Source of the DNA: a virus
Virus record (IMG/VR): IMGVR_UViG_3300042691_027063
Span: 31,648 to 95,647 of that record
Length of the DNA stretch: 64,000 bases
Direction: 5' to 3' (one strand)
Shown: positions 1 to 64,000 of the stretch, piece after piece
Position numbering within the stretch: position 1 is the stretch's first letter
How the letters are laid out: each line of letters starts with the position of its first letter
Translations under genes and position numbers: made by a program
Notes under the pieces: generated by a model
Seen by the model: the letters and a program-made list of their open reading frames with translations, nothing else
What the model was told of the DNA's origin: nothing
Databases searched by the model: none

Positions 1-163
1 TCCAATTATAACTATTCCAATAACCGCTGCGGGAGAAAATATACAGGCAACTCCCCAAGAAATCCACATTACACTTACCGCCGTGTATTTATTCATAACC
101 ATCCTATGTGTACAAGTTCACTAGCCGCCATAACTCTCATTCGCTTACGCCTAGTCTGCAAGT

Positions 164-193
164 ATAATATCATGGTTTTTGCCTGCATGTCAA
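164..193 (-). promoter_or_regulatory. sigma70-type promoter
   Basis: TTGACA-18-TATTAT with upstream TG, minus strand. Confidence 0.6.
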
Positions 194-253
194 GCTCGTA
201 GCATCCAGTGAATAGAAGTAGCTCGTTGTTCTTTGGGCAGTAGAGTATTTCGG

Positions 254-472
254 TCATTTTTTAAGAACCTTTAAAAACTCTTTAGCTTGCTGTTTAACCG
301 TTCCCTCAACTAATTTAGGAGGATTGTTTTGTGTAAAAAATTCAAGAAACGCAATCGTCTCATCAAGGCTAGTGTCACATTCTTGAATTAGAATGGAAAC
401 TTCTTTATGATCCATAAGTTCTGGATTAAAAAGACCTCCAGCTTGTAAATAATTTTTTATCTTACTCTTCAT
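254..472 (-). CDS. hypothetical protein
   Basis: 72 aa ORF with AGGAG SD. Confidence 0.6.
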   Translation of the reverse strand: MKSKIKNYLQAGGLFNPELMDHKEVSILIQECDTSLDETIAFLEFFTQNNPPKLVEGTVKQQAKEFLKVLKK

Positions 473-499
473 TTCTCACTCCTATTAAAAAGGATTTAA

Positions 500-612
500 A
501 GGCTGGTCTATGCTCGCTCTCAACCATTTACCCAAGCCTCTGTTAGCCGCTTGGCACCTACCGTTTATCTAGAATTAGCTCGCAACCAAAAGGCTGCAAG
601 CCAAACGGCTCC
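500..612 (-). ncRNA. candidate structured 5' leader RNA
   Basis: Stems GCCGTTT/AAACGGT, GGCTTGCAGCC/GGTTGCGAGCT, CCAAGC/GCTTGG, GGTTG/CAGCC with several G-U pairs; lies between a promoter and gene 254..472. Confidence 0.45.
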
Positions 613-617
613 TAGAA

Positions 618-2801
618 TCATCCTACATTATACTGAGACATATTGTCAAGCGAATTTTTAAGAATAGCGTATTTTTTCTTTAGGCTATAGTTAGTGAAAA
701 GATCATCAACTGGTAGGATTGTTTCAAAGGTTTGACTGGTCATATACAGTTTTTTAAGCAGAGTTGCTTTATCGTGGTCATTATTGTAATTTTCGACTAG
801 GGAAAGCGATCCATCTTCTTTGTAATATAGATAGATTTTATCTCCCTCAACATAGTTAGAACCAGCTAGAGCATCTCTGACTTTAGCTTCGTTAGTTCTT
901 TCGTTCTTAAGAATCTTGTCTGTAATTGTCTTCTTATGTGACCATCGAATAATGTCCTTGACATTCATAATTTCAAGAATATACTCATTGTAAAGATCGA
1001 TGCATTTATCATGGATTACAGAGGTTTCTTTGTTATTCAAGATAATGTCAATTACACGCTGAATGAACTCCTTAAGAGCTGGTTCTTTTTGGGTAGCTTT
1101 AATTGCAGACCCCTTATACTTAAGTTTTTTACCATCCCAAAGGATATAGTTTTTAGCTTTAACTACGATAAAAGTAGGATAAAATCCATCATCTTCCCAA
1201 GAAATTTTGTCAGGAGTTAAGGCATTAATTCCATCAATAATGAAGTTCTTTTCATCTTCTGACATATCTTCTTGATCCGCCCGACATACAGAAACAGAGT
1301 CAGTATCACAGTTAACTAATGTATAATTATTTTCTGCAGACCACTCAATCGCTCCAGTTAAAATTTCACGACCTTTCGCAGTAATAAATGCTGCTTTAGA
1401 TGGAGAGTTAAATAGAAGTCCGGCAGTTCCTAGAAATCCATAGCAAGAGTTAATGAAGATTTTTTCAGCTGCTTGCATATCGTCGTAATATTTGTCTGTC
1501 TTTGCTAGCTTTTTGTGCTCCAAACGACGGGCAGTAAAAGTCGAAACGAGGGTTTTAAAGTATTCTCTTGGGTCTTTATCTTTGTCAAAGACTTCATACT
1601 GAATCATGATAGAAGGGTAAAGAGATGCAACGTCGAGCTTGAAAACGTTACGGTAGATTCCCGGATTTCCAATAGAGATAGCACCCTCGTATTCTTCAGC
1701 TTCGCTTGCTTTTGGTAGGCTGTGTCTATCCTGTAAATAAGCTCGCATCATGATGGTATTGATCTGACCACCAGTGGCAGATTCAAACATCATCTGGAAG
1801 GGTTTAGCAACGCTCTGAGTCATATAAAAGAATGGTGCGATCATTAGGTCATAAAGAGCCAGCGCATCGTCGGCATCGTCTTTACAATATTCTTTAATTA
1901 CTTCCCAATGATCTGCTTTTTCGTAATTGAAGCGGATTTGACTTGCATCATAGAAAACTCGTCCTGGCTTTTCTAGTCCCTCTTGTGCGATGATTTTCTT
2001 AAGTCCGTATGATTCATACTTACGACCAACATCATATCGGTAAGAAAGAAACATTGTGTCAATGATTTCTCTTCCCCAAATATGACATTTATGGTAATGA
2101 AGGTCTTTTGTCCCGTCTACTCTAAATTTTGACTCGTATTCTTCAATTTCAATTGGGTTGTCGTTTCTCCCCAATGTAAGATTCCTTCCATACAATGTAG
2201 CGCAGTGGTTAAGGTAAGGTATGTCAAACCCAAAGATATTGTGACCGATAATAATAGAAGGATCGACTTCTTGAACCCACTTACACCATGCTTCAATCAT
2301 ATCTCCATTGTTTTCATATTCGTCGTATGCGAATAGCTTTTTCTGAACCCCATCTACTGAACGAAATGTGTTTGAAATTAAAAGAACTTTTGACTCACTG
2401 TCATGAGAAAGCCCGACAGTTTCAATATCAAAAGAAAGAACAGAAACTTCATTGGCTTTTAATCCTTTGAAGTATGTATAGCCATCTTTTACCATCAATG
2501 CTTCTTTTGCATTTTTGATTGAAAAGATATCTCTTGCGTAGTTTTTCTTTCTGTAATCTAGGAATTCATCTCGATTAGTGAATTGCTTGCCCCACTTGTA
2601 ATAAAGATCGCCATCTAATCTATTAAAAGATTTGTCGAGATTATACGGTGCAAGAACCCAAAACTTATTTGGGACAATCTTTACATCTTTTAATCCATCT
2701 GGGAATTCACGAAATAGATAAGCTTTTTCATTTTCAACCTCAATTGATACAATGTATTCAACATCTGATTTTCCATAAATCAATCGAGCCTCTTTATTCA
2801 T
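618..2801 (-). CDS. polB: DNA polymerase family B with 3'-5' exonuclease
   Basis: Exo motifs FDIET, HNIFGFDIPY, YCKDD; polymerase motifs DVASLYPS, KIFINSCYG, DTDS. Confidence 0.95.
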   Translation of the reverse strand: MNKEARLIYGKSDVEYIVSIEVENEKAYLFREFPDGLKDVKIVPNKFWVLAPYNLDKSFNRLDGDLYYKWGKQFTNRDEFLDYRKKNYARDIFSIKNAKEALMVKDGYTYFKGLKANEVSVLSFDIETVGLSHDSESKVLLISNTFRSVDGVQKKLFAYDEYENNGDMIEAWCKWVQEVDPSIIIGHNIFGFDIPYLNHCATLYGRNLTLGRNDNPIEIEEYESKFRVDGTKDLHYHKCHIWGREIIDTMFLSYRYDVGRKYESYGLKKIIAQEGLEKPGRVFYDASQIRFNYEKADHWEVIKEYCKDDADDALALYDLMIAPFFYMTQSVAKPFQMMFESATGGQINTIMMRAYLQDRHSLPKASEAEEYEGAISIGNPGIYRNVFKLDVASLYPSIMIQYEVFDKDKDPREYFKTLVSTFTARRLEHKKLAKTDKYYDDMQAAEKIFINSCYGFLGTAGLLFNSPSKAAFITAKGREILTGAIEWSAENNYTLVNCDTDSVSVCRADQEDMSEDEKNFIIDGINALTPDKISWEDDGFYPTFIVVKAKNYILWDGKKLKYKGSAIKATQKEPALKEFIQRVIDIILNNKETSVIHDKCIDLYNEYILEIMNVKDIIRWSHKKTITDKILKNERTNEAKVRDALAGSNYVEGDKIYLYYKEDGSLSLVENYNNDHDKATLLKKLYMTSQTFETILPVDDLFTNYSLKKKYAILKNSLDNMSQYNVG
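620..649 (-). promoter_or_regulatory. sigma70-type promoter inside the 3' end of polB
   Basis: TTGACA-18-TAGGAT. Confidence 0.45.
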
Positions 2802-3382
2802 ACTATCTCCAAAATTAAATTATTACTTTTTTTTAAATTTTCATTTTCTGTAATAATTCTAAGGTTCCAGGGAACATGCAATCCACATACATTTTTTCCT
2901 TGTAGTGGTATTATATGATCAACATTATGTCTTGTTCCGGTGGATATTGTCAAGTGTTTACTTTCTTTATATAAAAGTTCAATTTCTTTAAGTTGTTCTA
3001 ATGAAAGCCATTTAGGAGTTGCGTTTAATTTTATTCCTCTTCTCTTATTGACTTTTGCTGTCAATTTCCACGGATATTTTTTAGCATAATTTTTGTTATT
3101 ATTTTTAACCTTTTCTGGATATTTTTTAGCCCATTTTTCAAAAACATACTTAGATTTTTCTGGATTTCTTTTTCTCCATTTCCTAGAATATTCAGCATAC
3201 TTTTCTTTATTTTTAATCTTGTATTCTTTTTGTTTGTTTTTTATTTTATCCTTATTTTCATCCCTGTACTTTTTTTTGCATTTTTTACAATCACAAGCAT
3301 AACCGGATTTTTGGTTTTTATCTTTATGAAAAAAAGTAATGTCTAATAATAACTTACACTTACTACAATATTTTTGGTTCAT
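2798..3382 (-). CDS. HNH homing endonuclease
   Basis: N-terminal CxxC pairs, ATPKWL, VDHIIPLQGKNVCGLHVPWNL; stop overlaps polB start. Confidence 0.9.
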   Translation of the reverse strand: MNQKYCSKCKLLLDITFFHKDKNQKSGYACDCKKCKKKYRDENKDKIKNKQKEYKIKNKEKYAEYSRKWRKRNPEKSKYVFEKWAKKYPEKVKNNNKNYAKKYPWKLTAKVNKRRGIKLNATPKWLSLEQLKEIELLYKESKHLTISTGTRHNVDHIIPLQGKNVCGLHVPWNLRIITENENLKKSNNLILEIV

Positions 3383-3403
3383 AAATTAGCTTATCATACT
3401 TCA

Positions 3404-3592
3404 TTAATGTTTCCCCTCAATTTCAGCTTGTAGAGCTTGCATTGCTAGACCAAACCAATTGTCATCACCATCATTGATAGTAATTTCAAAGTCGCCATTG
3501 ATCTGAAACTTTTCCTGCATTTCTTGTGGTGTGTAGAATTCGCCTTTATACTCAATAAGGCGATTCATGTCTTTAAATTTAATAACTTTCAT
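3404..3592 (-). CDS. hypothetical protein
   Basis: 62 aa ORF with AAGGA SD, downstream of a promoter. Confidence 0.6.
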   Translation of the reverse strand: MKVIKFKDMNRLIEYKGEFYTPQEMQEKFQINGDFEITINDGDDNWFGLAMQALQAEIEGKH

Positions 3593-3639
3593 AATATCCT
3601 TTTATTGGACTGGATTAAACGTTCAGCGTCCAATAAGAA

Positions 3640-3668
3640 ATAGTAGCATGTATTTTGGAGTTTGTCAA
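3640..3668 (-). promoter_or_regulatory. sigma70-type promoter
   Basis: TTGACA-17-TACTAT with extended TG. Confidence 0.7.
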
Positions 3669-3716
3669 GATTAAATAATATATCAAAAGTGATATTCTAC
3701 TTTTGTATAGAGTATA

Positions 3717-3863
3717 TTATTTATCTTTATATTTAGGTTTTTTGCTGCCGTGCTTTTTATATTTCTTATTACATCCCTTATGTGGAGGACATATTGCGCA
3801 ATGAATTCCGCTTTTTAGCTTATGTTTGATTTTTAGGACTCGGCTATTTGTTTCTTCTTTCAT
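3717..3863 (-). CDS. small basic Cys/His protein (not in ORF track)
   Basis: MKEETNSRVLKIKHKLKSGIHCAICPPHKGCNKK..., 48 aa, fills the intergenic gap. Confidence 0.5.
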   Translation of the reverse strand: MKEETNSRVLKIKHKLKSGIHCAICPPHKGCNKKYKKHGSKKPKYKDK

Positions 3864-3867
3864 AGAA

Positions 3868-3907
3868 AATGACTAGCAGCCACCTCACAACTGGGTATGT
3901 GACACCT
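3868..3907 (-). ncRNA. repeated structured RNA motif, copy 1
   Basis: AGGTGTCACATACC-C-AGTTGTGAGGTG plus hairpin GTGGC/GTCAT; second copy at 27612-27695. Confidence 0.5.
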
Positions 3908-3915
3908 CGGGGGGA

Positions 3916-4107
3916 TTAGAAAACGCGGAGACTGACTCCGTAGCGAGAAGCTACATTCTTAACTGTTTTGACAGGACGATGAATAATTGCAGCAATACTT
4001 TTTGCTGTTAGCGTTCCAGCATTAAATAGAATAAAATTTACAGTTCCTGGTGTTAGTTTTTTACCAAGTTTGGTTGCTTTACCATTTACATTAGAAAAAC
4101 GACGCAT
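3916..4107 (-). CDS. small basic HTH-like DNA-binding protein
   Basis: LTAKSIAAIIHRPVKTVKNVASRYGVSL resembles a helix-turn-helix; AAGGAG SD before ATG 4107. Confidence 0.55.
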   Translation of the reverse strand: MRRFSNVNGKATKLGKKLTPGTVNFILFNAGTLTAKSIAAIIHRPVKTVKNVASRYGVSLRVF

Positions 4108-4140
4108 AGATACTCCTTTGTTTGGTTTACTAATCATATA

Positions 4141-4347
4141 TTACTTCTTCTTAGTTGTCAACTTCTTTTTTGGTTTTTTGAATTCAAGCAAGTTCTTAGC
4201 TGGATTTTCAGATGCAAGAACCCAATCTTCAGCCATTACATCAGCTTGGCTATATCCAATTCCTCCCACCATGGGTACAATATATACGAAATTGTCATGT
4301 TTTCGCTTATGTGGCTTTCCTGTTTTAATCGCCTCTATTAATGTCAT
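4141..4347 (-). CDS. DUF2829/Tad2-like protein
   Basis: N-terminal LIEAIKTGKPHKR and C-terminal SQADVMAEDW match the recalled family pattern. Confidence 0.5.
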   Translation of the reverse strand: MTLIEAIKTGKPHKRKHDNFVYIVPMVGGIGYSQADVMAEDWVLASENPAKNLLEFKKPKKKLTTKKK

Positions 4348-4559
4348 TCGTCCTCCCAATAGTGATCTTCGCCTGTAAGTATGTTCATGGGTGCTTTTGG
4401 TGGCAACATACCAAATTCTTCTATAAACTCTAAAATTTGCGAAGCGTCGCTATATTGTGCTGTTTCAAATTCAGAAATAGCAGTAGCTCCATTATCTTTA
4501 CCTAAATCTAAGTGTATTAATTTTGATAGAATTAATTCAACAGCTTCACTTCTCTTCAT
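4344..4559 (-). CDS. hypothetical protein, paralog of 4546..4743
   Basis: MKRS.AVE...GMLPP...W shared with the neighbour. Confidence 0.65.
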   Translation of the reverse strand: MKRSEAVELILSKLIHLDLGKDNGATAISEFETAQYSDASQILEFIEEFGMLPPKAPMNILTGEDHYWEDE

Positions 4560-4743
4560 CTTCAGGCTCCCATTTATGTGCATATCTAACGTGCTCTAAA
4601 TCAAAAATGAAATTTGGATCATGCTCTGGAGGAAGCATTCCTATATTTTCTAATGTTCTTAAAACATCTTCACAAGTTTCGTAAGAAACTCCAATCGGTC
4701 CTAATCTTTTAAATATAAACTCCACAGCTAAACTACGTTTCAT
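4546..4743 (-). CDS. hypothetical protein, paralog of 4344..4559
   Basis: MKRS.AVE...GMLPP...W. Confidence 0.65.
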   Translation of the reverse strand: MKRSLAVEFIFKRLGPIGVSYETCEDVLRTLENIGMLPPEHDPNFIFDLEHVRYAHKWEPEDEEK

Positions 4744-4945
4744 TTTTTCTCTTTAATTTTCTTTTTCTGTGTTTTTGTGATTTTCTTTTTTTCTTATTTT
4801 TAAATAACTTAGAAACCTCTTCGCAGTCATCTAAAAATTGAGTCCCACTATTAATCTTTCCACTTTTTCTATCTTTTTCAAATTCATCCAAAATCCTCTT
4901 ACTGTGTAAAGCTAAAATTTTGTGCATATCTTCAATATCGGACAT
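4733..4945 (-). CDS. hypothetical protein with basic C-terminus
   Basis: ORF coupled to the helicase stop (TAATG). Confidence 0.55.
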   Translation of the reverse strand: MSDIEDMHKILALHSKRILDEFEKDRKSGKINSGTQFLDDCEEVSKLFKNKKKRKSQKHRKRKLKRKNET

Positions 4946-6876
4946 TATTCCCACCCGTCCTTCGATCCTTCTTTTGTTGCATCTTTTAATTTCATAAGCT
5001 GTTTAAGCTCATCTTTCTCATGATCTTCCAAAGTGAAGATTTCGCCAGTCTTACCATGCCATCCCATTTCGAAGCGATCTAGTTCACCCAAGTCATTTTT
5101 AAGAATATTAATTACCATGTATTTATCAAGCTCTTTCGTAGCTGGTGTGTAAAATGGACGACTGAGACTAATAATTCCTCGGAATGATTGATACAAGAAA
5201 GAACTTCCTTTAATAGAAGTATATGATTTGATCTCTGTATCTGGTCCCCCACCTAGAGCAAACTTGTTCGGCTGACATAGAGTGATTGCTGCAACGTCTA
5301 GGTCATTAACCATATCCTGAATTTGGCTTGCAACTTTCTTACTTGCTGCAGTATCTTCTGATACATCACACTGAATACGCTCGAAATAGTCGAACATAAC
5401 CATCTTTACTTTCTGACCAGTCTTAGCTTCTACCGAAAGAACGTAGTTTTTAATATCTTCAACTGTGGCAGAGCTACGATCATAGAACCAAACATTACCA
5501 TAATGCTTTCTAACAAGGTCAGTGATCTTCTTTCCTCGTCCTTCTTTAAATTCCTTATATACATCTTCTCTTGAAAGACCTGTGACGTTATATACAACCT
5601 TCTCAAAAAGACGATTACGGTGCATATCCAAGCTTGCAAACACTGTTGGAATACCTTGCTCTGAGTTATAACGTAAGATTTTAAGAGCCAATGCCGTTTT
5701 ACCTGCACCGGCAGCAGCAACCACCCCAATATTACTACCTACAGTAATTGGAATTGTCTTGTCTAGCTCAGGAATACCTGTTTTAATTGTATTCTTTTCA
5801 ATATGCTTCAAGTAGTGGGTGAAGCCAGCTTCAATTCCATCTAAAGTTGCTGGACCTTCTTCTTCGTGAGTAGTAATACCCATCTTTTTAGCGTACTGAG
5901 CTAGCCAGTTATTTGGATCGCGAGTTGTAAATTGACCGCCCTTCCAGTTAGGACCATATACTTGATTGATAATTAGATCAATTTCGCGCTCAGGAAATAC
6001 ATCTTCTCCAGTTCTTTGTGATTGAAGCTCTGCTGCGCCAGAAAGCATACCCTTTGTCACTTCGTATGGGTAATTTAGATTGTGTAGGGTTGATGCTAGG
6101 CATAGCATCGAGTGATTTCTCTCCCCACTACGGAAAAATCCATTCATCAAAAGCCAGCGAACTTCATCAATTCCTTTAGGACGAGCCTTCATATCGATTG
6201 TTGAAATATCGAATGTTAGTTCCTGCGCAATTGTCTCAATTGTCTTTTCTGCCATTGGCTTTAGGTCTTTCAAATCATTTGGAAGCTGGGCAATCTTAAT
6301 CATTCGTTCAACTTTCCTTGGTGTTTTAGCCATTAGCTTAATATCATCTAGTGTTGTGTTAGCAAGTTCCTCTGGAGTCAAAGGAATTTTGTAAAGCCCC
6401 GACTTTTGGTGTTTTGTGTTTGCAATTCTTACAATACGGTTAGGGTCATTCACCACAGTATCGAATGTTTTTAGGTCTCCCGCAATCTCAAACACAATTG
6501 ACTTGAACTTGTCTGGTGTGATATTCTCATCTAGCTCAAGTTCCAAGCTAAATCCCTTATTGCCAGTGAAATAGCAGGAAATTTGATCCTCCTCAAAGCC
6601 TCTTGTAAGGAGTCGGTTGGCTGTTTCCAGAGCATCTTGACGAGCTAGCTCAATATCATCCTTGCTGTCAAAATCAAAGTAAAGTGTGTTTGTTAGAGTG
6701 TCGCGGATACCGCTGACAGTTCCAGTTTCTTCAATTTGTTTCTTTTGATTCTCATTGTACTTATACAAACTACGATACCAGTCTGAGCTTTTTGTAATTA
6801 GCTTAGAAAGGTCTGAGTTTTCTGGTACAAGTTTTGGTTTTGATCCGAGTCCGTTGCGAATGTTTAAATACATCAT
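4945..6876 (-). CDS. AEP primase-polymerase fused to SF4 (DnaB-like) helicase
   Basis: YFDFD, FTGNKGF, RIANTKHQKSG in the N-terminus; Walker A AAAGAGKT, FASLDM and MFDY in the C-terminus. Confidence 0.85.
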   Translation of the reverse strand: MMYLNIRNGLGSKPKLVPENSDLSKLITKSSDWYRSLYKYNENQKKQIEETGTVSGIRDTLTNTLYFDFDSKDDIELARQDALETANRLLTRGFEEDQISCYFTGNKGFSLELELDENITPDKFKSIVFEIAGDLKTFDTVVNDPNRIVRIANTKHQKSGLYKIPLTPEELANTTLDDIKLMAKTPRKVERMIKIAQLPNDLKDLKPMAEKTIETIAQELTFDISTIDMKARPKGIDEVRWLLMNGFFRSGERNHSMLCLASTLHNLNYPYEVTKGMLSGAAELQSQRTGEDVFPEREIDLIINQVYGPNWKGGQFTTRDPNNWLAQYAKKMGITTHEEEGPATLDGIEAGFTHYLKHIEKNTIKTGIPELDKTIPITVGSNIGVVAAAGAGKTALALKILRYNSEQGIPTVFASLDMHRNRLFEKVVYNVTGLSREDVYKEFKEGRGKKITDLVRKHYGNVWFYDRSSATVEDIKNYVLSVEAKTGQKVKMVMFDYFERIQCDVSEDTAASKKVASQIQDMVNDLDVAAITLCQPNKFALGGGPDTEIKSYTSIKGSSFLYQSFRGIISLSRPFYTPATKELDKYMVINILKNDLGELDRFEMGWHGKTGEIFTLEDHEKDELKQLMKLKDATKEGSKDGWE

Positions 6877-6909
6877 ATCCCCTCTTATGAAAGCTAAGGT
6901 CACTTTGGA

Positions 6910-6938
6910 ATATTATAATATAATCTTATTTTTGTCAA
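6910..6938 (-). promoter_or_regulatory. sigma70-type promoter for primase-helicase
   Basis: TTGACA-17-TAATAT. Confidence 0.65.
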
Positions 6939-7540
6939 GCGTTAAATTTATTCATTATGAAATTAAAAATAATCGCAGTATTTAGTGCATCGCTTTCTGC
7001 CCAATGTGATCCATACTGCTTTCCATTGTATTTAGTTGGCTGAAACTCAAGTCCAAGTTTTCTAAGGCTTTTCCCAAGTCCTCCCTGTGCTTTCAATCCA
7101 GCCTTGACTGCGTACAATTGGAATAGAACTTTAGCGTTGATCGTTGATCTAGCAAGTCCCGTTGCAATTCTAAACTCATCTTCAGACAAGCTAAGTTCAT
7201 TTCTAAGACAATTGATATCACCAGAACCCCACTCCACAATCTGTCTGCTAGTATTGTAGAATTCTCTCAGCCATTTAATGCTAGATACAACATCTACTAG
7301 AGTATTACTTGAATCATTAACTTGAAAGTCTTGAATTCCAGTTAGTGTTTTAATGAAGTTACTTAGTGGATATTCATATGAAACAAAGATCGTTCTCGAT
7401 TCTAGAACTGTAATTTCAGTTCCAAGCTCAAATACAACAAGTCCAACTTGAATAATTCTTTCTTGTTCTACAGCGGAATCTGGAGTTTGTGGGTTTGTTT
7501 TTGGTTGTTCTAGTTCTAGATCGATTGCGATAAATCTCAT
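6935..7540 (-). CDS. DEDDh 3'-5' exonuclease
   Basis: IDLELE, LTGI, WGSGD, HWAESDA. Confidence 0.85.
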   Translation of the reverse strand: MRFIAIDLELEQPKTNPQTPDSAVEQERIIQVGLVVFELGTEITVLESRTIFVSYEYPLSNFIKTLTGIQDFQVNDSSNTLVDVVSSIKWLREFYNTSRQIVEWGSGDINCLRNELSLSEDEFRIATGLARSTINAKVLFQLYAVKAGLKAQGGLGKSLRKLGLEFQPTKYNGKQYGSHWAESDALNTAIIFNFIMNKFNA

Positions 7541-7546
7541 GCTGAC

Positions 7547-7575
7547 ATAATAGCGTATAAATTGGATGTTGTCAA
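7547..7575 (-). promoter_or_regulatory. sigma70-type promoter, probably giving a leaderless mRNA
   Basis: TTGACA-17-TATTAT; expected +1 at about 7540, the ATG. Confidence 0.65.
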
Positions 7576-7576
7576 G

Positions 7577-7604
7577 AAAATAAAAAAGCCGGTTTTACCC
7601 GGCT
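7577..7604 (-). terminator. rho-independent terminator
   Basis: AGCCGG-GTAAAA-CCGGCT followed by a T tract. Confidence 0.8.
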
Positions 7605-7609
7605 CTTCT

Positions 7610-7894
7610 TTAGTTGTCTGTTACTTTGATTGCCTCGAAGGCTACAAACCCAGGCATGTTCTCGATACGCTCGATCGCTCGTTTGTATGTCTCTTCTGAC
7701 ATCTTCTCTCTATTAGCTTCCAAGCTAGCTTTTTTTAGCTGTTTGTTTTCAAGCCAGAGACGATCTCCTTTTTTAAAAGTAACATCTTCGCTGAACTTAA
7801 TATAGAACTCGCGAATCAAATTACCCTTCTCATCTCGGTACTTAAGTTTGTCTTCGTCTTTTTTAATCACAGTCGCAACTTGTCGTCTAGCCAT
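7610..7894 (-). CDS. hypothetical protein
   Basis: 94 aa ORF with GGAGG SD. Confidence 0.7.
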   Translation of the reverse strand: MARRQVATVIKKDEDKLKYRDEKGNLIREFYIKFSEDVTFKKGDRLWLENKQLKKASLEANREKMSEETYKRAIERIENMPGFVAFEAIKVTDN

Positions 7895-8339
7895 TGTTTT
7901 CCTCCGTTGTTTTCAATAGTTCCTGCTCTTGTTCTTCTGTAAGCTTGGCTTCAGCCGCAGCTACAATCTGTTCAAGATTATCCTTATAAACACTCATTTG
8001 CATAATGAACTTAGCTTCAATTAGAAAGTTAGCCAGTTGCATTACTGAATGCTCTGCTTCATTTGCAGCCTTAACGCTATCCTTTTCAAGCGGATAGAAA
8101 ATAAGGTAATCTAGGATACGACGAAGACTGCGCTTTGATAGCTTTGGTACAGCCATTTTGTAGTATGGTCCGTACATCGCATAAGCGGTAGCCGCCATCT
8201 CTGCTGGATCGTCTGCTCGCTCTTGAGCAGCCTTCACCATGAAGTCTTCTACTTCTTTACCTGTTAAGCCTAAATCGGCTAGATCGACCGGCTTTTCTTC
8301 TACTTCTTCAACACTTTCCACATTTGTTTCTTCTGACAT
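7887..8339 (-). CDS. hypothetical acidic protein
   Basis: ORF coupled to the erf gene. Confidence 0.7.
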   Translation of the reverse strand: MSEETNVESVEEVEEKPVDLADLGLTGKEVEDFMVKAAQERADDPAEMAATAYAMYGPYYKMAVPKLSKRSLRRILDYLIFYPLEKDSVKAANEAEHSVMQLANFLIEAKFIMQMSVYKDNLEQIVAAAEAKLTEEQEQELLKTTEENNG

Positions 8340-8341
8340 TT

Positions 8342-8890
8342 TTAGCTCCAAGAGTCTTCTGACCCAGTTGTTTCGACCTTATTTACATTAACTACTTCTT
8401 TTTTATTTGCTGCAACTCCGAAACCCTTTTTAGGTGCTTCGACTTTAGGTTGCTCAACTACCACAGGCTTGTTATTATTGACATTGTTGTTTTTAAATCC
8501 GTCGCTGGATGCGTCATTGTCTTCAGTTGGAAGACCAGTCAATGCCTGTAGCTGATATCTCTTCAAGTATGATTGGGCTGCTCCTGCTCGTTGTGCTTCA
8601 TTACAACCTCGCATCTCAGGAATTCCTGTAGAGCCAGTTGAACCAATATACTGACCAGATGAATGAATAAGTAGAGTTGTAACCTTTACTGTATTAGCAT
8701 CCGAATCTTCAATCAGTTGAGTGAAGCTAATTCCATGCTTGTTAAGTGCTGGCTTTACAGCTTCAATAACTGCACCTAGATCAGCGTACTTGTAAGCGTG
8801 TGCTTTGCTATCTTTAATAGCAGAAGTCATTTCTGTTTGTGCCTTAACCAAGGCTGTTGCTAGTTCATTAATGTTTTCTGATTTAATCAT
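8342..8890 (-). CDS. erf: ERF-family ssDNA annealing protein
   Basis: LVKAQ, YKYADL, LIHSSGQYI, GAAQSYLKRYQL. Confidence 0.85.
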   Translation of the reverse strand: MIKSENINELATALVKAQTEMTSAIKDSKAHAYKYADLGAVIEAVKPALNKHGISFTQLIEDSDANTVKVTTLLIHSSGQYIGSTGSTGIPEMRGCNEAQRAGAAQSYLKRYQLQALTGLPTEDNDASSDGFKNNNVNNNKPVVVEQPKVEAPKKGFGVAANKKEVVNVNKVETTGSEDSWS

Positions 8891-8907
8891 ATATTTCCCT
8901 CCCTATA

Positions 8908-9099
8908 TTAATAAATAGCTCGCTTTACTAGACGACCATCGGCTTGTGGTGCTGGTTCAGTTTCTCTAATTGGTCGAAGACGTAGCATCAAATAAGTCGA
9001 ATTATTAGCTGTGAACTGATAATCGAATACATAACCATTGCTCAACAATTCGTTAACCTCTGTCAATGTTTCATCGGACAGCTTTACGATTTTTGTCAT
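8908..9099 (-). CDS. hypothetical protein
   Basis: 63 aa ORF with AAGGA SD. Confidence 0.6.
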   Translation of the reverse strand: MTKIVKLSDETLTEVNELLSNGYVFDYQFTANNSTYLMLRLRPIRETEPAPQADGRLVKRAIY

Positions 9100-9177
9100 T
9101 TAACATCCTTTGTGATAAAATATAAATTCGGATTCTCATGCGAGAATTGAAATCTTTGAAAATCAAATCTCCTGTGC

Positions 9178-9207
9178 ATAATACATCAGGAGATGGTATG
9201 TTGTCAA
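9178..9207 (-). promoter_or_regulatory. sigma70-type promoter
   Basis: TTGACA-18-TATTAT. Confidence 0.65.
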
Positions 9208-9218
9208 CAATTTTATTT

Positions 9219-9476
9219 TCATTCTGTTGCATATACGCCTTTTTTCACTAGGTTAAGTTCTAATTCGTATTTGGCATCCCATAGGTTTTCACCTTCGTAA
9301 ATAACTTTTGGTGCTCCAGTTGCTAAGGTTTTGCTATTAACTGGGATTTCTACAACCTTTCGACGCTTTCCTTCTCCCTTTACAATAGTTAAAGCGATTG
9401 TATCGAAGCTTTGTTCGTTTTCAACTGCCCCACCAAAATCATCCACTTCCTCTTTTTTATTCTTTGCTTTACTCAT
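9219..9476 (-). CDS. hypothetical protein
   Basis: AAGGAG SD before MSKAK; overlaps the nuclease stop. Confidence 0.65.
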   Translation of the reverse strand: MSKAKNKKEEVDDFGGAVENEQSFDTIALTIVKGEGKRRKVVEIPVNSKTLATGAPKVIYEGENLWDAKYELELNLVKKGVYATE

Positions 9477-10561
9477 TTTTGCTCCTTTTTTGTACAAACA
9501 AGCCCAGTCATATCTTTATTATTATGACAGTAGTTATAATATGGACATTTTACTTTTCCGTTATATCTAATACAAGATTCCCTGTTTTCCTCGAACTCTC
9601 CTGCCGTAATTCTAGCATTTACTATATTAAACTTTTCTAAAACTTCCTGCATCTTTTCTTCTGGTATTTCATCTACAATATACTGAATAACTGCTTCTGG
9701 ATAAATTTTGTAATTAAATGCACCATTACATCTTTTGTTATTGATTTTATTTGTGCAGGTTTTTACATTTGTACCAGAGTCGTCGTGACCACAAACTGAA
9801 CATATCTTTTCTCTATTCTTTTTAATTCCCTTATGGAGCACAACATAGCCAGCTTTTTTCATGTCTGGATACTTGCTTCTAAGAAAAAACTTATATAAAG
9901 CTAATTGATCTGACTCTACGACGGAATTCTTATCGTAGTATTTTGTTGTGGTTTTTAGGTCAATTACAACCGCCCCGTTGATTCCTTTAAGGCGCAAGAC
10001 GAAATCGGCTTTACCATTTACCTTATTACCGTCACCATCTTCTAGCTCAATGACTTCTTGACAAGATAGAACCTCCTCGACATTAGAATCAACCCACTCA
10101 ATGAATTTATTAACAAGGAATGTCCCTTTGCGATAAAGAGAAATCCAGTTACAATAAGCTAGTCTTGTTGCGTCTTCTTCTGATTTTTCTTCTTTTTTGG
10201 AAAGAGATTCAAAGAGAGACCGTACACTTTCAAATGGTGTATCTTTAAGAATAAATTCGTTATCGGATTGAACGAGAAGCTCATAATCAAAGTCAGTAGG
10301 TAGATACTTAACCTCTGTACTAAGTTGAAGGTCGATGGTTTGTCCATTATGTTCTACCTCTTTCCACTTTTGCTTAAAGATTTCTTTTGCTCTAAGTGGA
10401 TTTCTTTCTTTAATATAATCTTCACAAGCGGCATCTATTGCCGATCCATAGATAAGTTGACTTGATAATTCAACTGGTCGAATCTTTTCGATGTAGTATA
10501 ATTGATACTCTTTTCCGCAGGTTAGATATCTATTTACTGACGAGTGTGATAGTGAATTCAT
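9473..10561 (-). CDS. PD-(D/E)xK (RecB/Cas4-like) exonuclease
   Basis: LSHSS...YLTCG, E, GKADFV, IDLKT, QLALY, C-terminal Cys cluster. Confidence 0.85.
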   Translation of the reverse strand: MNSLSHSSVNRYLTCGKEYQLYYIEKIRPVELSSQLIYGSAIDAACEDYIKERNPLRAKEIFKQKWKEVEHNGQTIDLQLSTEVKYLPTDFDYELLVQSDNEFILKDTPFESVRSLFESLSKKEEKSEEDATRLAYCNWISLYRKGTFLVNKFIEWVDSNVEEVLSCQEVIELEDGDGNKVNGKADFVLRLKGINGAVVIDLKTTTKYYDKNSVVESDQLALYKFFLRSKYPDMKKAGYVVLHKGIKKNREKICSVCGHDDSGTNVKTCTNKINNKRCNGAFNYKIYPEAVIQYIVDEIPEEKMQEVLEKFNIVNARITAGEFEENRESCIRYNGKVKCPYYNYCHNNKDMTGLVCTKKEQK

Positions 10562-11040
10562 TTGTATCTCTCTTCGTCCCAATGTAGTTTTATACAGTCA
10601 CCAGTCTTGCAACCAAAATACTCATTAACATATTTTTGGTAATTAATGACATAGCTTATACCTAAAAACTTAGCAGCTTGCATTATGCTTGGAGGTGCGT
10701 CGTGTTCATAGTTTAGTACACAATGACCAAGTTCGTGCATAATTAATTCGTCTTTATGATAGAGCTTTGCTTTTTCCCAGAATCTTCTATCTATCTCTAC
10801 TCTGTTAATTAAGTAGTAACAAACTCCAGCTGTTCCTTCATCTAAGTCCGCGAATTGAATTTCTGTTTCTCTGACCTTACCAATATACCTATCTAATCCA
10901 AACCTGTGTAAATTTTGAATATATTCTTCGACAAAAGGAGAAAAGCTAGATTGCTTCAGCCCGTTCGTCGAGGGTTTTGTTTCCATTAATAAGCTTAATA
11001 CTGCGGAAAATATTAAAATGTGCAGAACCCTTGATATCAT
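10558..11040 (-). CDS. zinc metallopeptidase with N-terminal hydrophobic segment
   Basis: HELGHCVLNYEH (metzincin-like), SIM turn, AGVC. Confidence 0.7.
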   Translation of the reverse strand: MISRVLHILIFSAVLSLLMETKPSTNGLKQSSFSPFVEEYIQNLHRFGLDRYIGKVRETEIQFADLDEGTAGVCYYLINRVEIDRRFWEKAKLYHKDELIMHELGHCVLNYEHDAPPSIMQAAKFLGISYVINYQKYVNEYFGCKTGDCIKLHWDEERYK

Positions 11041-11266
11041 TGCAGCCCTTACATACAAGTCTCAGATTAGCTTGAGCATGAGTTCCACCCTTTGAGATTG
11101 GGATAAAGTGGTCAATCGTTGCTAGGTCTGGACAGTTTTTATTTTCAGTGTGAAGATTTCTTTTTCCACAATACTCACAAACATAAACTCCATTATTTTT
11201 TTCAAGATTGCGGAGTCTAATTACTTTTTTATTCTTATGAAAATTACCGCTATATCCCTTAGCCAT
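10946..11266 (-). CDS. HNH endonuclease (McrA-like)
   Basis: CEYCG, TIDHFIPISKGG, NLRLVCKGCNDIKG. Confidence 0.85.
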   Translation of the reverse strand: MAKGYSGNFHKNKKVIRLRNLEKNNGVYVCEYCGKRNLHTENKNCPDLATIDHFIPISKGGTHAQANLRLVCKGCNDIKGSAHFNIFRSIKLINGNKTLDERAEAI

Positions 11267-11393
11267 AGTCTTTCCCTTTGTGTTTAGATTTTCTAGTGTA
11301 ATCCTTCTTAGATTTCATTACACTATTAGGTTTTTTTGCAACCGGCTTCCTAGTCTTTGGAATCGGTATAGTCAGTTTAAATGATTTCTTCAT
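11259..11393 (-). CDS. small basic protein with ArfA-like C-terminus (not in ORF track)
   Basis: MKKSFKLTIPIPKTRKPVAKKPNSVMKSKKDYTRKSKHKGKDYG, 44 aa. Confidence 0.5.
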   Translation of the reverse strand: MKKSFKLTIPIPKTRKPVAKKPNSVMKSKKDYTRKSKHKGKDYG

Positions 11394-11702
11394 GGTTGTC
11401 AAGTCCTAAAAGCATTTATAAATGCTTTTTTATTTACAGCAACTGAACAAAAAGCCGAATTAGTACATCCTGTTATTCTTTTTACAATGAAAGTATCATC
11501 ATAGAATTCGATAAATAGACCGTTACTAAATTTCCTAATTCTATCTTGACTATTATAGTATGAAATAAAGCCCTCATTACCTCCATATTCTTTCCATACT
11601 CTAACCCTAGATAGATCCCATTTATCTGGATAATACAGTCTCCAGTCGCAACCTGAGAAAAAGCAAAGTAATTTAATTAGAAATAATTTCATGGTTGTCA
11701 AG
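11389..11702. repeat. 15-bp direct repeat pair flanking one gene
   Basis: TTCATGGTTGTCAAG at 11389-11403 and 11688-11702. Confidence 0.75.
11399..11692 (-). CDS. hypothetical protein, possible lipoprotein
   Basis: MKLFLIKLLCFFSGC hydrophobic N-terminus with SGC. Confidence 0.55.
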   Translation of the reverse strand: MKLFLIKLLCFFSGCDWRLYYPDKWDLSRVRVWKEYGGNEGFISYYNSQDRIRKFSNGLFIEFYDDTFIVKRITGCTNSAFCSVAVNKKAFINAFRT

Positions 11703-12095
11703 CTTTATGTTTTTTAAAATAACTTCATATATAGGTTTGTTTAGTTTTAACATTTCTTTTTTCATATTTGCCGATCCCTTTGAATCTCCATCCCATATTA
11801 AAAGTAAAGCATCTGCATATTCTGCCATTTCTTTGTTCCTTATAGGACCAGCTGCTTTACCGTGTTTGTCCCATTCTGCAGGAAATTCTTTATATCTTCC
11901 AAAAAAATGTTTATCGTATACAGTTGGTCCTGTGCTTTCACATAGTCTCTTTGCTGCAAAATCTATTCCAGATGCCCCACCAGAAACAACTTCTGAAATT
12001 TCACAAACTCGTCCAGCTAAATAAAAATTTAAAACGTTATGTAGGAATGTATGATGAATCTTAAAATTCCTACTTCCAGCAATAATTAATTTCAT
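11673..12095 (-). CDS. YspA/DUF2493 SLOG-family protein
   Basis: IIAGSR, VSGGASGID, AEWDKHGKAAGPIRNKEM, WDGDSKGSANM. Confidence 0.85.
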   Translation of the reverse strand: MKLIIAGSRNFKIHHTFLHNVLNFYLAGRVCEISEVVSGGASGIDFAAKRLCESTGPTVYDKHFFGRYKEFPAEWDKHGKAAGPIRNKEMAEYADALLLIWDGDSKGSANMKKEMLKLNKPIYEVILKNIKLDNHEIISN

Positions 12096-12185
12096 AAATT
12101 ATTTCCTATATAATATAGAAAATTACTAATATAATTATACAAATAACGAGTTCACCAAGGAACCATTTATCTGAAAAGGATAATT

Positions 12186-12380
12186 TCATTTCTTCTCCAA
12201 GATACATCTCTCAAGAGCTTTGTGTTTTACTAAATTAGTTTTATTATTTACACAATGGATATATGATTGTTGGCATGATAACTGTTTTCTAGCTACATCA
12301 TTAATATAAGAATATCTTGCGTTCTCATCGTTTGTTGCTGTTACTTGGCATAACATAGCAATTGCAATAAAAAAATCCAT
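12186..12380 (-). CDS. small Cys-containing protein with hydrophobic N-terminus
   Basis: 64 aa, coupled to the upstream gene. Confidence 0.55.
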   Translation of the reverse strand: MDFFIAIAMLCQVTATNDENARYSYINDVARKQLSCQQSYIHCVNNKTNLVKHKALERCILEKK

Positions 12381-13093
12381 TATAGTTTCTCCTTAATCGG
12401 ATGATCATCTGGAAAATAAAGATTACATTGATTGTCAAAATCTCCAAATTTATTCATTAGAAAATTGACAATTCTATCTGCTAACTTTGGACTTCTCATG
12501 AGTTTCTTAAGTTTGAATCCCAACATTACTGTTGTTTTCTCTTTTCGAAATATAGTAAATAAGCTAGCGATGATAAAATACAAAGTCCTAATAAGCCCAG
12601 GTGACCGATTAGCACATCTGTAATAGAAGTATTGTTGTTCAGGGCGATGCCAAAAAGCAAGGCTCCAGATAGCTGGATACTTAACGACAGCGGTTCTAGG
12701 ATTTTCTTCATTTGCTAAACCCTCATATGCTTCGATTACATCGTTGATTACAAGCTTGCGAAATGGAGCAGGCGTGAATCCTTCTATATCACAATACTGG
12801 AAGTAATTCTTTTCACCGAACTCAACAATATCAGCAGCGTATGTTACATCTAGTCCAGCAAGTCCAACATACTCATCGTGGCTGATTGGAATATGATATC
12901 CACCAGGATGACGAGAAATAGCTTTTTCATCTAAGCTATTGACTTCATTACTAATAACTGAGTCAAATTCAACTGGCAGTCCAACCATTGATGCATAGAA
13001 GCTATAGATGTATGCATTGTTTGTTGGATATGGATTAGTTTCTGTTACTGGTTTGATATGCCATCTTCCATGTTTGTCAATGTAATTACTCAT
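12380..13093 (-). CDS. hypothetical protein
   Basis: 237 aa ORF with AGGAG SD and its own promoter. Confidence 0.75.
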   Translation of the reverse strand: MSNYIDKHGRWHIKPVTETNPYPTNNAYIYSFYASMVGLPVEFDSVISNEVNSLDEKAISRHPGGYHIPISHDEYVGLAGLDVTYAADIVEFGEKNYFQYCDIEGFTPAPFRKLVINDVIEAYEGLANEENPRTAVVKYPAIWSLAFWHRPEQQYFYYRCANRSPGLIRTLYFIIASLFTIFRKEKTTVMLGFKLKKLMRSPKLADRIVNFLMNKFGDFDNQCNLYFPDDHPIKEKL

Positions 13094-13110
13094 ATTTTTC
13101 TCCTAATTGA

Positions 13111-13139
13111 AAGATAACACAAAGAAAAAGATTTGTCAA
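13111..13139 (-). promoter_or_regulatory. sigma70-type promoter
   Basis: TTGACA-17-TATCTT with extended TG. Confidence 0.6.
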
Positions 13140-13453
13140 TTAGAATTTTTCTTTATTAAAATCAGATTATTATGGAAAGCACCGGCTTTTTCATTTTTAT
13201 CTTTTCTTGCTTTTTGAATATCTTTTTTTGTGAAGTCCATAACTTCTATGTACTTATCTAGAATTTCGTAAAGGTCAGCGAGCTCTTCTAATAATTCTTC
13301 TCTTGTCTTTGAGTTAATAACTTCGTTAAGTTCTTCTTGTACTTTCTCTATGGCATACATAGGGACACTGTATTTATCCGCAATTTCAATTTCCAAGGTT
13401 CTACCCTGTTCTTTTGCAATATCTGGAATTTTATCTCTAATTAGTTTTTTCAT
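13136..13453 (-). CDS. MazG-like nucleoside triphosphate pyrophosphohydrolase
   Basis: KLIRDKIP, EKVQEE, LEELADLYE, KNEKAGAF. Confidence 0.85.
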   Translation of the reverse strand: MKKLIRDKIPDIAKEQGRTLEIEIADKYSVPMYAIEKVQEELNEVINSKTREELLEELADLYEILDKYIEVMDFTKKDIQKARKDKNEKAGAFHNNLILIKKNSN

Positions 13454-13532
13454 ATTACTTTTTTACCTAAAAGCATTTTCCACAAAAGCCTACCAATTAC
13501 AAATCCAATAGCATACACGAATATTTCGTAGT

Positions 13533-13721
13533 TCACTTTAATTCCTTTACCTTAGATGCATCAATCATAAGCTTCAATGAATTATTAATTACTTCACCAT
13601 TAGCTAAAGCTAGAACATCTTCAATTGCTTGACAATATCCTTCGTTATAAATTTCTTCTACGTCTTTCTTTGTGTATGGGAGAGAATACTGATATTGTTT
13701 GAGAACTTGATCTAAAGTCAT
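13533..13721 (-). CDS. hypothetical protein
   Basis: 62 aa; AAGGAG SD lies within a hairpin. Confidence 0.6.
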   Translation of the reverse strand: MTLDQVLKQYQYSLPYTKKDVEEIYNEGYCQAIEDVLALANGEVINNSLKLMIDASKVKELK

Positions 13722-13726
13722 ATATG

Positions 13727-13786
13727 CTCCTTAGCCTCTTCATTGAAGCTAAGGAGAAAGATACATTATAATTATTCGTTTGTCAA
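13727..13786 (-). promoter_or_regulatory. promoter overlapping an anti-SD hairpin
   Basis: TTGACA-17-TATCTT (13758-13786); inverted repeat CTCCTTAGC/GCTAAGGAG at 13727-13735 and 13748-13756. Confidence 0.55.
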
Positions 13787-14107
13787 GGAGAATGTTTCAT
13801 TGATGTGTTTAATTAGCTCTTCTTCTGTCTTTACTCCAACAATTCGACTTACCTCGTGTCCGTCTTTCTGAAATACAAGAGTTGGAATACCTCTGATATT
13901 ATGTCTACTTGGAGCGTCTTTATCTTTATCAATGTCAATATCCTGTAACTCGACTCCAGTCTTTTCTGCTGCAGCTTTTACAATCGGAGCCATTTGCTGA
14001 CAAGGTGGACACCATCTAGCTGAAAACTTTAGAATGACATTCTTTGCATTTGCTGACATAGGTAAAACTCCTAGAAATAAAATTAATGCTAACTTCCTAC
14101 TGTCCAT
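13772..14107 (-). CDS. trx: thioredoxin (two candidate starts, 14107 and 14059)
   Basis: FSARWCPPC, IRGIPTLVF. Confidence 0.9.
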   Translation of the reverse strand: MDSRKLALILFLGVLPMSANAKNVILKFSARWCPPCQQMAPIVKAAAEKTGVELQDIDIDKDKDAPSRHNIRGIPTLVFQKDGHEVSRIVGVKTEEELIKHINETFSLTNE

Positions 14108-14643
14108 ATAACCTCGTTGTAATCGTATGGCGGTAGCTTTTCTTTCCCATCCACACACATTGCTTTATCAAGAAATCTAAGCCTGTACTGAGGTGCTATA
14201 TGGAAATTGCCTTCTTCGCTTTTAATACAGTGATACATCTTCCAGTGAATAGGGTGTCTAGATAGATCGTACTTACCAACACAATCTATAGTAAATAGAT
14301 ACTCTCCTTTGATTATCTCTCCACTGAATAGCTTAAGAGACACTGGCATATATAGTAACAAGTCGTATTGTATTACATCGATTTCGCTAGATATTGAATC
14401 CCACATCTGACAATCGTTTAAATCTCTTTTAACAGCGTTGTCTTTAAATGATATAGCATGGGCAGGGAGTCCAGTAAAAAGCGCACCATCACCCAATAGA
14501 ACCTGAAATTGAAAGGCTTGGTTCTGTATGCTTCTCACACCTACTAAATGTCCGACAGTAAACTCCCCATGTCCTGTCTTCTGACCAAACAAGAATTCAT
14601 TCCTTACATATACTTGAATAGGAGGTAGATTTTTATTTGTCAT
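14089..14643 (-). CDS. conserved phage hypothetical protein
   Basis: 184 aa; NLPPIQVYVRNEFL, LPAHA, YLFTID. Confidence 0.7.
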   Translation of the reverse strand: MTNKNLPPIQVYVRNEFLFGQKTGHGEFTVGHLVGVRSIQNQAFQFQVLLGDGALFTGLPAHAISFKDNAVKRDLNDCQMWDSISSEIDVIQYDLLLYMPVSLKLFSGEIIKGEYLFTIDCVGKYDLSRHPIHWKMYHCIKSEEGNFHIAPQYRLRFLDKAMCVDGKEKLPPYDYNEVIWTVGS

Positions 14644-14793
14644 TTTTAATTAATAAAGCTCTTATGAACATATAAGCAGAAGCAAATCCAAGACCCAATC
14701 CAAAAAGATTAAATCTAGTATCTAGAAGTAGAATATTCCCAATGCAAAGAATATATCCGCAGGTTGTGTAATACATTTTCTCTTGTAGTTTTG

Positions 14794-15159
14794 TCATTGG
14801 TAATCCATAAAGTAAACTCGTTTTGCTCCAGCTAAAAGCTTAAGCACATACTGACAACCATCTTTAAGCAAGACAACTTCTTTTTCTTCTCCTTGCTCAT
14901 AAATTGCAGCAACATCAAAAATCTCATCTTTCATCCTCCCAACTGCAATCTTTCTTCCGATTGATTTGTTGTAGTTATCCTTAACAGAACAAGCAGCTTT
15001 TCCGATCTTAGCTTCTAGCTGGTCCCCAAGCTGGAGTTCTTTAAACATATCTACTGGAATTTCTTCCATGGCAATAGTTTCTCCACCTCTAGCGGAGAGT
15101 TCAATTTCTCCATCTTTTCTAAATCGAGCAAACCTAGCATGAAAAAATTGTATATTCAT
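14794..15159 (-). CDS. hypothetical protein
   Basis: ACSVKDNYNKSIGRKIA motif; AAGGA SD before MNIQF. Confidence 0.65.
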   Translation of the reverse strand: MNIQFFHARFARFRKDGEIELSARGGETIAMEEIPVDMFKELQLGDQLEAKIGKAACSVKDNYNKSIGRKIAVGRMKDEIFDVAAIYEQGEEKEVVLLKDGCQYVLKLLAGAKRVYFMDYQ

Positions 15160-15176
15160 TTCTTTCCTTTTTAGCA

Positions 15177-15205
15177 ATCATATTATAGATTTAATTATTT
15201 GTCAA
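15177..15205 (-). promoter_or_regulatory. sigma70-type promoter
   Basis: TTGACA-17-TATGAT. Confidence 0.65.
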
Positions 15206-15382
15206 GTATTTTTTCCAATATTTAATTGTTTCATCTTTTATCTTGACATTTTTTTCTACAGCAATTAGTGTGTCAGATGCTTTTGAAAAATAACTGACTG
15301 TGTATTTGCCGTAGTCTTTGCCCTTATATCGAAGGTTTAATCTTACATAAAAACTATTAATGTCAATGTGATACGTATTCAT
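15191..15382 (-). CDS. hypothetical protein
   Basis: 63 aa ORF. Confidence 0.55.
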   Translation of the reverse strand: MNTYHIDINSFYVRLNLRYKGKDYGKYTVSYFSKASDTLIAVEKNVKIKDETIKYWKKYLTNN

Positions 15383-15502
15383 TAAAAATCCTGCATATCT
15401 TGAATCCGTTTATCAATAAAAAAGATTTGGTTTTTAAAACTGATTCTTTGATCTTCGGTTAGATTATCGAATGTATAATAAAACAAAGTATCTAGTTCTT
15501 GT

Positions 15503-15769
15503 CTAAGGGTTCTCAGTTCGCTCAGTGTCATCTTCAATCCTTTTGATCGATGGTTCCTTGTGCCAAGCTGATGCTCGACCGTCTATATTAAATACCACAA
15601 GACTGTCGAAGTTGTCAAACTTTACTGATAAAAATAATCCATTTGCTGAAATAGAATGAACCTTTCCTTCATTACCAAATAAGGCAATTACTCTGTCTCC
15701 CGGCTGAAAGGGCTGCTCTTTCTCTTGGTGTTTGTCTGATATTAAATCCACTAAGGTAGATTGTTCCAT
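15503..15769 (-). CDS. hypothetical protein, SH3/KOW-like
   Basis: FQPGDRV...GKV; AAGGA SD before MEQST. Confidence 0.55.
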   Translation of the reverse strand: MEQSTLVDLISDKHQEKEQPFQPGDRVIALFGNEGKVHSISANGLFLSVKFDNFDSLVVFNIDGRASAWHKEPSIKRIEDDTERTENP

Positions 15770-16085
15770 ACATTGATCCTTCTGTGATAATCCGTGTGCT
15801 GTACATGGAGGAATCGTCAAAGTGATGACTTCTTTCATAGGGAATTGTATATGATATCGATGTAAGTGATTCTGATCCTAATGGTTCGATGCGAAGTTGT
15901 CGATTAGAAGCTCGTCGAATCATTTCTTCTCGGTCTCTTCTTGACTGTTCTAACCTTCTTTCTTCTGCTTCTCTTTCTTGTCTTCGATTGCGGAACATAT
16001 TTCGAATTGCATTTACAAAAGGCATTTTAAGCTCCAATATATCTTAATACCATAATAAAGAAAACCAATACGATGATGTTTTTAA

Positions 16086-16208
16086 TCATCGAGTTTGGTC
16101 AGAACGAACTGCTTCAATCCATTCTTTTTCTTCTTTGGTTAACTGCTCTGTTGTACTACAAGATGTAGTGATAAGAAATGTTACTGCTAAAAAAATTGGA
16201 ATAATCAT
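16086..16208 (-). CDS. small putative lipoprotein (not in ORF track)
   Basis: MIIPIFLAVTFLITTSCSTTE..., 40 aa, AAGGAG SD. Confidence 0.5.
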   Translation of the reverse strand: MIIPIFLAVTFLITTSCSTTEQLTKEEKEWIEAVRSDQTR

Positions 16209-16216
16209 AAAACTCC

Positions 16217-18070
16217 TTAAACGATTTCGCAAATTCCGCCAGCCGAACAAGCCAATTGTTCTGCGCGATTAGTATTATCTTCGAACTCCATTACCTTTGT
16301 CAAGTCAATTTCGTTAACCATCTTATTATATTTTTCAAAAGTAGCTTTGTCAGTGTCCTCGAAAGGTGCCTGTTGATAAACAGCATCAGAGAAAGGTAGG
16401 AGACTAACAGCAGCATACTGGAAACGATCTTCCCATAGTCGAGCTAGAAGAGTATCAATTTCTTCTGGCTTGTAATTAATAGTGCAGCTTACGTTATGTG
16501 TATTCTCTCCTGATCTGTGACCAGGAAGTACCCAATTATTGTAGTAATGTTTCACTCGATCGAAGAGACTAAGAGCTGACTCTTGATGACGAGTAATTGC
16601 ACCTGCTGGAGATTCCTGTGGGATAGTAACTACAACGCCACTTGGACTAAAAATGTCAGCCTCTACTAGCTCTGGGATAACTTTACTCAAATATCGAGCA
16701 AGTTCATCATCTTTATTCATTCGTACACGACGCAAGTAATACTCACTGTGGCGAGCGTGGATTCCCGAGCTAGACCCAAGAACGCAAGAAGCCGTTCCTT
16801 CAGGCTTAATAGCAGTAGTTCTTGCGGCGATATTGATACCAATTTTGCGGGCATATTTTTCGTTGACTTCAAGTACCGTTCTAGCCGCAGCTTGGAGCTG
16901 ATCGGCAGATAACCCGGGGGAATCCGCGATACCAGTGAAGGAGCAACCAATAAGTGCTTCTTGTTCAGTAACTGTTCTCCATCTTTCTGAAAGATAAGGG
17001 AAATCAGTGAAGCCAGCCTGGAGAGTTCCCAGAAGTGCGGCTGCATATACACGATTGTGAAAGTCTTTGTCATTCTTGATGCCAGTTAGATTTGTAGTGG
17101 TAAGATTGCAGAACTGATTCGATCGAAGACCGATCTCTGCACATGGGTTTGTTCCCCAATCCATATCATTAGTGAATACAAAACCGGGTTCGCCAGCGTT
17201 AGAAGCAATACACATATCAAAAACGTGCTTAAACTCTTCATAAGTAACCTCGTGTCTTGGTAATACTGCACTATTGTTAGCTCTGGCTCTGTGAGGATGA
17301 CGCTCCCACCAGTTACCATGCTTACATGTTAGCATATCATTGTCGTCTCTGTCGAATAAAGCGATAAGTGCTGCTCTACGAATACCTCCAGATAGTACAC
17401 AGTCTGCAATCAGACAAATCATATCGTGAGTTTCTAGAGTTGTTAGCTTTCTTCCTACCGCTTTCTTTAGAATAGCTTCTACTTTTTCAAGCATTGCTTT
17501 AAGAGGCTCAGGTCCAGGAGCTTTTGCTCCAGTAGTTACAAGATAAGAACCCTTCTGACGGACTCTGCTGAAGTCAAATACAGGTCTAATAGCACCGAAT
17601 AGATATGCGGAGATAAGTTGGTTAAGCGATTCAGCCCAGCCTTCAATGGAGTCATGAACAACATAGATTCCTTCCTCTTTTGGTTGACGTACAGTAGGTA
17701 GTTGTCCTACGTGACGTTTTTGTACTGAATATCCAAAGCCAGTTCCTGATAGTAGTAGGAACAAAGCTTCCGCAAAGATACGCGGATATGTAATGTTTGC
17801 AAATGAACAGTTAAATAGTCGGACATTATTTCTAAAGATAGCTTCCCCTCCAAACTGTAGGGAACGCATAGATGGCATTACGTTAAAGTCATGTAGTTGT
17901 TTACCAGCTTTAAGAATATCTCGACTTAGCTTTGGGTATTTATCAAGAAACATATGAAGGTTTCTATTCAATGTTTCTTCTAAAGTCTCTCGTCGATTCA
18001 AATGATTTAAATGTTTAGCGTATGTACGATATGCAACAATTTCTGACAATAGACGATTAGACTTATTCAC
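16217..18070 (-). CDS. nrdJ: class II (adenosylcobalamin-dependent) ribonucleotide reductase
   Basis: PSMRSL, FNCSF, GGIRRAA, TNPCAEI, KPEGT, C-terminal ACSAGGICEI; no beta subunit seen. Confidence 0.9.
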   Translation of the reverse strand: MNKSNRLLSEIVAYRTYAKHLNHLNRRETLEETLNRNLHMFLDKYPKLSRDILKAGKQLHDFNVMPSMRSLQFGGEAIFRNNVRLFNCSFANITYPRIFAEALFLLLSGTGFGYSVQKRHVGQLPTVRQPKEEGIYVVHDSIEGWAESLNQLISAYLFGAIRPVFDFSRVRQKGSYLVTTGAKAPGPEPLKAMLEKVEAILKKAVGRKLTTLETHDMICLIADCVLSGGIRRAALIALFDRDDNDMLTCKHGNWWERHPHRARANNSAVLPRHEVTYEEFKHVFDMCIASNAGEPGFVFTNDMDWGTNPCAEIGLRSNQFCNLTTTNLTGIKNDKDFHNRVYAAALLGTLQAGFTDFPYLSERWRTVTEQEALIGCSFTGIADSPGLSADQLQAAARTVLEVNEKYARKIGINIAARTTAIKPEGTASCVLGSSSGIHARHSEYYLRRVRMNKDDELARYLSKVIPELVEADIFSPSGVVVTIPQESPAGAITRHQESALSLFDRVKHYYNNWVLPGHRSGENTHNVSCTINYKPEEIDTLLARLWEDRFQYAAVSLLPFSDAVYQQAPFEDTDKATFEKYNKMVNEIDLTKVMEFEDNTNRAEQLACSAGGICEIV

Positions 18071-18078
18071 AGTTCTCC

Positions 18079-18306
18079 TTATAGATATGGTTTAATTAGA
18101 TAAGCAATTAGAAGAGCCGAGTTAATCCACATTCCAACAAATCCAAGCAAAATAAGAACAGCTAATAGATTTGGAATAACGCCAGTTACCACAAATCCAG
18201 GCTTACTTAAATCAATCTTCAGTGCCGAGACATATAGAGTTAGTGCAACTCTTCCTCCATAATATAACACAACACTAGCTAAAGTTGCAAGTAAAAAGAT
18301 ATTCAT
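18079..18306 (-). CDS. two-TM membrane protein
   Basis: two hydrophobic segments. Confidence 0.6.
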   Translation of the reverse strand: MNIFLLATLASVVLYYGGRVALTLYVSALKIDLSKPGFVVTGVIPNLLAVLILLGFVGMWINSALLIAYLIKPYL

Positions 18307-18330
18307 AATTCATTTTCCAATGTTACTTAT

Positions 18331-18732
18331 TTAGCCATCACCATTACTTAAAAGTTCTTCCATTTTTTTCTTCAAAGCAAGCTCTGATTCTGTTGGACCT
18401 CTAGTGAAATCTTCATCCATGATGATAGTACCCTCTTCTTCTTTCGAAGCTGATTTCTTAACTGGCTTTGGTTTTTCAATATTAACAACGGTTACATTTT
18501 TTCTACTAGCCTCAACCTTAGCTTTCTGTTCCTTCATTTTCTTTTCGTTGTCAAAAGCAGCAGAATAATATTCAATGCTAGAAATTGCTTCTAGTAGCTC
18601 TGCTTTATTGACAACCATACGACCTTGACCTAATCGCAAAAGAAGGAAGTCGGGGTCTTCTGTTACTCGTTGAACAATTACTTCTTCGCCTTCTTCATTT
18701 GTATTAACATAGACAGTTAATTCTTTTCTCAT
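18331..18732 (-). CDS. hypothetical protein
   Basis: 133 aa, GAGGAG SD. Confidence 0.7.
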   Translation of the reverse strand: MRKELTVYVNTNEEGEEVIVQRVTEDPDFLLLRLGQGRMVVNKAELLEAISSIEYYSAAFDNEKKMKEQKAKVEASRKNVTVVNIEKPKPVKKSASKEEEGTIIMDEDFTRGPTESELALKKKMEELLSNGDG

Positions 18733-18924
18733 TTAGTTCTCCTCTATATTTGATTCACATTGAAATTGAACAGAATCCATTTGGTAATCCTCGAACAAAT
18801 GTGGTCCCATAACTACACTTTCTTTTTGTCTTGAAATAGACCAGTCTTTATGAATATTTGTTAAAGAGTTATAGGAAATAAAACAATAATCATATTTAGA
18901 TGTTAGCTGTTGAAATTTAATCAT
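18733..18924 (-). CDS. Q-motif microprotein family member
   Basis: MIKFQQL...YCFISY. Confidence 0.6.
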   Translation of the reverse strand: MIKFQQLTSKYDYCFISYNSLTNIHKDWSISRQKESVVMGPHLFEDYQMDSVQFQCESNIEEN

Positions 18925-19103
18925 TTTGTAACCGCCCTGAAATTAACAAACTCAGAACCTGAATCTGTTTTTTCAATTATATGTCTACCTTCCCAGGAGT
19001 ATCCCTTTTCTGATGTTTTATTTTCCTCTGAAATGTAAATAGCAAAGTTGTAGTGATATTCCGATTTATCGAGTGGCAACATATATTGTGTAATTTCAAT
19101 CAT
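18921..19103 (-). CDS. Q-motif microprotein family member
   Basis: MIEITQY...YNFAIY. Confidence 0.6.
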   Translation of the reverse strand: MIEITQYMLPLDKSEYHYNFAIYISEENKTSEKGYSWEGRHIIEKTDSGSEFVNFRAVTK

Positions 19104-19384
19104 ACTGGATGTCCCATAATATCATCTTCCTCTGTTTCATTATACTCATCTCGATTGACGTTGTAAAGTAAATTCTCATACATCTTATGAATTACTTTAT
19201 TACCATCAATATTCAATACTCTAGAGTTATTTGAATGTGGTTCTAGAATTTCTAAAGGTCTTAAATCATTGAAGTCTTTTACCTTACACTCAGGAAATAG
19301 TTCATTGAATGTTCCAACTGTCTGGACTTCTAAGTTGTCGAACTTATTAATTCTTTCACCAATTGTATAAAATTTAGATTTCAT
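19100..19384 (-). CDS. hypothetical protein
   Basis: 94 aa, AAGGAG SD. Confidence 0.65.
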   Translation of the reverse strand: MKSKFYTIGERINKFDNLEVQTVGTFNELFPECKVKDFNDLRPLEILEPHSNNSRVLNIDGNKVIHKMYENLLYNVNRDEYNETEEDDIMGHPV

Positions 19385-19517
19385 ATTTAAATGCTCCTTT
19401 GTCTAAAAGCCACTCTTGATTTTCAAACTTTTCTTTTTCTATTACTGAAAATTTAAGGTCTATACCTTGCTTTAATAAATTACTTAACCAACTATATCGA
19501 TTTTGAAATAAGATCAT
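19374..19517 (-). CDS. Q-motif microprotein family member (not in ORF track)
   Basis: MILFQNRY...LKFSVI, 47 aa, ATGA overlap. Confidence 0.5.
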   Translation of the reverse strand: MILFQNRYSWLSNLLKQGIDLKFSVIEKEKFENQEWLLDKGAFKYEI

Positions 19518-19744
19518 TTATCAACCTCTTCCTTTTTAGCCTGACATTTGCGACAGGTTATATATTTATTATTACTGAAATAAGAATCTTCGTACCATTC
19601 GTGCTTACATTTAGGAGTTTCTTCTAGTTCAAAATATCCCCAATCATCTGGGTTGATATAGTAAGGATCGTATTCTCTGTCCCACTTAGTACCAGAAAAA
19701 AGCTTTTCAATTTCTTCATCTGTTAGCGTAATTGGTTTATGCAT
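19514..19744 (-). CDS. hypothetical protein with CxH...CxxC zinc motif
   Basis: CKHEW...CRKC. Confidence 0.6.
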   Translation of the reverse strand: MHKPITLTDEEIEKLFSGTKWDREYDPYYINPDDWGYFELEETPKCKHEWYEDSYFSNNKYITCRKCQAKKEEVDK

Positions 19745-19747
19745 ATA

Positions 19748-20311
19748 CTACCTCAATTCATATACATATCGTAATTTTCTTTCTTGTTTTAAAACAGATG
19801 CTTCGCCTTTTTTAATTGCATCTTGAATTCTCTTAGCGTCTTTAGAGTACTCACCATCTTTCTTTTGATATAGCTGTCTAATATGGTAGTATCTATCTCC
19901 CCACTTTACAACCCTAGCATTATTCTTTTCTAAGCCATCGAACTTGAAGTTAGTTGCTTTATATATTGTTCCTTGGTGACCTTTATTTGGATCAGCAAAT
20001 GTTATAACTCTAGTATATCTCTTTTTCTTTAAGTGTCTAAGAGTAGCACCTAGAAAGAAACTCTCTGTGTTCTTCGGGGTATCGTCAATTAAACAGAATC
20101 TACGAAGCTCTAAATCGTTCATGTCACAGTTTGCCCCACAAGGCTGACCATAGATAGCTACCCCACAAAGTTCTCCAAATTCGCTCAACAAAAGAAAAAC
20201 TTCCTTTTGTTTCATTGATCTACAACTCTTAGAGTAATGCCACTTTTCTACAAAGTCAATAGTATTCTTTGAAAGGATCGATCCTACTGGCACGATTTTA
20301 TATCTCATCAA
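19748..20311 (-). CDS. Mom-like DNA adenine modification enzyme (GNAT fold)
   Basis: KWHYS, ELRRFCL, NTESFFL, FADPNKGHQGTIYKATNF. Confidence 0.75.
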   Translation of the reverse strand: MMRYKIVPVGSILSKNTIDFVEKWHYSKSCRSMKQKEVFLLLSEFGELCGVAIYGQPCGANCDMNDLELRRFCLIDDTPKNTESFFLGATLRHLKKKRYTRVITFADPNKGHQGTIYKATNFKFDGLEKNNARVVKWGDRYYHIRQLYQKKDGEYSKDAKRIQDAIKKGEASVLKQERKLRYVYELR

Positions 20312-20484
20312 TCTCCCCAGATTTTTGTATAGCTATCTTTAAATTGATTACTAAAATCTATTGATGCATATCCAGTTGTTCCATTATATCTAGGAAATGA
20401 TGTTATTTCTCCATTCCATGTAATAAAGAAAAGGTCTTGACCACACATATCATTAGTGTTTTTATATTGAGAAATTCTAAGCAT
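20308..20484 (-). CDS. Q-motif microprotein family member
   Basis: MLRISQY...LFFITW; GGAG SD before ATG 20484. Confidence 0.6.
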   Translation of the reverse strand: MLRISQYKNTNDMCGQDLFFITWNGEITSFPRYNGTTGYASIDFSNQFKDSYTKIWGD

Positions 20485-20647
20485 TGAAGTCTCCAATTTC
20501 AACATGATCTAAAAACTTCGAAGACACTGTACTGTGACTTCTAGGAACTCCGTTTTGTAAGTAGTGGAGGATTCCATCTTTTACAAAGTCAAAACAAAGC
20601 TGATCTCTTTGGTTAGGCGTTTTAATATATTGAAGTATTTTAATCAT
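20477..20647 (-). CDS. Q-motif microprotein family member (not in ORF track)
   Basis: MIKILQY...LCFDFV, 56 aa, AGGAG SD. Confidence 0.6.
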   Translation of the reverse strand: MIKILQYIKTPNQRDQLCFDFVKDGILHYLQNGVPRSHSTVSSKFLDHVEIGDFNA

Positions 20648-20798
20648 TGAAGACTCCTATTAGATTATATCCAATTAGCTCATCATATTTATAGTGCATC
20701 GAATAGATAATACCTCTATTTTGATAATAAAGAGTATCACCTATAAGCTTATCAAGCATAAGCTCAAACTGTCCAAAATTGACTTGGATGATCTTCAT
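20640..20798 (-). CDS. Q-motif microprotein family member (not in ORF track)
   Basis: MKIIQVNFGQFELMLDK, 52 aa, AGGA SD. Confidence 0.55.
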   Translation of the reverse strand: MKIIQVNFGQFELMLDKLIGDTLYYQNRGIIYSMHYKYDELIGYNLIGVFND

Positions 20799-20924
20799 TG
20801 TAAGTTCCTGTAATTAATATGATTTTAAATTTTTATTGAAGCGATGTTCATTTTTTACTTGACAGCATTTTCTTGACGTGATATATAACAACTATGCACA
20901 GTATATAATTGAAAGATGGTTGAT

Positions 20925-21119
20925 TTAAGGACAGGTATATTCAAATTTTACTCTTGACTTTGTGAAATATTCTTTATAGTCTGGTCTAGTTATATTTCCT
21001 TCCTCAAAACCATGTATAGTATTTCTACTATACTTAAACCAAATATCCTTTCTCCTTACTATAGTAAAGGAAAGTGAGTTATATCCTACATCGCTACCAT
21101 ACTGAAAAATGTATATCAT
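20925..21119 (-). CDS. Q-motif microprotein family member
   Basis: MIYIFQY...LSFTIV. Confidence 0.6.
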   Translation of the reverse strand: MIYIFQYGSDVGYNSLSFTIVRRKDIWFKYSRNTIHGFEEGNITRPDYKEYFTKSRVKFEYTCP

Positions 21120-21307
21120 TATTTACTCCATATTAAATTATAGAATTTACTTTCTACTATAAAACCAATGGATACATAACATCCGCCTAAGTCCTCTGTT
21201 TTTTTATTAGGATATTTATAAAAACTTCTATCTAATTCCTTATTGTATGAAATAAAACAGAGGTGAAACTCCGAACTTTTACGAACGCACTGATCGAATC
21301 TCATCAT
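21119..21307 (-). CDS. Q-motif microprotein family member
   Basis: MMRFDQC...LCFISY. Confidence 0.6.
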   Translation of the reverse strand: MMRFDQCVRKSSEFHLCFISYNKELDRSFYKYPNKKTEDLGGCYVSIGFIVESKFYNLIWSK

Positions 21308-21536
21308 AAACTTTAACTCCTAATTCCTTGAGTCTAGCTCTACAATTAATCTTAGCTTGCTTTATACTGGAAGCTTGACCTATAATAATTACTGACAAAT
21401 TGTGATCTATAATTCTGTAAGTGAAATCGTTTTGATTTATTAGAGCTTGTAGGATTGTATTTTTAGAGACAATGAATTGCTGAGATGCAAGTATGTTTGG
21501 GGCTTTATCTAAGGGCTTATATTGAATCCTCGTCAT
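21279..21536 (-). CDS. hypothetical protein
   Basis: GGAGG SD before MTRIQY. Confidence 0.6.
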   Translation of the reverse strand: MTRIQYKPLDKAPNILASQQFIVSKNTILQALINQNDFTYRIIDHNLSVIIIGQASSIKQAKINCRARLKELGVKVYDEIRSVRS

Positions 21537-21780
21537 TGTCAAAACCTCCTTCATAGAGTTCAACAAATCTATCTTCACCAACACAGAACAAAACCTTATC
21601 TCTGTTAACAGTTGCGAGATATGCTTGACTTTGTTTTTCAGGTGAATTAACTAGAACTTGCTCAAAAGCAAAGGCTAAACATTCTTCAGCAGATAAAGAT
21701 TTATAAGAGCTATTTAGCTGAATTTCCTCAACTTGATCCTCAATCGCTCTTAATAGTTCCTTTACTTTTTTATTTCTCAT
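21517..21780 (-). CDS. hypothetical protein
   Basis: 87 aa ORF. Confidence 0.6.
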   Translation of the reverse strand: MRNKKVKELLRAIEDQVEEIQLNSSYKSLSAEECLAFAFEQVLVNSPEKQSQAYLATVNRDKVLFCVGEDRFVELYEGGFDNDEDSI

Positions 21781-21836
21781 TTTACCTTGTGGTCATAAAT
21801 AACCAAATCCAGAATATTGGAAATGAAAGATAAAAA

Positions 21837-21865
21837 ATAATACCATAGAAAGCCAAACTTGTCAA
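21837..21865 (-). promoter_or_regulatory. sigma70-type promoter
   Basis: TTGACA-17-TATTAT with extended TG. Confidence 0.6.
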
Positions 21866-21936
21866 GGCATTAGCTACTCTAAATCCAATAATCTTACAAA
21901 AGAAGAGCAAGATAATTGCTCCAGCAATAACGTATC

Positions 21937-22101
21937 TCATTTGATCCTTGTATAAAATATATTATATTCTTTATCATAGCTATAGGAAGCTAGTATTTGT
22001 CCTGTTTTTAATGTACTAACTTTTTCTTGTAAACAAGCAAACTGCAAGCACCATACTGTCTTCTCTTTAGCCATAGCTTTATATTGTTTTATAATAAACA
22101 T
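21937..22101 (-). CDS. Q-motif microprotein family member (not in ORF track)
   Basis: MFIIKQY...LQFACL, 54 aa, TAATG and ATGA coupling. Confidence 0.6.
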   Translation of the reverse strand: MFIIKQYKAMAKEKTVWCLQFACLQEKVSTLKTGQILASYSYDKEYNIFYTRIK

Positions 22102-22421
22102 TAATGCAATCCTTCTTTCTTAGCTGGTTTACTTGGCATATCCAACTCAATTCCAAGTTCACTAGAAAGCTCGTCAAATATATCTTCCGTAAGTTCGATA
22201 AGCTTAATAGGTTCATTCTGCTCACTAATTATATTAGCAAACTCACTTTCAAAAACAGAAAAAGCTTTCTTCATCAAGTCCATAGTTTTATTGTATGGGT
22301 CTTTTTCAAATTCAAGCTCGTCCTCTTTTTCCATAAGCTCGGCGGCTGCATCTGAAAATAATCCAAATGCTTGAGTCATCATTGTGAGAAGAAGTAACTG
22401 TGCTTTTTCTTTATCATTCAT
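22101..22421 (-). CDS. hypothetical acidic protein
   Basis: 106 aa, AGGA SD. Confidence 0.65.
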   Translation of the reverse strand: MNDKEKAQLLLLTMMTQAFGLFSDAAAELMEKEDELEFEKDPYNKTMDLMKKAFSVFESEFANIISEQNEPIKLIELTEDIFDELSSELGIELDMPSKPAKKEGLH

Positions 22422-22586
22422 TGTTTAATCCTAGTGAAGAAGTATGTTTCTTTTTTTCTAAGTCTGCGATGACTTGACCGACCGCTAGTACTCCAGCTAT
22501 AAAGATATTCGTTAAAGTTTTTTCCTTTGTAAAATGTTAAATCTCTGAAATTAAAATCGAAGCTTTTTCTTTGTGCAATTAACATA

Positions 22587-22775
22587 TCAATCCTTTATGT
22601 ATTTAAATTCTCTACAAACTGGTGGTTTCATTATCCAACTATTAATATACCACCAGTTATAAATACTTCTATCATTTTCTACCGATGTTCCGCAATTCCC
22701 AATTAGTAATAAAAACTTAAATCTAATTCTTTCATTTACTCCAATTTCTTTATGGTCGAACTGGTAAATTCTCAT
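22587..22775 (-). CDS. Q-motif microprotein family member
   Basis: MRIYQF...FKFLLL. Confidence 0.6.
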   Translation of the reverse strand: MRIYQFDHKEIGVNERIRFKFLLLIGNCGTSVENDRSIYNWWYINSWIMKPPVCREFKYIKD

Positions 22776-23505
22776 TGATGTACTCCTTCATTGCAACTAC
22801 CCAACGCTGGGCATTATTAGAGTTCAATCCTGGTGCTGAGTTTACTTCACAAACAAAGAAGTTACCATCCTTATCTCGAATCAAATCTACTCCACCAAAT
22901 AATAAACCAAGAGCATTTACTGCATCAATTGCAATTTTTTGACCGACTTCATTACATCGACTTCTTGTAGGATTGACGAGACTAAAGTGGCAGTTATGTG
23001 ACTTGAATAAAGCGGGTCGTTCGTAGTTTTCTTCATTGATATTATTAGGAATCTTTTCGTAAATGGCTACGATCTTGGAATTGAAGACATGAACTCGATA
23101 CTCTCTCCTCTTATTTGGAATTGGCTTAGAGGCATACTGATCTGTTACTGGATTGAAGTCATTACCATAACGAACTTCACCTTGTCTCGATCTGATATAG
23201 TAGTTATTAGTTGTATCTTTTACTGAATCAATGCTAGTTAATTCTGTAGTAAATACAGGCATTGGAATATTTGCAGCAGAAAGTAATTGCATCATTCTTA
23301 GTTTATTGCTAGCGTTTAATACCGCCTCTGCTGTATTAAGTTCTAGTCTAGCTGTAGTCCTATTGAATACCTCAGAGCTACCCCAACGAATAAGAACATC
23401 TAATTTAGCACGACGCTGTGTTTTCTTTCTAGGACAGGAAAGAATCTGACGAAGAAGCTTTCCAGTGTTGGATGATTTAGAATGGTAGGCAATCATTGTT
23501 TTCAT
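22750..23505 (-). CDS. ATP-grasp ligase (RimK-like, phiEco32-type)
   Basis: LIRWG, NASNKL, REYRVHVF, ALGLLFGGVD, EVNSAPGL. Confidence 0.85.
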   Translation of the reverse strand: MKTMIAYHSKSSNTGKLLRQILSCPRKKTQRRAKLDVLIRWGSSEVFNRTTARLELNTAEAVLNASNKLRMMQLLSAANIPMPVFTTELTSIDSVKDTTNNYYIRSRQGEVRYGNDFNPVTDQYASKPIPNKRREYRVHVFNSKIVAIYEKIPNNINEENYERPALFKSHNCHFSLVNPTRSRCNEVGQKIAIDAVNALGLLFGGVDLIRDKDGNFFVCEVNSAPGLNSNNAQRWVVAMKEYINENLPVRP

Positions 23506-23686
23506 TTTTAACCTTCGCTTCTAACTTAGCTGTGAAACTATATCGATGTTTCTCTATCGATTCATTATAGAAATCTTTTTTATTAATCTGTTTGATTAAA
23601 CAAATATGATTAAGAATTCTACCAAAAGACAATTCGTACACAATGAGACGAGAATGGTCTCTCATTTTATACTGAACGATTTCCAT
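23477..23686 (-). CDS. Q-motif microprotein family member
   Basis: MEIVQY...LSFGRI. Confidence 0.6.
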   Translation of the reverse strand: MEIVQYKMRDHSRLIVYELSFGRILNHICLIKQINKKDFYNESIEKHRYSFTAKLEAKVKNENNDCLPF

Positions 23687-23687
23687 A

Positions 23688-23852
23688 TTAGTTCACCTTA
23701 TAAAGTTCAATAAGTTGATCGTCAAAAACCCAACCACTAATACTGTCACATCCAAGACTCCCCCACCTATCATCGTATTTATTTTTAATCCAAAATAATA
23801 ATTGTCTTGGTCTACTATAGAAAGAGTTATTTTTTAATTGACATATCTTCAT
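23688..23852 (-). CDS. Q-motif microprotein family member (not in ORF track)
   Basis: MKICQL...LLFWIK, 54 aa, AAGGA SD. Confidence 0.6.
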   Translation of the reverse strand: MKICQLKNNSFYSRPRQLLFWIKNKYDDRWGSLGCDSISGWVFDDQLIELYKVN

Positions 23853-23854
23853 AT

Positions 23855-25063
23855 TTATCCTTTAGCTTCTCCATAAGCAGAATTAAATACAAATTCAATC
23901 TCATCTACAACATCTTGGAAATCATCGAACTGCCAAGTATCTTGACGAAGATGAGTTGGAAGACATTCATACATATAAGAAAAATTACATCCGAACTCAG
24001 CGTCATACTCATATAGTCGATCGATCAATGGTTCGTCAACGTCATAAAGGAAATCGAAAAGATCGGCGATGTTATAGAACTGTTCTCTTTCTGAGACCTG
24101 CGATAATACCTGAGTCTCTTCTCTCTCTGATTCTTTCTTCGAGGGTTTTGAAGGATTCATTGGTAGAAGGTAAGCTTGACTTTTTTTTTCTGGCTGACTT
24201 GCTTTTCCAGACATACGCTCCCAATCGAATCCGCCGTAGTAATTGCCTCGGCTATTGAGAACCGAATCATTTAGCTGCGTTTGAGAAATAAGCTGACCAG
24301 TTACAGCATTGAATCGGAATAACTTATTTTCTTTAATCATTGATGGTTTTGTAAATTCAAGTCCGAGCTTTGTTGCTGTTGATGTGATGATGTCGGTAGT
24401 CGTTGCCATTACTATTCCGAATCCTTCGATTTGTGAATAATATAACCCCGCATCATTACGAATAACGTCAAGAATGCGAGTGCCGTCAGAGTCCCGAGTA
24501 AGAATACCAAACGCCCAATAACCAGAAAGAGTGTTAAGCCAAGCTTGCGCATTGGAAATATCCTTACCTACGTTATGATTGATATATGATTGCAACGCTG
24601 CCTCTGAATCGCAAGTAGAAATTTTATTAAGTCCAAGTGTAAAAGAGTTACTGATAACTCCGTTATGTACTAGAGAATGATCTGCGTCAACGAATGGGTG
24701 TGTATTGGCGAACTCTTTTCCACAGGTAGCATAACGTGTGTGCATTGTTACTGTCGTAACATTTTCAAATGTCGGAACATCTACACCAAACAAAGAATAG
24801 TTTTGATCGATGTTAGTATATTTAGACAAATGCTTTTTATATGCAAGAAGTTCTTTAGCAATCTTCTCATCTCTAATTGCGTCTCGATCAAAGAACAAAT
24901 CGTTATCATGCCATCGCTCAGTAAAGAAGTTACCATCATTCTTTACTGCACTATAACCAATTCCCATGTTGTTACCAACAGACATTGGAACCTTAGCTTC
25001 TAGCATAAATTTTTCAGTTAGCGATGGATTCTTAAGACCTGTCATAAGTAATAATCGACACAT
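23855..25063 (-). CDS. class II (Ntn) glutamine amidotransferase
   Basis: N-terminal MCR, HTRYAT, NTHPF, HNGVI, CDSE. Confidence 0.85.
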   Translation of the reverse strand: MCRLLLMTGLKNPSLTEKFMLEAKVPMSVGNNMGIGYSAVKNDGNFFTERWHDNDLFFDRDAIRDEKIAKELLAYKKHLSKYTNIDQNYSLFGVDVPTFENVTTVTMHTRYATCGKEFANTHPFVDADHSLVHNGVISNSFTLGLNKISTCDSEAALQSYINHNVGKDISNAQAWLNTLSGYWAFGILTRDSDGTRILDVIRNDAGLYYSQIEGFGIVMATTTDIITSTATKLGLEFTKPSMIKENKLFRFNAVTGQLISQTQLNDSVLNSRGNYYGGFDWERMSGKASQPEKKSQAYLLPMNPSKPSKKESEREETQVLSQVSEREQFYNIADLFDFLYDVDEPLIDRLYEYDAEFGCNFSYMYECLPTHLRQDTWQFDDFQDVVDEIEFVFNSAYGEAKG

Positions 25064-25254
25064 CAATAATTTCCTTTGTTTAATTTGATAATAGATATAA
25101 TTCCATTTCTTAGAGTTATCTTTTGTTTTAAACCATTTGGTTGAAGCATATCATAATCTTTTGATATGACCATACCATTTAAGTATAAAGTAGAAGATGT
25201 AATTTCACTACAAGCGTCAGAATATAGCGGGTCTGGTAGACTGAGAGTCAATAG

Positions 25255-25291
25255 CAGAGTGTTCTGGAATATCTCTACTCCAGAACCTCTG
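25255..25291 (-). other. long hairpin with GAGA tetraloop
   Basis: CAGAG-GTTCTGGAGTA-GAGA-TATTCCAGAAC-A-CTCTG just downstream of the amidoligase stop. Confidence 0.55.
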
Positions 25292-25309
25292 TAATAAAAG
25301 AACTTGATT

Positions 25310-26716
25310 TTAGGCTGCTTCGAACTCTTCGTTGCCGTTCTCATCGATTCGAGATGAAACGTAGTCCATAGCAACTTTAGGGATAGATGGAGCCACCGAA
25401 GAAAGTTCCGTAATTGTCTCCATTTTCTTTGTAATAAGTTGAGCATTGTTCACTACTCCGATAAGAAACTTACACCAGTTAATAATCTGAACACAGTTTA
25501 CTGTACCCTCGTGAACTCGAATCTCAAGAGTTTGGAACTTCTTAAATGCGTGAGTGTTAATAACGCTATATCTTTCAGAATCGTTACGCTCCTGTGTTAC
25601 TTTGAAAGAAGAGTTTTTATTTGGTTTACAGTATGTATTTAGCTGTCTATACTCAGGTTGAGCTTTACGCATTAGACTCATTGTGTTAAACAATGCAGCG
25701 TATGAAGTCTCTGCGTTTCGAGTTCTGTGATCGAGATGAACGTGCAATCCACAAGATCGGTTTACAAGTGCATTGATTTCCTTGTCCCGTAGAACTTTTT
25801 GGATTCGCATTAGGACATTTTCTAGCTCATCTTCCGAGACTAAAACTCGAATTTCGCAAGAGAAATAATTCGGTGCATCTACATTGATCGAACCATCATC
25901 TGTAACATTGACATACTTATGAAGGCGAGCTTCGATGAATTTCTTCTTAAGCTTGTCACGACCACCCTTAACGATACACTCAATCTCGATACCAACATAT
26001 TTTTTATTTGGATCGGAAGGAACTTTGTTTTGCTCAATAAAAGTAACAAGTCCTTGCTCAAAGATTTTACCATAAACATTGGATTCAACATTGATGCCAC
26101 CCAACTTACGAACCTTAACACCTTGAACTTCTTTGACTGTCTCTTTTAGAACATTAGCTCTACGCTGTTCTGTGATAAGAGAGGCAAGGTGCATCTCTAA
26201 CTCTTCTTTTTTGTCAGCTAGAGAAGTCTCAACTTCTACAACTCGCTTGAGCTTATCAACATAAAACTTTGTAGTTGCTGGATTTAGAGCAGATGAGATG
26301 GCGAGTTCAATTTTCTCAATCTCAGCAGCGTTCGCCTTCATTGTCCGACCATTTGGCTTATACTTTAGAGCCAAACGCTCACGCTTTTGACGAAGAAGTG
26401 AAAGCTCTGTTTGCAATTGACTCACATCAATCTTATCTTCAATCTTTCGATAAGCAATGGTTCGTTTACATACAGCAGGTTGACAATCTGCAACTCTGAG
26501 AATTGGATTTCCTTGAACCTCTGGAACATTGAGAACTTCTACCTCAATGATTTCACCATGATAGCTATGCTTATCAGTTCTAAGAACTTTGAAAAGCCAA
26601 TCACGCATAATACCAACATAACCTAGCTGACCGAAATGACCATCTAGTTTGAAATTTTCAGCGAACATAGATGGATTAAGACGGATAACAGAACCAACTT
26701 TAATTTGATTTGACAT
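25310..26716 (-). CDS. putative COOH-NH2 amidoligase (phiEco32-like) with N-terminal coiled coil
   Basis: GIEIE, DDGS, EIR, SCGLHVHLD, RYSVIN, TLEIRVHEGT. Confidence 0.85.
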   Translation of the reverse strand: MSNQIKVGSVIRLNPSMFAENFKLDGHFGQLGYVGIMRDWLFKVLRTDKHSYHGEIIEVEVLNVPEVQGNPILRVADCQPAVCKRTIAYRKIEDKIDVSQLQTELSLLRQKRERLALKYKPNGRTMKANAAEIEKIELAISSALNPATTKFYVDKLKRVVEVETSLADKKEELEMHLASLITEQRRANVLKETVKEVQGVKVRKLGGINVESNVYGKIFEQGLVTFIEQNKVPSDPNKKYVGIEIECIVKGGRDKLKKKFIEARLHKYVNVTDDGSINVDAPNYFSCEIRVLVSEDELENVLMRIQKVLRDKEINALVNRSCGLHVHLDHRTRNAETSYAALFNTMSLMRKAQPEYRQLNTYCKPNKNSSFKVTQERNDSERYSVINTHAFKKFQTLEIRVHEGTVNCVQIINWCKFLIGVVNNAQLITKKMETITELSSVAPSIPKVAMDYVSSRIDENGNEEFEAA

Positions 26717-26792
26717 AGACAATACCTCCGAGTTATGTCAATTATTATTTACATTTTCATTGGAGTCAATACCCCAAATTTTACCTTCATGT

Positions 26793-27206
26793 TCAAGTAC
26801 GTTTTGCTCGAACCATTCTTTTAGTTCTTGCTCTGATTTTCTTTCGAGTTCGAGTTGAAGAAATAGATTTAATTTCCATACCTTTTTTGACTGGAACACT
26901 TTTGATTCTTCCATTTTTCCTCATCTCTACTGGGATTGTTATTTGATTAATAAATTCAATACAATTGGTCGGTATGCTATGAATAGCATTTATGTTATAT
27001 TTATTTGAGAAAAAAGAAGGAGTCAATCTACCTAGAGTCATAATCTCAATAGGAATATCTTCACCTTCCTCGTCATCCCAAATTTCATCTGTATAAGTAT
27101 CGTTTCTTTTAATATAAAACTCAAGTTCTTTATTAGGAGAAACTCCACCATATAACTCATCACAAGTAGACTCATCAAGTATCTGAGCTAGAGTTATTTT
27201 TTCCAT
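26793..27206 (-). CDS. hypothetical protein (N-terminus resembles the Q-motif family)
   Basis: ITLAQ...LEFYI; basic C-terminus. Confidence 0.6.
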   Translation of the reverse strand: MEKITLAQILDESTCDELYGGVSPNKELEFYIKRNDTYTDEIWDDEEGEDIPIEIMTLGRLTPSFFSNKYNINAIHSIPTNCIEFINQITIPVEMRKNGRIKSVPVKKGMEIKSISSTRTRKKIRARTKRMVRAKRT

Positions 27207-27396
27207 TTAAATCTCCAGTATAAAAAGTGAATCTATTTGGCTCATCTTCTGTTGCATTTTTTAGTTTACGTTCTTGTTTAATTGGTGTTTTTCTTCCTTC
27301 ATCTTTCCAAGTATAATAGTCACTTAGTACACATCTAAATTTAAGATGTGCTCCTTTTACCCAACTTTTATCATCCTTGTATTGAGCTATCTTCAT
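27175..27396 (-). CDS. Q-motif microprotein family member
   Basis: MKIAQY...LKFRCV. Confidence 0.6.
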   Translation of the reverse strand: MKIAQYKDDKSWVKGAHLKFRCVLSDYYTWKDEGRKTPIKQERKLKNATEDEPNRFTFYTGDLNGKNNSSSDT

Positions 27397-27598
27397 TTTT
27401 TAACCCTTTAAGATTATACCTAAAGTCAGATTTTTCCGTATAAATGTACATACCAGACGAGACTAACATCGTCTTTTTGCTTTCACAATTATACCAAGTT
27501 CCTTTTTTGTGATCTTTATTTATAACAATCACATTAAATCCTAAATGCGATTGCCAAATATATTTTCCGTCGATCGGAGTTTGATCGAAGTAAATCAT
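27371..27598 (-). CDS. Q-motif microprotein family member
   Basis: MIYFDQT...LGFNVI; AGGAGG SD. Confidence 0.65.
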   Translation of the reverse strand: MIYFDQTPIDGKYIWQSHLGFNVIVINKDHKKGTWYNCESKKTMLVSSGMYIYTEKSDFRYNLKGLKNEDSSIQG

Positions 27599-27611
27599 AA
27601 TCCTCCTAAAT

Positions 27612-27695
27612 AGTGACGAGCCGTCACCTCACAACTACTTTCCTGTCATCCAACAACAGAGGTCAGTAACCTTACGAGTTAGGTATGTGACACCT
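27612..27695 (-). ncRNA. repeated structured RNA motif, copy 2 with 45-nt insert
   Basis: AGGTGTCACATACC-[45 nt]-AGTTGTGAGGTG plus hairpin GTGAC/GTCAC. Confidence 0.5.
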
Positions 27696-27706
27696 AGCAT
27701 TTTATA

Positions 27707-27970
27707 TTAGGCTTTCAGCTTCTCAGTAGAAAGCTTGTCCGCATTTTCATTAATAAAATCGGCTAACTCAGGAGCCGAAAAAAGATCAGCTAACTTTTGA
27801 GCTTGATTAACATACAAGCTAACTGGAAATCTTGAGTTCAATCCGTAGATAAGAAGGTTCCCTTTATCACCTACCTTAACAGTCAATCCTCCGATTCTCT
27901 TAGTTGGAATCAAAGCCTTCATTTCCTTGAGCTTTGCTTCTAGTGCCTTGATTTCTTCTTTAGTTGTCAT
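27707..27970 (-). CDS. small putative nucleic-acid-binding protein
   Basis: LTVKVGDKGNLLIYGLNSRFPVSLY resembles a widespread KVSxKG..VYGL.RFPVTLY family; AAGGAG SD. Confidence 0.55.
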   Translation of the reverse strand: MTTKEEIKALEAKLKEMKALIPTKRIGGLTVKVGDKGNLLIYGLNSRFPVSLYVNQAQKLADLFSAPELADFINENADKLSTEKLKA

Positions 27971-28175
27971 TTTCTTTCTCCTTTTTTTCAAAGCGAAATC
28001 TGCTTTGATTGTATTGATTAACAAATAAATAGTTATCTATTCCATTCGGACAATTAACTTTCTCAAATAGGTTAGTTCTATATTTAGAATTAACGTCTAT
28101 ACAAACAAATAGCAACGAAGATTTTTCATCTGCCCATCCATCTGGTATCCTCTGTTTTAAAATCATGTGATTCAT
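27960..28175 (-). CDS. Q-motif microprotein family member
   Basis: (MNH)MILKQR...LLFVCI. Confidence 0.55.
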   Translation of the reverse strand: MNHMILKQRIPDGWADEKSSLLFVCIDVNSKYRTNLFEKVNCPNGIDNYLFVNQYNQSRFRFEKKEKENDN

Positions 28176-28356
28176 TTTTACCTCTAGTTGAAGCAATAAA
28201 ATCTGTTAAGTAGCTTCTTGAGTCTCTATAACCATTTTTATTAAATATCCCCCAAGGTCTTGAACAAAAAGATTTATCCTTTTCATCAAAATCAAAGCCA
28301 AAGTTATAATTAGCATTAGCGTCGTTTCTAGTTCCGAATTGGTATATTTTAAACAT
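28126..28356 (-). CDS. Q-motif microprotein family member
   Basis: MFKIYQF...FGFDFD. Confidence 0.55.
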   Translation of the reverse strand: MFKIYQFGTRNDANANYNFGFDFDEKDKSFCSRPWGIFNKNGYRDSRSYLTDFIASTRGKNESHDFKTEDTRWMGR

Positions 28357-28419
28357 ATTATATCTCACTTAATATCACTAACCCTATGTAAAATAAAACA
28401 CAGTAACCCAATAACTCGA

Positions 28420-28671
28420 TCATTGAATCTTCCAATTGAGACAGTCTGTCAAGCTATAATCATAACCTCGCCAGTTACCACCTCTTTGAATCATGTTTAG
28501 TTCGCTCATAGTTTTAAGTAATTGTCTTACTTTAGTTTCAGACAATCCGCTTCTAACTACAAGTCCAGACAATGTTAGAGTCCGATACTTTTTGAGCGTA
28601 TGATAGAGAAGAAACATGGAAGCACCATAGTTTCTAGCCATCTCTAACTCTAAATCATTCATACCATGCAC
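28420..28671 (-). CDS. winged-helix DNA-binding protein
   Basis: LTLSGLVVRSGLSETKVRQLLKTMSELNMIQR. Confidence 0.7.
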   Translation of the reverse strand: MHGMNDLELEMARNYGASMFLLYHTLKKYRTLTLSGLVVRSGLSETKVRQLLKTMSELNMIQRGGNWRGYDYSLTDCLNWKIQ

Positions 28672-28891
28672 CTTGGTAAGTAAAGCCTAAATTTTTCTGC
28701 AAGTTACGCAACATTTTTTGCTGCTGTGGAGAAAGTTCAGGCTTTGTATAAACTTTCTCAGGTTGATTGTAAATAGCCTTTAAGCTAGCATCATAGCCCG
28801 CTTTGTTGCTATTTTTACCCAAGTCCTTTGCATTTTTTGAATTCAATTTTTCAGGTGGCTTAGGGAAGATTTTCTTTCTTGATTTTGCCAT
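28655..28891 (-). CDS. hypothetical basic protein
   Basis: 78 aa, AAGGAG/AGG SD. Confidence 0.6.
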   Translation of the reverse strand: MAKSRKKIFPKPPEKLNSKNAKDLGKNSNKAGYDASLKAIYNQPEKVYTKPELSPQQQKMLRNLQKNLGFTYQGAWYE

Positions 28892-29256
28892 AACCTACTC
28901 CTTAATTATAGCATCTTCCTTGATGCAAAATTGACCATTCGTGGTCTTGATTAATACACCACCAGCTTGGAAACATTTAGAATCCACCTTAAGCGTTTTG
29001 TATACAAAAAAGCCGAGAATAAAAACGAAAAGCATAGACAAAACTACTATGCCGATTCTATTAATCATTGTTTTTCCTCAACCATATAGTTAAGTAATAG
29101 CTCGTCACACTTCTTAAGTTCAGAAATATATGCCTGAGTAAGAAGCCAATCACGCTCAGAATATATCTGAATCTTTGTCTCAAGTAAAGAGATATGTTCT
29201 ACTAGTTTTTCTTTTGGCATTGTTTCTATATATAACATAGATACCTCCAGTATTAT

Positions 29257-29796
29257 TTACCAAGACACCATTCCTGAACTTGAAACAGCAAAGTTGCATT
29301 TAGTTCCGTCTGTAGTTCTATAATTTCCAGCAGATAATAAACCTAAGAATCTATTAGAACCTGATTCAAAATAAGCAAGAACCTTACCATCTCCAGTCTT
29401 TAAAAGAACTTCATCAAAACCTGCGGAATTGCCACAAGGATCGATAATCTCTGTAATAGTTTTACCTTCTAATGCAGAAAGTTGCAACAATAAATTTGCT
29501 GTCTGTGTTTCTAACTCTAAAATTTCAAGCCTTATATCTTTAATAGCAGTTTCAAAAGCGGTATGTCCTTGAAAAACCATGTCTTCTAATTCAATAAGTT
29601 CTGATGATAAAGTAATCATCTCTTCTTTATTTTTGGAAATAGAATCTTTGATTGACGCAACTTGCTCCTCTAGTTTTTTAATCCTAACATCTTGCTTTTT
29701 TATTTTTTCATCATAGTCAGCACCGATCATTTTTCTTACGTTATTTCCACAGGATACAAGAGATAACATAAAGAAAACAATAAATATATTTTTCAT
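29257..29796 (-). CDS. putative lipoprotein with coiled coil
   Basis: MKNIFIVFFMLSLVSC lipobox, coiled coil, C-terminal IDPCG...DEVLL domain. Confidence 0.7.
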   Translation of the reverse strand: MKNIFIVFFMLSLVSCGNNVRKMIGADYDEKIKKQDVRIKKLEEQVASIKDSISKNKEEMITLSSELIELEDMVFQGHTAFETAIKDIRLEILELETQTANLLLQLSALEGKTITEIIDPCGNSAGFDEVLLKTGDGKVLAYFESGSNRFLGLLSAGNYRTTDGTKCNFAVSSSGMVSW

Positions 29797-29932
29797 TTAA
29801 TACCTTTTGCTAAAATAGTACCAACTTCTGATCTACCTTTATTATAATTTGTAACATTAAACATTGTAGCTAATAGAAAAAACATAGACACTGGAACAAG
29901 CCAGAAAAATAGAGCTTTCATTTTGTCTCCTT

Positions 29933-29968
29933 AAAAGACAAGCTCCCAAGCTATTAAGCTCAGGAGCC
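29933..29968 (-). terminator. probable rho-independent terminator
   Basis: GGCTCCTGAGCT-TAAT-AGCTTGGGAGCT then TGTCTTTT. Confidence 0.6.
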
Positions 29969-30078
29969 TAGAGGTAGGGTATAAACAATTGATTTCATTT
30001 AGGTCGGCTTGACATAGCCATGACATCAATCGTTTGACAATATAAATTTTGAAGGTTTGCCTTTATTTACCTACAATT

Positions 30079-30246
30079 TCACGCTATGCGAGCGGCTAAT
30101 TCTTTCTTAGCTAAGTATCTAGTCTTTGCTTCTAATCCAATATAATCATAAAATCTAGGCTTATTATTTCCTGTATAAAAAGTCCAAGCATTATAAAATT
30201 TCCACTTACCATTAACATATACAGCATAAAAGTTATATGGTCTCAT
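30079..30246 (-). CDS. small early protein directly downstream of hammerhead 2
   Basis: MRPYNFYAVYVNGKWKF..., 55 aa; SD AAGGA is the 3' strand of hammerhead stem III. Confidence 0.65.
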   Translation of the reverse strand: MRPYNFYAVYVNGKWKFYNAWTFYTGNNKPRFYDYIGLEAKTRYLAKKELAARIA

Positions 30247-30251
30247 TTTAT

Positions 30252-30304
30252 TTCCTTTTCGTTCTTTTGAACTCATCAGGTAAGACATACATCTTACGAA
30301 GGAA
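30252..30304 (-). ncRNA. type III hammerhead ribozyme
   Basis: UUCCUU-C^-GUAAGAU-GUAU-GUCUUAC-CUGAUGA-GUUC-AAAA-GAAC-GAA-AAGGAA; all three stems pair, core intact; predicted cleavage between 30298 and 30297. Confidence 0.9.
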
Positions 30305-30607
30305 GGGGAGATTTTTGCCTCCCCGCTTCTAACCAATACCCTTCATTCCCATGTCAGGTATCAGTCCTAGTGATATTAGCCGTTTATTTGTGGTTCACAC
30401 CTTATTAGCTAAATCACGCCCAAGAAAAAGAATAGTTTAGCCTGATCTTTTTCCGGTGAACATAGGTAGCCTCTCAGCTCGTCTTGTTGCGCAAGGACGC
30501 TCTTCTACCTACTGCCAACTATTTGTTGGACTTTCTTTTGATTATTTTTGCTGCATCCGTACAGCCTAATTAGTTTTTTAGACTCATCAGGTAAGGCTCC
30601 ACCTTAC
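30298..30607 (-). ncRNA. predicted 310-nt RNA released between two hammerheads
   Basis: Bounded by the two cleavage sites; no ATG-initiated ORF longer than 8 codons; many stems. Confidence 0.6.
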
Positions 30608-30631
30608 GACGGCTGTTTAGCCGTTTCGTCT
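30580..30631 (-). ncRNA. type II hammerhead ribozyme
   Basis: AGAC-GAA-ACGGCU-AAAC-AGCCGU-C^-GUAAGG-UGGAG-CCUUAC-CUGAUGA-GUCU; predicted cleavage between 30608 and 30607. Confidence 0.9.
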
Positions 30632-30650
30632 TGTTTCTATTTTACACCCA

Positions 30651-30923
30651 CTACACTTTTTTTACAAGCACAATTTTAGCAGATTCTTTTTCTTTTTTTG
30701 CTTTTCTTACTTGCTCCCGCAAATAATCAAGCCGTGCTCGCTCATTAGACTTCATGTAATGTCCATTGTCAATGAGTCTTTTTTCATTTGTCACTACTCT
30801 ACCCCATTGAGAGTGTAAGTTAGCGCCAGCTTTAATACAGCTCTTTGTTTTTTCTGCATTTTTAGCTGCCTTAAGCTGCGCTTCAATCTTTTTTTGAAGC
30901 AGCATCTCTTCTCTAGTCATCAT
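30651..30923 (-). CDS. basic early protein
   Basis: 90 aa, GAGGTG SD. Confidence 0.7.
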   Translation of the reverse strand: MMTREEMLLQKKIEAQLKAAKNAEKTKSCIKAGANLHSQWGRVVTNEKRLIDNGHYMKSNERARLDYLREQVRKAKKEKESAKIVLVKKV

Positions 30924-31064
30924 ACTGCACCTCGTTTTATTTTACAAGCGAAATAATTCAGCACCTACAATAAACACCAAACAAACAACACAAAAAGCAA
31001 CCATCTTAAAACTCCCGATTGAAGCTTGTCGTTATTGACTCGCTTCGTTCGCTTCGTTAAAACC

Positions 31065-31093
31065 ATCTTACCAAAACCCGAATTCAATTGCAC
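31065..31093 (-). promoter_or_regulatory. leftward early promoter candidate
   Basis: GTGCAA-17-TAAGAT with extended TG and a T-rich upstream tract. Confidence 0.45.
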
Positions 31094-31196
31094 CAAAAAA
31101 ATAAAGCTCACTCAAAAAAACTGCAAAATTTCCACTTGTTTCAATAACTTACGAGGCATCTCTAAAGATAAAAAATACTGCGTATATTCTATGGGT

Positions 31197-31422
31197 CTAT
31201 GTGAATTCAATAACTTAAGAAAGCCCACTATATCTAACCATATATATAAGGATAGACCTATGTAAATTCAATAGCTTAAGCATGGATCTATATAATATCA
31301 ACTAGATAGCATCTGGATGTATGTAAATTCAATAGGTTAGGTTAAGTGTCTAGGATGATGTATGTGAATTCAATAGGTTAGTGTGAGAGAGGTATAGGAT
31401 GTATGTAAAATCAACTACTTAG
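31197..31422 (+). repeat. array of five ~21-bp direct repeats (IHF-like or iteron)
   Basis: TATGTRAAWTCAAYWRSTTA starting at 31198, 31259, 31320, 31361, 31402. Confidence 0.8.
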
Positions 31423-31894
31423 CTCTGTTTCCTAACTCTCCTATCCGTTGCTATACCATGCCATAATGCCATAATAATCTCAGTATGTTGGAATTATATT
31501 ATATTGCTGAGTGTATGGAGAATTAATCACTCCTCATCTCCTAAGGTTCTTCTCCTCTCTTCAGTTGCCCTTTAAAAGCATTTTACCCCATCATGGCGAC
31601 ATAGGTATAGCCCGCACCTTAAAAACGCCGTATAAGCCCGAGTAGGGGCATTTAACGCTTGTTTGGTGTATCGAACAGTCGGTCGGTCAACCAACTATAG
31701 GATAGCCCGTCAAAATGTTGTATATATATAAGGACAACAGTAGGTTGAGTCAAACAACAGTTGTATGATATGCCAAACAGTAGGTAAGTATGTGAAACTA
31801 GATGGGAAAAGACGAATGATGATGCCACCCCTATGGGTCCGCGATGGTCACGGGTGCTTGTATATCACACACATATACCTCAACATTTCAAATA

Positions 31895-32150
31895 TAGAAA
31901 CATGCTATAACCCCCTGTAATCACGGCTAGAAACACATTGAGCACGCACTACCTAAGTTATTGTATATACTAGAGGGGGAATTACAAATCCCGACACTTT
32001 TTTGAAGATAATCCGCATTATAGAAACATGGCTAGAAACGAAATCGAAGGGAGGAGATAGAAATTCTTGCGCGCCTCGAAATCTCCGACCGGTAGATTTC
32101 TACTAGAGTTAAGGTCGGAGTATAGAAACTTTAACAACTTAAATAGAAAC
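31895..32150 (+). repeat. cluster of TAGAAAC heptamers
   Basis: 31895, 31928, 32021, 32033, 32123, 32144 (plus TAGAAAT at 32058). Confidence 0.6.
32131..32139 (+). promoter_or_regulatory. putative late promoter motif TTAACAACT
   Basis: Recurs upstream of right-arm genes. Confidence 0.6.
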
Positions 32151-32162
32151 GAGGTGATATAT

Positions 32163-32396
32163 ATGGATGAAGATTTAGACAAGAAGATTGAGTCCGATCT
32201 ATCGACCTGTCGTCTTTGTGAAAAGATTAAGGTTCGAAGATATGTTGGTAAGTATCCTAATGGAAGGGATAAGAAGTATGTTGATGAGAAGGGACAGCAG
32301 TGGTGCGGTAGGAAGTGTCCTGACTGTCAGGCTGATAGAGCTAGAAACAACATGAGACGGATTCGAAAAAATGGAAAACCCGAGTCTAACACTTAA
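32163..32396 (+). CDS. zinc-finger protein
   Basis: CRLC...CPDC; GAGGTG SD before ATG 32163. Confidence 0.65.
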   Translation: MDEDLDKKIESDLSTCRLCEKIKVRRYVGKYPNGRDKKYVDEKGQQWCGRKCPDCQADRARNNMRRIRKNGKPESNT

Positions 32397-32628
32397 GATT
32401 GAATTATTAGGTCAGCTCCTAGAAGAGCTTAATTACCTGGGTAATGAACCAGAGGAAATTGAGTTTATAGATGAGGAGTTCGATGATGTTCTTGCTGCGG
32501 CAACGGAGCTAAAGGGAGTGGTGCTAGATGAACTCGAGGAGTATTTTAATCATGCTAAACGCAATAATGAACCTATTTACCTACCATACAAAATCATCCA
32601 AAGAGACCTCAGAAACGCCAAATTCTGA
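32371..32628 (+). CDS. hypothetical acidic protein
   Basis: 85 aa ORF. Confidence 0.6.
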   Translation: MENPSLTLKIELLGQLLEELNYLGNEPEEIEFIDEEFDDVLAAATELKGVVLDELEEYFNHAKRNNEPIYLPYKIIQRDLRNAKF

Positions 32629-33070
32629 GCCTAAGAAGTCTGGTAGCTCAGCTAAGGAAGACAATGGATATTATGTTTGGAATAAGGGCGAGAACCCTGC
32701 TTTTTCGCCGTACTTCTCTGGAAAAGAGTTTGCTTGTAAATGCAATTTCCCAGATTGTAAGGTTCAGAGAATCTCTAAAACGATGATTGTTCGCCTTGAT
32801 CTTATGAGAAAGGAGGCTAAACAGCCCTTGATTATAACATCGGCATATAGATGTTCTAAGTATCAGGAGTTTCTCAAGTCGGCTAAGGTTTCTACGATTG
32901 TTGCAAAGAAGTCAACCCATGAGCTTGGGGATGCGGTAGATGTAGTTCCTCAAGATAGAAATATAGAAACATTCCTAAAGCTAGCAGAAAAGCATTTTGA
33001 TAGCATTGGAACAGCTAAAACATTTTTACACCTAGACCTGCGTGTTGGAAAAAGACGCTGGGTATATTAA
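32552..33070 (+). CDS. peptidase M15 endolysin
   Basis: EFACKC, ITSAYRC, STHELGDAVD, FLHLDLR; start uncertain. Confidence 0.85.
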   Translation: MLNAIMNLFTYHTKSSKETSETPNSEPKKSGSSAKEDNGYYVWNKGENPAFSPYFSGKEFACKCNFPDCKVQRISKTMIVRLDLMRKEAKQPLIITSAYRCSKYQEFLKSAKVSTIVAKKSTHELGDAVDVVPQDRNIETFLKLAEKHFDSIGTAKTFLHLDLRVGKRRWVY

Positions 33071-33075
33071 CAACT
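33067..33075 (+). promoter_or_regulatory. putative late promoter motif TTAACAACT
   Basis: Overlaps the endolysin stop. Confidence 0.55.
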
Positions 33076-33091
33076 TATCTGGAGAGCACGT

Positions 33092-33475
33092 ATGCAAGGT
33101 GGAGAGTCCCTAGTGGGATCAAACAATGAGAGCCAGTCACGCAAAAGTTTCCTCTCATATTTTAACGTTGATTTTAGTAAGCTAAGTTATGGAAAGGTCG
33201 TTCGAGCCTCATTCCTTCTTTTGTTCATTTTATCCTGCCTAATTTGTTTATTTAATCCCGGAGCTCAGACAAGCACTGTTGCAATTCTGTCTTTAATTGC
33301 ATTTGTTTGCTTCGATGTTGTCTGTGTAGTTAAAAGCAATTTGAAGAAAGACGAGTCTGAGGATGAGATTATTAAACTAAAAGAAGACAATGAGAAGCTT
33401 AAAAAAGATTTCCAATACCTTAAAGATGAGCTTACCCTCGGAACAGCTAATGCAATTTTCAGTCGCCGTAAGTAA
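33092..33475 (+). CDS. two-TM membrane protein with coiled coil (holin/spanin candidate)
   Basis: Two hydrophobic helices; next to the endolysin. Confidence 0.5.
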   Translation: MQGGESLVGSNNESQSRKSFLSYFNVDFSKLSYGKVVRASFLLLFILSCLICLFNPGAQTSTVAILSLIAFVCFDVVCVVKSNLKKDESEDEIIKLKEDNEKLKKDFQYLKDELTLGTANAIFSRRK

Positions 33476-33508
33476 TCTAATTTTATTTATCATAGGAGTT
33501 TTAATAGT

Positions 33509-33973
33509 ATGAGTGAAAAAAATGATTCAATTGATAAATTAGTAGAAACATATAGTAAGTCCGAAGACGAGCAAAAAGCTTATATTAAAGCCCAGCAAAC
33601 CACTATAATTAATCAAACAAAAGAAATCAATGCACTTAAGCGAGAAATAGAAAAGCTTGCTGCAGAAAATGAAAGGATTCTTTTAGAAAATGCACAGCTC
33701 AAGGCTTTGTCTGGTGGGGCTAAAGGTGATTTCTCAACAACAGCAGAGGAAACGATCTGTCTTGTTCAATTGGAAATGATTAAAAACATGGCTTTAACTC
33801 GCGAGCTTACTTTAGAAGAAACAAAGAAAAGTGAAATCTTTTTAAAGATGCTTCAATCTATTAGAGGCAAGGCTGCTCAGCAATCTGAAGAGGAAAAGGT
33901 TGAGAAACTTAGCAATGAAGATTTGTTGAAGTTTATGGAGTCACTTGGTCCTGGAAGTAAAGAGGAGCAATAA
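33509..33973 (+). CDS. possible terminase small subunit
   Basis: Helical protein directly upstream of TerL; assignment by position only. Confidence 0.4.
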   Translation: MSEKNDSIDKLVETYSKSEDEQKAYIKAQQTTIINQTKEINALKREIEKLAAENERILLENAQLKALSGGAKGDFSTTAEETICLVQLEMIKNMALTRELTLEETKKSEIFLKMLQSIRGKAAQQSEEEKVEKLSNEDLLKFMESLGPGSKEEQ

Positions 33974-33975
33974 TC

Positions 33976-35439
33976 GTGGCTGATGAGGTAAAGAAAGCGG
34001 CGATATCTGCTAAAGCAGCCAAAGCTGAGCTCTGGAGGCGTGGATTAATCCAATATAAAATGCACGTCAATCAGAAAGAGATGTACGATATTTATAAGAA
34101 TGCACCAGATAACTCTATCATGGTGTGGCTTCTTGCTCGTCAGTCAGGTAAATCCTATTGTCTCGGACTCATTGCGGTTATGGAATGTCTTTCTAAGCCA
34201 AATGCGATTGTCAAGCTTCTGACCGATACAAAGCTCCACGTAAAAACAATCTTTGAACCTATTTTTAGACAGATATTCGATGACTGTCCAGAAGACATTA
34301 AGCCAGAATATATCCCCTCTCAGTATGTTTATGTTTTTAAGAATGGTAGCCAAATCCAGCTGGCTGGTTCAGATGGTAACTCTGCAGAAAGACTACGTGG
34401 ACAAAAATCTGACTTGGTTCTAGTTGACGAGGCTGCGTTTTGTTCTAATCTTGATAATAACGTAATGTCTATTCTTCTACCGACAACAACACACACTGGG
34501 GGTAAGATTGTACTAGCCTCAACCCCTCCGTCTGATCCAGATCATGAATTTGTTCAGTTTATTGAAAGGGCGGAAAAAGACAAACTTCTTACAAAGAAAA
34601 CAGTTTACGACAACCCACTACTAACCAAGGGACAGATAGACAATATCATCTCTAAATTCAGTGGTGGTATTTATAATACACAGTTCCGTAGAGAGTATCT
34701 ATGTGAAATGGTTAAAGATGAGAATATGTCTGTTCTCCCGGAGGTTGACGATGAGCTTCTTTCTCAAATAGTAAAGGAACATCCAACTCCTCCATTTTGC
34801 AATAGATATGTCGCCATGGATATTGGATTCAAGGACTTGACCGTTGTATTATTTGGATATTACGACTTCAGGGAAGATAAAATTATAATCCAGGACGAGA
34901 TAGTAAAAAATGGTAAACAAATCCATCTGCCTGTTTTTACTAGAGAAATAATGGATAAAGAGGCTGAGCTTTGGACAAATCCTCTTACAAATGAACAATT
35001 TGAACCAGATAGTCGCGTATCAGATATCAATCCATTTGTTTTACAAGAAATTAATATAGCTTCTGATGGTCAACTCTCCTTTTCTGTGGCAGCTAAAGAT
35101 CATAAATTATCTAATATCAATAGGTTACGAGTTATGTTGGCTGGACATAAAGTTATTATTAGTCCAAAATGTGAGAATTTAATTCGTCATTTAAAAAACT
35201 GTAGATGGAAGGATAAGAGTTCAAAAGATGAATTTGCTAGGTCTCCAGATGACGGTCACTACGATGCTGTAGATGCTTTATTGTATTTTGTCCGTGCCGT
35301 AAACTACCGCAAAAATCCTTATCCAGTGGGTTATGGTCATAATATCAATAACATGCATATCGAAAATAGAAGCAAGTTTTATAACAATTCCCACGTAGAG
35401 ATTTATAATCAAATTTTTGGTGTAAAGAAAAAGCGTTGA
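33976..35439 (+). CDS. terL: terminase large subunit
   Basis: ARQSGKS Walker A, LRG, LVLVDEAAF Walker B, ASTP, RREY, MDIG, DAVDAL. Confidence 0.93.
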   Translation: MADEVKKAAISAKAAKAELWRRGLIQYKMHVNQKEMYDIYKNAPDNSIMVWLLARQSGKSYCLGLIAVMECLSKPNAIVKLLTDTKLHVKTIFEPIFRQIFDDCPEDIKPEYIPSQYVYVFKNGSQIQLAGSDGNSAERLRGQKSDLVLVDEAAFCSNLDNNVMSILLPTTTHTGGKIVLASTPPSDPDHEFVQFIERAEKDKLLTKKTVYDNPLLTKGQIDNIISKFSGGIYNTQFRREYLCEMVKDENMSVLPEVDDELLSQIVKEHPTPPFCNRYVAMDIGFKDLTVVLFGYYDFREDKIIIQDEIVKNGKQIHLPVFTREIMDKEAELWTNPLTNEQFEPDSRVSDINPFVLQEINIASDGQLSFSVAAKDHKLSNINRLRVMLAGHKVIISPKCENLIRHLKNCRWKDKSSKDEFARSPDDGHYDAVDALLYFVRAVNYRKNPYPVGYGHNINNMHIENRSKFYNNSHVEIYNQIFGVKKKR

Positions 35440-35449
35440 TTGTTTCTAT

Positions 35450-35458
35450 TTAACAACT
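35450..35458 (+). promoter_or_regulatory. putative late promoter motif TTAACAACT
   Basis: Intergenic, upstream of protease and portal. Confidence 0.6.
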
Positions 35459-35485
35459 ATAAGCATGTTAATAAAAGGAAAACAA

Positions 35486-36223
35486 ATGCTTAAACACATC
35501 AAAATCGCGATAGCTACCATCGTCACAGCATCGGCGACCCTGTTCTTGGCGATCAATGCTCCTCAGTTACATAATAGCTATCTTCGATATGAGGTTGGAC
35601 AGTCTGTTGTCCAAGTTCTTCGTCCTGATGAAAAGGGCGGAGGAACTGGTTTTGCTGTGAAAGCTGCTTCTGGAAAAGAGTTCATCGCGACCAATAAGCA
35701 CGTTTGCGATGCTGCTATTAACGGTTGGATGAAAGTTTCCCAACAAGATGGGATCACCGCTTTTAAGCGCGTTGTTTATAAAGACAACATTCATGATCTT
35801 TGTCTTATTGAAGGAGATTCTAGACTCGACTCCCTAGATATTGGATCAATCCCAAAAAAAGGCGAAATTATTCATATTGTCGGTCACCCAGGACTTCGCC
35901 AACTTACCGTATCTTCTGGGGAATTTATTGGTAGAGATACTGTTCATTTAATCGACAATGTAAAAAGTCGAGCTCAGTGCAAGGGAGAAGTTATCGAAGC
36001 TCCTCCAATTATGCAAATTCTACTAGGAATTGAATTTATTTGTGTTAGATCATACCCATCTTTTGCAACAACAGCAGTTGCCTATCCTGGTAACTCAGGA
36101 AGTCCAGTTGTAAATAAATACGGAAATGTTATTGGTGTTCTTTTTGCTGGCTCAACTCAACAAGAAAGAGACAATCACATTGTTCCTATTCAAGATTTAG
36201 CACGAGTTCTTAATAAATTTTAA
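35486..36223 (+). CDS. trypsin-like serine protease with N-terminal signal/TM segment
   Basis: GTGF, TNKHV, DL, GNSGSP. Confidence 0.88.
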   Translation: MLKHIKIAIATIVTASATLFLAINAPQLHNSYLRYEVGQSVVQVLRPDEKGGGTGFAVKAASGKEFIATNKHVCDAAINGWMKVSQQDGITAFKRVVYKDNIHDLCLIEGDSRLDSLDIGSIPKKGEIIHIVGHPGLRQLTVSSGEFIGRDTVHLIDNVKSRAQCKGEVIEAPPIMQILLGIEFICVRSYPSFATTAVAYPGNSGSPVVNKYGNVIGVLFAGSTQQERDNHIVPIQDLARVLNKF

Positions 36224-36232
36224 GGAGTTACT

Positions 36233-38236
36233 GTGAGTGATTCATTAAAGTATTTTGCTGCACAAGAGCCCGAAAAAACAGCAGCAAACCTTTTAAAGAA
36301 GTCAGAAACTTTCTTTAATACACTAAATTCAAATAGATATCTTGATAAAATTCGAGATATGTATCGCTACTATTACGGTAATTTTAACGGCGATGGAAAT
36401 GATTCGCACGAGATTACCTTTACTGGTGAGCAAGGTGAGCTTGTTCGTCTTCCAGTAAACCACTTCAGAAACCTAGCTCGCCATATGTATAATATGATTA
36501 CAGCTAACCGTCCAACTCTAGAAGCTAGAGCTATAAATTCTGACTACAAATCCCTCTCTCAGACATATCTAGCTAATGGCATTCTTGATTACTATATGCG
36601 AGAAAAGGGTTTAGAAGATCGTATTTATGACGCAGTTGAAATGGCTGTTGTTCTTGGTAGTTCCTTTTTGAAAATGGAATGGAACGCTACTGCTGGCGAA
36701 ACATATGATATTGACCCAGAAACTGGAGCTCCTGTAAATGAAGGAGAGCTTGAGTTTAGTCTTCTTAGTCCACTGGATGTTGTAGTCGATGGAACAAAAG
36801 AAAGCTGGAGTCAACAAGAGTGGGTTCTTGCTCGCACGTTTGTAAACCGATTTAATTTAATTGCAAAATATCCTGATCTTGAAGAAAAAATTCGTGCAAT
36901 TCCTGCTAAGAATGCTCAGTCTCAGTATCGTGTTAATATCTTTTCCAATGACGATACCGACGATATTCCGGTTTATGAATTTTTCCACAAGAAAACAGAG
37001 GCAATGCCTGAAGGTCGTTATCTTCTTTTCTTATCCGACGACTGTATTCTCTTAGACTTAGATATGCCTTATCGAGGTATTCCTGTATTCCATTTAAGTC
37101 CATCGACTATTATGGGTACTCCATATGGCTATACAGATATGTTCGATGTATTTCCTATTCAGGAAGCAATGAACTCTATGTATTCTGCTATTATGACAAA
37201 TAATAACGCATTTAATGTTCAGAATTTATTTGTTCAGCGCGGAGCTGACTTGTCTGTTGCTCAACTTTCTGGCGGTCTAAATGTTGTTGAAGGTAATGCA
37301 AAACCAGAACCTCTCCAACTTACCGCAACTGCTCCAGAAACATTTAACTTTTTGAATATCCTAGTACAAGCATCTGAAACAATTACGGGCGTAAGCTCCG
37401 TTACACGGGGGCAGCCAGAGGCTAGTCTTCGCTCAGCATCTGCGTTAGCCCTCGTCCAATCTATGTCTCTCCAGTTTGTGTCTGGTTTTCAGAAGAACTA
37501 TGTGAAATTCTTGGAAAGAGTTGGTACTAGTTTGATTGAAATTCTAAAAGATTTTGCACAAACTCCAAAACTAATTGCATTGGTTGGTAAAAATAAACAA
37601 CCATATCTCAAAGAATTTACTGGAGATATGATTAAAGACGTTAAGCGAGTTGTCGTTGACGTTGGTAATCCTCTAGCCCGCACAACTGCTGGTCGAGTTC
37701 AGATGGCTGAACAGCTTGCACAAATGCAGCTTATTAAAAATCCACAACAATACTTCATGGTTATTGAAACTGGTCGTATTGATACCATGATTGAAGGCGA
37801 TCTATCTGATCTTATGCTTATTAAGCGCGAGAATGAGTGGCTTCTTGAGGGTAAGGATGTATTTGCTGCACTTCTTGATAAACACTCAATTCATATTATG
37901 GAGCACCAATCTGTAATTAATGATCCAGAGCTTCGCCAAAATCCAGAACTTCTTGCTAAGGTTCAAGCTCACATACAAGAACATATTGATATTCTTAGAA
38001 CTGCTGATCCAGACTTACTCAGTCTTATTGGTCAACAGCCTCTACAGAATCCACAAGCTCCACAAGAAGTTCCTCCTATGACTCCTCCAGGTGAACAACC
38101 AGTTCCTGGTCCAGCTGGAAGTCCAGCAGATCAGATGTCACAAATGACAGGAGGAGTTCAAGCTCAGGCTCCTAGAGAAGTTGAGGTTCCGGCAGAGCTT
38201 CTTCCAAATCCAGCAATTGATCCGAGGGCAGTATAA
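36233..38236 (+). CDS. portal protein
   Basis: 667 aa after TerL; P22-like features (PIQEAMN, ITGVSSVTRG), Pro/Gln-rich tail. Confidence 0.8.
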   Translation: MSDSLKYFAAQEPEKTAANLLKKSETFFNTLNSNRYLDKIRDMYRYYYGNFNGDGNDSHEITFTGEQGELVRLPVNHFRNLARHMYNMITANRPTLEARAINSDYKSLSQTYLANGILDYYMREKGLEDRIYDAVEMAVVLGSSFLKMEWNATAGETYDIDPETGAPVNEGELEFSLLSPLDVVVDGTKESWSQQEWVLARTFVNRFNLIAKYPDLEEKIRAIPAKNAQSQYRVNIFSNDDTDDIPVYEFFHKKTEAMPEGRYLLFLSDDCILLDLDMPYRGIPVFHLSPSTIMGTPYGYTDMFDVFPIQEAMNSMYSAIMTNNNAFNVQNLFVQRGADLSVAQLSGGLNVVEGNAKPEPLQLTATAPETFNFLNILVQASETITGVSSVTRGQPEASLRSASALALVQSMSLQFVSGFQKNYVKFLERVGTSLIEILKDFAQTPKLIALVGKNKQPYLKEFTGDMIKDVKRVVVDVGNPLARTTAGRVQMAEQLAQMQLIKNPQQYFMVIETGRIDTMIEGDLSDLMLIKRENEWLLEGKDVFAALLDKHSIHIMEHQSVINDPELRQNPELLAKVQAHIQEHIDILRTADPDLLSLIGQQPLQNPQAPQEVPPMTPPGEQPVPGPAGSPADQMSQMTGGVQAQAPREVEVPAELLPNPAIDPRAV

Positions 38237-38457
38237 TGAAATTTGGTAAAACATTTGGTGCATTGAAAAAAGACAAGAAAAAAGAAGAATTGGAAAGTAA
38301 TCCTATAAATGATATTTTTCACGCATTTGTAATGGAAAGAAAGGTTCGTGAAGATTCAGAAGAATACTCTGAACCAAAATTAGAAGATGATTTACAAGAA
38401 CTAGAAGACCTTAAACGCGAGCGAGCAGAAAGAATTAAGAAAAAGTATGCTAGATAA
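38236..38457 (+). CDS. hypothetical protein
   Basis: 73 aa, coupled to the portal stop. Confidence 0.6.
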   Translation: MKFGKTFGALKKDKKKEELESNPINDIFHAFVMERKVREDSEEYSEPKLEDDLQELEDLKRERAERIKKKYAR

Positions 38458-39055
38458 ATTAATGAAATTGCTCCAAGCAAAGGAGCGAGACAATTATGTT
38501 GAGAAGAAACCTCGAGATGTTTATCGAGGAATTTCTCATTCTACTAAGTTATCAAAAGAAGAAGCTGCTATGATTGGTGGTCTAGAGTCACAACATGGTA
38601 AATACGAAAAAAACATGGGTGGCGGTTCTGCTTCTGGTATTATGCAAGTTATGCCAAATCTAGCAAAAATGATTCGCCCAGGTTCTGAAAAGAGAATTAT
38701 GGATAGAAATGTTCAGCAGGAATTGGCTTCAGATATTATAAATATGAACGAACCAACTATCAAACAAATTGCAGCACAATCAAACAAAACTGCTGACGTT
38801 GTTGATAGATACGCTCTTTATAATTTGGGTAAAGGTAGAGGTCGTAAGTTTTTAGAAGCTTCTGACGATACTCCAATTGAAAAAATTCTACCAGCTGCAA
38901 TTATTAAAGCAAATCCAAAGCTTTATAAGCATAAAACGGTTGGAGATGCAAAAAAAGCAATGAAGGTTGCATTGACCGAAGGTGGAAAAACTAACGAGTT
39001 TTATCCAGATATTCAAGATTTATTTACGGGGATGGGAAATGGAGAAGAAGAGTAA
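38447..39055 (+). CDS. lytic transglycosylase (SLT-like)
   Basis: LES, ASGIMQ, YNLG. Confidence 0.75.
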   Translation: MLDKLMKLLQAKERDNYVEKKPRDVYRGISHSTKLSKEEAAMIGGLESQHGKYEKNMGGGSASGIMQVMPNLAKMIRPGSEKRIMDRNVQQELASDIINMNEPTIKQIAAQSNKTADVVDRYALYNLGKGRGRKFLEASDDTPIEKILPAAIIKANPKLYKHKTVGDAKKAMKVALTEGGKTNEFYPDIQDLFTGMGNGEEE

Positions 39056-39350
39056 ATTCGCACGTTTGCGCGAAACAATGAAATGTAATAAACCTCGACC
39101 TTCTTATAAGCCAGAAAAGAAAAGAATGGTTAAAGCTTGTCAAGGTGGAAAAGAGAAGATAATCCACTACGGAGCGTCTGATTATGGTTCTAATTATTCT
39201 GACGAAGCCCGTAAGAATTTTAGAGCTCGCCATAATTGCGACACTGCTACAGATAAATTAACAGCTCGTCACTGGGCTTGTAAAAATCTTTGGTCAAAAA
39301 GTAGCACAAAATATTCTACTAAAGGTAAAAAGGGTGGGAATAAAAAATGA
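39039..39350 (+). CDS. conserved phage basic protein
   Basis: KIIHYGASDY, NFRARHNC, TARHWACKNLW. Confidence 0.7.
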   Translation: MEKKSKFARLRETMKCNKPRPSYKPEKKRMVKACQGGKEKIIHYGASDYGSNYSDEARKNFRARHNCDTATDKLTARHWACKNLWSKSSTKYSTKGKKGGNKK

Positions 39351-39949
39351 GCGATCGTAGAAAACTTCAAGATGAGTTAAATAGAATTAATAATTTGTAT
39401 CAAGAATACGATCTTCAGCTCTCTAAGTCTGGTGCTACTATGCAACAAAGACAGCAACTTAGAGATATGATGAATGCTAAAAAAGATGCTCTTATTTCAG
39501 AAATGGGAGATGATCTTCAAAAGCTCAATCGCGGAGCTGGTATCAATGTTGGTGGTGGAACAATCTCCAAAATTAAAGATGTTGCAGGAGAAGGATTTGA
39601 TGCTGCAAAAAAAGCTGATATTATTAAGATGGTTGGAAAGAAAGCTATGGGAATGATTCCTGTTGGTGGTGTTATTGCTGGTGCTGTGTCTGGCGATCCA
39701 GCAATGGCAGCAGAAGAGCTTGGAAGAGATGCTATTGAAGCAGCTCCAGCAGCTTTGGCGACAGCAGCAAAAATAGGAGCTGGAACAACTCCAGTGGGCT
39801 TAGGAATGATTGCAGCAGATGCGTTTATGCCAGAACAAGCTGGTAATTCAGAAGAAGAGCGTATGATGCTTGCTGAAGATAAAGCAAGAAAAGCTTATGC
39901 TCAATCTCCAGGAAGAATGGCTAAATTAAAGAAAATGCTCGGAAAATAA
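39347..39949 (+). CDS. possible internal virion/ejection protein
   Basis: Ala/Gly-rich helical protein in the head region. Confidence 0.45.
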   Translation: MSDRRKLQDELNRINNLYQEYDLQLSKSGATMQQRQQLRDMMNAKKDALISEMGDDLQKLNRGAGINVGGGTISKIKDVAGEGFDAAKKADIIKMVGKKAMGMIPVGGVIAGAVSGDPAMAAEELGRDAIEAAPAALATAAKIGAGTTPVGLGMIAADAFMPEQAGNSEEERMMLAEDKARKAYAQSPGRMAKLKKMLGK

Positions 39950-40081
39950 ATGATACGAAAATTTGGCAAGCTTTACAAGGTATTGTCGAGCAAGGGCAAA
40001 AATCTTGGGAAATACACTTCTAAAAAAGCGGCAGAAAAAAGATTAAGACAAGTTGAATATTTTAAGCATAAGGCTAAATAA
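39950..40081 (+). CDS. small basic protein (not in ORF track)
   Basis: MIRKFGKLYKVLSSKGKNLGKYTSKKAAEKRLRQVEYFKHKAK, 43 aa, fills the gap exactly. Confidence 0.65.
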   Translation: MIRKFGKLYKVLSSKGKNLGKYTSKKAAEKRLRQVEYFKHKAK

Positions 40082-40920
40082 TGTCAGCACCAAATCCAAC
40101 TAAGTTAGATGCGGGTCAAGTCCTTCAAGGGGCTTATGATGAAACAACTGGAAGAATAAGAACGGACGCAGAGGCAACAATTGTTAATGCCGACATCGAC
40201 GTTCAACTTGATCCAGATCAAGATGGTGTACATATCGGAGATAAGAACTCTGGAAATACATTAGCTATAGACAGCGATGGTGATATTGGCGTTAAAATTG
40301 ACGCAAATGAATCATCGATTGAAGTTTTTCAAATCGATCCAGTTGATCTTCAAACTACATCACATATTTCAGTAAATAACTCTCCAGTTACAAACTCTAA
40401 TCCTGTTCCAGTTTCTGTTCAAAACCCTATTGATATTAATAATTTACCAAATAATTTAGCAACTACTGACAATCAAGATATTACTAATGGCTTCTTAACA
40501 ACTATTAATGACTCAACTGGCGAAATTGCTTCTAAGTTACCGAATTTAGGTCAAAATTCAGCCAGTGAATCGATCAGTGTAATACTTTCTTCGGATCAAA
40601 CACCAATAGAAGTAACACAACAAATCGATGCGTTTACTAAACCAATTGCAGATAATATTCAGTTGGTTGGTAGTTTGGATGGTACTCAGTCTGGTCAAAA
40701 ATATGGAATTGTTTACAATGCTAGACAACAAATATTAGACAGCCATGACAGGAATGCTGAGTTTATTTATGCTGACTTTGGAACAAAAGATCAAAGAATA
40801 GTACAAATTAATTATACAAGCGATACTTTTCCAGGAATAACAGTTAGAAGAGTTTTTACATATACCTTAATTGGTAATAAATACAGAAGAGATTCAGAAA
40901 CTTGGAGTGAAATTATATGA
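40081..40920 (+). CDS. virion structural protein (C-terminus paralogous to 62669..63619)
   Basis: QILDSHDRNAEFIYADFGTKDQRIVQINYTS. Confidence 0.65.
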   Translation: MSAPNPTKLDAGQVLQGAYDETTGRIRTDAEATIVNADIDVQLDPDQDGVHIGDKNSGNTLAIDSDGDIGVKIDANESSIEVFQIDPVDLQTTSHISVNNSPVTNSNPVPVSVQNPIDINNLPNNLATTDNQDITNGFLTTINDSTGEIASKLPNLGQNSASESISVILSSDQTPIEVTQQIDAFTKPIADNIQLVGSLDGTQSGQKYGIVYNARQQILDSHDRNAEFIYADFGTKDQRIVQINYTSDTFPGITVRRVFTYTLIGNKYRRDSETWSEII

Positions 40921-42971
40921 AATCTATTACAGCTAACCTTCTTCAGAATGTAGTTACATCTTACGATCAAACAAAAACTACAATTCAAGGTCGAGTTAAT
41001 CAAAAAACAGTAGAGGGTTCTGTTGTTTTGGGACCACCACTAAATGAGTTTATTGATACAGTTGCTGATACAGCCGGTACAACTGTACCTGTTTTATCTT
41101 ACCTATCACCAAATGGTAGACTTTTTTCTATTGGAGCAGAGACTGGTGGTATTTCTTTTATTTCTTTACATGAAGTAAATCTACAAACAGGAACAAAAAC
41201 GTTTGTTGGTCAAATTCGTATGAATTTAGCTGATTTAGCAACTACTACTCACGTATTCCGTGGGTTTAAAGTACTTGATGATGGTGTATCTGGTTGGAGA
41301 ATTTTTTTAGCTACAACTGCTTCTGTTTTAATTAACGGAGGTCTTTATTGTGTCAATAATGTAGATCGTTCTGATTTTTTACCAACAGGTTCTACTCTTT
41401 TCCCATTTGCAACTGGCTCAAATCAAAAAGCAACATATCTTTTACAAGACCCCTCTAGTATCGGTGTTTCTCAATTAAATACAGCATCCGCTGGGGTTAC
41501 TTTAGATCGTCCAAATAACAGAGTTTACGTACATAATGGCGTTTCAGCAACCCATCAGTTCTATGTATATAGCTCAAATGCAACTCTAGATTGTCCGCTT
41601 TCTACTGGACTTGTTATTGATTCAGTTGCTGATACCATAACTCACGTTGGTCATACTTTCCAAAACAGCGATCCTGTGTTTTTAACAAATTTATCAGGTG
41701 GTGCTGGTCTAACAAATATCACTACATATTTTGTTCGTAACGTCACAGCAACCACATATCAGTTATCAGCTACAACTGGAGGTGCTGCAATTAATATTAC
41801 AACAAATGGAACTGTTGATATTTGTCGAGCATTTGGAACTAGTGGATCAGCTTGGGTACATAAAACTGGTAACTTGCCAGCTCTAACTGGTACATTAATT
41901 CAGTCAGATTCTGAAGATTATGCTGTTCCTGGACATACAACAAACGCAGGTCAACCATGTATTTTCTTTTGTACTTCAAGTAACCTATACTTGGGGAGAA
42001 TTTCTGAGCTTACACCAGGAGCAACTACTTGGACATCTTTAGTTACATCTAATATTTTGGGTACAGTTAATCAAATAACAGCACCGACGCTTACATTGGC
42101 GACATGGAGTAATGCTCTAGATAGAGCTGTTTATTTGACAAGTGGTACAGTTTTTGTAATGAAACAAGTAGTAAATAACCAAATCGATAAAGTTTTTGGT
42201 CGTCTATCTAATATTTATAGAGAAGGATTTCCTCAGTCTGTTAGACAAGGGCTTGGATTTATTTCAATTTCGGCAATGGATATTGAAGATGGGTGGCTAA
42301 CTGTAACAGCATCGTCTTCCGGTCAAAGGGGTAATATTCTTTGTGATTTACGTTCTGATTCTTCTTTTGATTATTCGTATATTGTTACAAGAGTTTTAAA
42401 TACACCTAGTTCAATTTACAAGCTTGTTTCTCTTTGTGAAAAATTATCCGGAGACACTGGTAGTATTGATTTATTCTATAGAACATCAGGGTTTGGTTCT
42501 ATATCTGGCGGATGGGTTCAAATTCCTTTTGGGGATGATCTTAGCTCAGTTGCAACCGGAAATGAAGTTCAATTTAAAATTAGATTTAACACTCTTCAAT
42601 TAGGTGCTTCAATTCCTAGACAAATTTCTGAGATTTATTTAAGTTTAGAATCTCTTTTTGAAATTTCAGATAACTGGGAATTTTCTAGAGATTTATCTAG
42701 TAATTTAACTCCGTCTAGAGTAGCTTTTAGATTAAAAGAAGTTTATGTTGGTTCTGTCCCAACTCTTTATTTTAGAGCTTATGATCTTTCAAACAATTTA
42801 TTAAATACTGCAGACAGTTCTACAAATTCTGGGAATTTTGAATATTCTACAGATAATGGAATTAGTTGGTTACCATTGGGTACTATTCCTAATACAGTTG
42901 GAACTTTAATTAGATATACGTTTACAACTCCTCCTGGTGTAGATATTCGTCCTAGTCTGAAGGAGAGCTAA
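40917..42971 (+). CDS. beta-rich virion protein (paralog of 63630..>64000)
   Basis: 684 aa, T/S/G-rich; N-terminal YDQTKTTIQGRV. Confidence 0.65.
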   Translation: MKSITANLLQNVVTSYDQTKTTIQGRVNQKTVEGSVVLGPPLNEFIDTVADTAGTTVPVLSYLSPNGRLFSIGAETGGISFISLHEVNLQTGTKTFVGQIRMNLADLATTTHVFRGFKVLDDGVSGWRIFLATTASVLINGGLYCVNNVDRSDFLPTGSTLFPFATGSNQKATYLLQDPSSIGVSQLNTASAGVTLDRPNNRVYVHNGVSATHQFYVYSSNATLDCPLSTGLVIDSVADTITHVGHTFQNSDPVFLTNLSGGAGLTNITTYFVRNVTATTYQLSATTGGAAINITTNGTVDICRAFGTSGSAWVHKTGNLPALTGTLIQSDSEDYAVPGHTTNAGQPCIFFCTSSNLYLGRISELTPGATTWTSLVTSNILGTVNQITAPTLTLATWSNALDRAVYLTSGTVFVMKQVVNNQIDKVFGRLSNIYREGFPQSVRQGLGFISISAMDIEDGWLTVTASSSGQRGNILCDLRSDSSFDYSYIVTRVLNTPSSIYKLVSLCEKLSGDTGSIDLFYRTSGFGSISGGWVQIPFGDDLSSVATGNEVQFKIRFNTLQLGASIPRQISEIYLSLESLFEISDNWEFSRDLSSNLTPSRVAFRLKEVYVGSVPTLYFRAYDLSNNLLNTADSSTNSGNFEYSTDNGISWLPLGTIPNTVGTLIRYTFTTPPGVDIRPSLKES

Positions 42972-42972
42972 G

Positions 42973-44328
42973 ATGTCAGATATATTTGTTAGTGATGATT
43001 TTTATATGTCTACATCACAAGCATGTGTAGTAGACCTAACTCCTCCAACTTTTTCTGGAATTAATTTTCTAGATGTCGAATCTAGAGGACAGATTAGAGC
43101 TGGGTGGTCCGTTGCCACCGATCCTGACACTCCGATTAGATACGAAATCTATATAAAAGCTTCAAATTCAATTGGATTATTCAATACTGCAAACATTACA
43201 GCAATAACAGATAAGTTGCAGTTTGATATTTTTACTCTACCAGATGGTTCATTTCTTGTAAATGGAATAACTTATTATGTTGGAGTTAGAGCTGTAGATG
43301 CCTTGGGTAATAGAGATGCAAATACAGTATCCTTAAATGTAATTTCTACTGGAGTTTTAACATCAATAGACACGTATGAATCTAAAGTTGTTTACTCAAT
43401 TGACGAGAATAATGATTTTAGATTGACAGCTTGGGCTAATAAAAACGAAAGTTTGGCTATCGCACCATCAGCTGTTCTTGGTACAGCATCTTATCAAATA
43501 TTTTCAAAAGCAGGGGTTGCTATTTCTGGAATGTCTGGTACTGGAATTTTAGCAAATGCTCAAGGATTATATGTTTTTCCTGCAGTTTCAAACCAAATAT
43601 CTACACAATTAGAGCATTATGAAATCAGAATTTCAATATTCGTCGATGGAGAAGCTCGAGTTAATTATATTCCTTTAATAAATCAAACTCCAATATATGC
43701 GCTAGATGCTGGATTTTCAATTAATGCTAATAACCAATTAGTTGGTGCTCTTTGGTCGAAAGCTAATGGTTCTAGAATTATGGATTCATCTAGAATTAGT
43801 AATGGTTACTACTACGTTCATGATTCTAATGGTATCGCAGTTCCTGGTTTAACAGAATCTGGAATAGTTCCTAATTCTGAAGGATTTTTTGTTATAGCAC
43901 CAATCTCTGCAACATCTTTAGATTTACAATCTTCTGTTTATTTTGCTCACATAAGAGCAGAAGTAGATGGGCTATTAATTAATGATAATGTTCCTTTGAC
44001 TTTTGGAGTTCCAGAATATGAACCAAAAGCTCAATTTTCAATTAATTCAGCAAATCAATTCCAAGCTACAATTTGGGTTACTGCTAATGGCGATGTAAAA
44101 ACAAATAATCTTGGAACTGCTTCTTATCAGGTTTATGATGTTGCTGGAAATCCAGTTTCTGGTTTATCACAAACAGGAATTACTGCGGATATTAATGGTA
44201 GATTCCAAATAACACCAGTTTCTGCAATTTTATTAACAGATTTAACACACTATTCTGTTAGAATTGGAGTTATTGTTGATGGAGTTGAGAGAGTATCTTA
44301 TAAAGGCTTTACACTTTTAGGTACATAA
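42973..44328 (+). CDS. FN3-like domain protein with three internal repeats
   Basis: DLTPPTFSG, YYVGVRAVDALGN; repeats of [YF]SI..NN.....W. Confidence 0.65.
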   Translation: MSDIFVSDDFYMSTSQACVVDLTPPTFSGINFLDVESRGQIRAGWSVATDPDTPIRYEIYIKASNSIGLFNTANITAITDKLQFDIFTLPDGSFLVNGITYYVGVRAVDALGNRDANTVSLNVISTGVLTSIDTYESKVVYSIDENNDFRLTAWANKNESLAIAPSAVLGTASYQIFSKAGVAISGMSGTGILANAQGLYVFPAVSNQISTQLEHYEIRISIFVDGEARVNYIPLINQTPIYALDAGFSINANNQLVGALWSKANGSRIMDSSRISNGYYYVHDSNGIAVPGLTESGIVPNSEGFFVIAPISATSLDLQSSVYFAHIRAEVDGLLINDNVPLTFGVPEYEPKAQFSINSANQFQATIWVTANGDVKTNNLGTASYQVYDVAGNPVSGLSQTGITADINGRFQITPVSAILLTDLTHYSVRIGVIVDGVERVSYKGFTLLGT

Positions 44329-44873
44329 TGCCAATAATTAGAAAGTTAGTAGCACAAGATGAAAATGAAGAAAATCAATGGTTGAAAGTTGATCATTCTT
44401 CTCGTTATATTGTGAACTTAACCGAAGATTGGCAATTTTTATTTGGACCCAATAGTGAACTTAATAATAGCAACCAAATTGTAAAAATAGCAGCAAAATT
44501 TGACGACAACACGTTCAATAATATTAAAATAGCTGCTTATTTATACGATCAAAAAAATGCAAGCATTGCAAATGCAGATACTTGCGTATTTAATCTTTAT
44601 AAAACATCAGGTTCTATTTGGAGCGACGACTATTTAACATCTATTAATGGGTCATTGTTACCAAATTCATACTTCTTTATTAATCCATCCTTAACAACAT
44701 TTACTGGATTGGATTTTTTAGGAGGAGATACTATAATGATAGAGGCAACTATTATTCGCTTAGGTGTTACATATAGAGATAGAATTTATGTTAATCATCT
44801 TGGAATTTTTGATAATGCATCTAGACTCCGACAGGATTTCGAATTTTTAGAAATTACTAAGAAGGATTTATGA
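44328..44873 (+). CDS. hypothetical structural protein
   Basis: 181 aa, coupled. Confidence 0.6.
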   Translation: MPIIRKLVAQDENEENQWLKVDHSSRYIVNLTEDWQFLFGPNSELNNSNQIVKIAAKFDDNTFNNIKIAAYLYDQKNASIANADTCVFNLYKTSGSIWSDDYLTSINGSLLPNSYFFINPSLTTFTGLDFLGGDTIMIEATIIRLGVTYRDRIYVNHLGIFDNASRLRQDFEFLEITKKDL

Positions 44874-45337
44874 TTAGAAAATATGCTTTTTTAAAAAATA
44901 ACACAGTTTTGCTTATTGATAATATAGATGAAGTTGAGTATGTTAATCACATAAGAGAATGGGATAGTATTATTGATATAACCGATAGTTTACCAGAGCC
45001 TAGAACTGGCTGGATTTTAGATGGTAATATATTAGTTCCAGTTTCTCCCGATGAACAACAAAGAACACAGCAAGCTTTTGGTTCTGCTTTAGCACTAGAA
45101 CTTGTTAATAGAATGGGTGCTAGAAATCTTCAATTGGCATCACAAGGTACTCCGGTTAACGTAGCTGCGCTTCTTTCTAGCGTTGGTGGAATTAAGAGCT
45201 TAATTGAAACCGGAGCATTAAAAACAGCTAGAAGTATATTAATTGTAAGTGCTCCTAATTTTCCAGATCATGCTGATATTTTTAATTACGGTTCTTCACA
45301 AATAACTAGTTTTTTACAATCAAAAGGCTGGGATTGA
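44870..45337 (+). CDS. hypothetical protein (fibre chaperone-like)
   Basis: PEPRTGWILDG motif resembles tail-fibre assembly proteins. Confidence 0.5.
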   Translation: MIRKYAFLKNNTVLLIDNIDEVEYVNHIREWDSIIDITDSLPEPRTGWILDGNILVPVSPDEQQRTQQAFGSALALELVNRMGARNLQLASQGTPVNVAALLSSVGGIKSLIETGALKTARSILIVSAPNFPDHADIFNYGSSQITSFLQSKGWD

Positions 45338-45338
45338 T

Positions 45339-45827
45339 GTGGAAAGAATAACTATTGGATTTTCTAAAGCTAAGAGTCCATATAAGTTTGGAAGTTTAAT
45401 ATTAAGAACTTATATGAGAACTCCATATAGTCACGTTTACATTAAATTTCACAGCGAAAAACTAAATAGAGTGCTTATTTACGAAGCAGTTGGCTCTGGA
45501 GTTCGTTTTATTGGTAAAAAATCCTGGAATGAACATTCGATAGAAGTAGCTTCCTACGATATCAAAATAAAACAATGTAATTATATTCATCTTATGCAGT
45601 ATTGCGTAGATCACGCTGGATATGAATACGGATTTTTACAAAATATTGGTATTTTTATATCAGAATCTTTAAATATAAAGAACAATTACTTTAAAAAAGG
45701 TAAAAACTGTTCTGAAATTATTGCAGAAATACTTTCAATAGAAGGATATGATATTAAAAAGGATTTTAATTTAATAACACCAAAAGATATTCACGATTTA
45801 TTATATGAAAATAAGAGTATTAGATAG
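45339..45827 (+). CDS. permuted papain-like NlpC/P60 (YiiX/YaeF-like) enzyme
   Basis: YSHV precedes NCSEII (His before Cys); GYEYG. Confidence 0.7.
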   Translation: MERITIGFSKAKSPYKFGSLILRTYMRTPYSHVYIKFHSEKLNRVLIYEAVGSGVRFIGKKSWNEHSIEVASYDIKIKQCNYIHLMQYCVDHAGYEYGFLQNIGIFISESLNIKNNYFKKGKNCSEIIAEILSIEGYDIKKDFNLITPKDIHDLLYENKSIR

Positions 45828-45951
45828 AAGTAATCCAAAAAGAGCTCCAAAAAAGCTTTCAACAAACAGAGATAAAGTCAAAAAATACAAGTATTTGTTT
45901 TTTGGTTCTCTAGTAATCAATTTAGCTTTGATAATTAACAACTTTTTATAG
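45805..45951 (+). CDS. small basic protein with C-terminal TM (not in ORF track)
   Basis: MKIRVLDRSNPKRAPKK...YLFFGSLVINLALIINNFL, 48 aa. Confidence 0.45.
   Translation: MKIRVLDRSNPKRAPKKLSTNRDKVKKYKYLFFGSLVINLALIINNFL
45935..45943 (+). promoter_or_regulatory. putative late promoter motif TTAACAACT
   Basis: About 80 nt upstream of the scaffold gene. Confidence 0.55.
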
Positions 45952-46024
45952 CCTATCCAATTACGGACGGCTTTAATAGGGTAATCAAGCCCGCTTATCC
46001 CAAACCATGGGGAAAAGGACATTT

Positions 46025-46969
46025 ATGTTTACACGTGCTATGCTTCTTAATGAAGCCGGTGACGCATCATCTGGTGGTGGCGTATCCGAAGAATCTCAAG
46101 CTGACTCCATTGATGAATCTTCAGATGAAGGTTCTGAGATCGAAGCTCAACAAGCAGCCCAAGAAGCTGCTCAGCAACGCAAAATGCTTAAAAAACTTAA
46201 GCTAAAGTTTAATGGTCGCGAAATTGAAGAAGACCTTCCTTTCGAAGTTCCAGAAGAGCACGCAGAATGGCTAGTAAAACAGCGTCAAATGGCTATGCTT
46301 TCTCAGCATAAAGCACAGGAATTGAGCCAATTTGAACACCAAGTTGAGGCTTTTTTGCAAGATTTGAAGACAAATCCAAAGAAGGCTCTGCAAAATCCAG
46401 CAATTGGGATCGATGTTAAGCAACTTGCTGCTGAAATCCTACAAGAAGAGATCGAAAATGCTCAAAAAAGCCCAGAACAGATCGAAAAAGAGCGTTTGGA
46501 GATGCGTCTTAAGGAACTAGAAGAAGAAAGACAGCGAGAAAAAGAAGAAATGGCTCGCCAAGAGCTTGAAAGGCTTACAGAAAGAGAGTTTGAGCGTTAC
46601 GATAACCTAATGTCTAGTGCCCTAGAAGCCTCAGATTTGCCTAAATCTCCATATGTTGTCAAGAAAATGACTGAATATATGATCGAAGCTGTTGAAAATG
46701 GGTTGGATGTTGAACCAAAAGACGTAATTCCTCTAATTCGTGAGGAAATGATGTCTGATGTTCAAGAACTTCTTCGTCAACTCCCTCCAGAAATGATTGA
46801 AAAGCTTCTTGGAAATGACATTATTACAGCTCTTCGTAAGAATCGAGTGTCTGCAGCTAAAAAGCCACCAGTTCCAGTTAAGTCTGCGATTAAGGACGTT
46901 GGGCAGCGTTCTGAGAAGAAGCAAACTGAAGCCAAACCTAAGACAATGAAAGAGTTTTTTGGTTTCTAA
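46025..46969 (+). CDS. capsid scaffolding protein
   Basis: Acidic coiled coil directly upstream of the MCP; KLKFNGREIE motif. Confidence 0.75.
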   Translation: MFTRAMLLNEAGDASSGGGVSEESQADSIDESSDEGSEIEAQQAAQEAAQQRKMLKKLKLKFNGREIEEDLPFEVPEEHAEWLVKQRQMAMLSQHKAQELSQFEHQVEAFLQDLKTNPKKALQNPAIGIDVKQLAAEILQEEIENAQKSPEQIEKERLEMRLKELEEERQREKEEMARQELERLTEREFERYDNLMSSALEASDLPKSPYVVKKMTEYMIEAVENGLDVEPKDVIPLIREEMMSDVQELLRQLPPEMIEKLLGNDIITALRKNRVSAAKKPPVPVKSAIKDVGQRSEKKQTEAKPKTMKEFFGF

Positions 46970-46980
46970 CTTATTGAAAT

Positions 46981-47014
46981 TTGGGCGATCCTTGATTTTT
47001 TAAGGGTCGCTCAA
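46981..47014 (+). terminator. hairpin after the scaffold gene
   Basis: TTGGGCGATCCTTG / TAAGGGTCGCTCAA. Confidence 0.55.
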
Positions 47015-47020
47015 TAAATT

Positions 47021-47029
47021 TTAACAACT
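47021..47029 (+). promoter_or_regulatory. putative late promoter motif TTAACAACT (capsid)
   Basis: Directly after the hairpin, upstream of the MCP. Confidence 0.65.
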
Positions 47030-47173
47030 ACCATTGGATAACTCTGTAATATTATGTAGAATTCGGCGATTCTTGATATCCTTAACAGGACTCGATGATA
47101 CCAAGGGGTGGGAAGTAATATGAACGAGATGTCAAAAACAAAAAAAAACAACAAATTTTAAAGGAAATTATTT

Positions 47174-48421
47174 ATGTCAGCTAACAAGTTCTCAACCCCA
47201 GACAATACCGTTGGTAATCTAAACGGTTTTTTCAAAGAAACTTATGCAGATTCTCTACATGAGCTCATTCCTGAAGGTCTTAAACTCGTAAACCTCATCA
47301 AGTTCATCTCTAAAGACAAGCAGGGCGGTAACCTGTTCCACCAGCCAGTTATTCTTGGTATGGAGCACGGTGTAACTTTCGCTTCATCTGACGATGACGC
47401 TTTCAACCTTAACCCAGCTGTTGCCGGTGTTATTAAGGATGCTCAAGTTCGTGGTAACCCAATGGTTATGCGTTCACTCCTTGGTTACGTTGCTGCTTCT
47501 CGTGCTGCTGGTGGCAAGAATGCATTCATGGACGCTACTAAGTATCTCGTAGCTAACATGCTCCGTTCTATGTCTAAGAAGCTAGAAATCCACATGCTCT
47601 ATGGTCAAAAAGGCTATGGCGTTGTTGCTACTGGTGGTGTTTCTGGTTCTCAGATCACAATCGCAACTGCTGAATGGGCTCCTGGTATCTTCGCTGGTGC
47701 TGAAGGTATGCCAATCGAAATCGTTGACGCTGCTGGTACAACTTCTCGTGGTGAATTCACAATCGTTTCTGTAAACATGGAAACTCGAGTTCTTACTCTT
47801 AACTCTTCTGCTGCTACTGCCGGTGTTATCGACACTGACGTTATCTACCACAAGGGTGCTTTCGGTAATGAATTCGCTGGTATCCACAAGATTCTCGAGA
47901 ACACTGGAACACTTTTCAACATCAACGCTGGTACTTACAACCTCTGGAAAGGCAATAGCTATAACGTAGCTGGTGCTCTTAGCTTCCAGAAGCTTTCTAA
48001 GTCTATCACTCGCGCTGTTGAGAAGGGTCTTGACTCTAAAGTAACAGTTCTTGTTAACCCTCGTGGTTGGGCTGACCTCCTTCAAGACCTCGCTGCTCTT
48101 CGTCGTGTTGACAGCTCTTATAGCGCAGCTCAGCTTGAGCAAGGTTCTAAGTCTATCAAGTTCTACTCTCAGAACGGTGACCTCGAAATCGTTCCTTCTA
48201 TCTACGTGAAAGAAGGCTACGCTTACGCTCTCTGTATCGAAGATTGGATGCGTGTTGGTTCTTCTGACATCACATTCAAGCGTCCAGGTCAGGGCGAAGA
48301 GTTCTTCCGTGATCTTGAGAACTCTGCAGCTTACGAGCTCCGTCTTTACACAGACCAAGCTGTATTCTGTATGTCTCCAGGCAAGAACGTTCTTCTTACT
48401 GGAATCGTTAACGTCGCTTAA
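47174..48421 (+). CDS. major capsid protein
   Basis: 415 aa after the scaffold; strong high-expression codon bias (TTC, AAC, GCT, CGT); followed by a terminator. Confidence 0.85.
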   Translation: MSANKFSTPDNTVGNLNGFFKETYADSLHELIPEGLKLVNLIKFISKDKQGGNLFHQPVILGMEHGVTFASSDDDAFNLNPAVAGVIKDAQVRGNPMVMRSLLGYVAASRAAGGKNAFMDATKYLVANMLRSMSKKLEIHMLYGQKGYGVVATGGVSGSQITIATAEWAPGIFAGAEGMPIEIVDAAGTTSRGEFTIVSVNMETRVLTLNSSAATAGVIDTDVIYHKGAFGNEFAGIHKILENTGTLFNINAGTYNLWKGNSYNVAGALSFQKLSKSITRAVEKGLDSKVTVLVNPRGWADLLQDLAALRRVDSSYSAAQLEQGSKSIKFYSQNGDLEIVPSIYVKEGYAYALCIEDWMRVGSSDITFKRPGQGEEFFRDLENSAAYELRLYTDQAVFCMSPGKNVLLTGIVNVA

Positions 48422-48444
48422 TAAAAATAAGCATTTATCCTTCC

Positions 48445-48477
48445 AAGGGCATCCGTTCTGGATGCCCTTTTTATTTT
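48445..48477 (+). terminator. rho-independent terminator
   Basis: AAGGGCATCC-GTTCT-GGATGCCCTT then TTTATTTT. Confidence 0.85.
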
Positions 48478-48520
48478 CAATAAATCAATAACTTAGATAT
48501 ATTTTTCTTAAGACTCCTAA

Positions 48521-48529
48521 TTAACAACT
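48521..48529 (+). promoter_or_regulatory. putative late promoter motif TTAACAACT
   Basis: After the terminator; IHF-like AATCAATAACTTA at 48483-48495. Confidence 0.65.
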
Positions 48530-48560
48530 GTATGTGTAAACTCTTGTCTTTCGGAGCAAT

Positions 48561-49061
48561 ATGCCAAGAATTATCATTAAGGGAACAGAAATACAGTTTC
48601 CCAATAGCGCAGCTTCCCCGAACTGGGCTCCTTCAGTTATTGAAGCTGTCGAAGCTTTGGCGGATGCCGTTAACTCAGTTACAGCAACTTACGACGTTCC
48701 TCCTCAAGCTCAGAATATCGATGCCAATAACTCTTCAACAAATGTCGATCTAAATAATCTGTCTTTTCCAAGCTCAGATGTTAGAGCAGCAACCATTTAT
48801 TATACAGTTTATCGTAAAACTGACCCTTCTGGACCGCCAGATGCTCAGGAAGTTTCTGAAGCTGGAACCCTAGAAATTTGTTTCAATGCTTCCCGTCCAA
48901 TTACAGAGAAATGGGAGATGGTTAGAAGCTTTCAAGGTGATGCTAAGATTAGCTTTGACATTACAGACAACGGACAAATTAGATTTTCTACAACAGCTTT
49001 GAGCGGTATTAATCATATTGGAATTGTTTCGTACCGGGCTATAAGTATTTTAAATTCTTAA
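48561..49061 (+). CDS. virion protein (shared C-terminal domain)
   Basis: VRAATIYYTVYR...FDITDNGQIRFS. Confidence 0.65.
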   Translation: MPRIIIKGTEIQFPNSAASPNWAPSVIEAVEALADAVNSVTATYDVPPQAQNIDANNSSTNVDLNNLSFPSSDVRAATIYYTVYRKTDPSGPPDAQEVSEAGTLEICFNASRPITEKWEMVRSFQGDAKISFDITDNGQIRFSTTALSGINHIGIVSYRAISILNS

Positions 49062-49076
49062 AAATAGGAATATATA

Positions 49077-50513
49077 ATGGCATTTTCATTTAAAAAGTTT
49101 CTACAAGGTCTTAATATTGTTCCTAAGTCTACATCAACTGCGGACTCTAAAGGTGATCTTGAAGTAATCGACTCTAGTGGTAAGTTACAATACCACAATG
49201 GTTCCACTGCTTCTCCAGTTGTGACAGAAGACCACACAGCTACGATCATTAATAAAACGATCGATGCGGATGATAACACAATTACTGACTTAGTGGTAGA
49301 TAACCTTAAGTCTGGGGTTCTAAATACCTCAACGACTCTAGCTGGAGCAACTGATACTCAGCTTCCTTCGGCTCTTGCAATTAAAACGTATGTAGATGAT
49401 AAGATTGCTGGTCAAAACGATGCATCTGAAATTACTTTCACTCCTTCTGGAACAATTGTTGCTACAAATGTTCAAGATGCAATTGAAGAGCTAGATACCG
49501 ATCTTTCCAATTTAGGAGATGATTTCGGTATCCATGTTCTTGATACTTCAGCTCACGGAACAACCGGGGATGTTGTTGGTACTACAGACACACAAACTCT
49601 AACAAATAAGACAATTCAGGGTGCTGATATTCAAGACCCGGTTCGTTCTGATGTTAAGAAAGGAACTCGTTCTGCTCTCGAGACATATGCTCTTACCGCA
49701 ACGAACGGACAAATTGTATTCGCCACAGATGAAAAACAAATGTATCAAGTGGTCGATGCCGAGCTTGTCCCAATCGGTGGTGCTGGTATTGTCAAAATCA
49801 CAGCCGGGGAAAATCTCGCTGTAAATGATCTAGTTTATATCTCTTCTGGAACTGGAAATGATTCTGGTCGTACAGCTGGAAGAGTTTATAAAGCAGATGC
49901 TTCTAACGATGATCGAATCGATGTTATCGGATTTGTTACGAAAGTAGTTACAGCTGGTAGCATTGCTGAAATCCAAGTCTCTGGTATTATGAAGGGCTTC
50001 TCTGGGTTGACCTCTGGAAAGCTTTATTATGCTTCTACAACGCCAGGAGCAATTTCTTTAACTCCTCCTAGCTTAAACGGACAATGGATTGTTTCAATCG
50101 GTATTGCTTCCTCTGCATCCGAAATCGTAATTAATCCAGCAGCTTCTGCCGGTGCTATCTATATTACAGATACTGAAACTATTTTTACTATTGCAAATAA
50201 CCAGTCAAGTGCAGCTAATATCACTGGACTTTTGATTGATCCAATTGCTACGAGATCGTTTGTAATTGATTACGCGATTTATCGACAAACAGACACGGGT
50301 GGATCAGCAGTTGCACAAGCCGGACAACTCCGTGGAGTATATAATACACAAGCAACAACGTGGTTTATGTCTGATGATTATTCAGGACAAAATTCTGGAG
50401 TTGTTTTCAGCATTCAGCCTTCTGGACAAATTCGCTATACGTCCAGTAACATTGCTGGTGCTAATTACACTGGCTCACTTAAATACAATATTCGCAAAAC
50501 ATTTGGAGTATAA
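49077..50513 (+). CDS. fibre-like virion protein
   Basis: TNVQDAIEEL, TQTLTNKT, AGENLA, shared C-terminal domain. Confidence 0.7.
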   Translation: MAFSFKKFLQGLNIVPKSTSTADSKGDLEVIDSSGKLQYHNGSTASPVVTEDHTATIINKTIDADDNTITDLVVDNLKSGVLNTSTTLAGATDTQLPSALAIKTYVDDKIAGQNDASEITFTPSGTIVATNVQDAIEELDTDLSNLGDDFGIHVLDTSAHGTTGDVVGTTDTQTLTNKTIQGADIQDPVRSDVKKGTRSALETYALTATNGQIVFATDEKQMYQVVDAELVPIGGAGIVKITAGENLAVNDLVYISSGTGNDSGRTAGRVYKADASNDDRIDVIGFVTKVVTAGSIAEIQVSGIMKGFSGLTSGKLYYASTTPGAISLTPPSLNGQWIVSIGIASSASEIVINPAASAGAIYITDTETIFTIANNQSSAANITGLLIDPIATRSFVIDYAIYRQTDTGGSAVAQAGQLRGVYNTQATTWFMSDDYSGQNSGVVFSIQPSGQIRYTSSNIAGANYTGSLKYNIRKTFGV

Positions 50514-50516
50514 CAT

Positions 50517-51095
50517 ATGCCTTTAAAGAATGGTAGAACTACTGCAGCATTGCAAACAATCCTTGTTGGGTCTGTAATCCCGGCTGGCACTATCGCTCCA
50601 TTTGGTGGAGGAACTGTTCCAGATGGATGGCTACTTTGCGATGGAGCTACAGTTAGTCGCTCTACATATGCAAATCTTTTTGCAGCCATTGGCACTCTGC
50701 ATGGTCAAGGAGATGGCTCGACAACTTTCCACCTTCCAGATTATAGAGGTCGATTCCTTCGTGGCGCAGATAATATGGGTACAGGGGCTGCTGGTCGTGA
50801 TCCAGATGCCGGTACTCGCACAGCTCCAAACACAGGAGGGGCTACAGGGTCTGGAGTTGGGTCTGTACAAGGTGGGGCAAATGCTTCACATACTCACCCA
50901 CAAAACACAGGATTCAACTCCAGTCAAGTTAGACCCCAAGTTGGTGTTAGCGGTCAAGGACCGTCAACCAGTGGTTTCTGGATAGCTTCGGGAGCACAAG
51001 CTACTACATCGAATCGAGTATTGACAGATGCAACAGGAGACTCAACAGAATCTCGTCCACAAAACGCTAACGTAGAATACATCATTAAGGTATAA
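50517..51095 (+). CDS. tail collar domain protein
   Basis: PAGTIAPF...PDGWLLCDG...YANLFAAIG...TTFHLPDYRGRFLRG. Confidence 0.88.
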   Translation: MPLKNGRTTAALQTILVGSVIPAGTIAPFGGGTVPDGWLLCDGATVSRSTYANLFAAIGTLHGQGDGSTTFHLPDYRGRFLRGADNMGTGAAGRDPDAGTRTAPNTGGATGSGVGSVQGGANASHTHPQNTGFNSSQVRPQVGVSGQGPSTSGFWIASGAQATTSNRVLTDATGDSTESRPQNANVEYIIKV

Positions 51096-51097
51096 CA

Positions 51098-51310
51098 ATG
51101 AAAATTATTGAAGTATCGACCCAATCTGAGATTTCGTCTAAACAAGAAGAACTTTCTACTAAAGTTGCAGCATACCAAGCCGCACAAGCTCACCAGCTGG
51201 AGAATGGCGGTCCCGGTCCTGTAGCTGATTACGACATCATGGAAATTGTAAATGAACATAATGGAGAATTTCAAGTTGTAGCAAAACAACAAGAAGAACC
51301 AGTAGAATAA
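51098..51310 (+). CDS. hypothetical protein
   Basis: 70 aa ORF. Confidence 0.6.
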   Translation: MKIIEVSTQSEISSKQEELSTKVAAYQAAQAHQLENGGPGPVADYDIMEIVNEHNGEFQVVAKQQEEPVE

Positions 51311-51315
51311 CAACT
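51308..51315 (+). promoter_or_regulatory. putative late promoter motif TAACAACT
   Basis: Upstream of the 1357 aa fibre gene. Confidence 0.5.
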
Positions 51316-51350
51316 TAATATATAATACATAAAATGGAGAATGAAATTTT

Positions 51351-54300
51351 ATGAGTAATTTTTTTCGTGTACGTAACGGATTAAATCTATCCCCGGTCGA
51401 TCTAACAACTCTCACAAGTCCTCAAGCTGGCGATCTTGCTTGCGACATCAACGACAGCAATAAGATTAAGCGATATGACGCTAACCTTTTAAGCTGGACA
51501 GAAGTTGGCTCTGGAGGCGTTGGCAACATAGATGCACTGCTTACTCAAAACTTTGACAGCGCAGCACTTTCTCAATTCACTCAAACAGGACTTGCTCTTG
51601 TTACAAGCAATACCCTTAATGGCTCTCAAACTGCTCGCTTAATTCATCAATCTGGCTCTCCCCAGTCTTTCAAGCAAGTAATTTCTGTTGACCGCAAATA
51701 TCGCTCACAGCTTATGCAGCTTAGCTTATTGCTGCAATCTTCTGCTCCACAGGGCGATGTCACACTTAATATTTTCGATGAAACTAATGCTGTTAACATT
51801 GTAGCCTCTGAGCAGCTCACAACGGGCTCACAAGCTATTTCTGGACTTGCGACTACCAATCTATCACCTACCATTTCAGGCTTCACTAACGCTGTTATAA
51901 ACACGCTGAAAGTAGGCGAGCGAGTTACTGGCTCTGGCATTCCAACTGGCTCAATCATTAATTCTATCAATGCTACAGCTCTAACTGTAACCATTTCACA
52001 AAATGCTACAGCCACAGCTTCTGGATTAACGTTAAACTTCTCTGAGCTTCCAGCTCGTCAAGTAGTTAGCTTTGTAATTCCTGCGTCTTGCGCAAGCCTT
52101 TCATACACAATAACGGCATTGGCTGAAGCTGGACTTCCTGAAACTTACGTAGATGATGTTGTAATTGAGCTTGCTGAGACAGCTCTTCTTGAAACCTCTG
52201 TTGAGGTTCCAGTAGTTACTGCTTGGCAGGGTTATACTCCGACATTCCAAGGCTTCGGTACTCCGACGAACGTAGAGTTTGAGTGGAGACAAGTTGGGGA
52301 GAATGTTGAGATTAGGGGTAAGTTTACTTCTGGCACACCTACAGCAGTTGAAGCTCGTGTAGGACTTCCGGCAGGATTAACTTCAGCAGGAACTTCGTTA
52401 ATTCCAAGTATTCAAGTTATCGGAGGTTCGTCTACTACATACTCTTCTACTCTGTATTTTTCTAATACTACATTAATAGAACCTTCGGTCACATATTTAA
52501 CGTTTGGAGTTCAAACTAGTACTACAGGAAGTTTGAGTAAGGCAACAGGTACGGCGGTAGCTGTAACGTCTACTCAAGTTTCACTCTTCGCATCAGTCCC
52601 ATGCGCGGGACTTTCCGCAACGCAAGTTAAGGAAATCCCGCTTACTCAGAGTGGGCTTGTGCAGGAAGCTGATAGTTATTTATATATAACAGGAAACGCT
52701 GGACAAGCAATTACAGCGAATGTAACAAATATTCCTTTTAGTACAGTGCAACAATCTGTTGGTGATGCTTTTTCTTGGAATGGGTCACAACTGACTGTAT
52801 TTAAAACAGGAGTCTATAGCATTCTTGGTGTTGTAGTTGCTACGGGAAACCTCTCTAACAGAATTCAGTTATTTAAAAATGGCGTAGCAAATATTTTAAT
52901 ATCACCATATACAACAACATCCATTCACTATGGGGAATGTTCAATCTACTTATCTGCTGGTGATGTTGTATCTCTTAGATTTCCTGACTCTAATACAACT
53001 TTAGTGAATAGTGTTGCGCATAACTTTAGTGCGACTTATCAAGGCTCCCTCAAGCAAGTCAACGTCATCGCCAATCAAAAAGCGACGATTCCAACTTCCG
53101 AGCTGAGATTTGAAGGTGCTTCTAACAGGGGTACAGGTTCTGAATCTACAATCGTACAGTTCACTACTCAAACTCGTTTGCGTGGAGACGCTTTTAGCAT
53201 CCTAAGCACCACTACCGAAGGCACTGCGATTACTATGCTTAAGGCTGGTAGATTGAACATTTCTAGTAACTTGGTACTTCCTAGTGCTCAGACAATTGCT
53301 ATTAGCCGAAATCAACAAAATAGAACAGCCTTCCCTTCTGGTTCGGAAGTTTTAAGTGCTACAGATGTTACAGCGGCTGGTATTAGAGGTCAAGTTTCTT
53401 GGTCTGGTGATGTCAATGTTGGTGATGTAATTCGTATTTACGCAGGAACTACCCCAACTGCAAACGGATCAAACCAGCTCAACCTCAGCTTCCAAGAGCA
53501 ATCAGTACAAGTGTCAGTATCCAACGTATTGCCGCAGTTTAGCGAAAGCGACTCAAGTGTTCGCGTAGATACTGCAAATGGATACGGCTCAACTGGTACA
53601 CGCATTCGTAGGTTCAGCAATGTGCGCGACAATATAGGCGCGGATATTGTATATGCGGATAGTGCTACTGCCGGATCAAGCTTTACTATTGTAACAAGTG
53701 GAATATACTCTGTAAGCTACAGTGATATTTTTACAGCATCTATACTATTTGGTATATCTAAAAACGCATCATCTTTAACAGCTGACGTACAGTCTTTATC
53801 TGCTACAGAAAGATTGGCAAATAACACTTCAGTAGCTAATTCGGTCGCTAACGTGGCATGGGAAGGGTACTTAGTTGCTGGGGATGTAATTCGTGCTCAC
53901 TCTAATGTAGGCACTCAAGTAAATCCAGAGCTAGCATCTTTCACAATCTCGAAAGTAGGAAAGCCTAACGTAACTGGGGTGAATGTCACTCCTTTTGTGA
54001 ATGTGCCACAGCCGGAGAGTCAAGTAGCTTATATGCTTAATACTTCAGGGTTTACAAATGCTGACATAACAGGAACATTAACGTCCTTATATGGTAACGG
54101 TATATTCTCATACGACAGCACTACTGGCGTTTACACAATACTTAAAGCATGTACGGTGTTTGCAACATACGGGTCTAGGTCTAACGGAGCAAGTTACACA
54201 GCGCCAGCAATAATCATAAATGGATCAGTTGTTGCAATAGCAGATTCTGTAGCAGCTTCATCGTATACAATATCAGTATCTCATAACTTTAGAGCATTAC

Positions 54301-55424
54301 CCGGAGATCAGTTAAAATTTAAGAACAGTTCAATTGTTTCTTCTATTAACCACAGAATAAGCGTTACAGCAACGGCACTCTCCGATCAAATCCTAACAGC
54401 ACCTGAAACCTTCAGTACAGACACAGCAGCTTTGCAATACGCGCCGTCAAGTCTATATAACTTGACAACGCTTAGCAATGCTCCTGTAGGCACTTACATC
54501 ACATTCACTTACGCAGCGAATACGAATACGAGAACGCAGACAACGACAAGACCTACGCAAACTGATGCGGATATGAATGCTAATGGTATGTTGATTTATA
54601 CCAGAGTGTACGCTTCTCCTAGTACGGCTGCTCAACCATCAACAATTGCAATTCAGATTGGTAAAGGTTTAAAGGGTAAAACTATAGACTTATACAAAAA
54701 TTCAGGAAAAGCAATAGCCGGAAACCCTGATCTTTTTGCATCAGGTGGAAATAACGACCAGTATGGATTATATTTTAAAGACTACAATGAAGTAACTGGA
54801 GTGCTTTTATTAGACGCAGGATTTCTCAGATATGCTACAGCGACAACAAACCAATTTTGGTTTTCAGACACTACCGTACAAGCTTCAGGCTACCTCGTAA
54901 TTAATGCGAGCAAATCGCCCGCATTGACAGGCGTTCCTTTGCTTCAGCCTAGAATTGCAACGCTAAGCGATGTTAAAGCTAATGGTACTGCTGGTGGAAC
55001 TGCAACGGCTGGTTCTTATCAAACAAGAACTTTGAATACACTTTCAGATCCAAGTGGTATTGTTACAAGCTTAGCTAGTAACCAGTTCGTGTTACCTGCT
55101 GGAGAATACTATATTGAAGCAAATGCCCCGGCGGTGAGTGCAAACTCAGTTGATGTAAACCTACACAAAGCAAAATTGCGAAATATTACAGACAGTGTAG
55201 ACTCAATAATGGGAACCTCTTCACTTTCTGACTCATCATCAGCTCCATCTAATGGTTCTTCAACTTGTTCTTATATTGCTGGTGTAATAAGTATTAGTTC
55301 TGCTAAAACATTTGAAATACAACATAGAACATCAACTACAGCCGCAACAACTGGATTTGGAATACCCGCTGCTTTTGGGGATAACGAAGTTTATACTGTT
55401 GTTAAAATTCAAAAAATTAAATAA
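51351..55424 (+). CDS. large multi-domain tail fibre/receptor-binding protein
   Basis: 1357 aa, T/S-rich; repeated C1q-like modules (G.Y...L.AGDV). Confidence 0.7.
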   Translation: MSNFFRVRNGLNLSPVDLTTLTSPQAGDLACDINDSNKIKRYDANLLSWTEVGSGGVGNIDALLTQNFDSAALSQFTQTGLALVTSNTLNGSQTARLIHQSGSPQSFKQVISVDRKYRSQLMQLSLLLQSSAPQGDVTLNIFDETNAVNIVASEQLTTGSQAISGLATTNLSPTISGFTNAVINTLKVGERVTGSGIPTGSIINSINATALTVTISQNATATASGLTLNFSELPARQVVSFVIPASCASLSYTITALAEAGLPETYVDDVVIELAETALLETSVEVPVVTAWQGYTPTFQGFGTPTNVEFEWRQVGENVEIRGKFTSGTPTAVEARVGLPAGLTSAGTSLIPSIQVIGGSSTTYSSTLYFSNTTLIEPSVTYLTFGVQTSTTGSLSKATGTAVAVTSTQVSLFASVPCAGLSATQVKEIPLTQSGLVQEADSYLYITGNAGQAITANVTNIPFSTVQQSVGDAFSWNGSQLTVFKTGVYSILGVVVATGNLSNRIQLFKNGVANILISPYTTTSIHYGECSIYLSAGDVVSLRFPDSNTTLVNSVAHNFSATYQGSLKQVNVIANQKATIPTSELRFEGASNRGTGSESTIVQFTTQTRLRGDAFSILSTTTEGTAITMLKAGRLNISSNLVLPSAQTIAISRNQQNRTAFPSGSEVLSATDVTAAGIRGQVSWSGDVNVGDVIRIYAGTTPTANGSNQLNLSFQEQSVQVSVSNVLPQFSESDSSVRVDTANGYGSTGTRIRRFSNVRDNIGADIVYADSATAGSSFTIVTSGIYSVSYSDIFTASILFGISKNASSLTADVQSLSATERLANNTSVANSVANVAWEGYLVAGDVIRAHSNVGTQVNPELASFTISKVGKPNVTGVNVTPFVNVPQPESQVAYMLNTSGFTNADITGTLTSLYGNGIFSYDSTTGVYTILKACTVFATYGSRSNGASYTAPAIIINGSVVAIADSVAASSYTISVSHNFRALPGDQLKFKNSSIVSSINHRISVTATALSDQILTAPETFSTDTAALQYAPSSLYNLTTLSNAPVGTYITFTYAANTNTRTQTTTRPTQTDADMNANGMLIYTRVYASPSTAAQPSTIAIQIGKGLKGKTIDLYKNSGKAIAGNPDLFASGGNNDQYGLYFKDYNEVTGVLLLDAGFLRYATATTNQFWFSDTTVQASGYLVINASKSPALTGVPLLQPRIATLSDVKANGTAGGTATAGSYQTRTLNTLSDPSGIVTSLASNQFVLPAGEYYIEANAPAVSANSVDVNLHKAKLRNITDSVDSIMGTSSLSDSSSAPSNGSSTCSYIAGVISISSAKTFEIQHRTSTTAATTGFGIPAAFGDNEVYTVVKIQKIK

Positions 55425-55433
55425 GGAATTAGT

Positions 55434-55760
55434 ATGAGCGAAGAAATTAAACAAGATATTGAAGCAGAATTTGTGGTTGTGTCGGAGGAAACTCCGGCAC
55501 TAGCCGAAGAGATTGTTATAGAACCAGTGCCAGAGCCTGTTTTAGAGTCTGTGCCAGAGCTTCCAAAGCTTTCGGACATCGCTCTTGCTGTAGGCTTGTT
55601 TTTGCAAGACAAGCAAGAACTTTTAGAGGCTGGAGATAACTGGAATCCGGCTTTGTTGGAAGCTGGAGATCAGTCGGGTTGGAGATTTAAGAATATTCCA
55701 TGCCCAAGTTTAGAAGAGTTACAAGCTTTATTACAAGCTCAGGAACCTTCTCAGGAATAA
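55434..55760 (+). CDS. hypothetical protein (XkdW-like chaperone candidate)
   Basis: W..KNIPCPSLEEL. Confidence 0.45.
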   Translation: MSEEIKQDIEAEFVVVSEETPALAEEIVIEPVPEPVLESVPELPKLSDIALAVGLFLQDKQELLEAGDNWNPALLEAGDQSGWRFKNIPCPSLEELQALLQAQEPSQE

Positions 55761-55770
55761 GGATTAATTC

Positions 55771-56256
55771 ATGCACAAGCTAACTGTTCGTCAAGGAGAA
55801 ATTGAGCAAGTATATGAGTTTGAAACTTCAGAACTTGCCCAGCTTTACCGAGATTACCACTTAGCTTTTGGACATTGGAATGGCGTTTCCAAGTGGGTTG
55901 AAGAAAAAGATATTACGCCAGAGAATAGACGCTTTGTTATTGATGAAAGAAGCGAGCTTGTTGAAGGAAACATTATTCGCTTTTTTAAACTAACAGAAGG
56001 CGTTGAGCTTAGAATTGAAGAAGTTACTTCTGACTCCGTAGAAGATGTTTGGAAGATTTTAAGAAGAAAAAGAACACAGCTTTTAGCAATGACTGACTGG
56101 ACGCAACTTGCTGATTGTGCGCTTACTACAGAAGAAAAGAAAGATTATAGAGCTTACCGAGGCTATTTAAGAGTTATTCCAAAGCTTTATGATAATTCCA
56201 CAGTTCTTTACGCAAAAGTTTATTCTTTTGAAGAGTGGAAGAAAGGTAAGAGATAG
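55771..56256 (+). CDS. tail fibre assembly chaperone
   Basis: LRRKRTQLLAMTDWTQLAD...YRAYRGYLRVIP. Confidence 0.75.
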   Translation: MHKLTVRQGEIEQVYEFETSELAQLYRDYHLAFGHWNGVSKWVEEKDITPENRRFVIDERSELVEGNIIRFFKLTEGVELRIEEVTSDSVEDVWKILRRKRTQLLAMTDWTQLADCALTTEEKKDYRAYRGYLRVIPKLYDNSTVLYAKVYSFEEWKKGKR

Positions 56257-56534
56257 TGGATAAGATAAAGGAATTGCAAAAAAGATTTGTTGATTGGTGT
56301 ACGAAACAAGGCATTCCTGTGCCGATATTACGTGACCCAATCTCTCAAAAGCCTTCTGCGTCATTCACTCTTCTTGTTGTTTCTTCTGGACTGGTAATTT
56401 TTGGGCTATTAAACAAAGTAGCCAAGCTTGTTGATGGCGTTGACATTGAAAATGCTTTGCAGTTTTTCGGTATATGTGCCGGACTTTATTTTGGAAGAAA
56501 ACTTACAAGTGATAAAAAAGAGGAAGAAAAATGA
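56256..56534 (+). CDS. holin-like two-TM protein
   Basis: Two TM segments and a charged tail (YFGRK...KKEEEK). Confidence 0.6.
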   Translation: MDKIKELQKRFVDWCTKQGIPVPILRDPISQKPSASFTLLVVSSGLVIFGLLNKVAKLVDGVDIENALQFFGICAGLYFGRKLTSDKKEEEK

Positions 56535-56887
56535 GTTTTGTTTTAGATGCAATTCGTCTCAAAGAAATACTAGACGGACCAGAAACAGTTAACGCTTTGT
56601 GGTATTCACCATCTTTTTCTTTAGATAATAGAGAAGATGAATTTTCCATTCAAGTTAACTATGATAATGGCGTTTCTCCAGCCATGAGTTTTATTTTACA
56701 AATTTCCTCAGACAACATTAACTTTGCTGACATTGTTGAATCTGCCCAACCAGTAACAGATTCGTCAGGCTCTCATATTTGGGACATTGCCGGTTCTGGA
56801 GCTTTGTATGCCAGAATTAAGATTGATGTCAGTTCTGGTGCATTAGACGTTACAAGAATCTTTTACGCTGCTAAGCAAAGGCACTAA
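56531..56887 (+). CDS. virion structural protein
   Basis: LQISSDNINF...YARIK beta-sandwich pattern. Confidence 0.6.
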   Translation: MSFVLDAIRLKEILDGPETVNALWYSPSFSLDNREDEFSIQVNYDNGVSPAMSFILQISSDNINFADIVESAQPVTDSSGSHIWDIAGSGALYARIKIDVSSGALDVTRIFYAAKQRH

Positions 56888-56889
56888 TT

Positions 56890-59800
56890 ATGGCTAATAC
56901 CGCAATTAGACTTGGATATATTTCTACATCTGGCGGAGGCGGAGGAGGCATTGTTGAATATGCCAACCTTGCAGCTTTTCCTGCAATTGGTCAAGGAAGC
57001 TTAGTTTATCTAGCTTTAGATACTAAGAAAATATATAAGTGGAGTTCTGGAGCTTATCTCCTAATTTCTCCTTCTGAAGTTACTTCAGTTAACACAGAAG
57101 TTGGCGATGTTGTTTTAGACAAGGCTGACATTGGACTTGGTAACGTAGATAATACAAGTGATGCTGATAAGCCAATTAGTGACGACACTCAAGCAGCCTT
57201 GGACGACAAAGTAGCCAAAGCTGGCGACACTATGAGTGGGGCTTTATTTTTAGAAGATCCTCTAAACTCAAGTAATAACACCCAAGTATCTTTTGGTAGC
57301 GTGTTAATGCAATCTGATAATGGATCAGAGGTTGCTTTTGGTAACGTAAGTGGAGGAAACCTATACGTAGAAAAATCAATTGGATCTGAAGTTTTTAGTG
57401 CAGAATATGCTGCTGATCAAGCGTATATTTTATACGACGATGGGACTGGAGCAGTTCCGTTTATTCCCACTGTAGATGAACACTTAACAACTAAAAAGTA
57501 CGTGGATGATGAAGTTGCTACAAAAGAGCCAACCATCACAGCTGGTACTACCTCTGAGTATTGGAGAGGAGACAAGACGTTCCAGACGCTAGATAAAGCT
57601 GCTGTAGGACTCTCCAATGTCGATAATACGAGTGATGCGGATAAGCCAATTTCTAGCGCAACTCAAACAGCCCTAAACGCTAAAGTAGAGACATCTTTAG
57701 TCGGTGCTATTAATGGAGTTGCTTCTCTCGATGGCACAGGCAAAGTTCCTTCCACACAACTTCCAAGTTATGTTGATGATGTTGTGGAATATGCTAACTT
57801 AGCAGCTTTTCCAGTAACTGGAGAAACAAGTAAGATTTACGTTGCTTTAGATACAAACAAGTGCTACCGCTGGTCTGGGTCAGCTTATGTAGAAATTTCT
57901 CCTTCTGAAGTAAATTCTGTAGCTGGTAAAACTGGTATTGTTTTACTTGTAAAAGCAGATGTCGGACTTTCTAATGTCGATAATACTTCTGATGCTAACA
58001 AGCCTATCTCAACCGCAACACAGACTGCCTTAAACGCTAAAGAAGATAGCATTACTACAGGAACAACCTCTCAATATTGGAGAGGAGATAAGACTTTTCA
58101 AACACTTGATAAGTCCGCTGTTGGATTATCAAACGTCGACAACACAAGTGATGCTGATAAACCAATATCAAGTGCTACTCAGACAGCTTTAAATGGTAAA
58201 GCTAATTCCCCTCACGTTCATGCACTTTCCGACTTAACTCAATCTGCTGCAACAAATGGACAAGTGCCAAGCTGGAACGGAACTAACTGGGTTCCTTCAA
58301 CTCCAGCAACGGTTATTACCGACCATACGCTTCTGTCAAATATTGGGACAAACACCCACGCTAACATTGACACGCACATTGCTGCAACTTCTGCGGTTCA
58401 TGGAGTAACGGGTTCTGTTGTTGGGACGAGCGACTCACAAGCTTTAACCAACAAGACTATCGATGCCGATCTTAACACGCTCAGTAACATTGAAAACGCT
58501 GATATTAAAGCTGCTGCTGCAATTGCTAGAACTAAACTTGCTTCTGGCACAGCTAATAGAATTGTTATTAATGATGGTACTGGAGTTATGGCAGATGCTG
58601 CCGCTATAACAGCTTCTCGTGCATTAGTATCTGATGCCAGTGGTATTCCTACGGCTTCCGCTGTAACCTCCACCGAATTAGGATATGTCTCTGGTGTAAC
58701 TTCAGCAATTCAAACACAAATTGGTGCAAAACAAGATACCATTACTGGAGCTGCTACTACAGTTACTACAGCAGACTTAACCGCTTCCCGGGCAGTTGTT
58801 TCTGATGCAACTGGTAAAATTGTTGTATCTACTGTTACATCTACAGAAATTGGGTATCTCTCCGGTGTTACTTCTGCAATTCAAACTCAGATTAACGGTA
58901 AGCAAAACTCTTTAGGATTTACCCCAGAAGATGTTGCTAATAAATCCACAACAACATCACTTGGCACTTCAGATACTCTTTACCCAACTCAAAATGCTGT
59001 TAAAACTTACGTTGATAATGCCGTAACTGGAGGAGCAACCCCAGATGCAACAACGCTTATTAAAGGTAAAGTAAAGCTTGCTGGAGATTTAGCTGGTACA
59101 GCCGATCTTCCTACCGTTCCCGGATTGGCTACAAAAGAGCCAACTATAACAGCAACTACTTCTGCTGATTATTACCGCGGTGATAAAACATTCCAGCCAC
59201 TCAATAAAGCTGCAGTTGGCTTATCCAATGTTGACAACACAAGTGATGCTGACAAACCCGTTTCTTCTGCAACACAAACTGCCCTTAATGCTAAAGAAAA
59301 TTCAATTACGGCGGGAACCACTGGGCAGTATTGGCGCGGGGATAAAAGCTTTCAAACATTAGATAAGACTGCGGTAGGATTGTCTAATGTTGATAACACG
59401 AGCGATGCTGATAAGCCTATCTCTTCTGCAACTCAGACGGCTTTAAATGCTAAATATGATGCATCAAATCCTTCCAATTATGTAAATGCAGCTGGTGCAG
59501 CTGCTGCTGCTCCTGTTCAATCAGTAGCGGGTAAAACTGGAATTGTAACTCTTGATAAAACTGACGTTGGTTTATCAAACGTAGACAATACAAGTGATCT
59601 TAATAAGCCAATAAGCACAGCCACACAGACGGCTTTAAATGGAAAAGAAAACACCATTACTGCTGGAACTACTGGGCAATATTATAGAGGCGATAAAACA
59701 TTTCAAACGCTCGATAAAACCGCTGTTGGATTGGCTAATGTAGATAATACCTCTGATCTTAATAAGCCAATTTCTACCGCAACTCAAACTGCTTTAAATG

Positions 59801-62034
59801 CTAAAGTAGATAATGCTTTAGTGGGAGCTATAAATGGCGTTGCTTCTTTAGATGGTACTGGAAAAGTTCCCTCTACACAACTTCCAAGCTATGTTGATGA
59901 CGTACTAGAGTTTGCTAATTTTGCTGCATTTCCAGTAACCGGAGAATCTGGTAAGATATATGTAACATTAGATACTAACTTAACTTATCGTTGGTCAGGT
60001 TCTATCTATGTTGAAATTTCAGTTTCATTAGCATTAGGAGAAACGTCTTCTACTGCATATCGTGGAGATAGAGGTAAAACTGCGTATGACCATTCGCAAA
60101 TTGTTGCAGGAAATCCACATGGAACAACTAAGTCTGATGTAGGTCTTAGTAATGTTCCCAATGTTGATGCTACAGATCCGGCGAACATTATTCAAACATC
60201 GTCTTATAGATTTGTTACAGATACAGAAAAGTCTACGTGGAATGGAAAAGAAAATGCAATTACTGCTGGGACCACATCTCAGTATTGGCGTGGGGATAAA
60301 TCATTCCAAACATTGGACAAAACTGCAGTTGGGCTGGCTAATGTGGACAACACAAGTGACTTAGATAAACCAATAAGTACTGCCACAGCTACAGCATTAA
60401 GTGGCAAAGCTAATACAGCTCACGTTCATGCTTTATCCGATCTCACCCAGTCTTCAGCCACTTCTGGACAAATTCCAAGCTGGAATGGTACAAACTGGGT
60501 TCCTGTAACTCCTTCTTCGGGTGTAACAGATCACACATTGCTTACTAATATTGGTACAAATACACATGCTCAGATTGACGCATTCATGGCTAATACCACG
60601 AATGTTTATACCGATACAAAAGAGCCAACAGGATTCTTTTCCAGAACTACCACTACTTTATCTTTTGATAACGGCACAAGAAATTTCTCAATTACTCCAA
60701 CTGGAGCGACTTTTGATGTTTGGGTTAAAGGCGTAAAGTATATAAAAACTGGCGCACAAACCATTCAGATTCCAGCTTTACCGGGAAATCACTTTATTTA
60801 TTTTGATGCAACAGGTTCTTTAGGAACAACGCAAGCCGCTGGTCCAGAGCTTTTCATTGACAACGCACTCGTTTCTATTATTTACTGGAATACGGATACA
60901 AATACTCGCACTTACTTTGCAGAAGAAAGACATGGAATGCAAATGGATGGAGCAACGCATTCTTATCTTCATACTGTCTTTGGTGCTCAGTTTATTTCGG
61001 GTTTAGCTCTTCAGGGGTTTAGCGTTGATGGAGATGGGAGTTTAGATGCCCATGCCCAATTTACCAGCGATTCTGGAACAATTAAAGATGAAGATATAAC
61101 TATTACCATTTCTGCACAAACTCAAATTCCTGTTCTTTATAGACAGGGGCTTTTGTGGCGCAAGAAAGCGGCAGATGCCTTTCCTTTTATTTATAGCGGA
61201 ACGGCTGGATACACTGGAGCTGCTGGAAGAATTCCCTATAATCAGTTTACAGGCGGAGCTTGGCAGCTTACAGAAATTGCCAACAATGCTTTTGTTCTTG
61301 TACACTTATTTGGCACAAACGATATAGAAAATCCAGTTGTTGCAATTCAAGGTACTGCAACTTATGGAAACGTAACAGCCGCAAGACTTGCAGCAAGCTC
61401 AGAAATTACTAGCCTTTCAGGACTTCCGTTTGCCGAATTTGTTGCTCTTGGAAGCGTTGTATTAGAAAGCTCTAATACTTATTCTAACACACCACAGGCA
61501 ATTGTTAGATCTGTAGATGGTACAGATTACGTAGATTTCCGTGGAACTCAGCTTTACACTCCAGCAGGGGAAGTTTCTACCCACGGGCTTCTTTCCGGCT
61601 TGTCAAGCGATGACCATTTACAATACCACACAGATGCTCGTGGAGACATTCGCTATTACACCAAAGCTCAAGTAGACACCATAATTGCTGGAATAACCTC
61701 TCCGGGAGATTTGGATGACACGGCTTTTAGCTTTGCCAACAATCAAAGTGCTGCGGCTAATGTAACGGGCTTTGCCTTTGCCAATGCCACTGTAAGGTCT
61801 TTTAAAGCACTTGTTTCTGTATCTGTAGATGCTACCACAGACCTATTTGAGGTCGTTGAAATAGAGGGTATACATAAAGGCTCAGAGTGGGATTATTCAA
61901 TTAGCACCACAGGTGACGTAACTGGAGTCGTCTTTAGCATAACTAGTACAGGACAGATCCAATATACTTCTCCAAGCTTTGCCGGTTTTGTGTCAGGAAC
62001 TATTAAATTTAGGGCTTTAACTACAGCCGTATAG
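56890..62034 (+). CDS. long repetitive tail fibre
   Basis: Nine GLxNVDNTSDxxKPxS repeats, six Y[WY]RGDK[TS]FQ repeats, three E[YF]AN.AAFP modules. Confidence 0.8.
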   Translation: MANTAIRLGYISTSGGGGGGIVEYANLAAFPAIGQGSLVYLALDTKKIYKWSSGAYLLISPSEVTSVNTEVGDVVLDKADIGLGNVDNTSDADKPISDDTQAALDDKVAKAGDTMSGALFLEDPLNSSNNTQVSFGSVLMQSDNGSEVAFGNVSGGNLYVEKSIGSEVFSAEYAADQAYILYDDGTGAVPFIPTVDEHLTTKKYVDDEVATKEPTITAGTTSEYWRGDKTFQTLDKAAVGLSNVDNTSDADKPISSATQTALNAKVETSLVGAINGVASLDGTGKVPSTQLPSYVDDVVEYANLAAFPVTGETSKIYVALDTNKCYRWSGSAYVEISPSEVNSVAGKTGIVLLVKADVGLSNVDNTSDANKPISTATQTALNAKEDSITTGTTSQYWRGDKTFQTLDKSAVGLSNVDNTSDADKPISSATQTALNGKANSPHVHALSDLTQSAATNGQVPSWNGTNWVPSTPATVITDHTLLSNIGTNTHANIDTHIAATSAVHGVTGSVVGTSDSQALTNKTIDADLNTLSNIENADIKAAAAIARTKLASGTANRIVINDGTGVMADAAAITASRALVSDASGIPTASAVTSTELGYVSGVTSAIQTQIGAKQDTITGAATTVTTADLTASRAVVSDATGKIVVSTVTSTEIGYLSGVTSAIQTQINGKQNSLGFTPEDVANKSTTTSLGTSDTLYPTQNAVKTYVDNAVTGGATPDATTLIKGKVKLAGDLAGTADLPTVPGLATKEPTITATTSADYYRGDKTFQPLNKAAVGLSNVDNTSDADKPVSSATQTALNAKENSITAGTTGQYWRGDKSFQTLDKTAVGLSNVDNTSDADKPISSATQTALNAKYDASNPSNYVNAAGAAAAAPVQSVAGKTGIVTLDKTDVGLSNVDNTSDLNKPISTATQTALNGKENTITAGTTGQYYRGDKTFQTLDKTAVGLANVDNTSDLNKPISTATQTALNAKVDNALVGAINGVASLDGTGKVPSTQLPSYVDDVLEFANFAAFPVTGESGKIYVTLDTNLTYRWSGSIYVEISVSLALGETSSTAYRGDRGKTAYDHSQIVAGNPHGTTKSDVGLSNVPNVDATDPANIIQTSSYRFVTDTEKSTWNGKENAITAGTTSQYWRGDKSFQTLDKTAVGLANVDNTSDLDKPISTATATALSGKANTAHVHALSDLTQSSATSGQIPSWNGTNWVPVTPSSGVTDHTLLTNIGTNTHAQIDAFMANTTNVYTDTKEPTGFFSRTTTTLSFDNGTRNFSITPTGATFDVWVKGVKYIKTGAQTIQIPALPGNHFIYFDATGSLGTTQAAGPELFIDNALVSIIYWNTDTNTRTYFAEERHGMQMDGATHSYLHTVFGAQFISGLALQGFSVDGDGSLDAHAQFTSDSGTIKDEDITITISAQTQIPVLYRQGLLWRKKAADAFPFIYSGTAGYTGAAGRIPYNQFTGGAWQLTEIANNAFVLVHLFGTNDIENPVVAIQGTATYGNVTAARLAASSEITSLSGLPFAEFVALGSVVLESSNTYSNTPQAIVRSVDGTDYVDFRGTQLYTPAGEVSTHGLLSGLSSDDHLQYHTDARGDIRYYTKAQVDTIIAGITSPGDLDDTAFSFANNQSAAANVTGFAFANATVRSFKALVSVSVDATTDLFEVVEIEGIHKGSEWDYSISTTGDVTGVVFSITSTGQIQYTSPSFAGFVSGTIKFRALTTAV

Positions 62035-62088
62035 TATTTTTAAGGGGTTATAAATACCTGAAAAAACACCCTTATATGGTAGAGGTTT

Positions 62089-62682
62089 TTGATGTCCCAG
62101 AATAAGAATTGTAGGGTTTGTAAGATAGATAAAGAGCAGCTTGCTTTTAAGAAAAGTAAGTACTATAAATCGGGCTATTCTACAATTTGCAAAGATTGTC
62201 ATAATCTACAAAGCAGGGTACATTCAAAAACAGAAAAAGGGAAATTAGCTAAAAAGCTTTATTTAAGCACAGAAAACGGTAAAAATATAAGGAAAAATAC
62301 CTGCGCTCGATACTATCAGACTAAAGTAAAAAATAGATTAAAAAATGATGAAAAGTTTAAAATTGCATATAATCTTAGAGTAAGTATAGCACATGTCATT
62401 AAGCAGAAAGGGTTTTATAAAAAGAACAAATTAAAAGATATTTTAGGTTGTAGTTTAGAATTTCTAAAGACTTACTTAGAAGAAACCTTTAAAAATAATT
62501 ATAATAGAGGTATAGTAGAATCTGACATTGTAGAAATCGATCATATAGTACCAATAAGTTCGGCTCAGACTGTTGAAAAGCTTTATGAATTAAATCATTT
62601 TACTAATCTACAGATGTTGTTAAGAAGTGATAATAGAAGAAAAAGTGCAAAAATGGAGTATACTTTAAGTGAGTCAAAATAA
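62089..62682 (+). CDS. HNH homing endonuclease
   Basis: CRVC...CKDC, ILGCS, EIDHIVPIS, LNHFTNLQML. Confidence 0.85.
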   Translation: MMSQNKNCRVCKIDKEQLAFKKSKYYKSGYSTICKDCHNLQSRVHSKTEKGKLAKKLYLSTENGKNIRKNTCARYYQTKVKNRLKNDEKFKIAYNLRVSIAHVIKQKGFYKKNKLKDILGCSLEFLKTYLEETFKNNYNRGIVESDIVEIDHIVPISSAQTVEKLYELNHFTNLQMLLRSDNRRKSAKMEYTLSESK

Positions 62683-63619
62683 AAACTCTCAATACGATGC
62701 TCCGCTGATTGTCAAGGAAGTCCATGACTTCTATGGACAAGCTATACGTGTAAGAGACACCAATTCCCTTAATAGCCAACACTTCACTCATTTCTCAGCC
62801 ACATACGATGTTAATAACAATCCCACACAGGTAAATTACTTTCGTGGGACAGAAAGCCACATTACCAACATTGCTTGTGTTGCTGATGTTGCCGGTTCTT
62901 TAAACAACAAGTATTTTACCATCCGATCTTGTCCAGCTAACGGACTTTTCGTTGTGTGGTATAATGTTGATGGAACAGGAACGGCTCCAGTTGTTGCAAA
63001 TTCCACACTTATTGAAGTGCAGATTAGTGCAGGAGACTCTGCTATCATAGTAGCTGTTGCAACCCGTTTAACGCTAAATACGTTCTTTTCCAGCTTCTTT
63101 AAAGCTACTCAACTTAATGGAGTTTTGGAAATTAGAACAGTAGGTTTGGGCGTTTGCTCTAACTCAGCCGATGTCAATACAGGTTTTGCCATTTCTAACA
63201 CGCAAGGCGCTCAAGTTTTAACAGATTCTATTTCGTTGTCATATTCAGGACTAGACCCAGTTTATAACGGTCAGGTTCTTAAAGGCTATAAGTATGATAT
63301 TTGGGGTGGAGCTTTTGAGCCAGCAAGTTCAGTAAGTGCGTCAATTACAGCCCCTGTTATTAGCTCTGGGACAGATGATGGAACTCCTTCTGGAACGCCA
63401 TATGTTTTTGTTAATAATGAATTTAGCCAAATTTTAGCAGCTGGTGATAGAGTGGATGAGTTTATATATGCCGACGCTGGAACAAAAAACGAAAGAGTAA
63501 TAGAAATTAATACAACAAGTACTAATGTTCATCCGGGTAAAACCGCTAAAAAAAGCATAATCTATACATTAGTTGGAAACTCTTATGTATTAGCAAGTAT
63601 AACAAAAAGTGTAATTTAG
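62669..63619 (+). CDS. virion structural protein (paralog of the 40081..40920 C-terminus)
   Basis: QILAAGDRVDEFIYADAGTKNERVIEINTTS. Confidence 0.65.
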   Translation: MSQNKNSQYDAPLIVKEVHDFYGQAIRVRDTNSLNSQHFTHFSATYDVNNNPTQVNYFRGTESHITNIACVADVAGSLNNKYFTIRSCPANGLFVVWYNVDGTGTAPVVANSTLIEVQISAGDSAIIVAVATRLTLNTFFSSFFKATQLNGVLEIRTVGLGVCSNSADVNTGFAISNTQGAQVLTDSISLSYSGLDPVYNGQVLKGYKYDIWGGAFEPASSVSASITAPVISSGTDDGTPSGTPYVFVNNEFSQILAAGDRVDEFIYADAGTKNERVIEINTTSTNVHPGKTAKKSIIYTLVGNSYVLASITKSVI

Positions 63620-63629
63620 GAGATAACGA

Positions 63630-64000
63630 ATGAAATTGCTAGATGTAAAATTATTGGAAAGTGTTGGTGGGACGTATGACCAAACGAGAACCACAATTCA
63701 AGGTCGAGTAACCCAGAGAACAATTGACTCTAAGCCAGTGCTTGGTCCATCACCTACCCGATTCCTTGATGTGTTTTCTGACACAGCCGGTGCTTTCACG
63801 CCGCTCACCACGATGTTTGCAAGTGACAACGGGCGGGTGTTCATGATCGGCGCCATCGCGGGTGGTGCCATTCCTGTTGTTTGCTATGAAATCAATCAGG
63901 TCACTGGTGTCCACACCTATGTCGGGCGTATCAACATCGCCATGCCGTCATCTCCTGCGATTGTCCACACGGTGAGATCCATTAAGGTCATCGATAATGG
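63630..64000 (+). CDS. partial virion protein, paralog of 40917..42971
   Basis: MKLLDVKLLESVGGTYDQTRTTIQGRVTQRT...; AGGAG SD; runs off the window end. Confidence 0.7.
   Translation, partial: MKLLDVKLLESVGGTYDQTRTTIQGRVTQRTIDSKPVLGPSPTRFLDVFSDTAGAFTPLTTMFASDNGRVFMIGAIAGGAIPVVCYEINQVTGVHTYVGRINIAMPSSPAIVHTVRSIKVIDN

Follow-up and report, generated by a model that had tools for sequence, protein, structure and literature searches.

The uncultured phage analysed here has a genome of ~96 kb (95.6 kb), which within the window (the whole 64,000-nt stretch under study, whose numbering is used throughout) carries on its minus strand a set of very small genes whose products, typically ~55 residues long, open with a glutamine motif. 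An earlier note had listed 16 such ORFs, and all of them (16/16) were located on the minus strand with the N-termini that it quoted. Its count of about 16 members turned out to be low by one, since c17 brings the motif-bearing genes of the stretch to 17, and at the same time generous, since three candidates escape an external HMM, i.e. a profile trained on the members from other phages only, without any sequence of the analysed genome. The genes are given below with their ranks among 317 ORFs in the search with this HMM.

18733..18924, minus strand: c1, 63 aa, MIKFQQL...YCFISYN; rank 8/317; shares 4 nt with its neighbour c2
18921..19103, minus strand: c2, 60 aa, MIEITQY...YNFAIY; 10.5 bits, E 0.032, rank 5
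19374..19517, minus strand: c3 (borderline), 47 aa, MILFQNR...LKFSVI; motif and good Shine-Dalgarno (SD) sequence; rank 14, non-significant alone
20308..20484, minus strand: c4, 58 aa from an internal ATG at 20484 that is immediately preceded by GGAGACTTCA, MLRISQY...LFFITW; rank 21; start uncertain, with the motif read from the internal ATG and an ORF start possible at 20505
20477..20647, minus strand: c5, 56 aa, MIKILQY...LCFDFV...VEIGDFNA; E 0.037, rank 6
20640..20798, minus strand: c6 (borderline), 52 aa, MKIIQV..., second motif LYY, not x-F; rank 16, from an internal start only
20925..21119, minus strand: c7, 64 aa, MIYIFQY...LSFTIV; rank 10; GGAG SD
21119..21307, minus strand: c8, 62 aa, MMRFDQC...LCFISYN; motif and similarity to c1; not recovered by the external HMM
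21937..22101, minus strand: c9, 54 aa, MFIIKQY...LQFACL; motif only; not recovered
22418..22585, minus strand: c17, 55 aa, MLIAQRKSFDFNF; missing from the earlier list; rank 17; full family HMM, 12.4 bits
22587..22775, minus strand: c10, 62 aa, MRIYQF...RFKFLL; E 0.0052, rank 3; start overlaps the end of the ATP-grasp gene
23477..23686, minus strand: c11, 69 aa, MEIVQY...LSFGRI; rank 7; sits in the GATase/ATP-grasp slot, its end overlapping the ATP-grasp start by 29 nt
23688..23852, minus strand: c12, 54 aa, MKICQL...LLFWIK...LIELYKVN; best member, 20.2 bits, E 2.8e-5, rank 1/317; starts 2 nt past the GATase stop
27175..27396, minus strand: c13, 73 aa, MKIAQY...LKFRCV...FTFYTG; E 0.0046, rank 2
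27371..27598, minus strand: c14, 75 aa, MIYFDQT...LGFNVI; motif and strong AGGAGG SD; not recovered
27960..28166, minus strand: c15, 68 aa, MILKQR...LLFVCI; rank 11; the true start is probably the ATG at 28175 (MNHMILKQ), favoured by its Shine-Dalgarno sequence
28126..28356, minus strand: c16, 76 aa, MFKIYQF...FGFDFD; E 0.018, rank 4; full family HMM, 27 bits

Enrichment was scored for a combined pattern consisting of an N-terminal hydrophobic-x-Q followed by [LYF]-x-F. This pattern was present in 14 of the 23 small genes of the interval 18733-28368. In the rest of the 95.6-kb genome it turned up in 2 of 119 genes (1/51 small and 1/68 large genes; Fisher p 1e-11), and among 154 off-frame or antisense ORFs 3 carried it. 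At related phage loci, all of which were found via the neighbouring amidotransferase (GATase) gene, it occurred in 71 of 650 coding-strand small ORFs versus 6 of 360 on the opposite strand (p 8e-9), with 7.5 +/- 2.6 matches in shuffled sequences. The related contigs contributed ~95 further small genes with the same signature. With the external HMM, ranks 1-8 of the 317 ORFs were all taken by candidates of the window, six of which (c12, c13, c10, c16, c2 and c5) were individually significant (E<0.05); together with eight more, 14 of the 17 candidates fell into the top 21 (p 8e-17). Genes c8, c9 and c14 were absent from the top 32 of these ORFs and, as the external HMM misses them, their membership is argued from the short motif, in the case of c8 together with its similarity to c1. 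An iterative family HMM, with its threshold set above every opposite-strand ORF, converged on ~105 members at 16 loci, with products of ~45-75 aa and ~7-17 copies per genome in this phage and its metagenomic relatives. Outside the motif, pairwise alignment of the listed ORFs detected nothing except the weak similarity between c1 and c8 (E 0.04; CFISYN is common to both), in agreement with the earlier description of the remainder as unalignable. The genes of the c1-c17 type are one family, and we are highly confident that this expanded family is real and that its small proteins are translated.

The family consensus comprises three conserved segments, M-[IL]-[IL]-x-Q, [RK]-Y-x-F-x-[IL] (most typically with R in first position) and a C-terminal [FY]...L-E-L-I-x-[ED], the last strand also occurring as [LF]-x-[LF]-[IV] after an aromatic residue. 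In the 105-member alignment the Gln column is 94% and the Phe column 90% conserved. The third block emerged although it had not been used in finding members, and by eye its aromatic/strand pattern can be recognised in nearly all 17 members of the window. Hydrophobic residues alternate within the conserved blocks, the loops linking them are hypervariable, and the proteins are rich in Trp, Tyr and Phe, poor in Ala and spread over pI values from 4.8 to 10.5. AlphaFold2 placed an N-terminal beta-hairpin (strands 2-5 and 16-23; 2-5 and 20-23 for c12) at moderate confidence (pLDDT ~70) and no helix in both runs, within models of low overall confidence (mean pLDDT 58 and 65) in which the C-terminal strand is unpaired. 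The proposal of a constant docking hairpin with a variable surface was borne out as to the modelled hairpin and the hypervariable middle, but did not foresee the third conserved block, owing to which the conserved residues resemble a small protein's structural core more than a detachable handle. Sequence conservation suggests that the family probably adopts a small all-beta scaffold amounting to more than an N-terminal tag. A near-invariant polar Gln would be unusual as a purely structural residue and may instead mark a shared functional site.

The genes are real and protein-coding. Conserved positions are encoded by synonymous codons (ATT/ATA/ATC, CAA/CAG, TAT/TAC), which places the constraint on the protein and not on the DNA, and of the 111 family starts 90 are preceded by an SD-like 4-mer, which is the case for 20% of other ATGs. 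In the orthologues of one phage pair (L001 and L002), dN/dS amounted to 0.31, 0.22, 0.41 and 0.70 for four short family genes versus 0.08 for the adjacent GATase, the family dN being 10-25 times that of the GATase. Selection on the family is purifying but relaxed. Near-identical variants from other samples are altered in the middle only and keep the motifs. A c5 variant from another sample is 93% identical with changes confined to the middle, and c13 variants of ~80-85% identity retain all three motifs.

Among consecutive family pairs, 31 of 95 abut, including 12 that overlap by ATGA. The translational coupling and the look-alike junctions described in the earlier note were confirmed; at two sites the end of one gene doubles as the translation start of the next:

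20482..20494, minus strand: junction GGAGACTTCAATG, in which the last codons of c5 (G-D-F-N) form the SD, spacer and ATG of c4
20645..20657, minus strand: junction GGAGTCTTCAATG, in which the last codons of c6 (G-V-F-N, within its C-terminal GVFND) form the SD, spacer and ATG of c5

Two other phages (L014 and L005) likewise have members with the GGAGAYTTYAATG / G-D-F-N tail. BLASTP detected 16 of 6105 pairs, which are orthologues or mostly adjacent paralogues; that adjacent copies are still detectably similar points to tandem duplication, and family copies do arise in this way, in keeping with the expanded paralogue repertoire that had been suspected. Copy number at a single position, the GATase/ATP-grasp junction, varies among relatives from 0 through 1, 2 and 3 to 4 members (1-4 in most spanning loci). 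The family genes have a GC content of 0.30 versus 0.39 for their neighbours.

Members are confined to the leftward strand, between a divergent intergenic region and the RNR gene, and in whole-record scans of related 82-87-kb phages they were found in that block only; their placement, singly or in short runs interspersed with conserved genes, is itself conserved. The block is probably part of the phage's early transcription unit, situated after the start of that unit and ahead of the genes for nucleotide metabolism. It also contains three enzyme genes, for an Amidoligase_2 protein, a class-II GATase and a RimK-like ATP-grasp protein, which belong to the known phiEco32-type amidoligase cassette (Iyer et al. 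2009). This cassette is normally contiguous, but is split by the microprotein genes in the clade analysed here, and in this clade only.

We consider the chances about even that the best overall explanation is a lineage-specific, expanded family of early accessory effectors built on a small scaffold; that its members are diversified host-directed binders we propose slightly more tentatively. The family grows by local tandem duplication; new copies lodge between existing genes, each complete in itself and coupled to them in translation, and then diverge very fast. According to this model, the three constant segments would make up the core of a very small all-beta scaffold whose loops, of freely varying length, sequence and charge, would offer differing binding surfaces. 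The copies would together serve as a set of accessory effectors acting early, each directed at a different host protein involved in defence or housekeeping. Functionally, we regard early accessory or host-takeover binders as most likely, with early expression, fold and binder function as the inferred steps of the model.

Alternatively, the N-terminal strand or hairpin, conserved together with its Gln, might be a common handle that docks all members to one partner, which could be a phage or host machine or, by analogy with the T4 capsid-targeting sequence, the prohead; the remainder of each protein would be variable cargo. The strongly conserved Gln in otherwise variable proteins and the hairpin as the only confidently modelled part would fit, and there is a precedent in the T-even internal proteins, which are diverse anti-restriction proteins with only the capsid-targeting sequence in common (PMC3012670) and which likewise are small, diverse phage proteins with a short constant N-terminal peptide and a putative anti-host role. 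However, their common part is a tag of ~10 residues that is cleaved by the prohead protease, whereas the present family is conserved also in mid-protein and at the distal aromatic residue and C-terminal strand, and its genes belong to the presumed early block and are not placed with the head genes. In the 105-member alignment the columns that follow the Gln are variable and include no conserved Glu of the kind expected of a prohead-protease site ([LI]-x-E), and a candidate for the common partner was not found. The sole sequence similarity to the internal proteins is what we take to be a loose M-K-x-Y-Q resemblance. Such a handle therefore appears unlikely to us, though it deserves to be kept in mind. 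We judge it rather improbable, too, that the genes are self-propagating mini-cassettes, persisting because they duplicate and insert easily, with the start overlapping the upstream stop and the last codons supplying SD and ATG to the next gene, and contributing little function per copy. The 0 to 4 copies at one junction, the dual-coded GDFN / GGAGAYTTYAATG tails in three phages, the AT-richness relative to neighbouring genes, the high dN and the one pair with a dN/dS of 0.70 are what such units might produce; yet dN/dS stays below 1 in 4 of 4 pairs, motif residues are retained across phages whose GATases are only 36-40% identical, it is the protein and not the DNA ends that is conserved, and neither a recombinase nor a repeat accompanies the units.

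The interleaving of members with the three enzyme genes, here and in at least 12 related loci, raises another option, namely that they are substrates or carriers of the amidoligase/GATase/ATP-grasp cassette, deamidated, amidated or extended at the Gln or the C-terminus like a protein tag or a set of RiPP precursors. At least 8 loci have a member that overlaps the ATP-grasp start, as a precursor adjacent to its enzyme would, a GATase C-terminal extension of ~120 aa is found exactly in the family-bearing loci, and the cassette has no assigned target (Iyer et al. 2009 as cited in PMC10580990). We nevertheless hold this to be very improbable: L006, L007 and L008 have the cassette but no family member, the ATP-grasp alone matches 198 phage records, members also occupy junctions distant from the cassette, out to the RNR gene, C-termini are chemically unconserved, and the co-occurrence with the GATase extension may simply reflect shared ancestry. 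An obligate enzyme-precursor pairing as in RiPP/graspetide systems was rejected in view of the member-free cassettes and the many distant members; the variable part of the members shows no fixed Ser/Thr/Asp/Glu pattern typical of such precursors. That the motif is a by-product of AT-rich starts or by-eye selection, with no family or no translation behind it, is a reading to which the nearly undetectable pairwise similarity, the confinement of database-wide profile hits to training-like sequences and the three candidates missed by the external HMM lend some colour. It is largely refuted by the enrichment, strand and shuffle controls, the SD sequences, the dN/dS values below 1 and the third block, which played no part in selection, and we rate it as extremely improbable.

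Comparison of 111 members with Pfam-A, PHROGs v4, NCBIfam and PADLOC gave only single chance-level matches to unrelated models (best E 0.005-0.01), with no match to a known anti-defence family or a homologue of known function, which counts against the effector reading. A profile search of PDB sequences yielded 0 matches at E<=10, and a database-wide search with the family profile found nothing past training-like sequences. As far as these searches can tell, the Gln-motif family is an undescribed, lineage-specific multigene family.

Among known systems, the hyperplastic regions of T4-type phages, reportedly described by Arbiol, Comeau and Krisch in 2010 as PeSL cassettes of unrelated ORFs within promoter and stem-loop DNA, resemble the present block in holding many tiny orphan genes among conserved early genes, with fast gain and loss. 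PeSL ORFs, however, are unrelated and bounded by a DNA element, whereas the Gln-motif ORFs are homologous, abutting or overlapping, and conserved as protein. Promoter-like sites were fewer than expected (42 versus 57.8 in shuffles), and for these reasons mobile regulatory cassettes of this type were rejected. The MGF families of ASFV and the 'genomic accordions' of poxviruses arise by tandem duplication and fast divergence of host-interaction genes, with strain-variable copy number. Their proteins, in contrast, are far larger, with established folds and immune targets; the likeness lies in one gene family being duplicated in tandem and then rapidly diverging.

We are highly confident that the Q-motif ORFs of the 18.7–28.4 kb stretch are members of a real, clade-wide family that expands in tandem, whose small proteins combine three conserved segments with hypervariable loops and whose genes keep to one transcription block. 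All 16 ORFs whose N-termini were quoted in the earlier note are present; in one of them, c4, the motif begins at an internal ATG with GGAGACTTCA immediately 5' of it, and for another, c15, the Shine-Dalgarno sequence suits an ATG three codons upstream of the listed start. When the pattern of that note (N-terminal hydrophobic-x-Q, then [LYF]-x-F) was applied to all ATG-initiated ORFs of the genome, it returned the listed genes, very few matches outside the stretch, and one motif ORF that the list had missed, at 22418-22585 (MLIAQRKSFDFNF; c17). The proposed enrichment of the motif over other ORFs is borne out by counts that rest on crude gene calls: both motifs occur in 14 of the 23 small genes of the stretch (Fisher p 1e-11), and outside it in 1/51 small genes, 1/68 large genes and 3/154 off-frame or antisense ORFs. 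With 17 of ~142 such gene calls, the Q-motif family makes up about one gene in eight of this 96-kb phage. Synonymous codons are in use at the conserved residues (ATT/ATA/ATC; CAA/CAG; TAT/TAC/TTC), which places the constraint at the protein level and speaks against a DNA-level element at the gene starts. The remaining sequence had been called unalignable by eye, and pairwise comparison agrees, the sole exception being c1/c8 (E 0.04) via a common CFISYN. A leave-one-out HMM placed 14 of the 16 listed ORFs in the top 2%, a test biased by the fact that the set had been picked by motif.

The genes do code for protein, and selection on them is purifying, though relaxed. Of 111 family starts, 90 have an SD-like 4-mer 4–18 nt upstream, compared with 20% of other ATGs, and consecutive members abut in 31 of 95 cases, 12 of them with an ATGA overlap. 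For four orthologue pairs from a single phage pair (related loci L001 and L002), dN/dS was 0.31, 0.22, 0.41 and 0.70, against 0.08 for the adjoining amidotransferase, whose dN is 10–25 times lower than that of the members. In c5 and c13, the variants known from other samples carry their changes in loops and keep all three blocks. The family genes are also markedly richer in AT than the enzyme genes beside them (GC 0.30 vs 0.39; GC3 0.25 vs 0.30).

The window covers bases 31648-95647 of one 95.6-kb virus record. Its genes run leftward (minus strand) from ~31.4 kb to past the window start, and rightward beyond ~31.4 kb. The large terminase (TerL) is 28% identical to its best match among GenBank phages and megablast against the same phages gave no nucleotide match to the region, which makes this an uncultured lineage with no cultured relative at hand. 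The 18.7–28.4 kb stretch follows a divergent intergenic region, at 3–13 kb downstream of it, and precedes the gene for ribonucleotide reductase (RNR, 16217-18070). We therefore take it to form the early portion of that leftward unit; judged by gene position, the Q-motif block would thus be expressed early. The following genes are interspersed with the Q-motif genes or border them:

18331-18732, minus strand, p133, small early protein
19100-19384, minus strand, p94, small early protein
19748-20311, minus strand, Mom family protein of 187 aa (PF25680, E 7e-31)
21279-21536, minus strand, p85, small early protein
21517-21780, minus strand, p87, small early protein
22750-23505, minus strand, RimK-like ATP-grasp of a phiEco32-type cassette
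23855-25066, minus strand, class-II GATase (glutamine amidotransferase) of the same cassette
25310-26722, minus strand, Amidoligase_2 of the same cassette
27707-28024, minus strand, p105, small early protein

None of the five small early proteins belongs to the Q-motif family; all have homologues, in the same gene order, in at least two related loci, and the four scanned against Pfam (p133, p94, p85, p87) gave no match. The ORF at 21279-21536 (MTRIQYK) was considered as an 18th member and rejected, being part of the separate conserved family p85. By tblastn, the GATase has no match in the GenBank phage collection, in contrast to the adjoining ATP-grasp, which matches 198 GenBank phage records.

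None of c1–c17 matches Pfam or PHROGs, and ten window proteins that were looked up are recorded from this phage only (6–9 contigs), together with a few near-identical variants. Every relative was located via one anchor gene, the neighbouring GATase, which has hundreds of metagenomic homologues. Searching for related loci with the single GATase sequence found nothing, whereas an alignment of 15 homologues (A1) led to 8 IMG/VR loci and 31 metagenome loci, a set that leaves out the contigs of the closest GATase relatives (54–62% identity; including P0015-P0018, P0022 at 62%). In these loci the pattern occurs in 71 of 650 small ORFs on the amidotransferase strand, compared with 6 of the 360 that lie opposite (p 8e-9), and shuffled versions of the small ORFs gave 7.5 +/- 2.6 matches. 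An iterative HMM was seeded with the 17 window proteins, its threshold being kept throughout above the score of any opposite-strand ORF. It converged on a set of ~105 members from 16 loci, among them L004 (17), L005 (15) and L017 (14). As an external test, the HMM was rebuilt without sequences of this genome and used to score all ORFs of the 95.6-kb record. Ranks 1–8 of 317 were all window candidates and 14 of the 17 candidates fell within the top 21 (hypergeometric p 8e-17), with c12 (E 2.8e-5), c13, c10, c16, c2 and c5 individually significant. Among the 317 ORFs scored, c8, c9 and c14 were missed; they may be counted as putative members by their short motif and, for c8, by its similarity to c1. 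With the full family HMM, a 64-aa ORF MCLIKRPSVDKEED...KFKYEY at window coordinates -4479..-4285 (minus strand) reaches 16 bits and has no Gln motif; a false positive is probable, or else a family member that has degenerated.

In the clade-wide alignment (median member length 55 aa), block 1 reads M-[IK]-[IL]-x-Q, with Gln in 94%, and is separated by a loop of ~5–16 residues from block 2, [RK]-[YF]-x-F-x-[IL], where Phe reaches 90%. Next comes a variable middle, in which G-[YW] is often present, and then block 3, made up of an aromatic position ([FY] in 81%) and, as the C-terminal strand, [LF]-E-[LF]-[IV]-x-[ED]. As block 3 lay outside the search pattern and yet is seen in nearly all window members (e.g. 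LIELYKVN, FTFYTG, FKYIKD, NLIWSK), it lends independent support to full-length homology. Some known motifs were considered and dropped: a beta-clamp/PIP-box motif starting at the Gln, because the downstream hydrophobic positions are, by eye, unconserved, and an OMP beta-signal or RimK-type acidic C-terminus, because the C-terminal residues are inconsistent.

Hydrophobic residues alternate in the conserved blocks in a beta-strand-like manner, and the members contain Trp, Tyr and Phe at ~2x the level of large proteins in the same loci, Ala at ~1/3, with pI values from 4.8 to 10.5. AlphaFold2 models built with the family alignment were of low confidence, for c12 (pLDDT 58) with strands at 2-5 and 20-23, and for a canonical member, L004:10412-10579 (pLDDT 65), with strands at 2-5, 16-19, 33-35 and 38-40 and no helix. 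Their sole consistent element is the N-terminal hairpin, the C-terminal block being unpaired in the monomer model; taken with the alternation, this would be in line with an all-beta scaffold. Foldseek (PDB, BFVD) and VIA-align wide returned chance-level rows only, which, with models this weak, is no evidence of a new fold. The 'constant docking hairpin' of the earlier note is partly borne out: a hairpin is plausible, while conservation is also found at the protein's far end and favours a fold core over a detachable tag. It is chiefly in this respect that the family differs from the T4 internal proteins, in which a cleavable capsid-targeting sequence is the only common part (PMC3012670). A rival reading, according to which the members dock on one common partner through a shared handle, draws on the 94% Gln, which is hard to account for structurally. 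That the scaffold with its variable loops serves as a set of diversified binders of host proteins is our tentative view, held at somewhat less than even confidence.

Only 16 of 6105 pairs among 111 members are detectable by BLASTP, and these are L001/L002 orthologues or mostly adjacent paralogues, a signature of tandem duplication with very fast divergence afterwards. The clade gene order is p105, amidoligase, GATase, [1–4 members], ATP-grasp, [members], (p87, p85, Mom), p94, p133, RNR; depending on the phage, the GATase/ATP-grasp junction holds 0, 1, 2, 3 or 4 members, and further members precede the amidoligase or are placed between p94, p133 and RNR. Four relatives, near-complete or partial, were scanned over their whole records, and members were confined to this block. 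The look-alike junctions remarked on earlier are real and accounted for by the G-D/V-F-N tails of some members, whose codons, GGAGAYTTYAATG, at the same time provide the following gene with its Shine-Dalgarno sequence, spacer and ATG. Such dual-coded tails are located as follows and recur in two other phages, the next gene in L014 being the GATase:

20482-20494, minus strand, dual-coded G-D/V-F-N tail in the window
20645-20657, minus strand, dual-coded G-D/V-F-N tail in the window
L014:788-817, dual-coded G-D/V-F-N tail in a related locus
L005:4939-4968, dual-coded G-D/V-F-N tail in a related locus

Each unit can thus be described as an insert that is self-contained and translationally coupled. 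A rival reading takes the units to be near-neutral, self-propagating mini-cassettes.

The phiEco32-type cassette (22750-26722, minus strand) is interrupted by Q-motif genes in the window and at least 12 related loci; in L006-L008, which are more distant, its genes are contiguous. The microproteins might be protein substrates or carrier scaffolds of the amidoligase, GATase and ATP-grasp, with the invariant Gln as deamidation or ligation site and a GATase extension as docking domain. No target of the cassette has been known since 2009 (Iyer et al. 2009 as cited in PMC10580990); moreover, in at least eight loci the ATP-grasp has a member translationally coupled to it. Among L001-L019, exactly the family-bearing loci also share a GATase C-terminal extension of ~120 aa (residues ~280-403; window 23855-24230, minus strand), a variable linker plus a conserved acidic domain, and in loci lacking the family the GATase match is restricted to residues 1-260/308. 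This extension could simply mark the clade or could reflect a functional link, and its correlation with the family could be mere shared ancestry. Since L006-L008 have the enzyme cassette with zero members, and members also lie far from the cassette, we consider the substrate reading very improbable. If it were true, the phage would encode a protein-tagging or RiPP-like system whose library comprises 10–17 variable substrates, and the interleaving provides a testable lead on the cassette target.

Both the Q-motif family and the way in which its genes are interleaved are new. Pfam, PHROGs, NCBIfam and PADLOC have no match to any of the 111 members, PDB sequences searched with the family profile gave no match, and the ESM Atlas no usable one. 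Profile A3 yielded three matches at E<=0.001 among 1.84 billion representatives, two of them training-like and one a spurious repeat. True members reach just ~12–30 bits with family profiles this short and divergent, so that a database-wide search is uninformative on how widespread the family is; such families escape it and call for searches anchored on neighbouring genes. The spurious match, P0134, is a 462-aa database protein of eight identical ~57-aa repeats (E 1.5e-5) and was dismissed as a relative because it appears to be a translated tandem repeat.

Tiny orphan genes crowd phage early regions and are usually dismissed singly, yet here 17 of them form one family that had gone unrecognised, that is conserved throughout a deep, uncultured clade of 80–96-kb metagenome phages and that turns over via duplication. 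Were the scaffold-with-variable-loops reading true, the family would amount to a natural library of miniature binders that target host proteins. Candidates for anti-defence or host-takeover factors could then be drawn from one compact source, and the phage would exemplify 'genomic accordion' evolution. The microprotein-rich block also contains the gene of the Mom family, a family associated with adenine methylcarbamoylation-type DNA modification, and a homologue of this gene is found in L004.

Follow-up and report, generated by a model that had tools for sequence, protein, structure and literature searches.

Can a phage hammerhead ribozyme govern the translation of the gene that follows it? 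The question is raised by a locus in which the apparent Shine-Dalgarno sequence (SD) of a small gene doubles as one strand of a ribozyme helix, the other strand of which lies across the predicted cleavage site. We analysed this locus within a window of 64 kb (the whole stretch of DNA considered here), which is the right-hand part of a 95.6-kb IMG/VR phage record that is complete per CheckV. The locus is on the minus strand, among small genes diverging from the plus-strand structural genes (the start of a terminase-like ORF is at 33976). In minus-strand order it reads ORF90, a first hammerhead (HH1), a 310-nt stretch without an ORF, a second hammerhead (HH2), ORF55, a terminator-like hairpin and ORF42, which carries an AAGGAG of its own. 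HH1 and HH2 are the only two hammerheads in the window, which contains no tRNAs; BLASTN against deposited phage genomes returned no match. The features are as follows.

30651 to 30923, minus strand: ORF90, the gene upstream of HH1, used as the marker for finding related loci
30580 to 30631, minus strand: HH1, a predicted type II-permuted hammerhead, cut after 30608
30298 to 30607, minus strand: 310-nt segment without an ORF between the HH1 and HH2 cuts, a conserved structured RNA
30305 to 30324, minus strand: GC-rich hairpin GGGGAG-GCAAAAAU-CUCCCC, adjoining the stem III 5' strand of HH2
30251 to 30305, minus strand: HH2, a predicted type III hammerhead with a complete core, aligned over the full Rfam RF00008 model
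30252 to 30257, minus strand: AAGGAA, the stem III 3' strand (A15.1 to 15.6) and putative SD, from the sequence and its relatives
30079 to 30246, minus strand: ORF55, 55 aa, with its start codon 10 nt past the GAAA of HH2
29939 to 29970, minus strand: intrinsic-terminator-like hairpin with U tract (14-bp stem, then TCTTTT), downstream of ORF55

A promoter candidate before HH1 (TTGTAA-17-TAAAAT, 30667-30639, 9 of 12 positions matching) was discarded: shuffles contained such matches at least as often as the scanned region did.

The second hammerhead and the start of ORF55

HH2 can be read directly from the minus strand, in the following elements.

30304 to 30299, minus strand: UUCCUU, 5' strand of stem III
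30298, minus strand: C17, with the predicted cleavage site directly after it
30297 to 30280, minus strand: stem I, GUAAGA-UGUAUG-UCUUAC
30279 to 30273, minus strand: CUGAUGA
30272 to 30261, minus strand: stem II, G-UUC-AAAA-GAA-C
30260 to 30257, minus strand: GAAA
30256 to 30252, minus strand: AGGAA after the GAAA, followed by AUAAA and the AUG at 30246

A15.1 together with AGGAA (30257-30252) pairs with UUCCUU (30304-30299), and the elements that define a type III core (CUGAUGA, GAAA, the A15.1-U16.1 pair and C17) are all present in the window. The same core was found in all nine versions of the ribozyme compared below, with U or C as N7 and C or A as H17. The Rfam Hammerhead_3 model (RF00008) aligns end to end with HH2 at 36.1 bits (E 7e-6), short of the gathering score of 48.5 that is the threshold of the family, so that a default gathering-threshold Rfam scan shows nothing at this place; the HH2 copies of relatives score 23.9-35.2 bits against the same model. 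We attribute the shortfall to the short stems and to the non-consensus sequence of stem III, and not to defects of the core. Folded in isolation, the 71-nt stretch adopts the hammerhead as its minimum-energy structure (energy z-score -1.9); once long flanks are included, other structures are sometimes predicted as the minimum-energy fold. The comparative signal came from eight aligned versions, in which 96.1% of the cells of the three-stem structure were paired and 12 of the 16 pairs showed compensatory changes. None of 500 shuffles reached the covariation score of these eight versions, and the signal collapsed when the 3' partners were slid by 1-3 columns. From its anatomy, conservation and covariation, HH2 is thus a type III hammerhead, as predicted from sequence, and we infer that it cleaves itself in vivo.

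An earlier, sequence-only reading of this DNA held AAGGAA (30257-30252) to be the sole SD for the ATG at 30246, paired with the UUCCUU directly 5' of the cleavage site. Both statements proved exact in their coordinates and in the pairing, and we found no other SD or purine motif between HH2 and this ATG. AGGA ends 6 nt before the AUG (30246), and the spacer from SD to AUG (AUAAA) is 5 nt long. In the window, an SD-like 4-mer (GGAG, GAGG, AGGA or AAGG) is present at -18 to -4 of 33 of the 45 long ORFs, the background being about 11% of random 15-mers, and several of these SDs read AAAGGAAA or AGGAA with similar spacing. Since the phage uses AGGA-type SDs, AAGGAA is plausible as an SD and probably serves ORF55 as such.

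In-frame ATGs upstream of the ORF55 start fall inside the ribozyme, and in relatives the reading frame is already closed at 18-27 nt before the ATG. Homologues of ORF55 directly follow HH2 in two relatives (L126, 53% identity; L119, 29%), and the three proteins have in common a C-terminal LExKxRxxAKxEL motif. As judged by sequence comparison, ORF55 is a real gene family. The protein matched nothing in Pfam or PHROG; a word-indexed protein search for homologues returned the window's own protein only, and a pattern scan of viral contigs returned none. We also noted that in the window the start-codon region (A)UGAGAC (30244-30250, minus strand) is complementary to GUCUUA (30280-30286, minus strand), which largely overlaps the stem I 3' strand, and that RNAfold pairs the two in the cleaved leader. 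This pairing is peculiar to the window and is not kept in L126.

Relatives, outgroup and the excised RNA

Relatives were found by searching viral, metagenomic and genome collections first with ORF90 and then with four of its homologues in alignment. Together with the window they gave nine distinct versions of HH2 (window, L003, L119/L127, L122/L123/L124, L126/L118, L130, L121/L100, L128/L059 and L288), the ORF90 identity to the window ranging from 67% down to 35%. The versions share ancestry, and a count of nine out of nine does not stand for nine independent events. Every version has the same module: the GC hairpin, a pyrimidine 5' strand, the cut, stem I and CUGAYGA, followed by stem II, GAAA, (A)GG(A/G)A, a spacer of 3-5 nt and the ATG. 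The distance from GAAA to ATG is 10, 8, 8, 8, 9, 10, 7, 7 and 9 nt. That the SD-in-stem-III geometry should be conserved in homologues had been put forward as a check of the idea; the check was run, and the geometry is present in 9/9 versions, whatever gene follows.

The stems differ in how they vary. Stems I and II change freely, with flips of pair orientation (UA/AU, GC/CG) and with variable loops; stem II appears as UUC/GAA, AUC/GAU, UCA/UGA, UCU/AGA or UUG/CAA, and as GC/GC (only 3 bp) in L119. Stem III varies only between U-A and C-G, and its 3' strand therefore stays all-purine; in every version the inner five positions of this strand are purines and GGA lies within the helix. In L126 (1718-1813) the stem I loop has about 78 nt, as against 5-6 nt in the other versions. 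This long loop has internal pairing of its own; the core, stem III, SD and ATG of L126 are unchanged.

What follows the ATG is far less constant. The gene belongs to the ORF55 family in three versions, is an ORF42-like membrane peptide in three, and is an unrelated ORF in L003, L122, L127 and L130; the downstream gene has changed at least six times across the clade. L119 (3084) and L127 (3093) have the same sequence through HH2 as far as the ATG, and their divergence sets in directly after it; L127 has a new 58-aa ORF at the ribozyme-linked start, its ORF55 homologue lying one gene downstream with a GGAG of its own. From the comparison of these two contigs, gene cassettes appear to have been exchanged exactly at the start codon. 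Indels are common beside the junction, including insertions of whole genes, and the junction itself has not drifted. One version (L288, CAZWDF010000131.1) is a 3.9-kb contig in a Candidatus Saccharibacteria metagenome-assembled genome and carries the whole module; as a lead to the host it is weak, since so short a contig cannot be binned reliably. Another contig, L253, at first taken for a relative lacking HH2, was rejected as a coincidence within a coding region.

To place the clade in a wider setting, we used a pattern for the core and stem II (CTGATGAGNTCAAAAGANCGAAA), which matches 111 viral (IMG/VR) contigs (L006-L116). These contigs carry a family of phage type III hammerheads with a stem II of the form NUC-AAAA-GAN and a hairpin-plus-ribozyme layout; the GC hairpin directly 5' of stem III occurs throughout the clade and in the majority of the 111 contigs. 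The two groups have in common this hairpin, a short stem III, a 6-bp stem I, the core and a 4-bp stem II with an AAAA loop, followed by a gene. They differ in stem III, which is CAG/CUG- or CGG/CCG-like in the outgroup (85 distinct hammerheads), and in the gene start, which in the outgroup is distant and has its own SD or none. Counting only ATGs that begin an ORF of 30 aa or more, the next start in the outgroup lies 18-145 nt past GAAA (median 28, n=85), and the SD, where present, is outside the ribozyme, with overlap in 0/85. Within the 111-contig set, an ATG within 12 nt of GAAA occurs in the two clade members only. In most of this family the gene starts 18-35 nt downstream, and many genes have no SD before the ATG. 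From these features the 111-contig family looks like a reusable module for 5'-UTR processing and insulation. The overlap of SD and stem III, found in 9/9 clade versions and in 0/85 of the outgroup, therefore looks like a derived and maintained trait of this lineage and not a property of the whole family.

A scan for independent lineages with an SD in stem III (CTGAYGAG..CGAAARGR..ATG) gave at least 116 distinct matches; among the matches listed, no type III hammerhead that had stems I-III and an ORF was seen. Many of those listed are, by eye, type II hammerheads followed by a purine-rich ribosome-binding site reading CGAAAGG. In L140, L167, L200, L203, L246 and others, two or three type II hammerheads stand in tandem on one contig, each followed by purine-rich CGAAAGG(G/A) and an ATG within about 15-25 nt.

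The predicted HH2 cut is also the 3' end of the 310-nt ORF-less RNA. Where both cut sites could be placed, this non-coding RNA is 253-438 nt long (L003:921-1358, L119:2774-3035, L122:1400-1682, L130:2832-3084 and L288:1199-1498), and 8-10 relatives have conserved blocks and covarying hairpins in it. The blocks comprise GAAAG-YC and, after it, a covarying hairpin of 5 bp closed by an AAAUAG loop, GAGCGUCC..GCAAC..GAC.AGCUG.GAGG, an invariant GGGC, and CUGACACGGGAGUGAAGGG, which includes a CAC-GGGA-GUG tetraloop hairpin. Compensatory changes were seen in 37 of the 53 pairs of the predicted consensus fold. The RNA matched no Rfam family, and a scan for its conserved block gave only chance matches besides L003, L100 and L119. 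After the predicted cleavage, the GC hairpin (30305-30324), which the terminator scan does not flag, is the 3'-terminal hairpin of the excised RNA. With a 5'-hydroxyl and a 2',3'-cyclic phosphate, the excised RNA might possibly be a substrate for RtcB-type ligation; we found no terminal helix that joins its ends and would favour such ligation. Two further identities were considered for this RNA and dropped. Its GAAAGUCC and ACAAAUAAACGGCUAAUAU resembled CR-I and CR-V of RNase P RNA, yet the latter block falls within an insertion peculiar to the window, and none of the RNase P families was matched at E <= 10. Drum RNA was considered for a supposed link to ribozymes; this link is absent from the paper on drum RNA, and there was no Rfam match.

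The 5' boundary of the RNA in the window is predicted to be set by HH1. Its 5' part reads AGAC-GAAA-C-GGCU-AAAC-AGCC-GUC, after which comes the predicted cut (after 30608), and its 3' part consists of stem I (GUAAGG..CCUUAC), CUGAUGA and GUCU, the open stem II having 4 bp. HH1 had no match to RF02276 at E <= 1 and a partial match of 19.4 bits to RF00008. Its core and permuted order are kept in 7 lineages, with one compensatory change in stem II (AGAC/GUCU to AGGC/GCCU). In seven versions the boundary is formed by this putative type II hammerhead; in L121 (2777-2831, 46.4 bits, E 8e-8) and L128 (1647-1701, 38.6 bits, E 1e-5) a twister-P1-like ribozyme (RF03160, gathering score 67.2) takes its place, both scores lying under that threshold. 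The twister-P1-like elements cover the full model length with P3 deleted, their P1 and P2 covary between the two loci, and they occupy the position of HH1 after the ORF90 homologue, preceded by a GC hairpin. Different ribozyme classes thus seem interchangeable at one processing site. Since the class was swapped at one boundary, there is strong comparative evidence from these sequences that cleavage itself is what selection keeps there.

Cleavage and ribosome access

We now turn to whether the cut matters for translation. The sequence-only reading had argued that cleavage frees the SD from its anti-SD strand, that translation of ORF55 would depend on it as in a switch, and that the protein would be coupled to release of the 310-nt RNA. 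Strand release itself stood up well. In the precursor of all nine versions the SD pairs with a strand on the 5' side of the cut, so that cleavage would leave it on the 3' product without this partner. Re-binding of the released strand in trans is predicted to be weak, at -4.5 to -8.4 kcal/mol; the window value of -6.2 kcal/mol converts to a Kd in the tens of micromolar. Because this Kd is far above cellular RNA concentrations, the release should, by these estimates, be effectively irreversible.

The gating of translation fared less well. Its geometric part is borne out, as the SD lies in stem III and this arrangement is conserved, but the energetic part is small. In a nearest-neighbour secondary-structure model, freeing the region from SD to AUG costs 2.4-5.9 kcal/mol before cleavage and 1.6-4.7 kcal/mol after it. 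The extra masking before cleavage amounts to 0-3.2 kcal/mol across versions and to 0.0 for the window, because there the cleaved leader finds alternative weak pairings. Secondary-structure models ignore the tertiary contacts of hammerheads and may therefore understate masking. The 30S subunit and protein S1 are able to open an A/U-rich stem of 5-7 bp. A strong on/off effect on translation is not supported by the modelling; uncleaved RNA may be translated at a reduced level.

To call the arrangement a switch is too strong, because natural hammerheads cleave constitutively and fast and because neither a sensor nor a competing conserved structure was found: HH2 contains no aptamer-like insertion or recognizable sensor domain, and we saw no conserved alternative fold. 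A fixed order of events fits better, and nothing suggests that cleavage is regulated. One candidate for an alternative fold was the GAAGGG block of the non-coding RNA, which can pair with the UCCUUC tails in the window, L119, L126 and L130, a pairing that RNAfold sometimes prefers. As a conserved element it was rejected, being impossible in L003, L122, L128 and L288, where the tails read UUUCCUA or UUCCUUA or the block is GAAGCA. The proposed link between the protein and the release of the 310-nt RNA is real in that the same predicted cut makes the 3' end of that RNA.

The explanation that we consider moderately likely is that HH2 is a constitutive device for ordering and insulation, cut first and then translate, and not a signal-responsive switch. 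HH2 would cleave constitutively, and its single cut would do two jobs. On the upstream side it would leave the 3' end of the non-coding RNA, the terminal hairpin followed by UUCCUUC with a 2',3'-cyclic phosphate, the 5' end of the same RNA being made by the second ribozyme. On the downstream side it would leave the 5'-hydroxyl end of a short mRNA, the leader of which would consist of the ribozyme body (the stem I and II hairpins), the SD, the 5-nt spacer and the AUG; this mRNA of HH2 leader and ORF55 would end at the terminator-like hairpin (29939-29970). A 2',3'-cyclic phosphate upstream and a 5'-hydroxyl downstream are the established products of hammerhead cleavage, and an mRNA that begins with a 5'-hydroxyl and two hairpins, with SD and AUG right behind them, and ends with a terminator-like hairpin is expected, from what is generally known of bacterial mRNA decay, to be stable. 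The SD would be paired in the precursor, its partner would depart with the non-coding RNA, and an intermolecular duplex of 5-7 bp would be too weak to persist. Ribosome loading would therefore follow cleavage, and the start of translation would be tied to completed RNA processing.

This explanation has to be weighed against others. That HH2 is not a working ribozyme at all, and that a chance or decayed cluster of hammerhead-like hairpins happens to precede an ordinary gene, could appeal to the Rfam score under the gathering threshold and to an energy z-score of just -1.9. Against it, none of the invariant core positions is missing from the nine diverged versions, all three stems show compensatory changes, the HH2 family spans 111 phage contigs, and HH2 has a companion ribozyme upstream; we regard this idea as scarcely credible. 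A reading that grants cleavage and denies its effect on translation is harder to dismiss: HH2 would be a processing and insulating ribozyme that forms the 3' terminus of the non-coding RNA, provides the mRNA with a stable 5'-OH hairpin leader and cuts so fast that masking has no measurable translational effect, and the overlap would be a matter of compaction. The CGAAA and purine strand is already SD-like, so the overlap could stem from economy alone; the modelled masking difference is small (nil in the window); the outgroup hammerheads are 5'-UTR modules with the SD outside the ribozyme; and reviews propose that such ribozymes process RNA into transcripts of differing stability (PMC6765202, PMC3088659). 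Yet compaction leaves unexplained why the SD stays in the stem in every relative, with 7-10 nt from GAAA to AUG and GGA inside the helix in 9/9 versions, despite neighbouring indels and gene swaps. We consider it possible but doubtful.

A true regulatory switch would require that the cleavage rate of HH2 respond to Mg2+, to temperature, to a protein of the phage or the host, or to pairing of UUCCUU with the non-coding RNA; ORF55 translation and RNA release would then be tuned jointly. The GAAGGG pairing described above would offer such a means in four versions; it fails in four others, and the cores all match the canonical active consensus, with no aptamer-like insertion, which makes a switch improbable. 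Finally, the coupling could run in reverse, a 30S subunit on the nascent SD competing with stem III and thereby lowering HH2 cleavage and release of the non-coding RNA, since the same six nucleotides are required for both events. However, stem III can form once AAGGAA exits the polymerase, and a 30S footprint needs about 15 nt more; folding would have a kinetic head start (these points combine established knowledge with reasoning of our own). No comparative evidence separates the reverse order from cut-then-translate, and we think the former very improbable. Overall, we favour the device that cuts first and translates afterwards over compaction without gating and over a regulated switch.

A broader proposition would be a natural principle of phage control, in which a ribosome-binding site is hidden in a ribozyme and translation of the first gene is licensed only once processing is complete, the output of a small early protein being tied, in stoichiometry and in time, to the release of a structured non-coding RNA. 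We put this forward tentatively and think it rather unlikely in this full form. If it were true, phage hammerheads, the job of which has been open since 2011, would gain a defined and testable function, and engineered aptazyme switches would have a natural, ancestor-like counterpart. Were the masking effective, the locus would be the natural counterpart of the hammerhead-RBS devices of synthetic biology; were it ineffective, the locus would still be a phage hairpin-plus-hammerhead module acting as an mRNA end-maker and insulator. The locus offers a concrete and cheaply testable hypothesis, that a single cut both completes a non-coding RNA and exposes the ribosome-binding site of the next gene. 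The comparative signal is unusually clean, with the junction frozen in nine versions while the stems, the class of the upstream ribozyme and the downstream gene all change.

Comparison with known systems

Thousands of hammerheads are known from phages and prophages, and reviews, one of them from 2019 (PMC6765202), still call their role undefined (PMC6765202, PMC3088659). Perreault et al. (2011) described clustered prophage hammerheads that flank genes and cleave in vitro and in E. coli, and suggested that they may process polycistronic RNAs; in the haloviruses HF1 and HF2 a hammerhead lies 13 nt before a start codon, and the text mentions neither the Shine-Dalgarno sequence nor ribosome binding (PMC3088659). 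A natural hammerhead with its SD in a stem is not described in the full-text literature that we searched, which covers few subscription journals and makes this a weak absence. With the hammerheads of Perreault et al. (RF00008, RF02276), the present ones have in common the class, the core, the site between small phage genes, the nearness of two ribozymes on a single transcript and a suggested function in processing a long transcript. They differ in that the SD is a strand of stem III, with GGA in the helix and an unusual purine at 15.2, and in that the two ribozymes bracket a conserved non-coding RNA and not a gene.

Engineered hammerhead aptazymes and thermozymes that free an SD by cleavage are well established (PMC5367253, PMC12192606), and SD-liberating designs do switch translation in bacteria (PMC5367253). 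As in HH2, the SD is paired in or beside a hammerhead helix and cleavage removes the masking strand. The engineered devices, the only form in which a cleavage-gated switch of this kind is known, are synthetic: a type I scaffold from Schistosoma has been given a longer stem and a sensor for ligand or temperature, whereas HH2 has no recognizable sensor, uses the stem III of a type III hammerhead and has a masking helix of only 5-7 bp. In fungal and plant RNA viruses, self-cleaving ribozymes before ORFs were proposed in a 2026 paper to act in translation initiation, and one of them has its cleavage site 7 nt before a start codon (PMC13725137). These resemble HH2 in being small ribozymes directly upstream of a viral ORF; they differ from it in being eukaryotic type I hammerheads linked to cap-independent initiation, with no pairing of an SD, the feature that sets the present locus apart.

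Follow-up and report, generated by a model that had tools for sequence, protein, structure and literature searches.

Predicted hammerhead ribozymes on both sides of a conserved non-coding RNA in a group of uncultivated phages

Phage ribozyme clusters and related systems

Type II hammerhead ribozymes were described in nature by Perreault et al. 2011, together with multiple hammerheads flanking genes of prophages and phages (PMC3088659). Processing into single-gene mRNAs, splicing, or the formation of circles was proposed for these arrangements; spliced and circular products were looked for, and neither was detected (PMC3088659). Cleavage of other phage hammerheads has been shown both in vitro and in E. 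coli (PMC3088659). The role of clustered bacterial and phage hammerhead, twister, and related ribozymes is largely elusive (PMC6765202).

The locus described here was found in a window of 64,000 nt, which is the whole stretch of phage DNA that was analyzed and to which all coordinates refer unless another locus is named. It is part of a phage genome of 95,647 bp from an IMG/VR record, rated complete by CheckV. A preliminary description of the window reported two hammerheads on the minus strand around a 310-nt segment and did not recognize the arrangement as a described phage system. This was overstated, since multiple hammerheads flanking phage and prophage genes had been reported in 2011 (PMC3088659). 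The tandem hammerheads of Perreault et al. 2011 resemble the present pair in that several ribozymes (of types I, II, and III) share a strand within one phage transcription unit and occupy its intergenic gaps. They bracket varying protein genes, however, whereas the window pair encloses, always at the same position, a structured RNA that is conserved and free of ORFs. Two more features belong to the window group and not to the loci of 2011: the Shine–Dalgarno sequence of the next gene is situated within stem III of the 3′ ribozyme, and the 5′ ribozyme is apparently exchanged for a twister in one relative. In the work of Roth et al. 2014, as far as it is presented in PMC6765202, twister and hammerhead ribozymes share genetic context, which implies equivalent roles. 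The association given there is statistical, whereas in the window group the apparent replacement is a direct positional one, beside the same gene and the same RNA.

For HHphage, the ribozyme of the haloviruses HF1 and HF2, the 5′ end of a transcript was mapped near the cleavage site (PMC3088659). These viruses carry a single variant ribozyme without a second ribozyme or an excised RNA, and an overlap between a ribosome-binding site and a ribozyme stem was not reported for them, unlike in the window group. Retrozymes and viroid-like RNAs (PMC4918200, PMC7761336) likewise place a few hundred nucleotides of non-coding RNA between hammerhead cuts, with 5′-OH and 2′,3′-cyclic phosphate ends. They are eukaryotic, contain repeated copies of one ribozyme in LTRs or multimers, form circles via tRNA ligase, and replicate or retrotranspose. 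In contrast, the window pair consists of two differing permutations without repeated identical units and is present in one copy per DNA phage genome. Ribozyme–gRNA–ribozyme cassettes, RiboJ insulators, and Tornado are synthetic systems, in which self-cleavage gives exact RNA ends or trims the 5′ UTR. The window module follows the same logic and would be a natural counterpart of these engineered cassettes in a phage operon; synthetic biology reached the ribozyme–RNA–ribozyme design independently. A full-text literature search, covering few subscription journals, found neither a ribozyme-bounded conserved non-coding RNA in a phage nor a ribosome-binding site in stem III of a natural phage hammerhead.

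Genomic setting and the two hammerheads

A blastn search of the locus against the INPHARED phages gave no match, and the major capsid protein was at most 30% identical to that of any cultured phage. Judged from these comparisons, the phage is without a close cultured relative. All sizeable ORFs leftwards from approximately 30.9 kb are encoded on the minus strand, and the structural genes (terminase, portal, and capsid) run rightwards from approximately 32 kb. No tRNA or tmRNA was detected with ARAGORN. An amidoligase, a glutamine amidotransferase, and a RimK/ATP-grasp-like gene are grouped in the early arm (22750–26722, minus strand; PHROG), and a ribonucleotide reductase is encoded at 16217–18070.

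The gene upstream of the ribozymes encodes a protein of 90 aa (30651–30923, minus strand; ORF list), and its stop codon is located 20 nt before the type II hammerhead. The protein is basic, and its gene was found directly upstream of the ribozyme–RNA module in every locus compared. About 50 homologues were detected, none of them with a Pfam domain. A PHROG search yielded only a weak match to an entry of unknown function. The AlphaFold2 model consisted of two helices (pTM 0.30) and was too poor for a fold search, and ESM Atlas returned generic helical look-alikes only. The gene downstream of the ribozymes is an ORF of 55 aa (30079–30246, minus strand; ORF list and sequence), which starts with ATG at 30246 and for which no PHROG match was found. 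An alternative ORF of 85 aa (30336–30079), started with TTG and passing through the type III hammerhead, was rejected in favor of the ATG at 30246, which is preceded by a Shine–Dalgarno sequence. A terminator-like hairpin with a 14-bp stem and a T-rich tail (29939–29970, minus strand), detected in a consensus scan only, is located 3′ of the 55-aa gene and could terminate this short operon.

At 31136–31423 on the minus strand, 5′ of the 90-aa gene, repeats that share the core CTATTGAATT(T/C)ACATA form an array, and some of them overlap sigma-70-like hexamers. These repeats could represent early promoters in tandem or sites bound by a protein. Given the gene order and the promoter-like repeats, the locus could plausibly belong to the first early transcript, as the preliminary description had it; the repeats and the terminator-like hairpin likewise make a short early operon plausible.

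Both hammerheads were recovered on the minus strand by sequence inspection and by a descriptor scan, with the same coordinates and cleavage sites as in the preliminary description. The first of them in the direction of transcription (30580–30631, minus strand) is a type II hammerhead. It consists of AGAC, GAAA, stem III (ACGGCU-AAAC-AGCCGU), GUC with C17 at 30608, the stem I hairpin, CUGAUGA, and GUCU, in this order. Stems I, II, and III comprise 6–7, 4, and 6 bp, respectively; stems I and III are capped, and stem II is open. The second one (30252–30304, minus strand; RF00008 match and descriptor scan) is a type III hammerhead with the order UUCCUU, C17 at 30298, the stem I hairpin, CUGAUGA, GUUC-AAAA-GAAC, GAAA, and AGGAA. 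Its stems I, II, and III are 6–7, 4, and 6 bp long, with stems I and II capped and stem III open; they surround the core with the pairs G10.1-C11.1 and A15.1-U16.1, and the catalytic core (CUGAUGA, GAAA, and UUC^) is complete and in the right order. Every core nucleotide is intact in both hammerheads. The predicted cleavage sites are 3′ of C30608 in the type II and 3′ of C30298 in the type III ribozyme.

The stem I sequence GUAAG...CUUAC, noted before as common to both ribozymes, is indeed present in both. Within each genome, stem I is near-identical between the type II and the type III copy (30591–30607 and 30280–30297 in the window); it is of the UAAGG type in the window and in locus L123 and of the UAGGG type in most others. 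Concerted evolution, a shared tertiary requirement, and common descent are all possible explanations of this similarity.

A purpose-written descriptor covering all three hammerhead permutations was run on the whole 95,647-bp genome and gave just two matches, at 30631–30580 and 30304–30252, which are the two hammerheads described above. In mononucleotide shuffles, 0.245 matches of any quality and 0.01 equally strong matches were obtained per genome. In the comparison with Rfam models suggested in the preliminary description, no match was found in the whole window at gathering thresholds. In E-value mode, the type III hammerhead matched RF00008 end to end with 36.1 bits (E 4.6e-6 in a 701-nt search); this is below the gathering threshold of 48.5, and the score is lowered by the shortness of stem II and its loop. 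The type II hammerhead of the window did not match RF02276 at E up to 10, and its counterpart in locus L121 scored 36.3 bits with this model (gathering threshold 37). In type II hammerheads, loop I commonly forms a pseudoknot with the tail that follows stem II (PMC3088659). Examined by eye, the type II copies contained no convincing loop I pseudoknot, and none was clear in the window; pairing of loop I with the tail could involve only 3–4 A-U-rich pairs, in some relatives.

The scores below the Rfam gathering thresholds, common to both copies, would agree with chance or decayed motifs devoid of activity. Such an origin is hardly credible, considering the rarity of equally strong matches in shuffled genomes (0.01 per genome), the intact state of all core nucleotides, and the conservation of the pair, with covariation, in all relatives.

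Conservation of the module and structure of the inner RNA

Relatives of the locus were recovered by a protein-alignment scan and by DNA-pattern scans. Eight distinct loci had enough downstream DNA for comparison (L002, L118, L119/L120, L121, L123, L124, L125, and L099), and the comparative set comprised nine distinct loci, related by descent. Two candidates from the first protein scan, L003 and L004, were discarded as spurious partial matches within a larger gene. The homologues of the 90-aa protein in the eight relatives were 35–67% identical to the window protein. All eight keep the same order, namely the 90-aa gene, a 5′ ribozyme, 253–438 nt without an ORF, a type III hammerhead, and a start codon; seven of them match the window layout exactly, with a type II hammerhead as the 5′ ribozyme. 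The paired arrangement, which according to the preliminary description was to be sought in related phages, thus recurs in syntenic positions, with differing stems and invariant cores.

Except for the free position N7, no core nucleotide varied among the distinct sequences of type II (ten) and type III (seven). Two to four Watson–Crick pair types were observed at most stem positions, a count that is partly demanded by the descriptor; the measured stems exceed its minimum length. Covariation was found in all three stems of the type III hammerhead, and stem II of the type II hammerhead covaries as well (GUCU/AGAC vs. GCCU/AGGC). Covariation around invariant cores in syntenic relatives bears out the earlier view that these are genuine hammerheads with intact cores and paired stems.

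The relative with a different 5′ ribozyme is L099 (IMGVR_UViG_3300028027_000121), in which the homologue of the 90-aa protein has 38% identity (E 9e-15). The motifs of the inner RNA are retained in this locus, as is the type III hammerhead; a type II hammerhead is missing. At its position (L099:2836–2890), a match to twister-P1 (RF03160) was detected with 46.4 bits (E 2e-7 over 33 kb; gathering threshold 67.2). The twister-like element has P1, P2, P4, and the UAA site and lacks the optional P3. It carries CAC/GUG at the place of the consensus CCC/GGG; these segments presumably pair with each other in the twister fold, and the double change therefore looks compensatory. If real, the swap of ribozyme class would point to selection for cleavage at the 5′ boundary and not for one particular motif.

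The synteny of the module also bears on its possible origin as a selfish or intron-like cassette, that is, a mobile ribozyme pair which removes itself from the transcript together with the inner RNA, after which the mRNA halves may rejoin. Association with mobile elements is frequent among self-cleaving ribozymes (PMC6765202), and recombination or a shared ligation partner could explain the near-identical stem I sequences within each genome. A mobile cassette is nevertheless very improbable here: in all relatives the module is found at one fixed syntenic position, beside the same gene, with a single copy per genome, and no target-site duplication, repeats, or reverse transcriptase were seen adjoining it. 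No relative without the ribozyme–RNA module was found in our scans. Moreover, the flanking cistrons are complete on their own, and rejoining is therefore not needed.

The segment between the two cuts (30298–30607, minus strand) is the predicted 310-nt non-coding RNA. Its non-coding character, assumed from the beginning, was upheld: the longest sense ORF has 14 codons, and there is no conserved ORF. The predicted fold is strong, with an MFE of −95.6 kcal/mol and z = −4.4 relative to shuffles. No credible match to the Rfam 15 families besides the ribozymes was obtained for the inner RNA in the window region and nine related loci. No significant antisense targets were revealed in the phage genome, all matches being at most 15 nt long with E of at least 0.02.

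Several elements of the inner RNA were recognized by comparison of the relatives. Hairpin P2 (30514–30531, minus strand), with the conserved loop AAAUA, was identified in the alignment and was predicted by RNAalifold too. All six of its pairs were changed on both sides among seven sequences, and 90.5% of cells were paired. Helix P3 (UAGGUAG/CUACCUA), identified in the MAFFT alignment, encloses hairpin P4 (30463–30511 for both, minus strand). The P4 hairpin is GAGCGUCCUUG-CGCAA-CAAGACGAGCUG, and the hairpin within the 7-bp P3 is of the form GAGC...CGCAA...GCUG. Compensatory changes were present in all seven pairs of P3 in the structure-blind MAFFT alignment. P2, P3, and P4 were tested together with a hand-drawn structure on a structure-blind MAFFT alignment of seven sequences. 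In this test, 81.5% of cells were paired, compared to 60.8% in shuffles, and 16 of 21 tested pairs were changed on both sides. The covariation score was 0.63 vs. 0.24 in shuffles (0 of 500 reached 0.63) and did not exceed 0.23 with slid partners, for a structure that was drawn from the same small set of sequences as was used to test it.

A near-invariant motif of 19 nt, CUGACAUGGGAAUGAAGGG (P7; 30339–30357, minus strand), was detected by a regular expression and in the alignment, with the consensus CUGACAYGGGARUGAAGGG in alignments. P7 is a hairpin capped by a GGGA tetraloop and interrupted by a 2x2 internal loop of purines, and its pair table shows compensatory changes. Matches to the regular expression were confined to this phage group, apart from two chance matches. 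Scanned with an exact pattern that combined the inner-RNA motif and a hammerhead core, 185,579 prokaryote genomes gave two matches, which were rejected as GC-rich chance occurrences without a hammerhead. A GC-rich hairpin (GGGGAG-loop-CUCCCC; 30305–30324, minus strand) ends 6 nt before the 3′ cleavage site, and every relative has a hairpin of differing sequence at this place. The consensus scan did not flag the window hairpin as an intrinsic terminator. A further helix proposed by RNAalifold, between GYCUA of the retained stem II strand and an internal UUGGGC, is also possible in L099; it was rejected, being without true compensatory change. Taken as a sequence comparison, these data give a clear signal for a structured RNA in the inner segment and not for a spacer of free sequence.

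Predicted products and the ribosome-binding site in stem III

The best explanation of the locus, which we hold with a probability of roughly 0.55, is that the ribozymes release a linear structured RNA, split the operon, and unmask the ribosome-binding site of the next gene. A leftward operon transcript would comprise the 90-aa gene, the type II hammerhead, the RNA of about 310 nt, the type III hammerhead, and the 55-aa gene, and both ribozymes would cleave themselves, after C30608 and C30298. The permutation of each ribozyme leaves only a short open helix between the products (stem II of 4 bp in type II, stem III of 6 bp in type III), and the products should therefore dissociate readily. The first product would be the upstream mRNA, ending in the stem III hairpin with a 2′,3′-cyclic phosphate. 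The second would be the linear 310-nt RNA, with its 5′-OH at the base of the stem I hairpin and its 3′ end, ...CUCCCCUUCCUUC with a 2′,3′-cyclic phosphate, 6 nt beyond the GC-rich hairpin. The third would be the downstream mRNA, starting with a 5′-OH and a compact ribozyme body. Since the hammerheads bracket a non-coding folded segment, a discrete RNA of about 310 nt with 5′-OH and 2′,3′-cyclic phosphate ends is the expected product.

The 5′-OH and 2′,3′-cyclic phosphate ends, combined with hairpins, are poor substrates for 5′-end-dependent RNases and 3′ exonucleases. The released RNA is taken as functional because it is conserved; it would be a folded non-coding RNA that acts in trans or binds a protein, and not a mere spacer. 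Its precise release looks selected, given that the layout recurs in relatives, once apparently with another class of 5′ ribozyme. Sequence and comparison establish the ribozyme motifs together with the conservation and covariation of these, an insert that is non-coding and structured, and the overlap of the Shine–Dalgarno sequence with stem III; cleavage in vivo, stability of the products, gating of translation, and a function of the RNA are inferred. A more far-reaching version is that the phage matures a dedicated trans-acting RNA wholly by ribozymes, possibly as a partner of the 90-aa protein, with an interchangeable class of 5′ ribozyme and with the 3′ ribozyme as a switch of the ribosome-binding site; we propose it tentatively, at somewhat under an even chance.

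The preliminary description considered the 310-nt RNA as possibly circular. A host RtcB-type ligase would join the 5′-OH to the 2′,3′-cyclic phosphate and thus produce a 310-nt circle that does not cleave again. The predicted ends are substrates of RtcB by established biochemistry, and engineered ribozyme-flanked cassettes do circularize in cells. As stated before, and borne out by the sequence, the fragment keeps only part of each ribozyme; it is without the GAAA element and the partner strands, so that a circle would be stable. However, no RtcB or Rnl2-type RNA ligase was found in the phage genome. The predicted folds of the window RNA and of eight relatives contain no conserved helix joining the ends; the 5′ end is part of a separate hairpin, and pairing of the 3′ tail is local. 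The search by Perreault et al., the only published one for circles from tandem hammerheads of phages, likewise gave no circular or spliced products (PMC3088659). A circular 310-nt RNA is therefore not supported and appears improbable, and a linear RNA is the form that we prefer.

The Shine–Dalgarno sequence of the 55-aa gene, AAGGA (30252–30256, minus strand), doubles as the 3′ strand of stem III in the type III hammerhead, where its partner is a UCCUU shortly before the cleavage site. The same overlap was observed in each of the group's seven distinct type III copies; there, stem III has A(A)GGA(A/U) or AGGGAA as its 3′ strand, and the ATG is located 3–10 nt beyond the stem. As one strand of stem III, the Shine–Dalgarno sequence would therefore stay paired with the 3′-terminal nucleotides of the inner RNA until the ribozyme has cut and the product has left, and these two steps would free it for the next gene. 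Hammerhead cleavage is usually fast and constitutive, and the “gating” of translation may for this reason amount to little. Among 113 distinct other type III copies of phages, taken from 111 IMG/VR contigs that carry the stem II and loop II variant of the window, only 4% had a gene start within 16 nt; an ORF of at least 40 aa started 17–35 nt downstream in 78% of them, compared to 15% at random positions. A position in the leader of a cistron is therefore typical of type III hammerheads in phages. By this comparison, the present phage group has moved the ribosome-binding site into the ribozyme itself, which is an unusual placement.

Operon processing could be the whole function of the pair, with a polycistronic early transcript split into separate mRNAs and the 310-nt piece being a structured spacer or a cis leader. 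Prophage hammerheads flanking genes have been interpreted in this way (PMC3088659; reviewed in PMC6765202). The frequency of type III copies just before a gene start (78%), the occurrence of two or more hammerheads in 39 of 110 other phage loci, and a third type II copy about 2 kb downstream of the pair in L002 and L120, directly before a gene start, all agree with it, and our search gave no target or partner for the RNA. Nevertheless, one ribozyme suffices to part two cistrons, and every relative keeps two, 253–438 nt apart. The near-invariant 19-nt motif and the covarying helices were preserved while the flanking protein diverged to 35–67% identity, and the inner segment outlasts the apparent change of the 5′ ribozyme class. 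We therefore regard processing as the sole function as unlikely and favor the release of a conserved linear RNA along with it.

With two fixed ribozymes around a conserved RNA, an apparent natural swap of ribozyme class, and a ribosome-binding site in a ribozyme stem, the locus is an unusually clean case. If the release of the RNA is true, phages would make defined small RNAs by self-cleaving ribozymes and would couple RNA processing to translation. It would also provide a concrete and testable role for the long-unexplained ribozyme clusters of phages, together with a natural ribozyme–RNA–ribozyme cassette.

In locus L002, a perfect inverted repeat of 33 nt was observed between the contig start (L002:1–33) and part of the inner RNA (L002:1290–1322), which probably arose in assembly, at the end of the contig. 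The third type II copies of L002 and L120 (L002:3404–3481 and L120:4755–4828) have no counterpart at a comparable place in the window genome. These copies are situated approximately 1.7–2.1 kb downstream of the pair, after a gene of about 185 aa, and the next gene, with its Shine–Dalgarno sequence and ATG, follows them directly. The exact type III variant CUGAUGAG-NUC-AAAA-GAN-CGAAA, which has the stem II and loop II variant of the window, was detected in 111 IMG/VR contigs of uncultivated phages (L005–L115). At least two hammerheads on one strand were present in 39 of 110 such loci, often 300–400 nt apart around single small ORFs.
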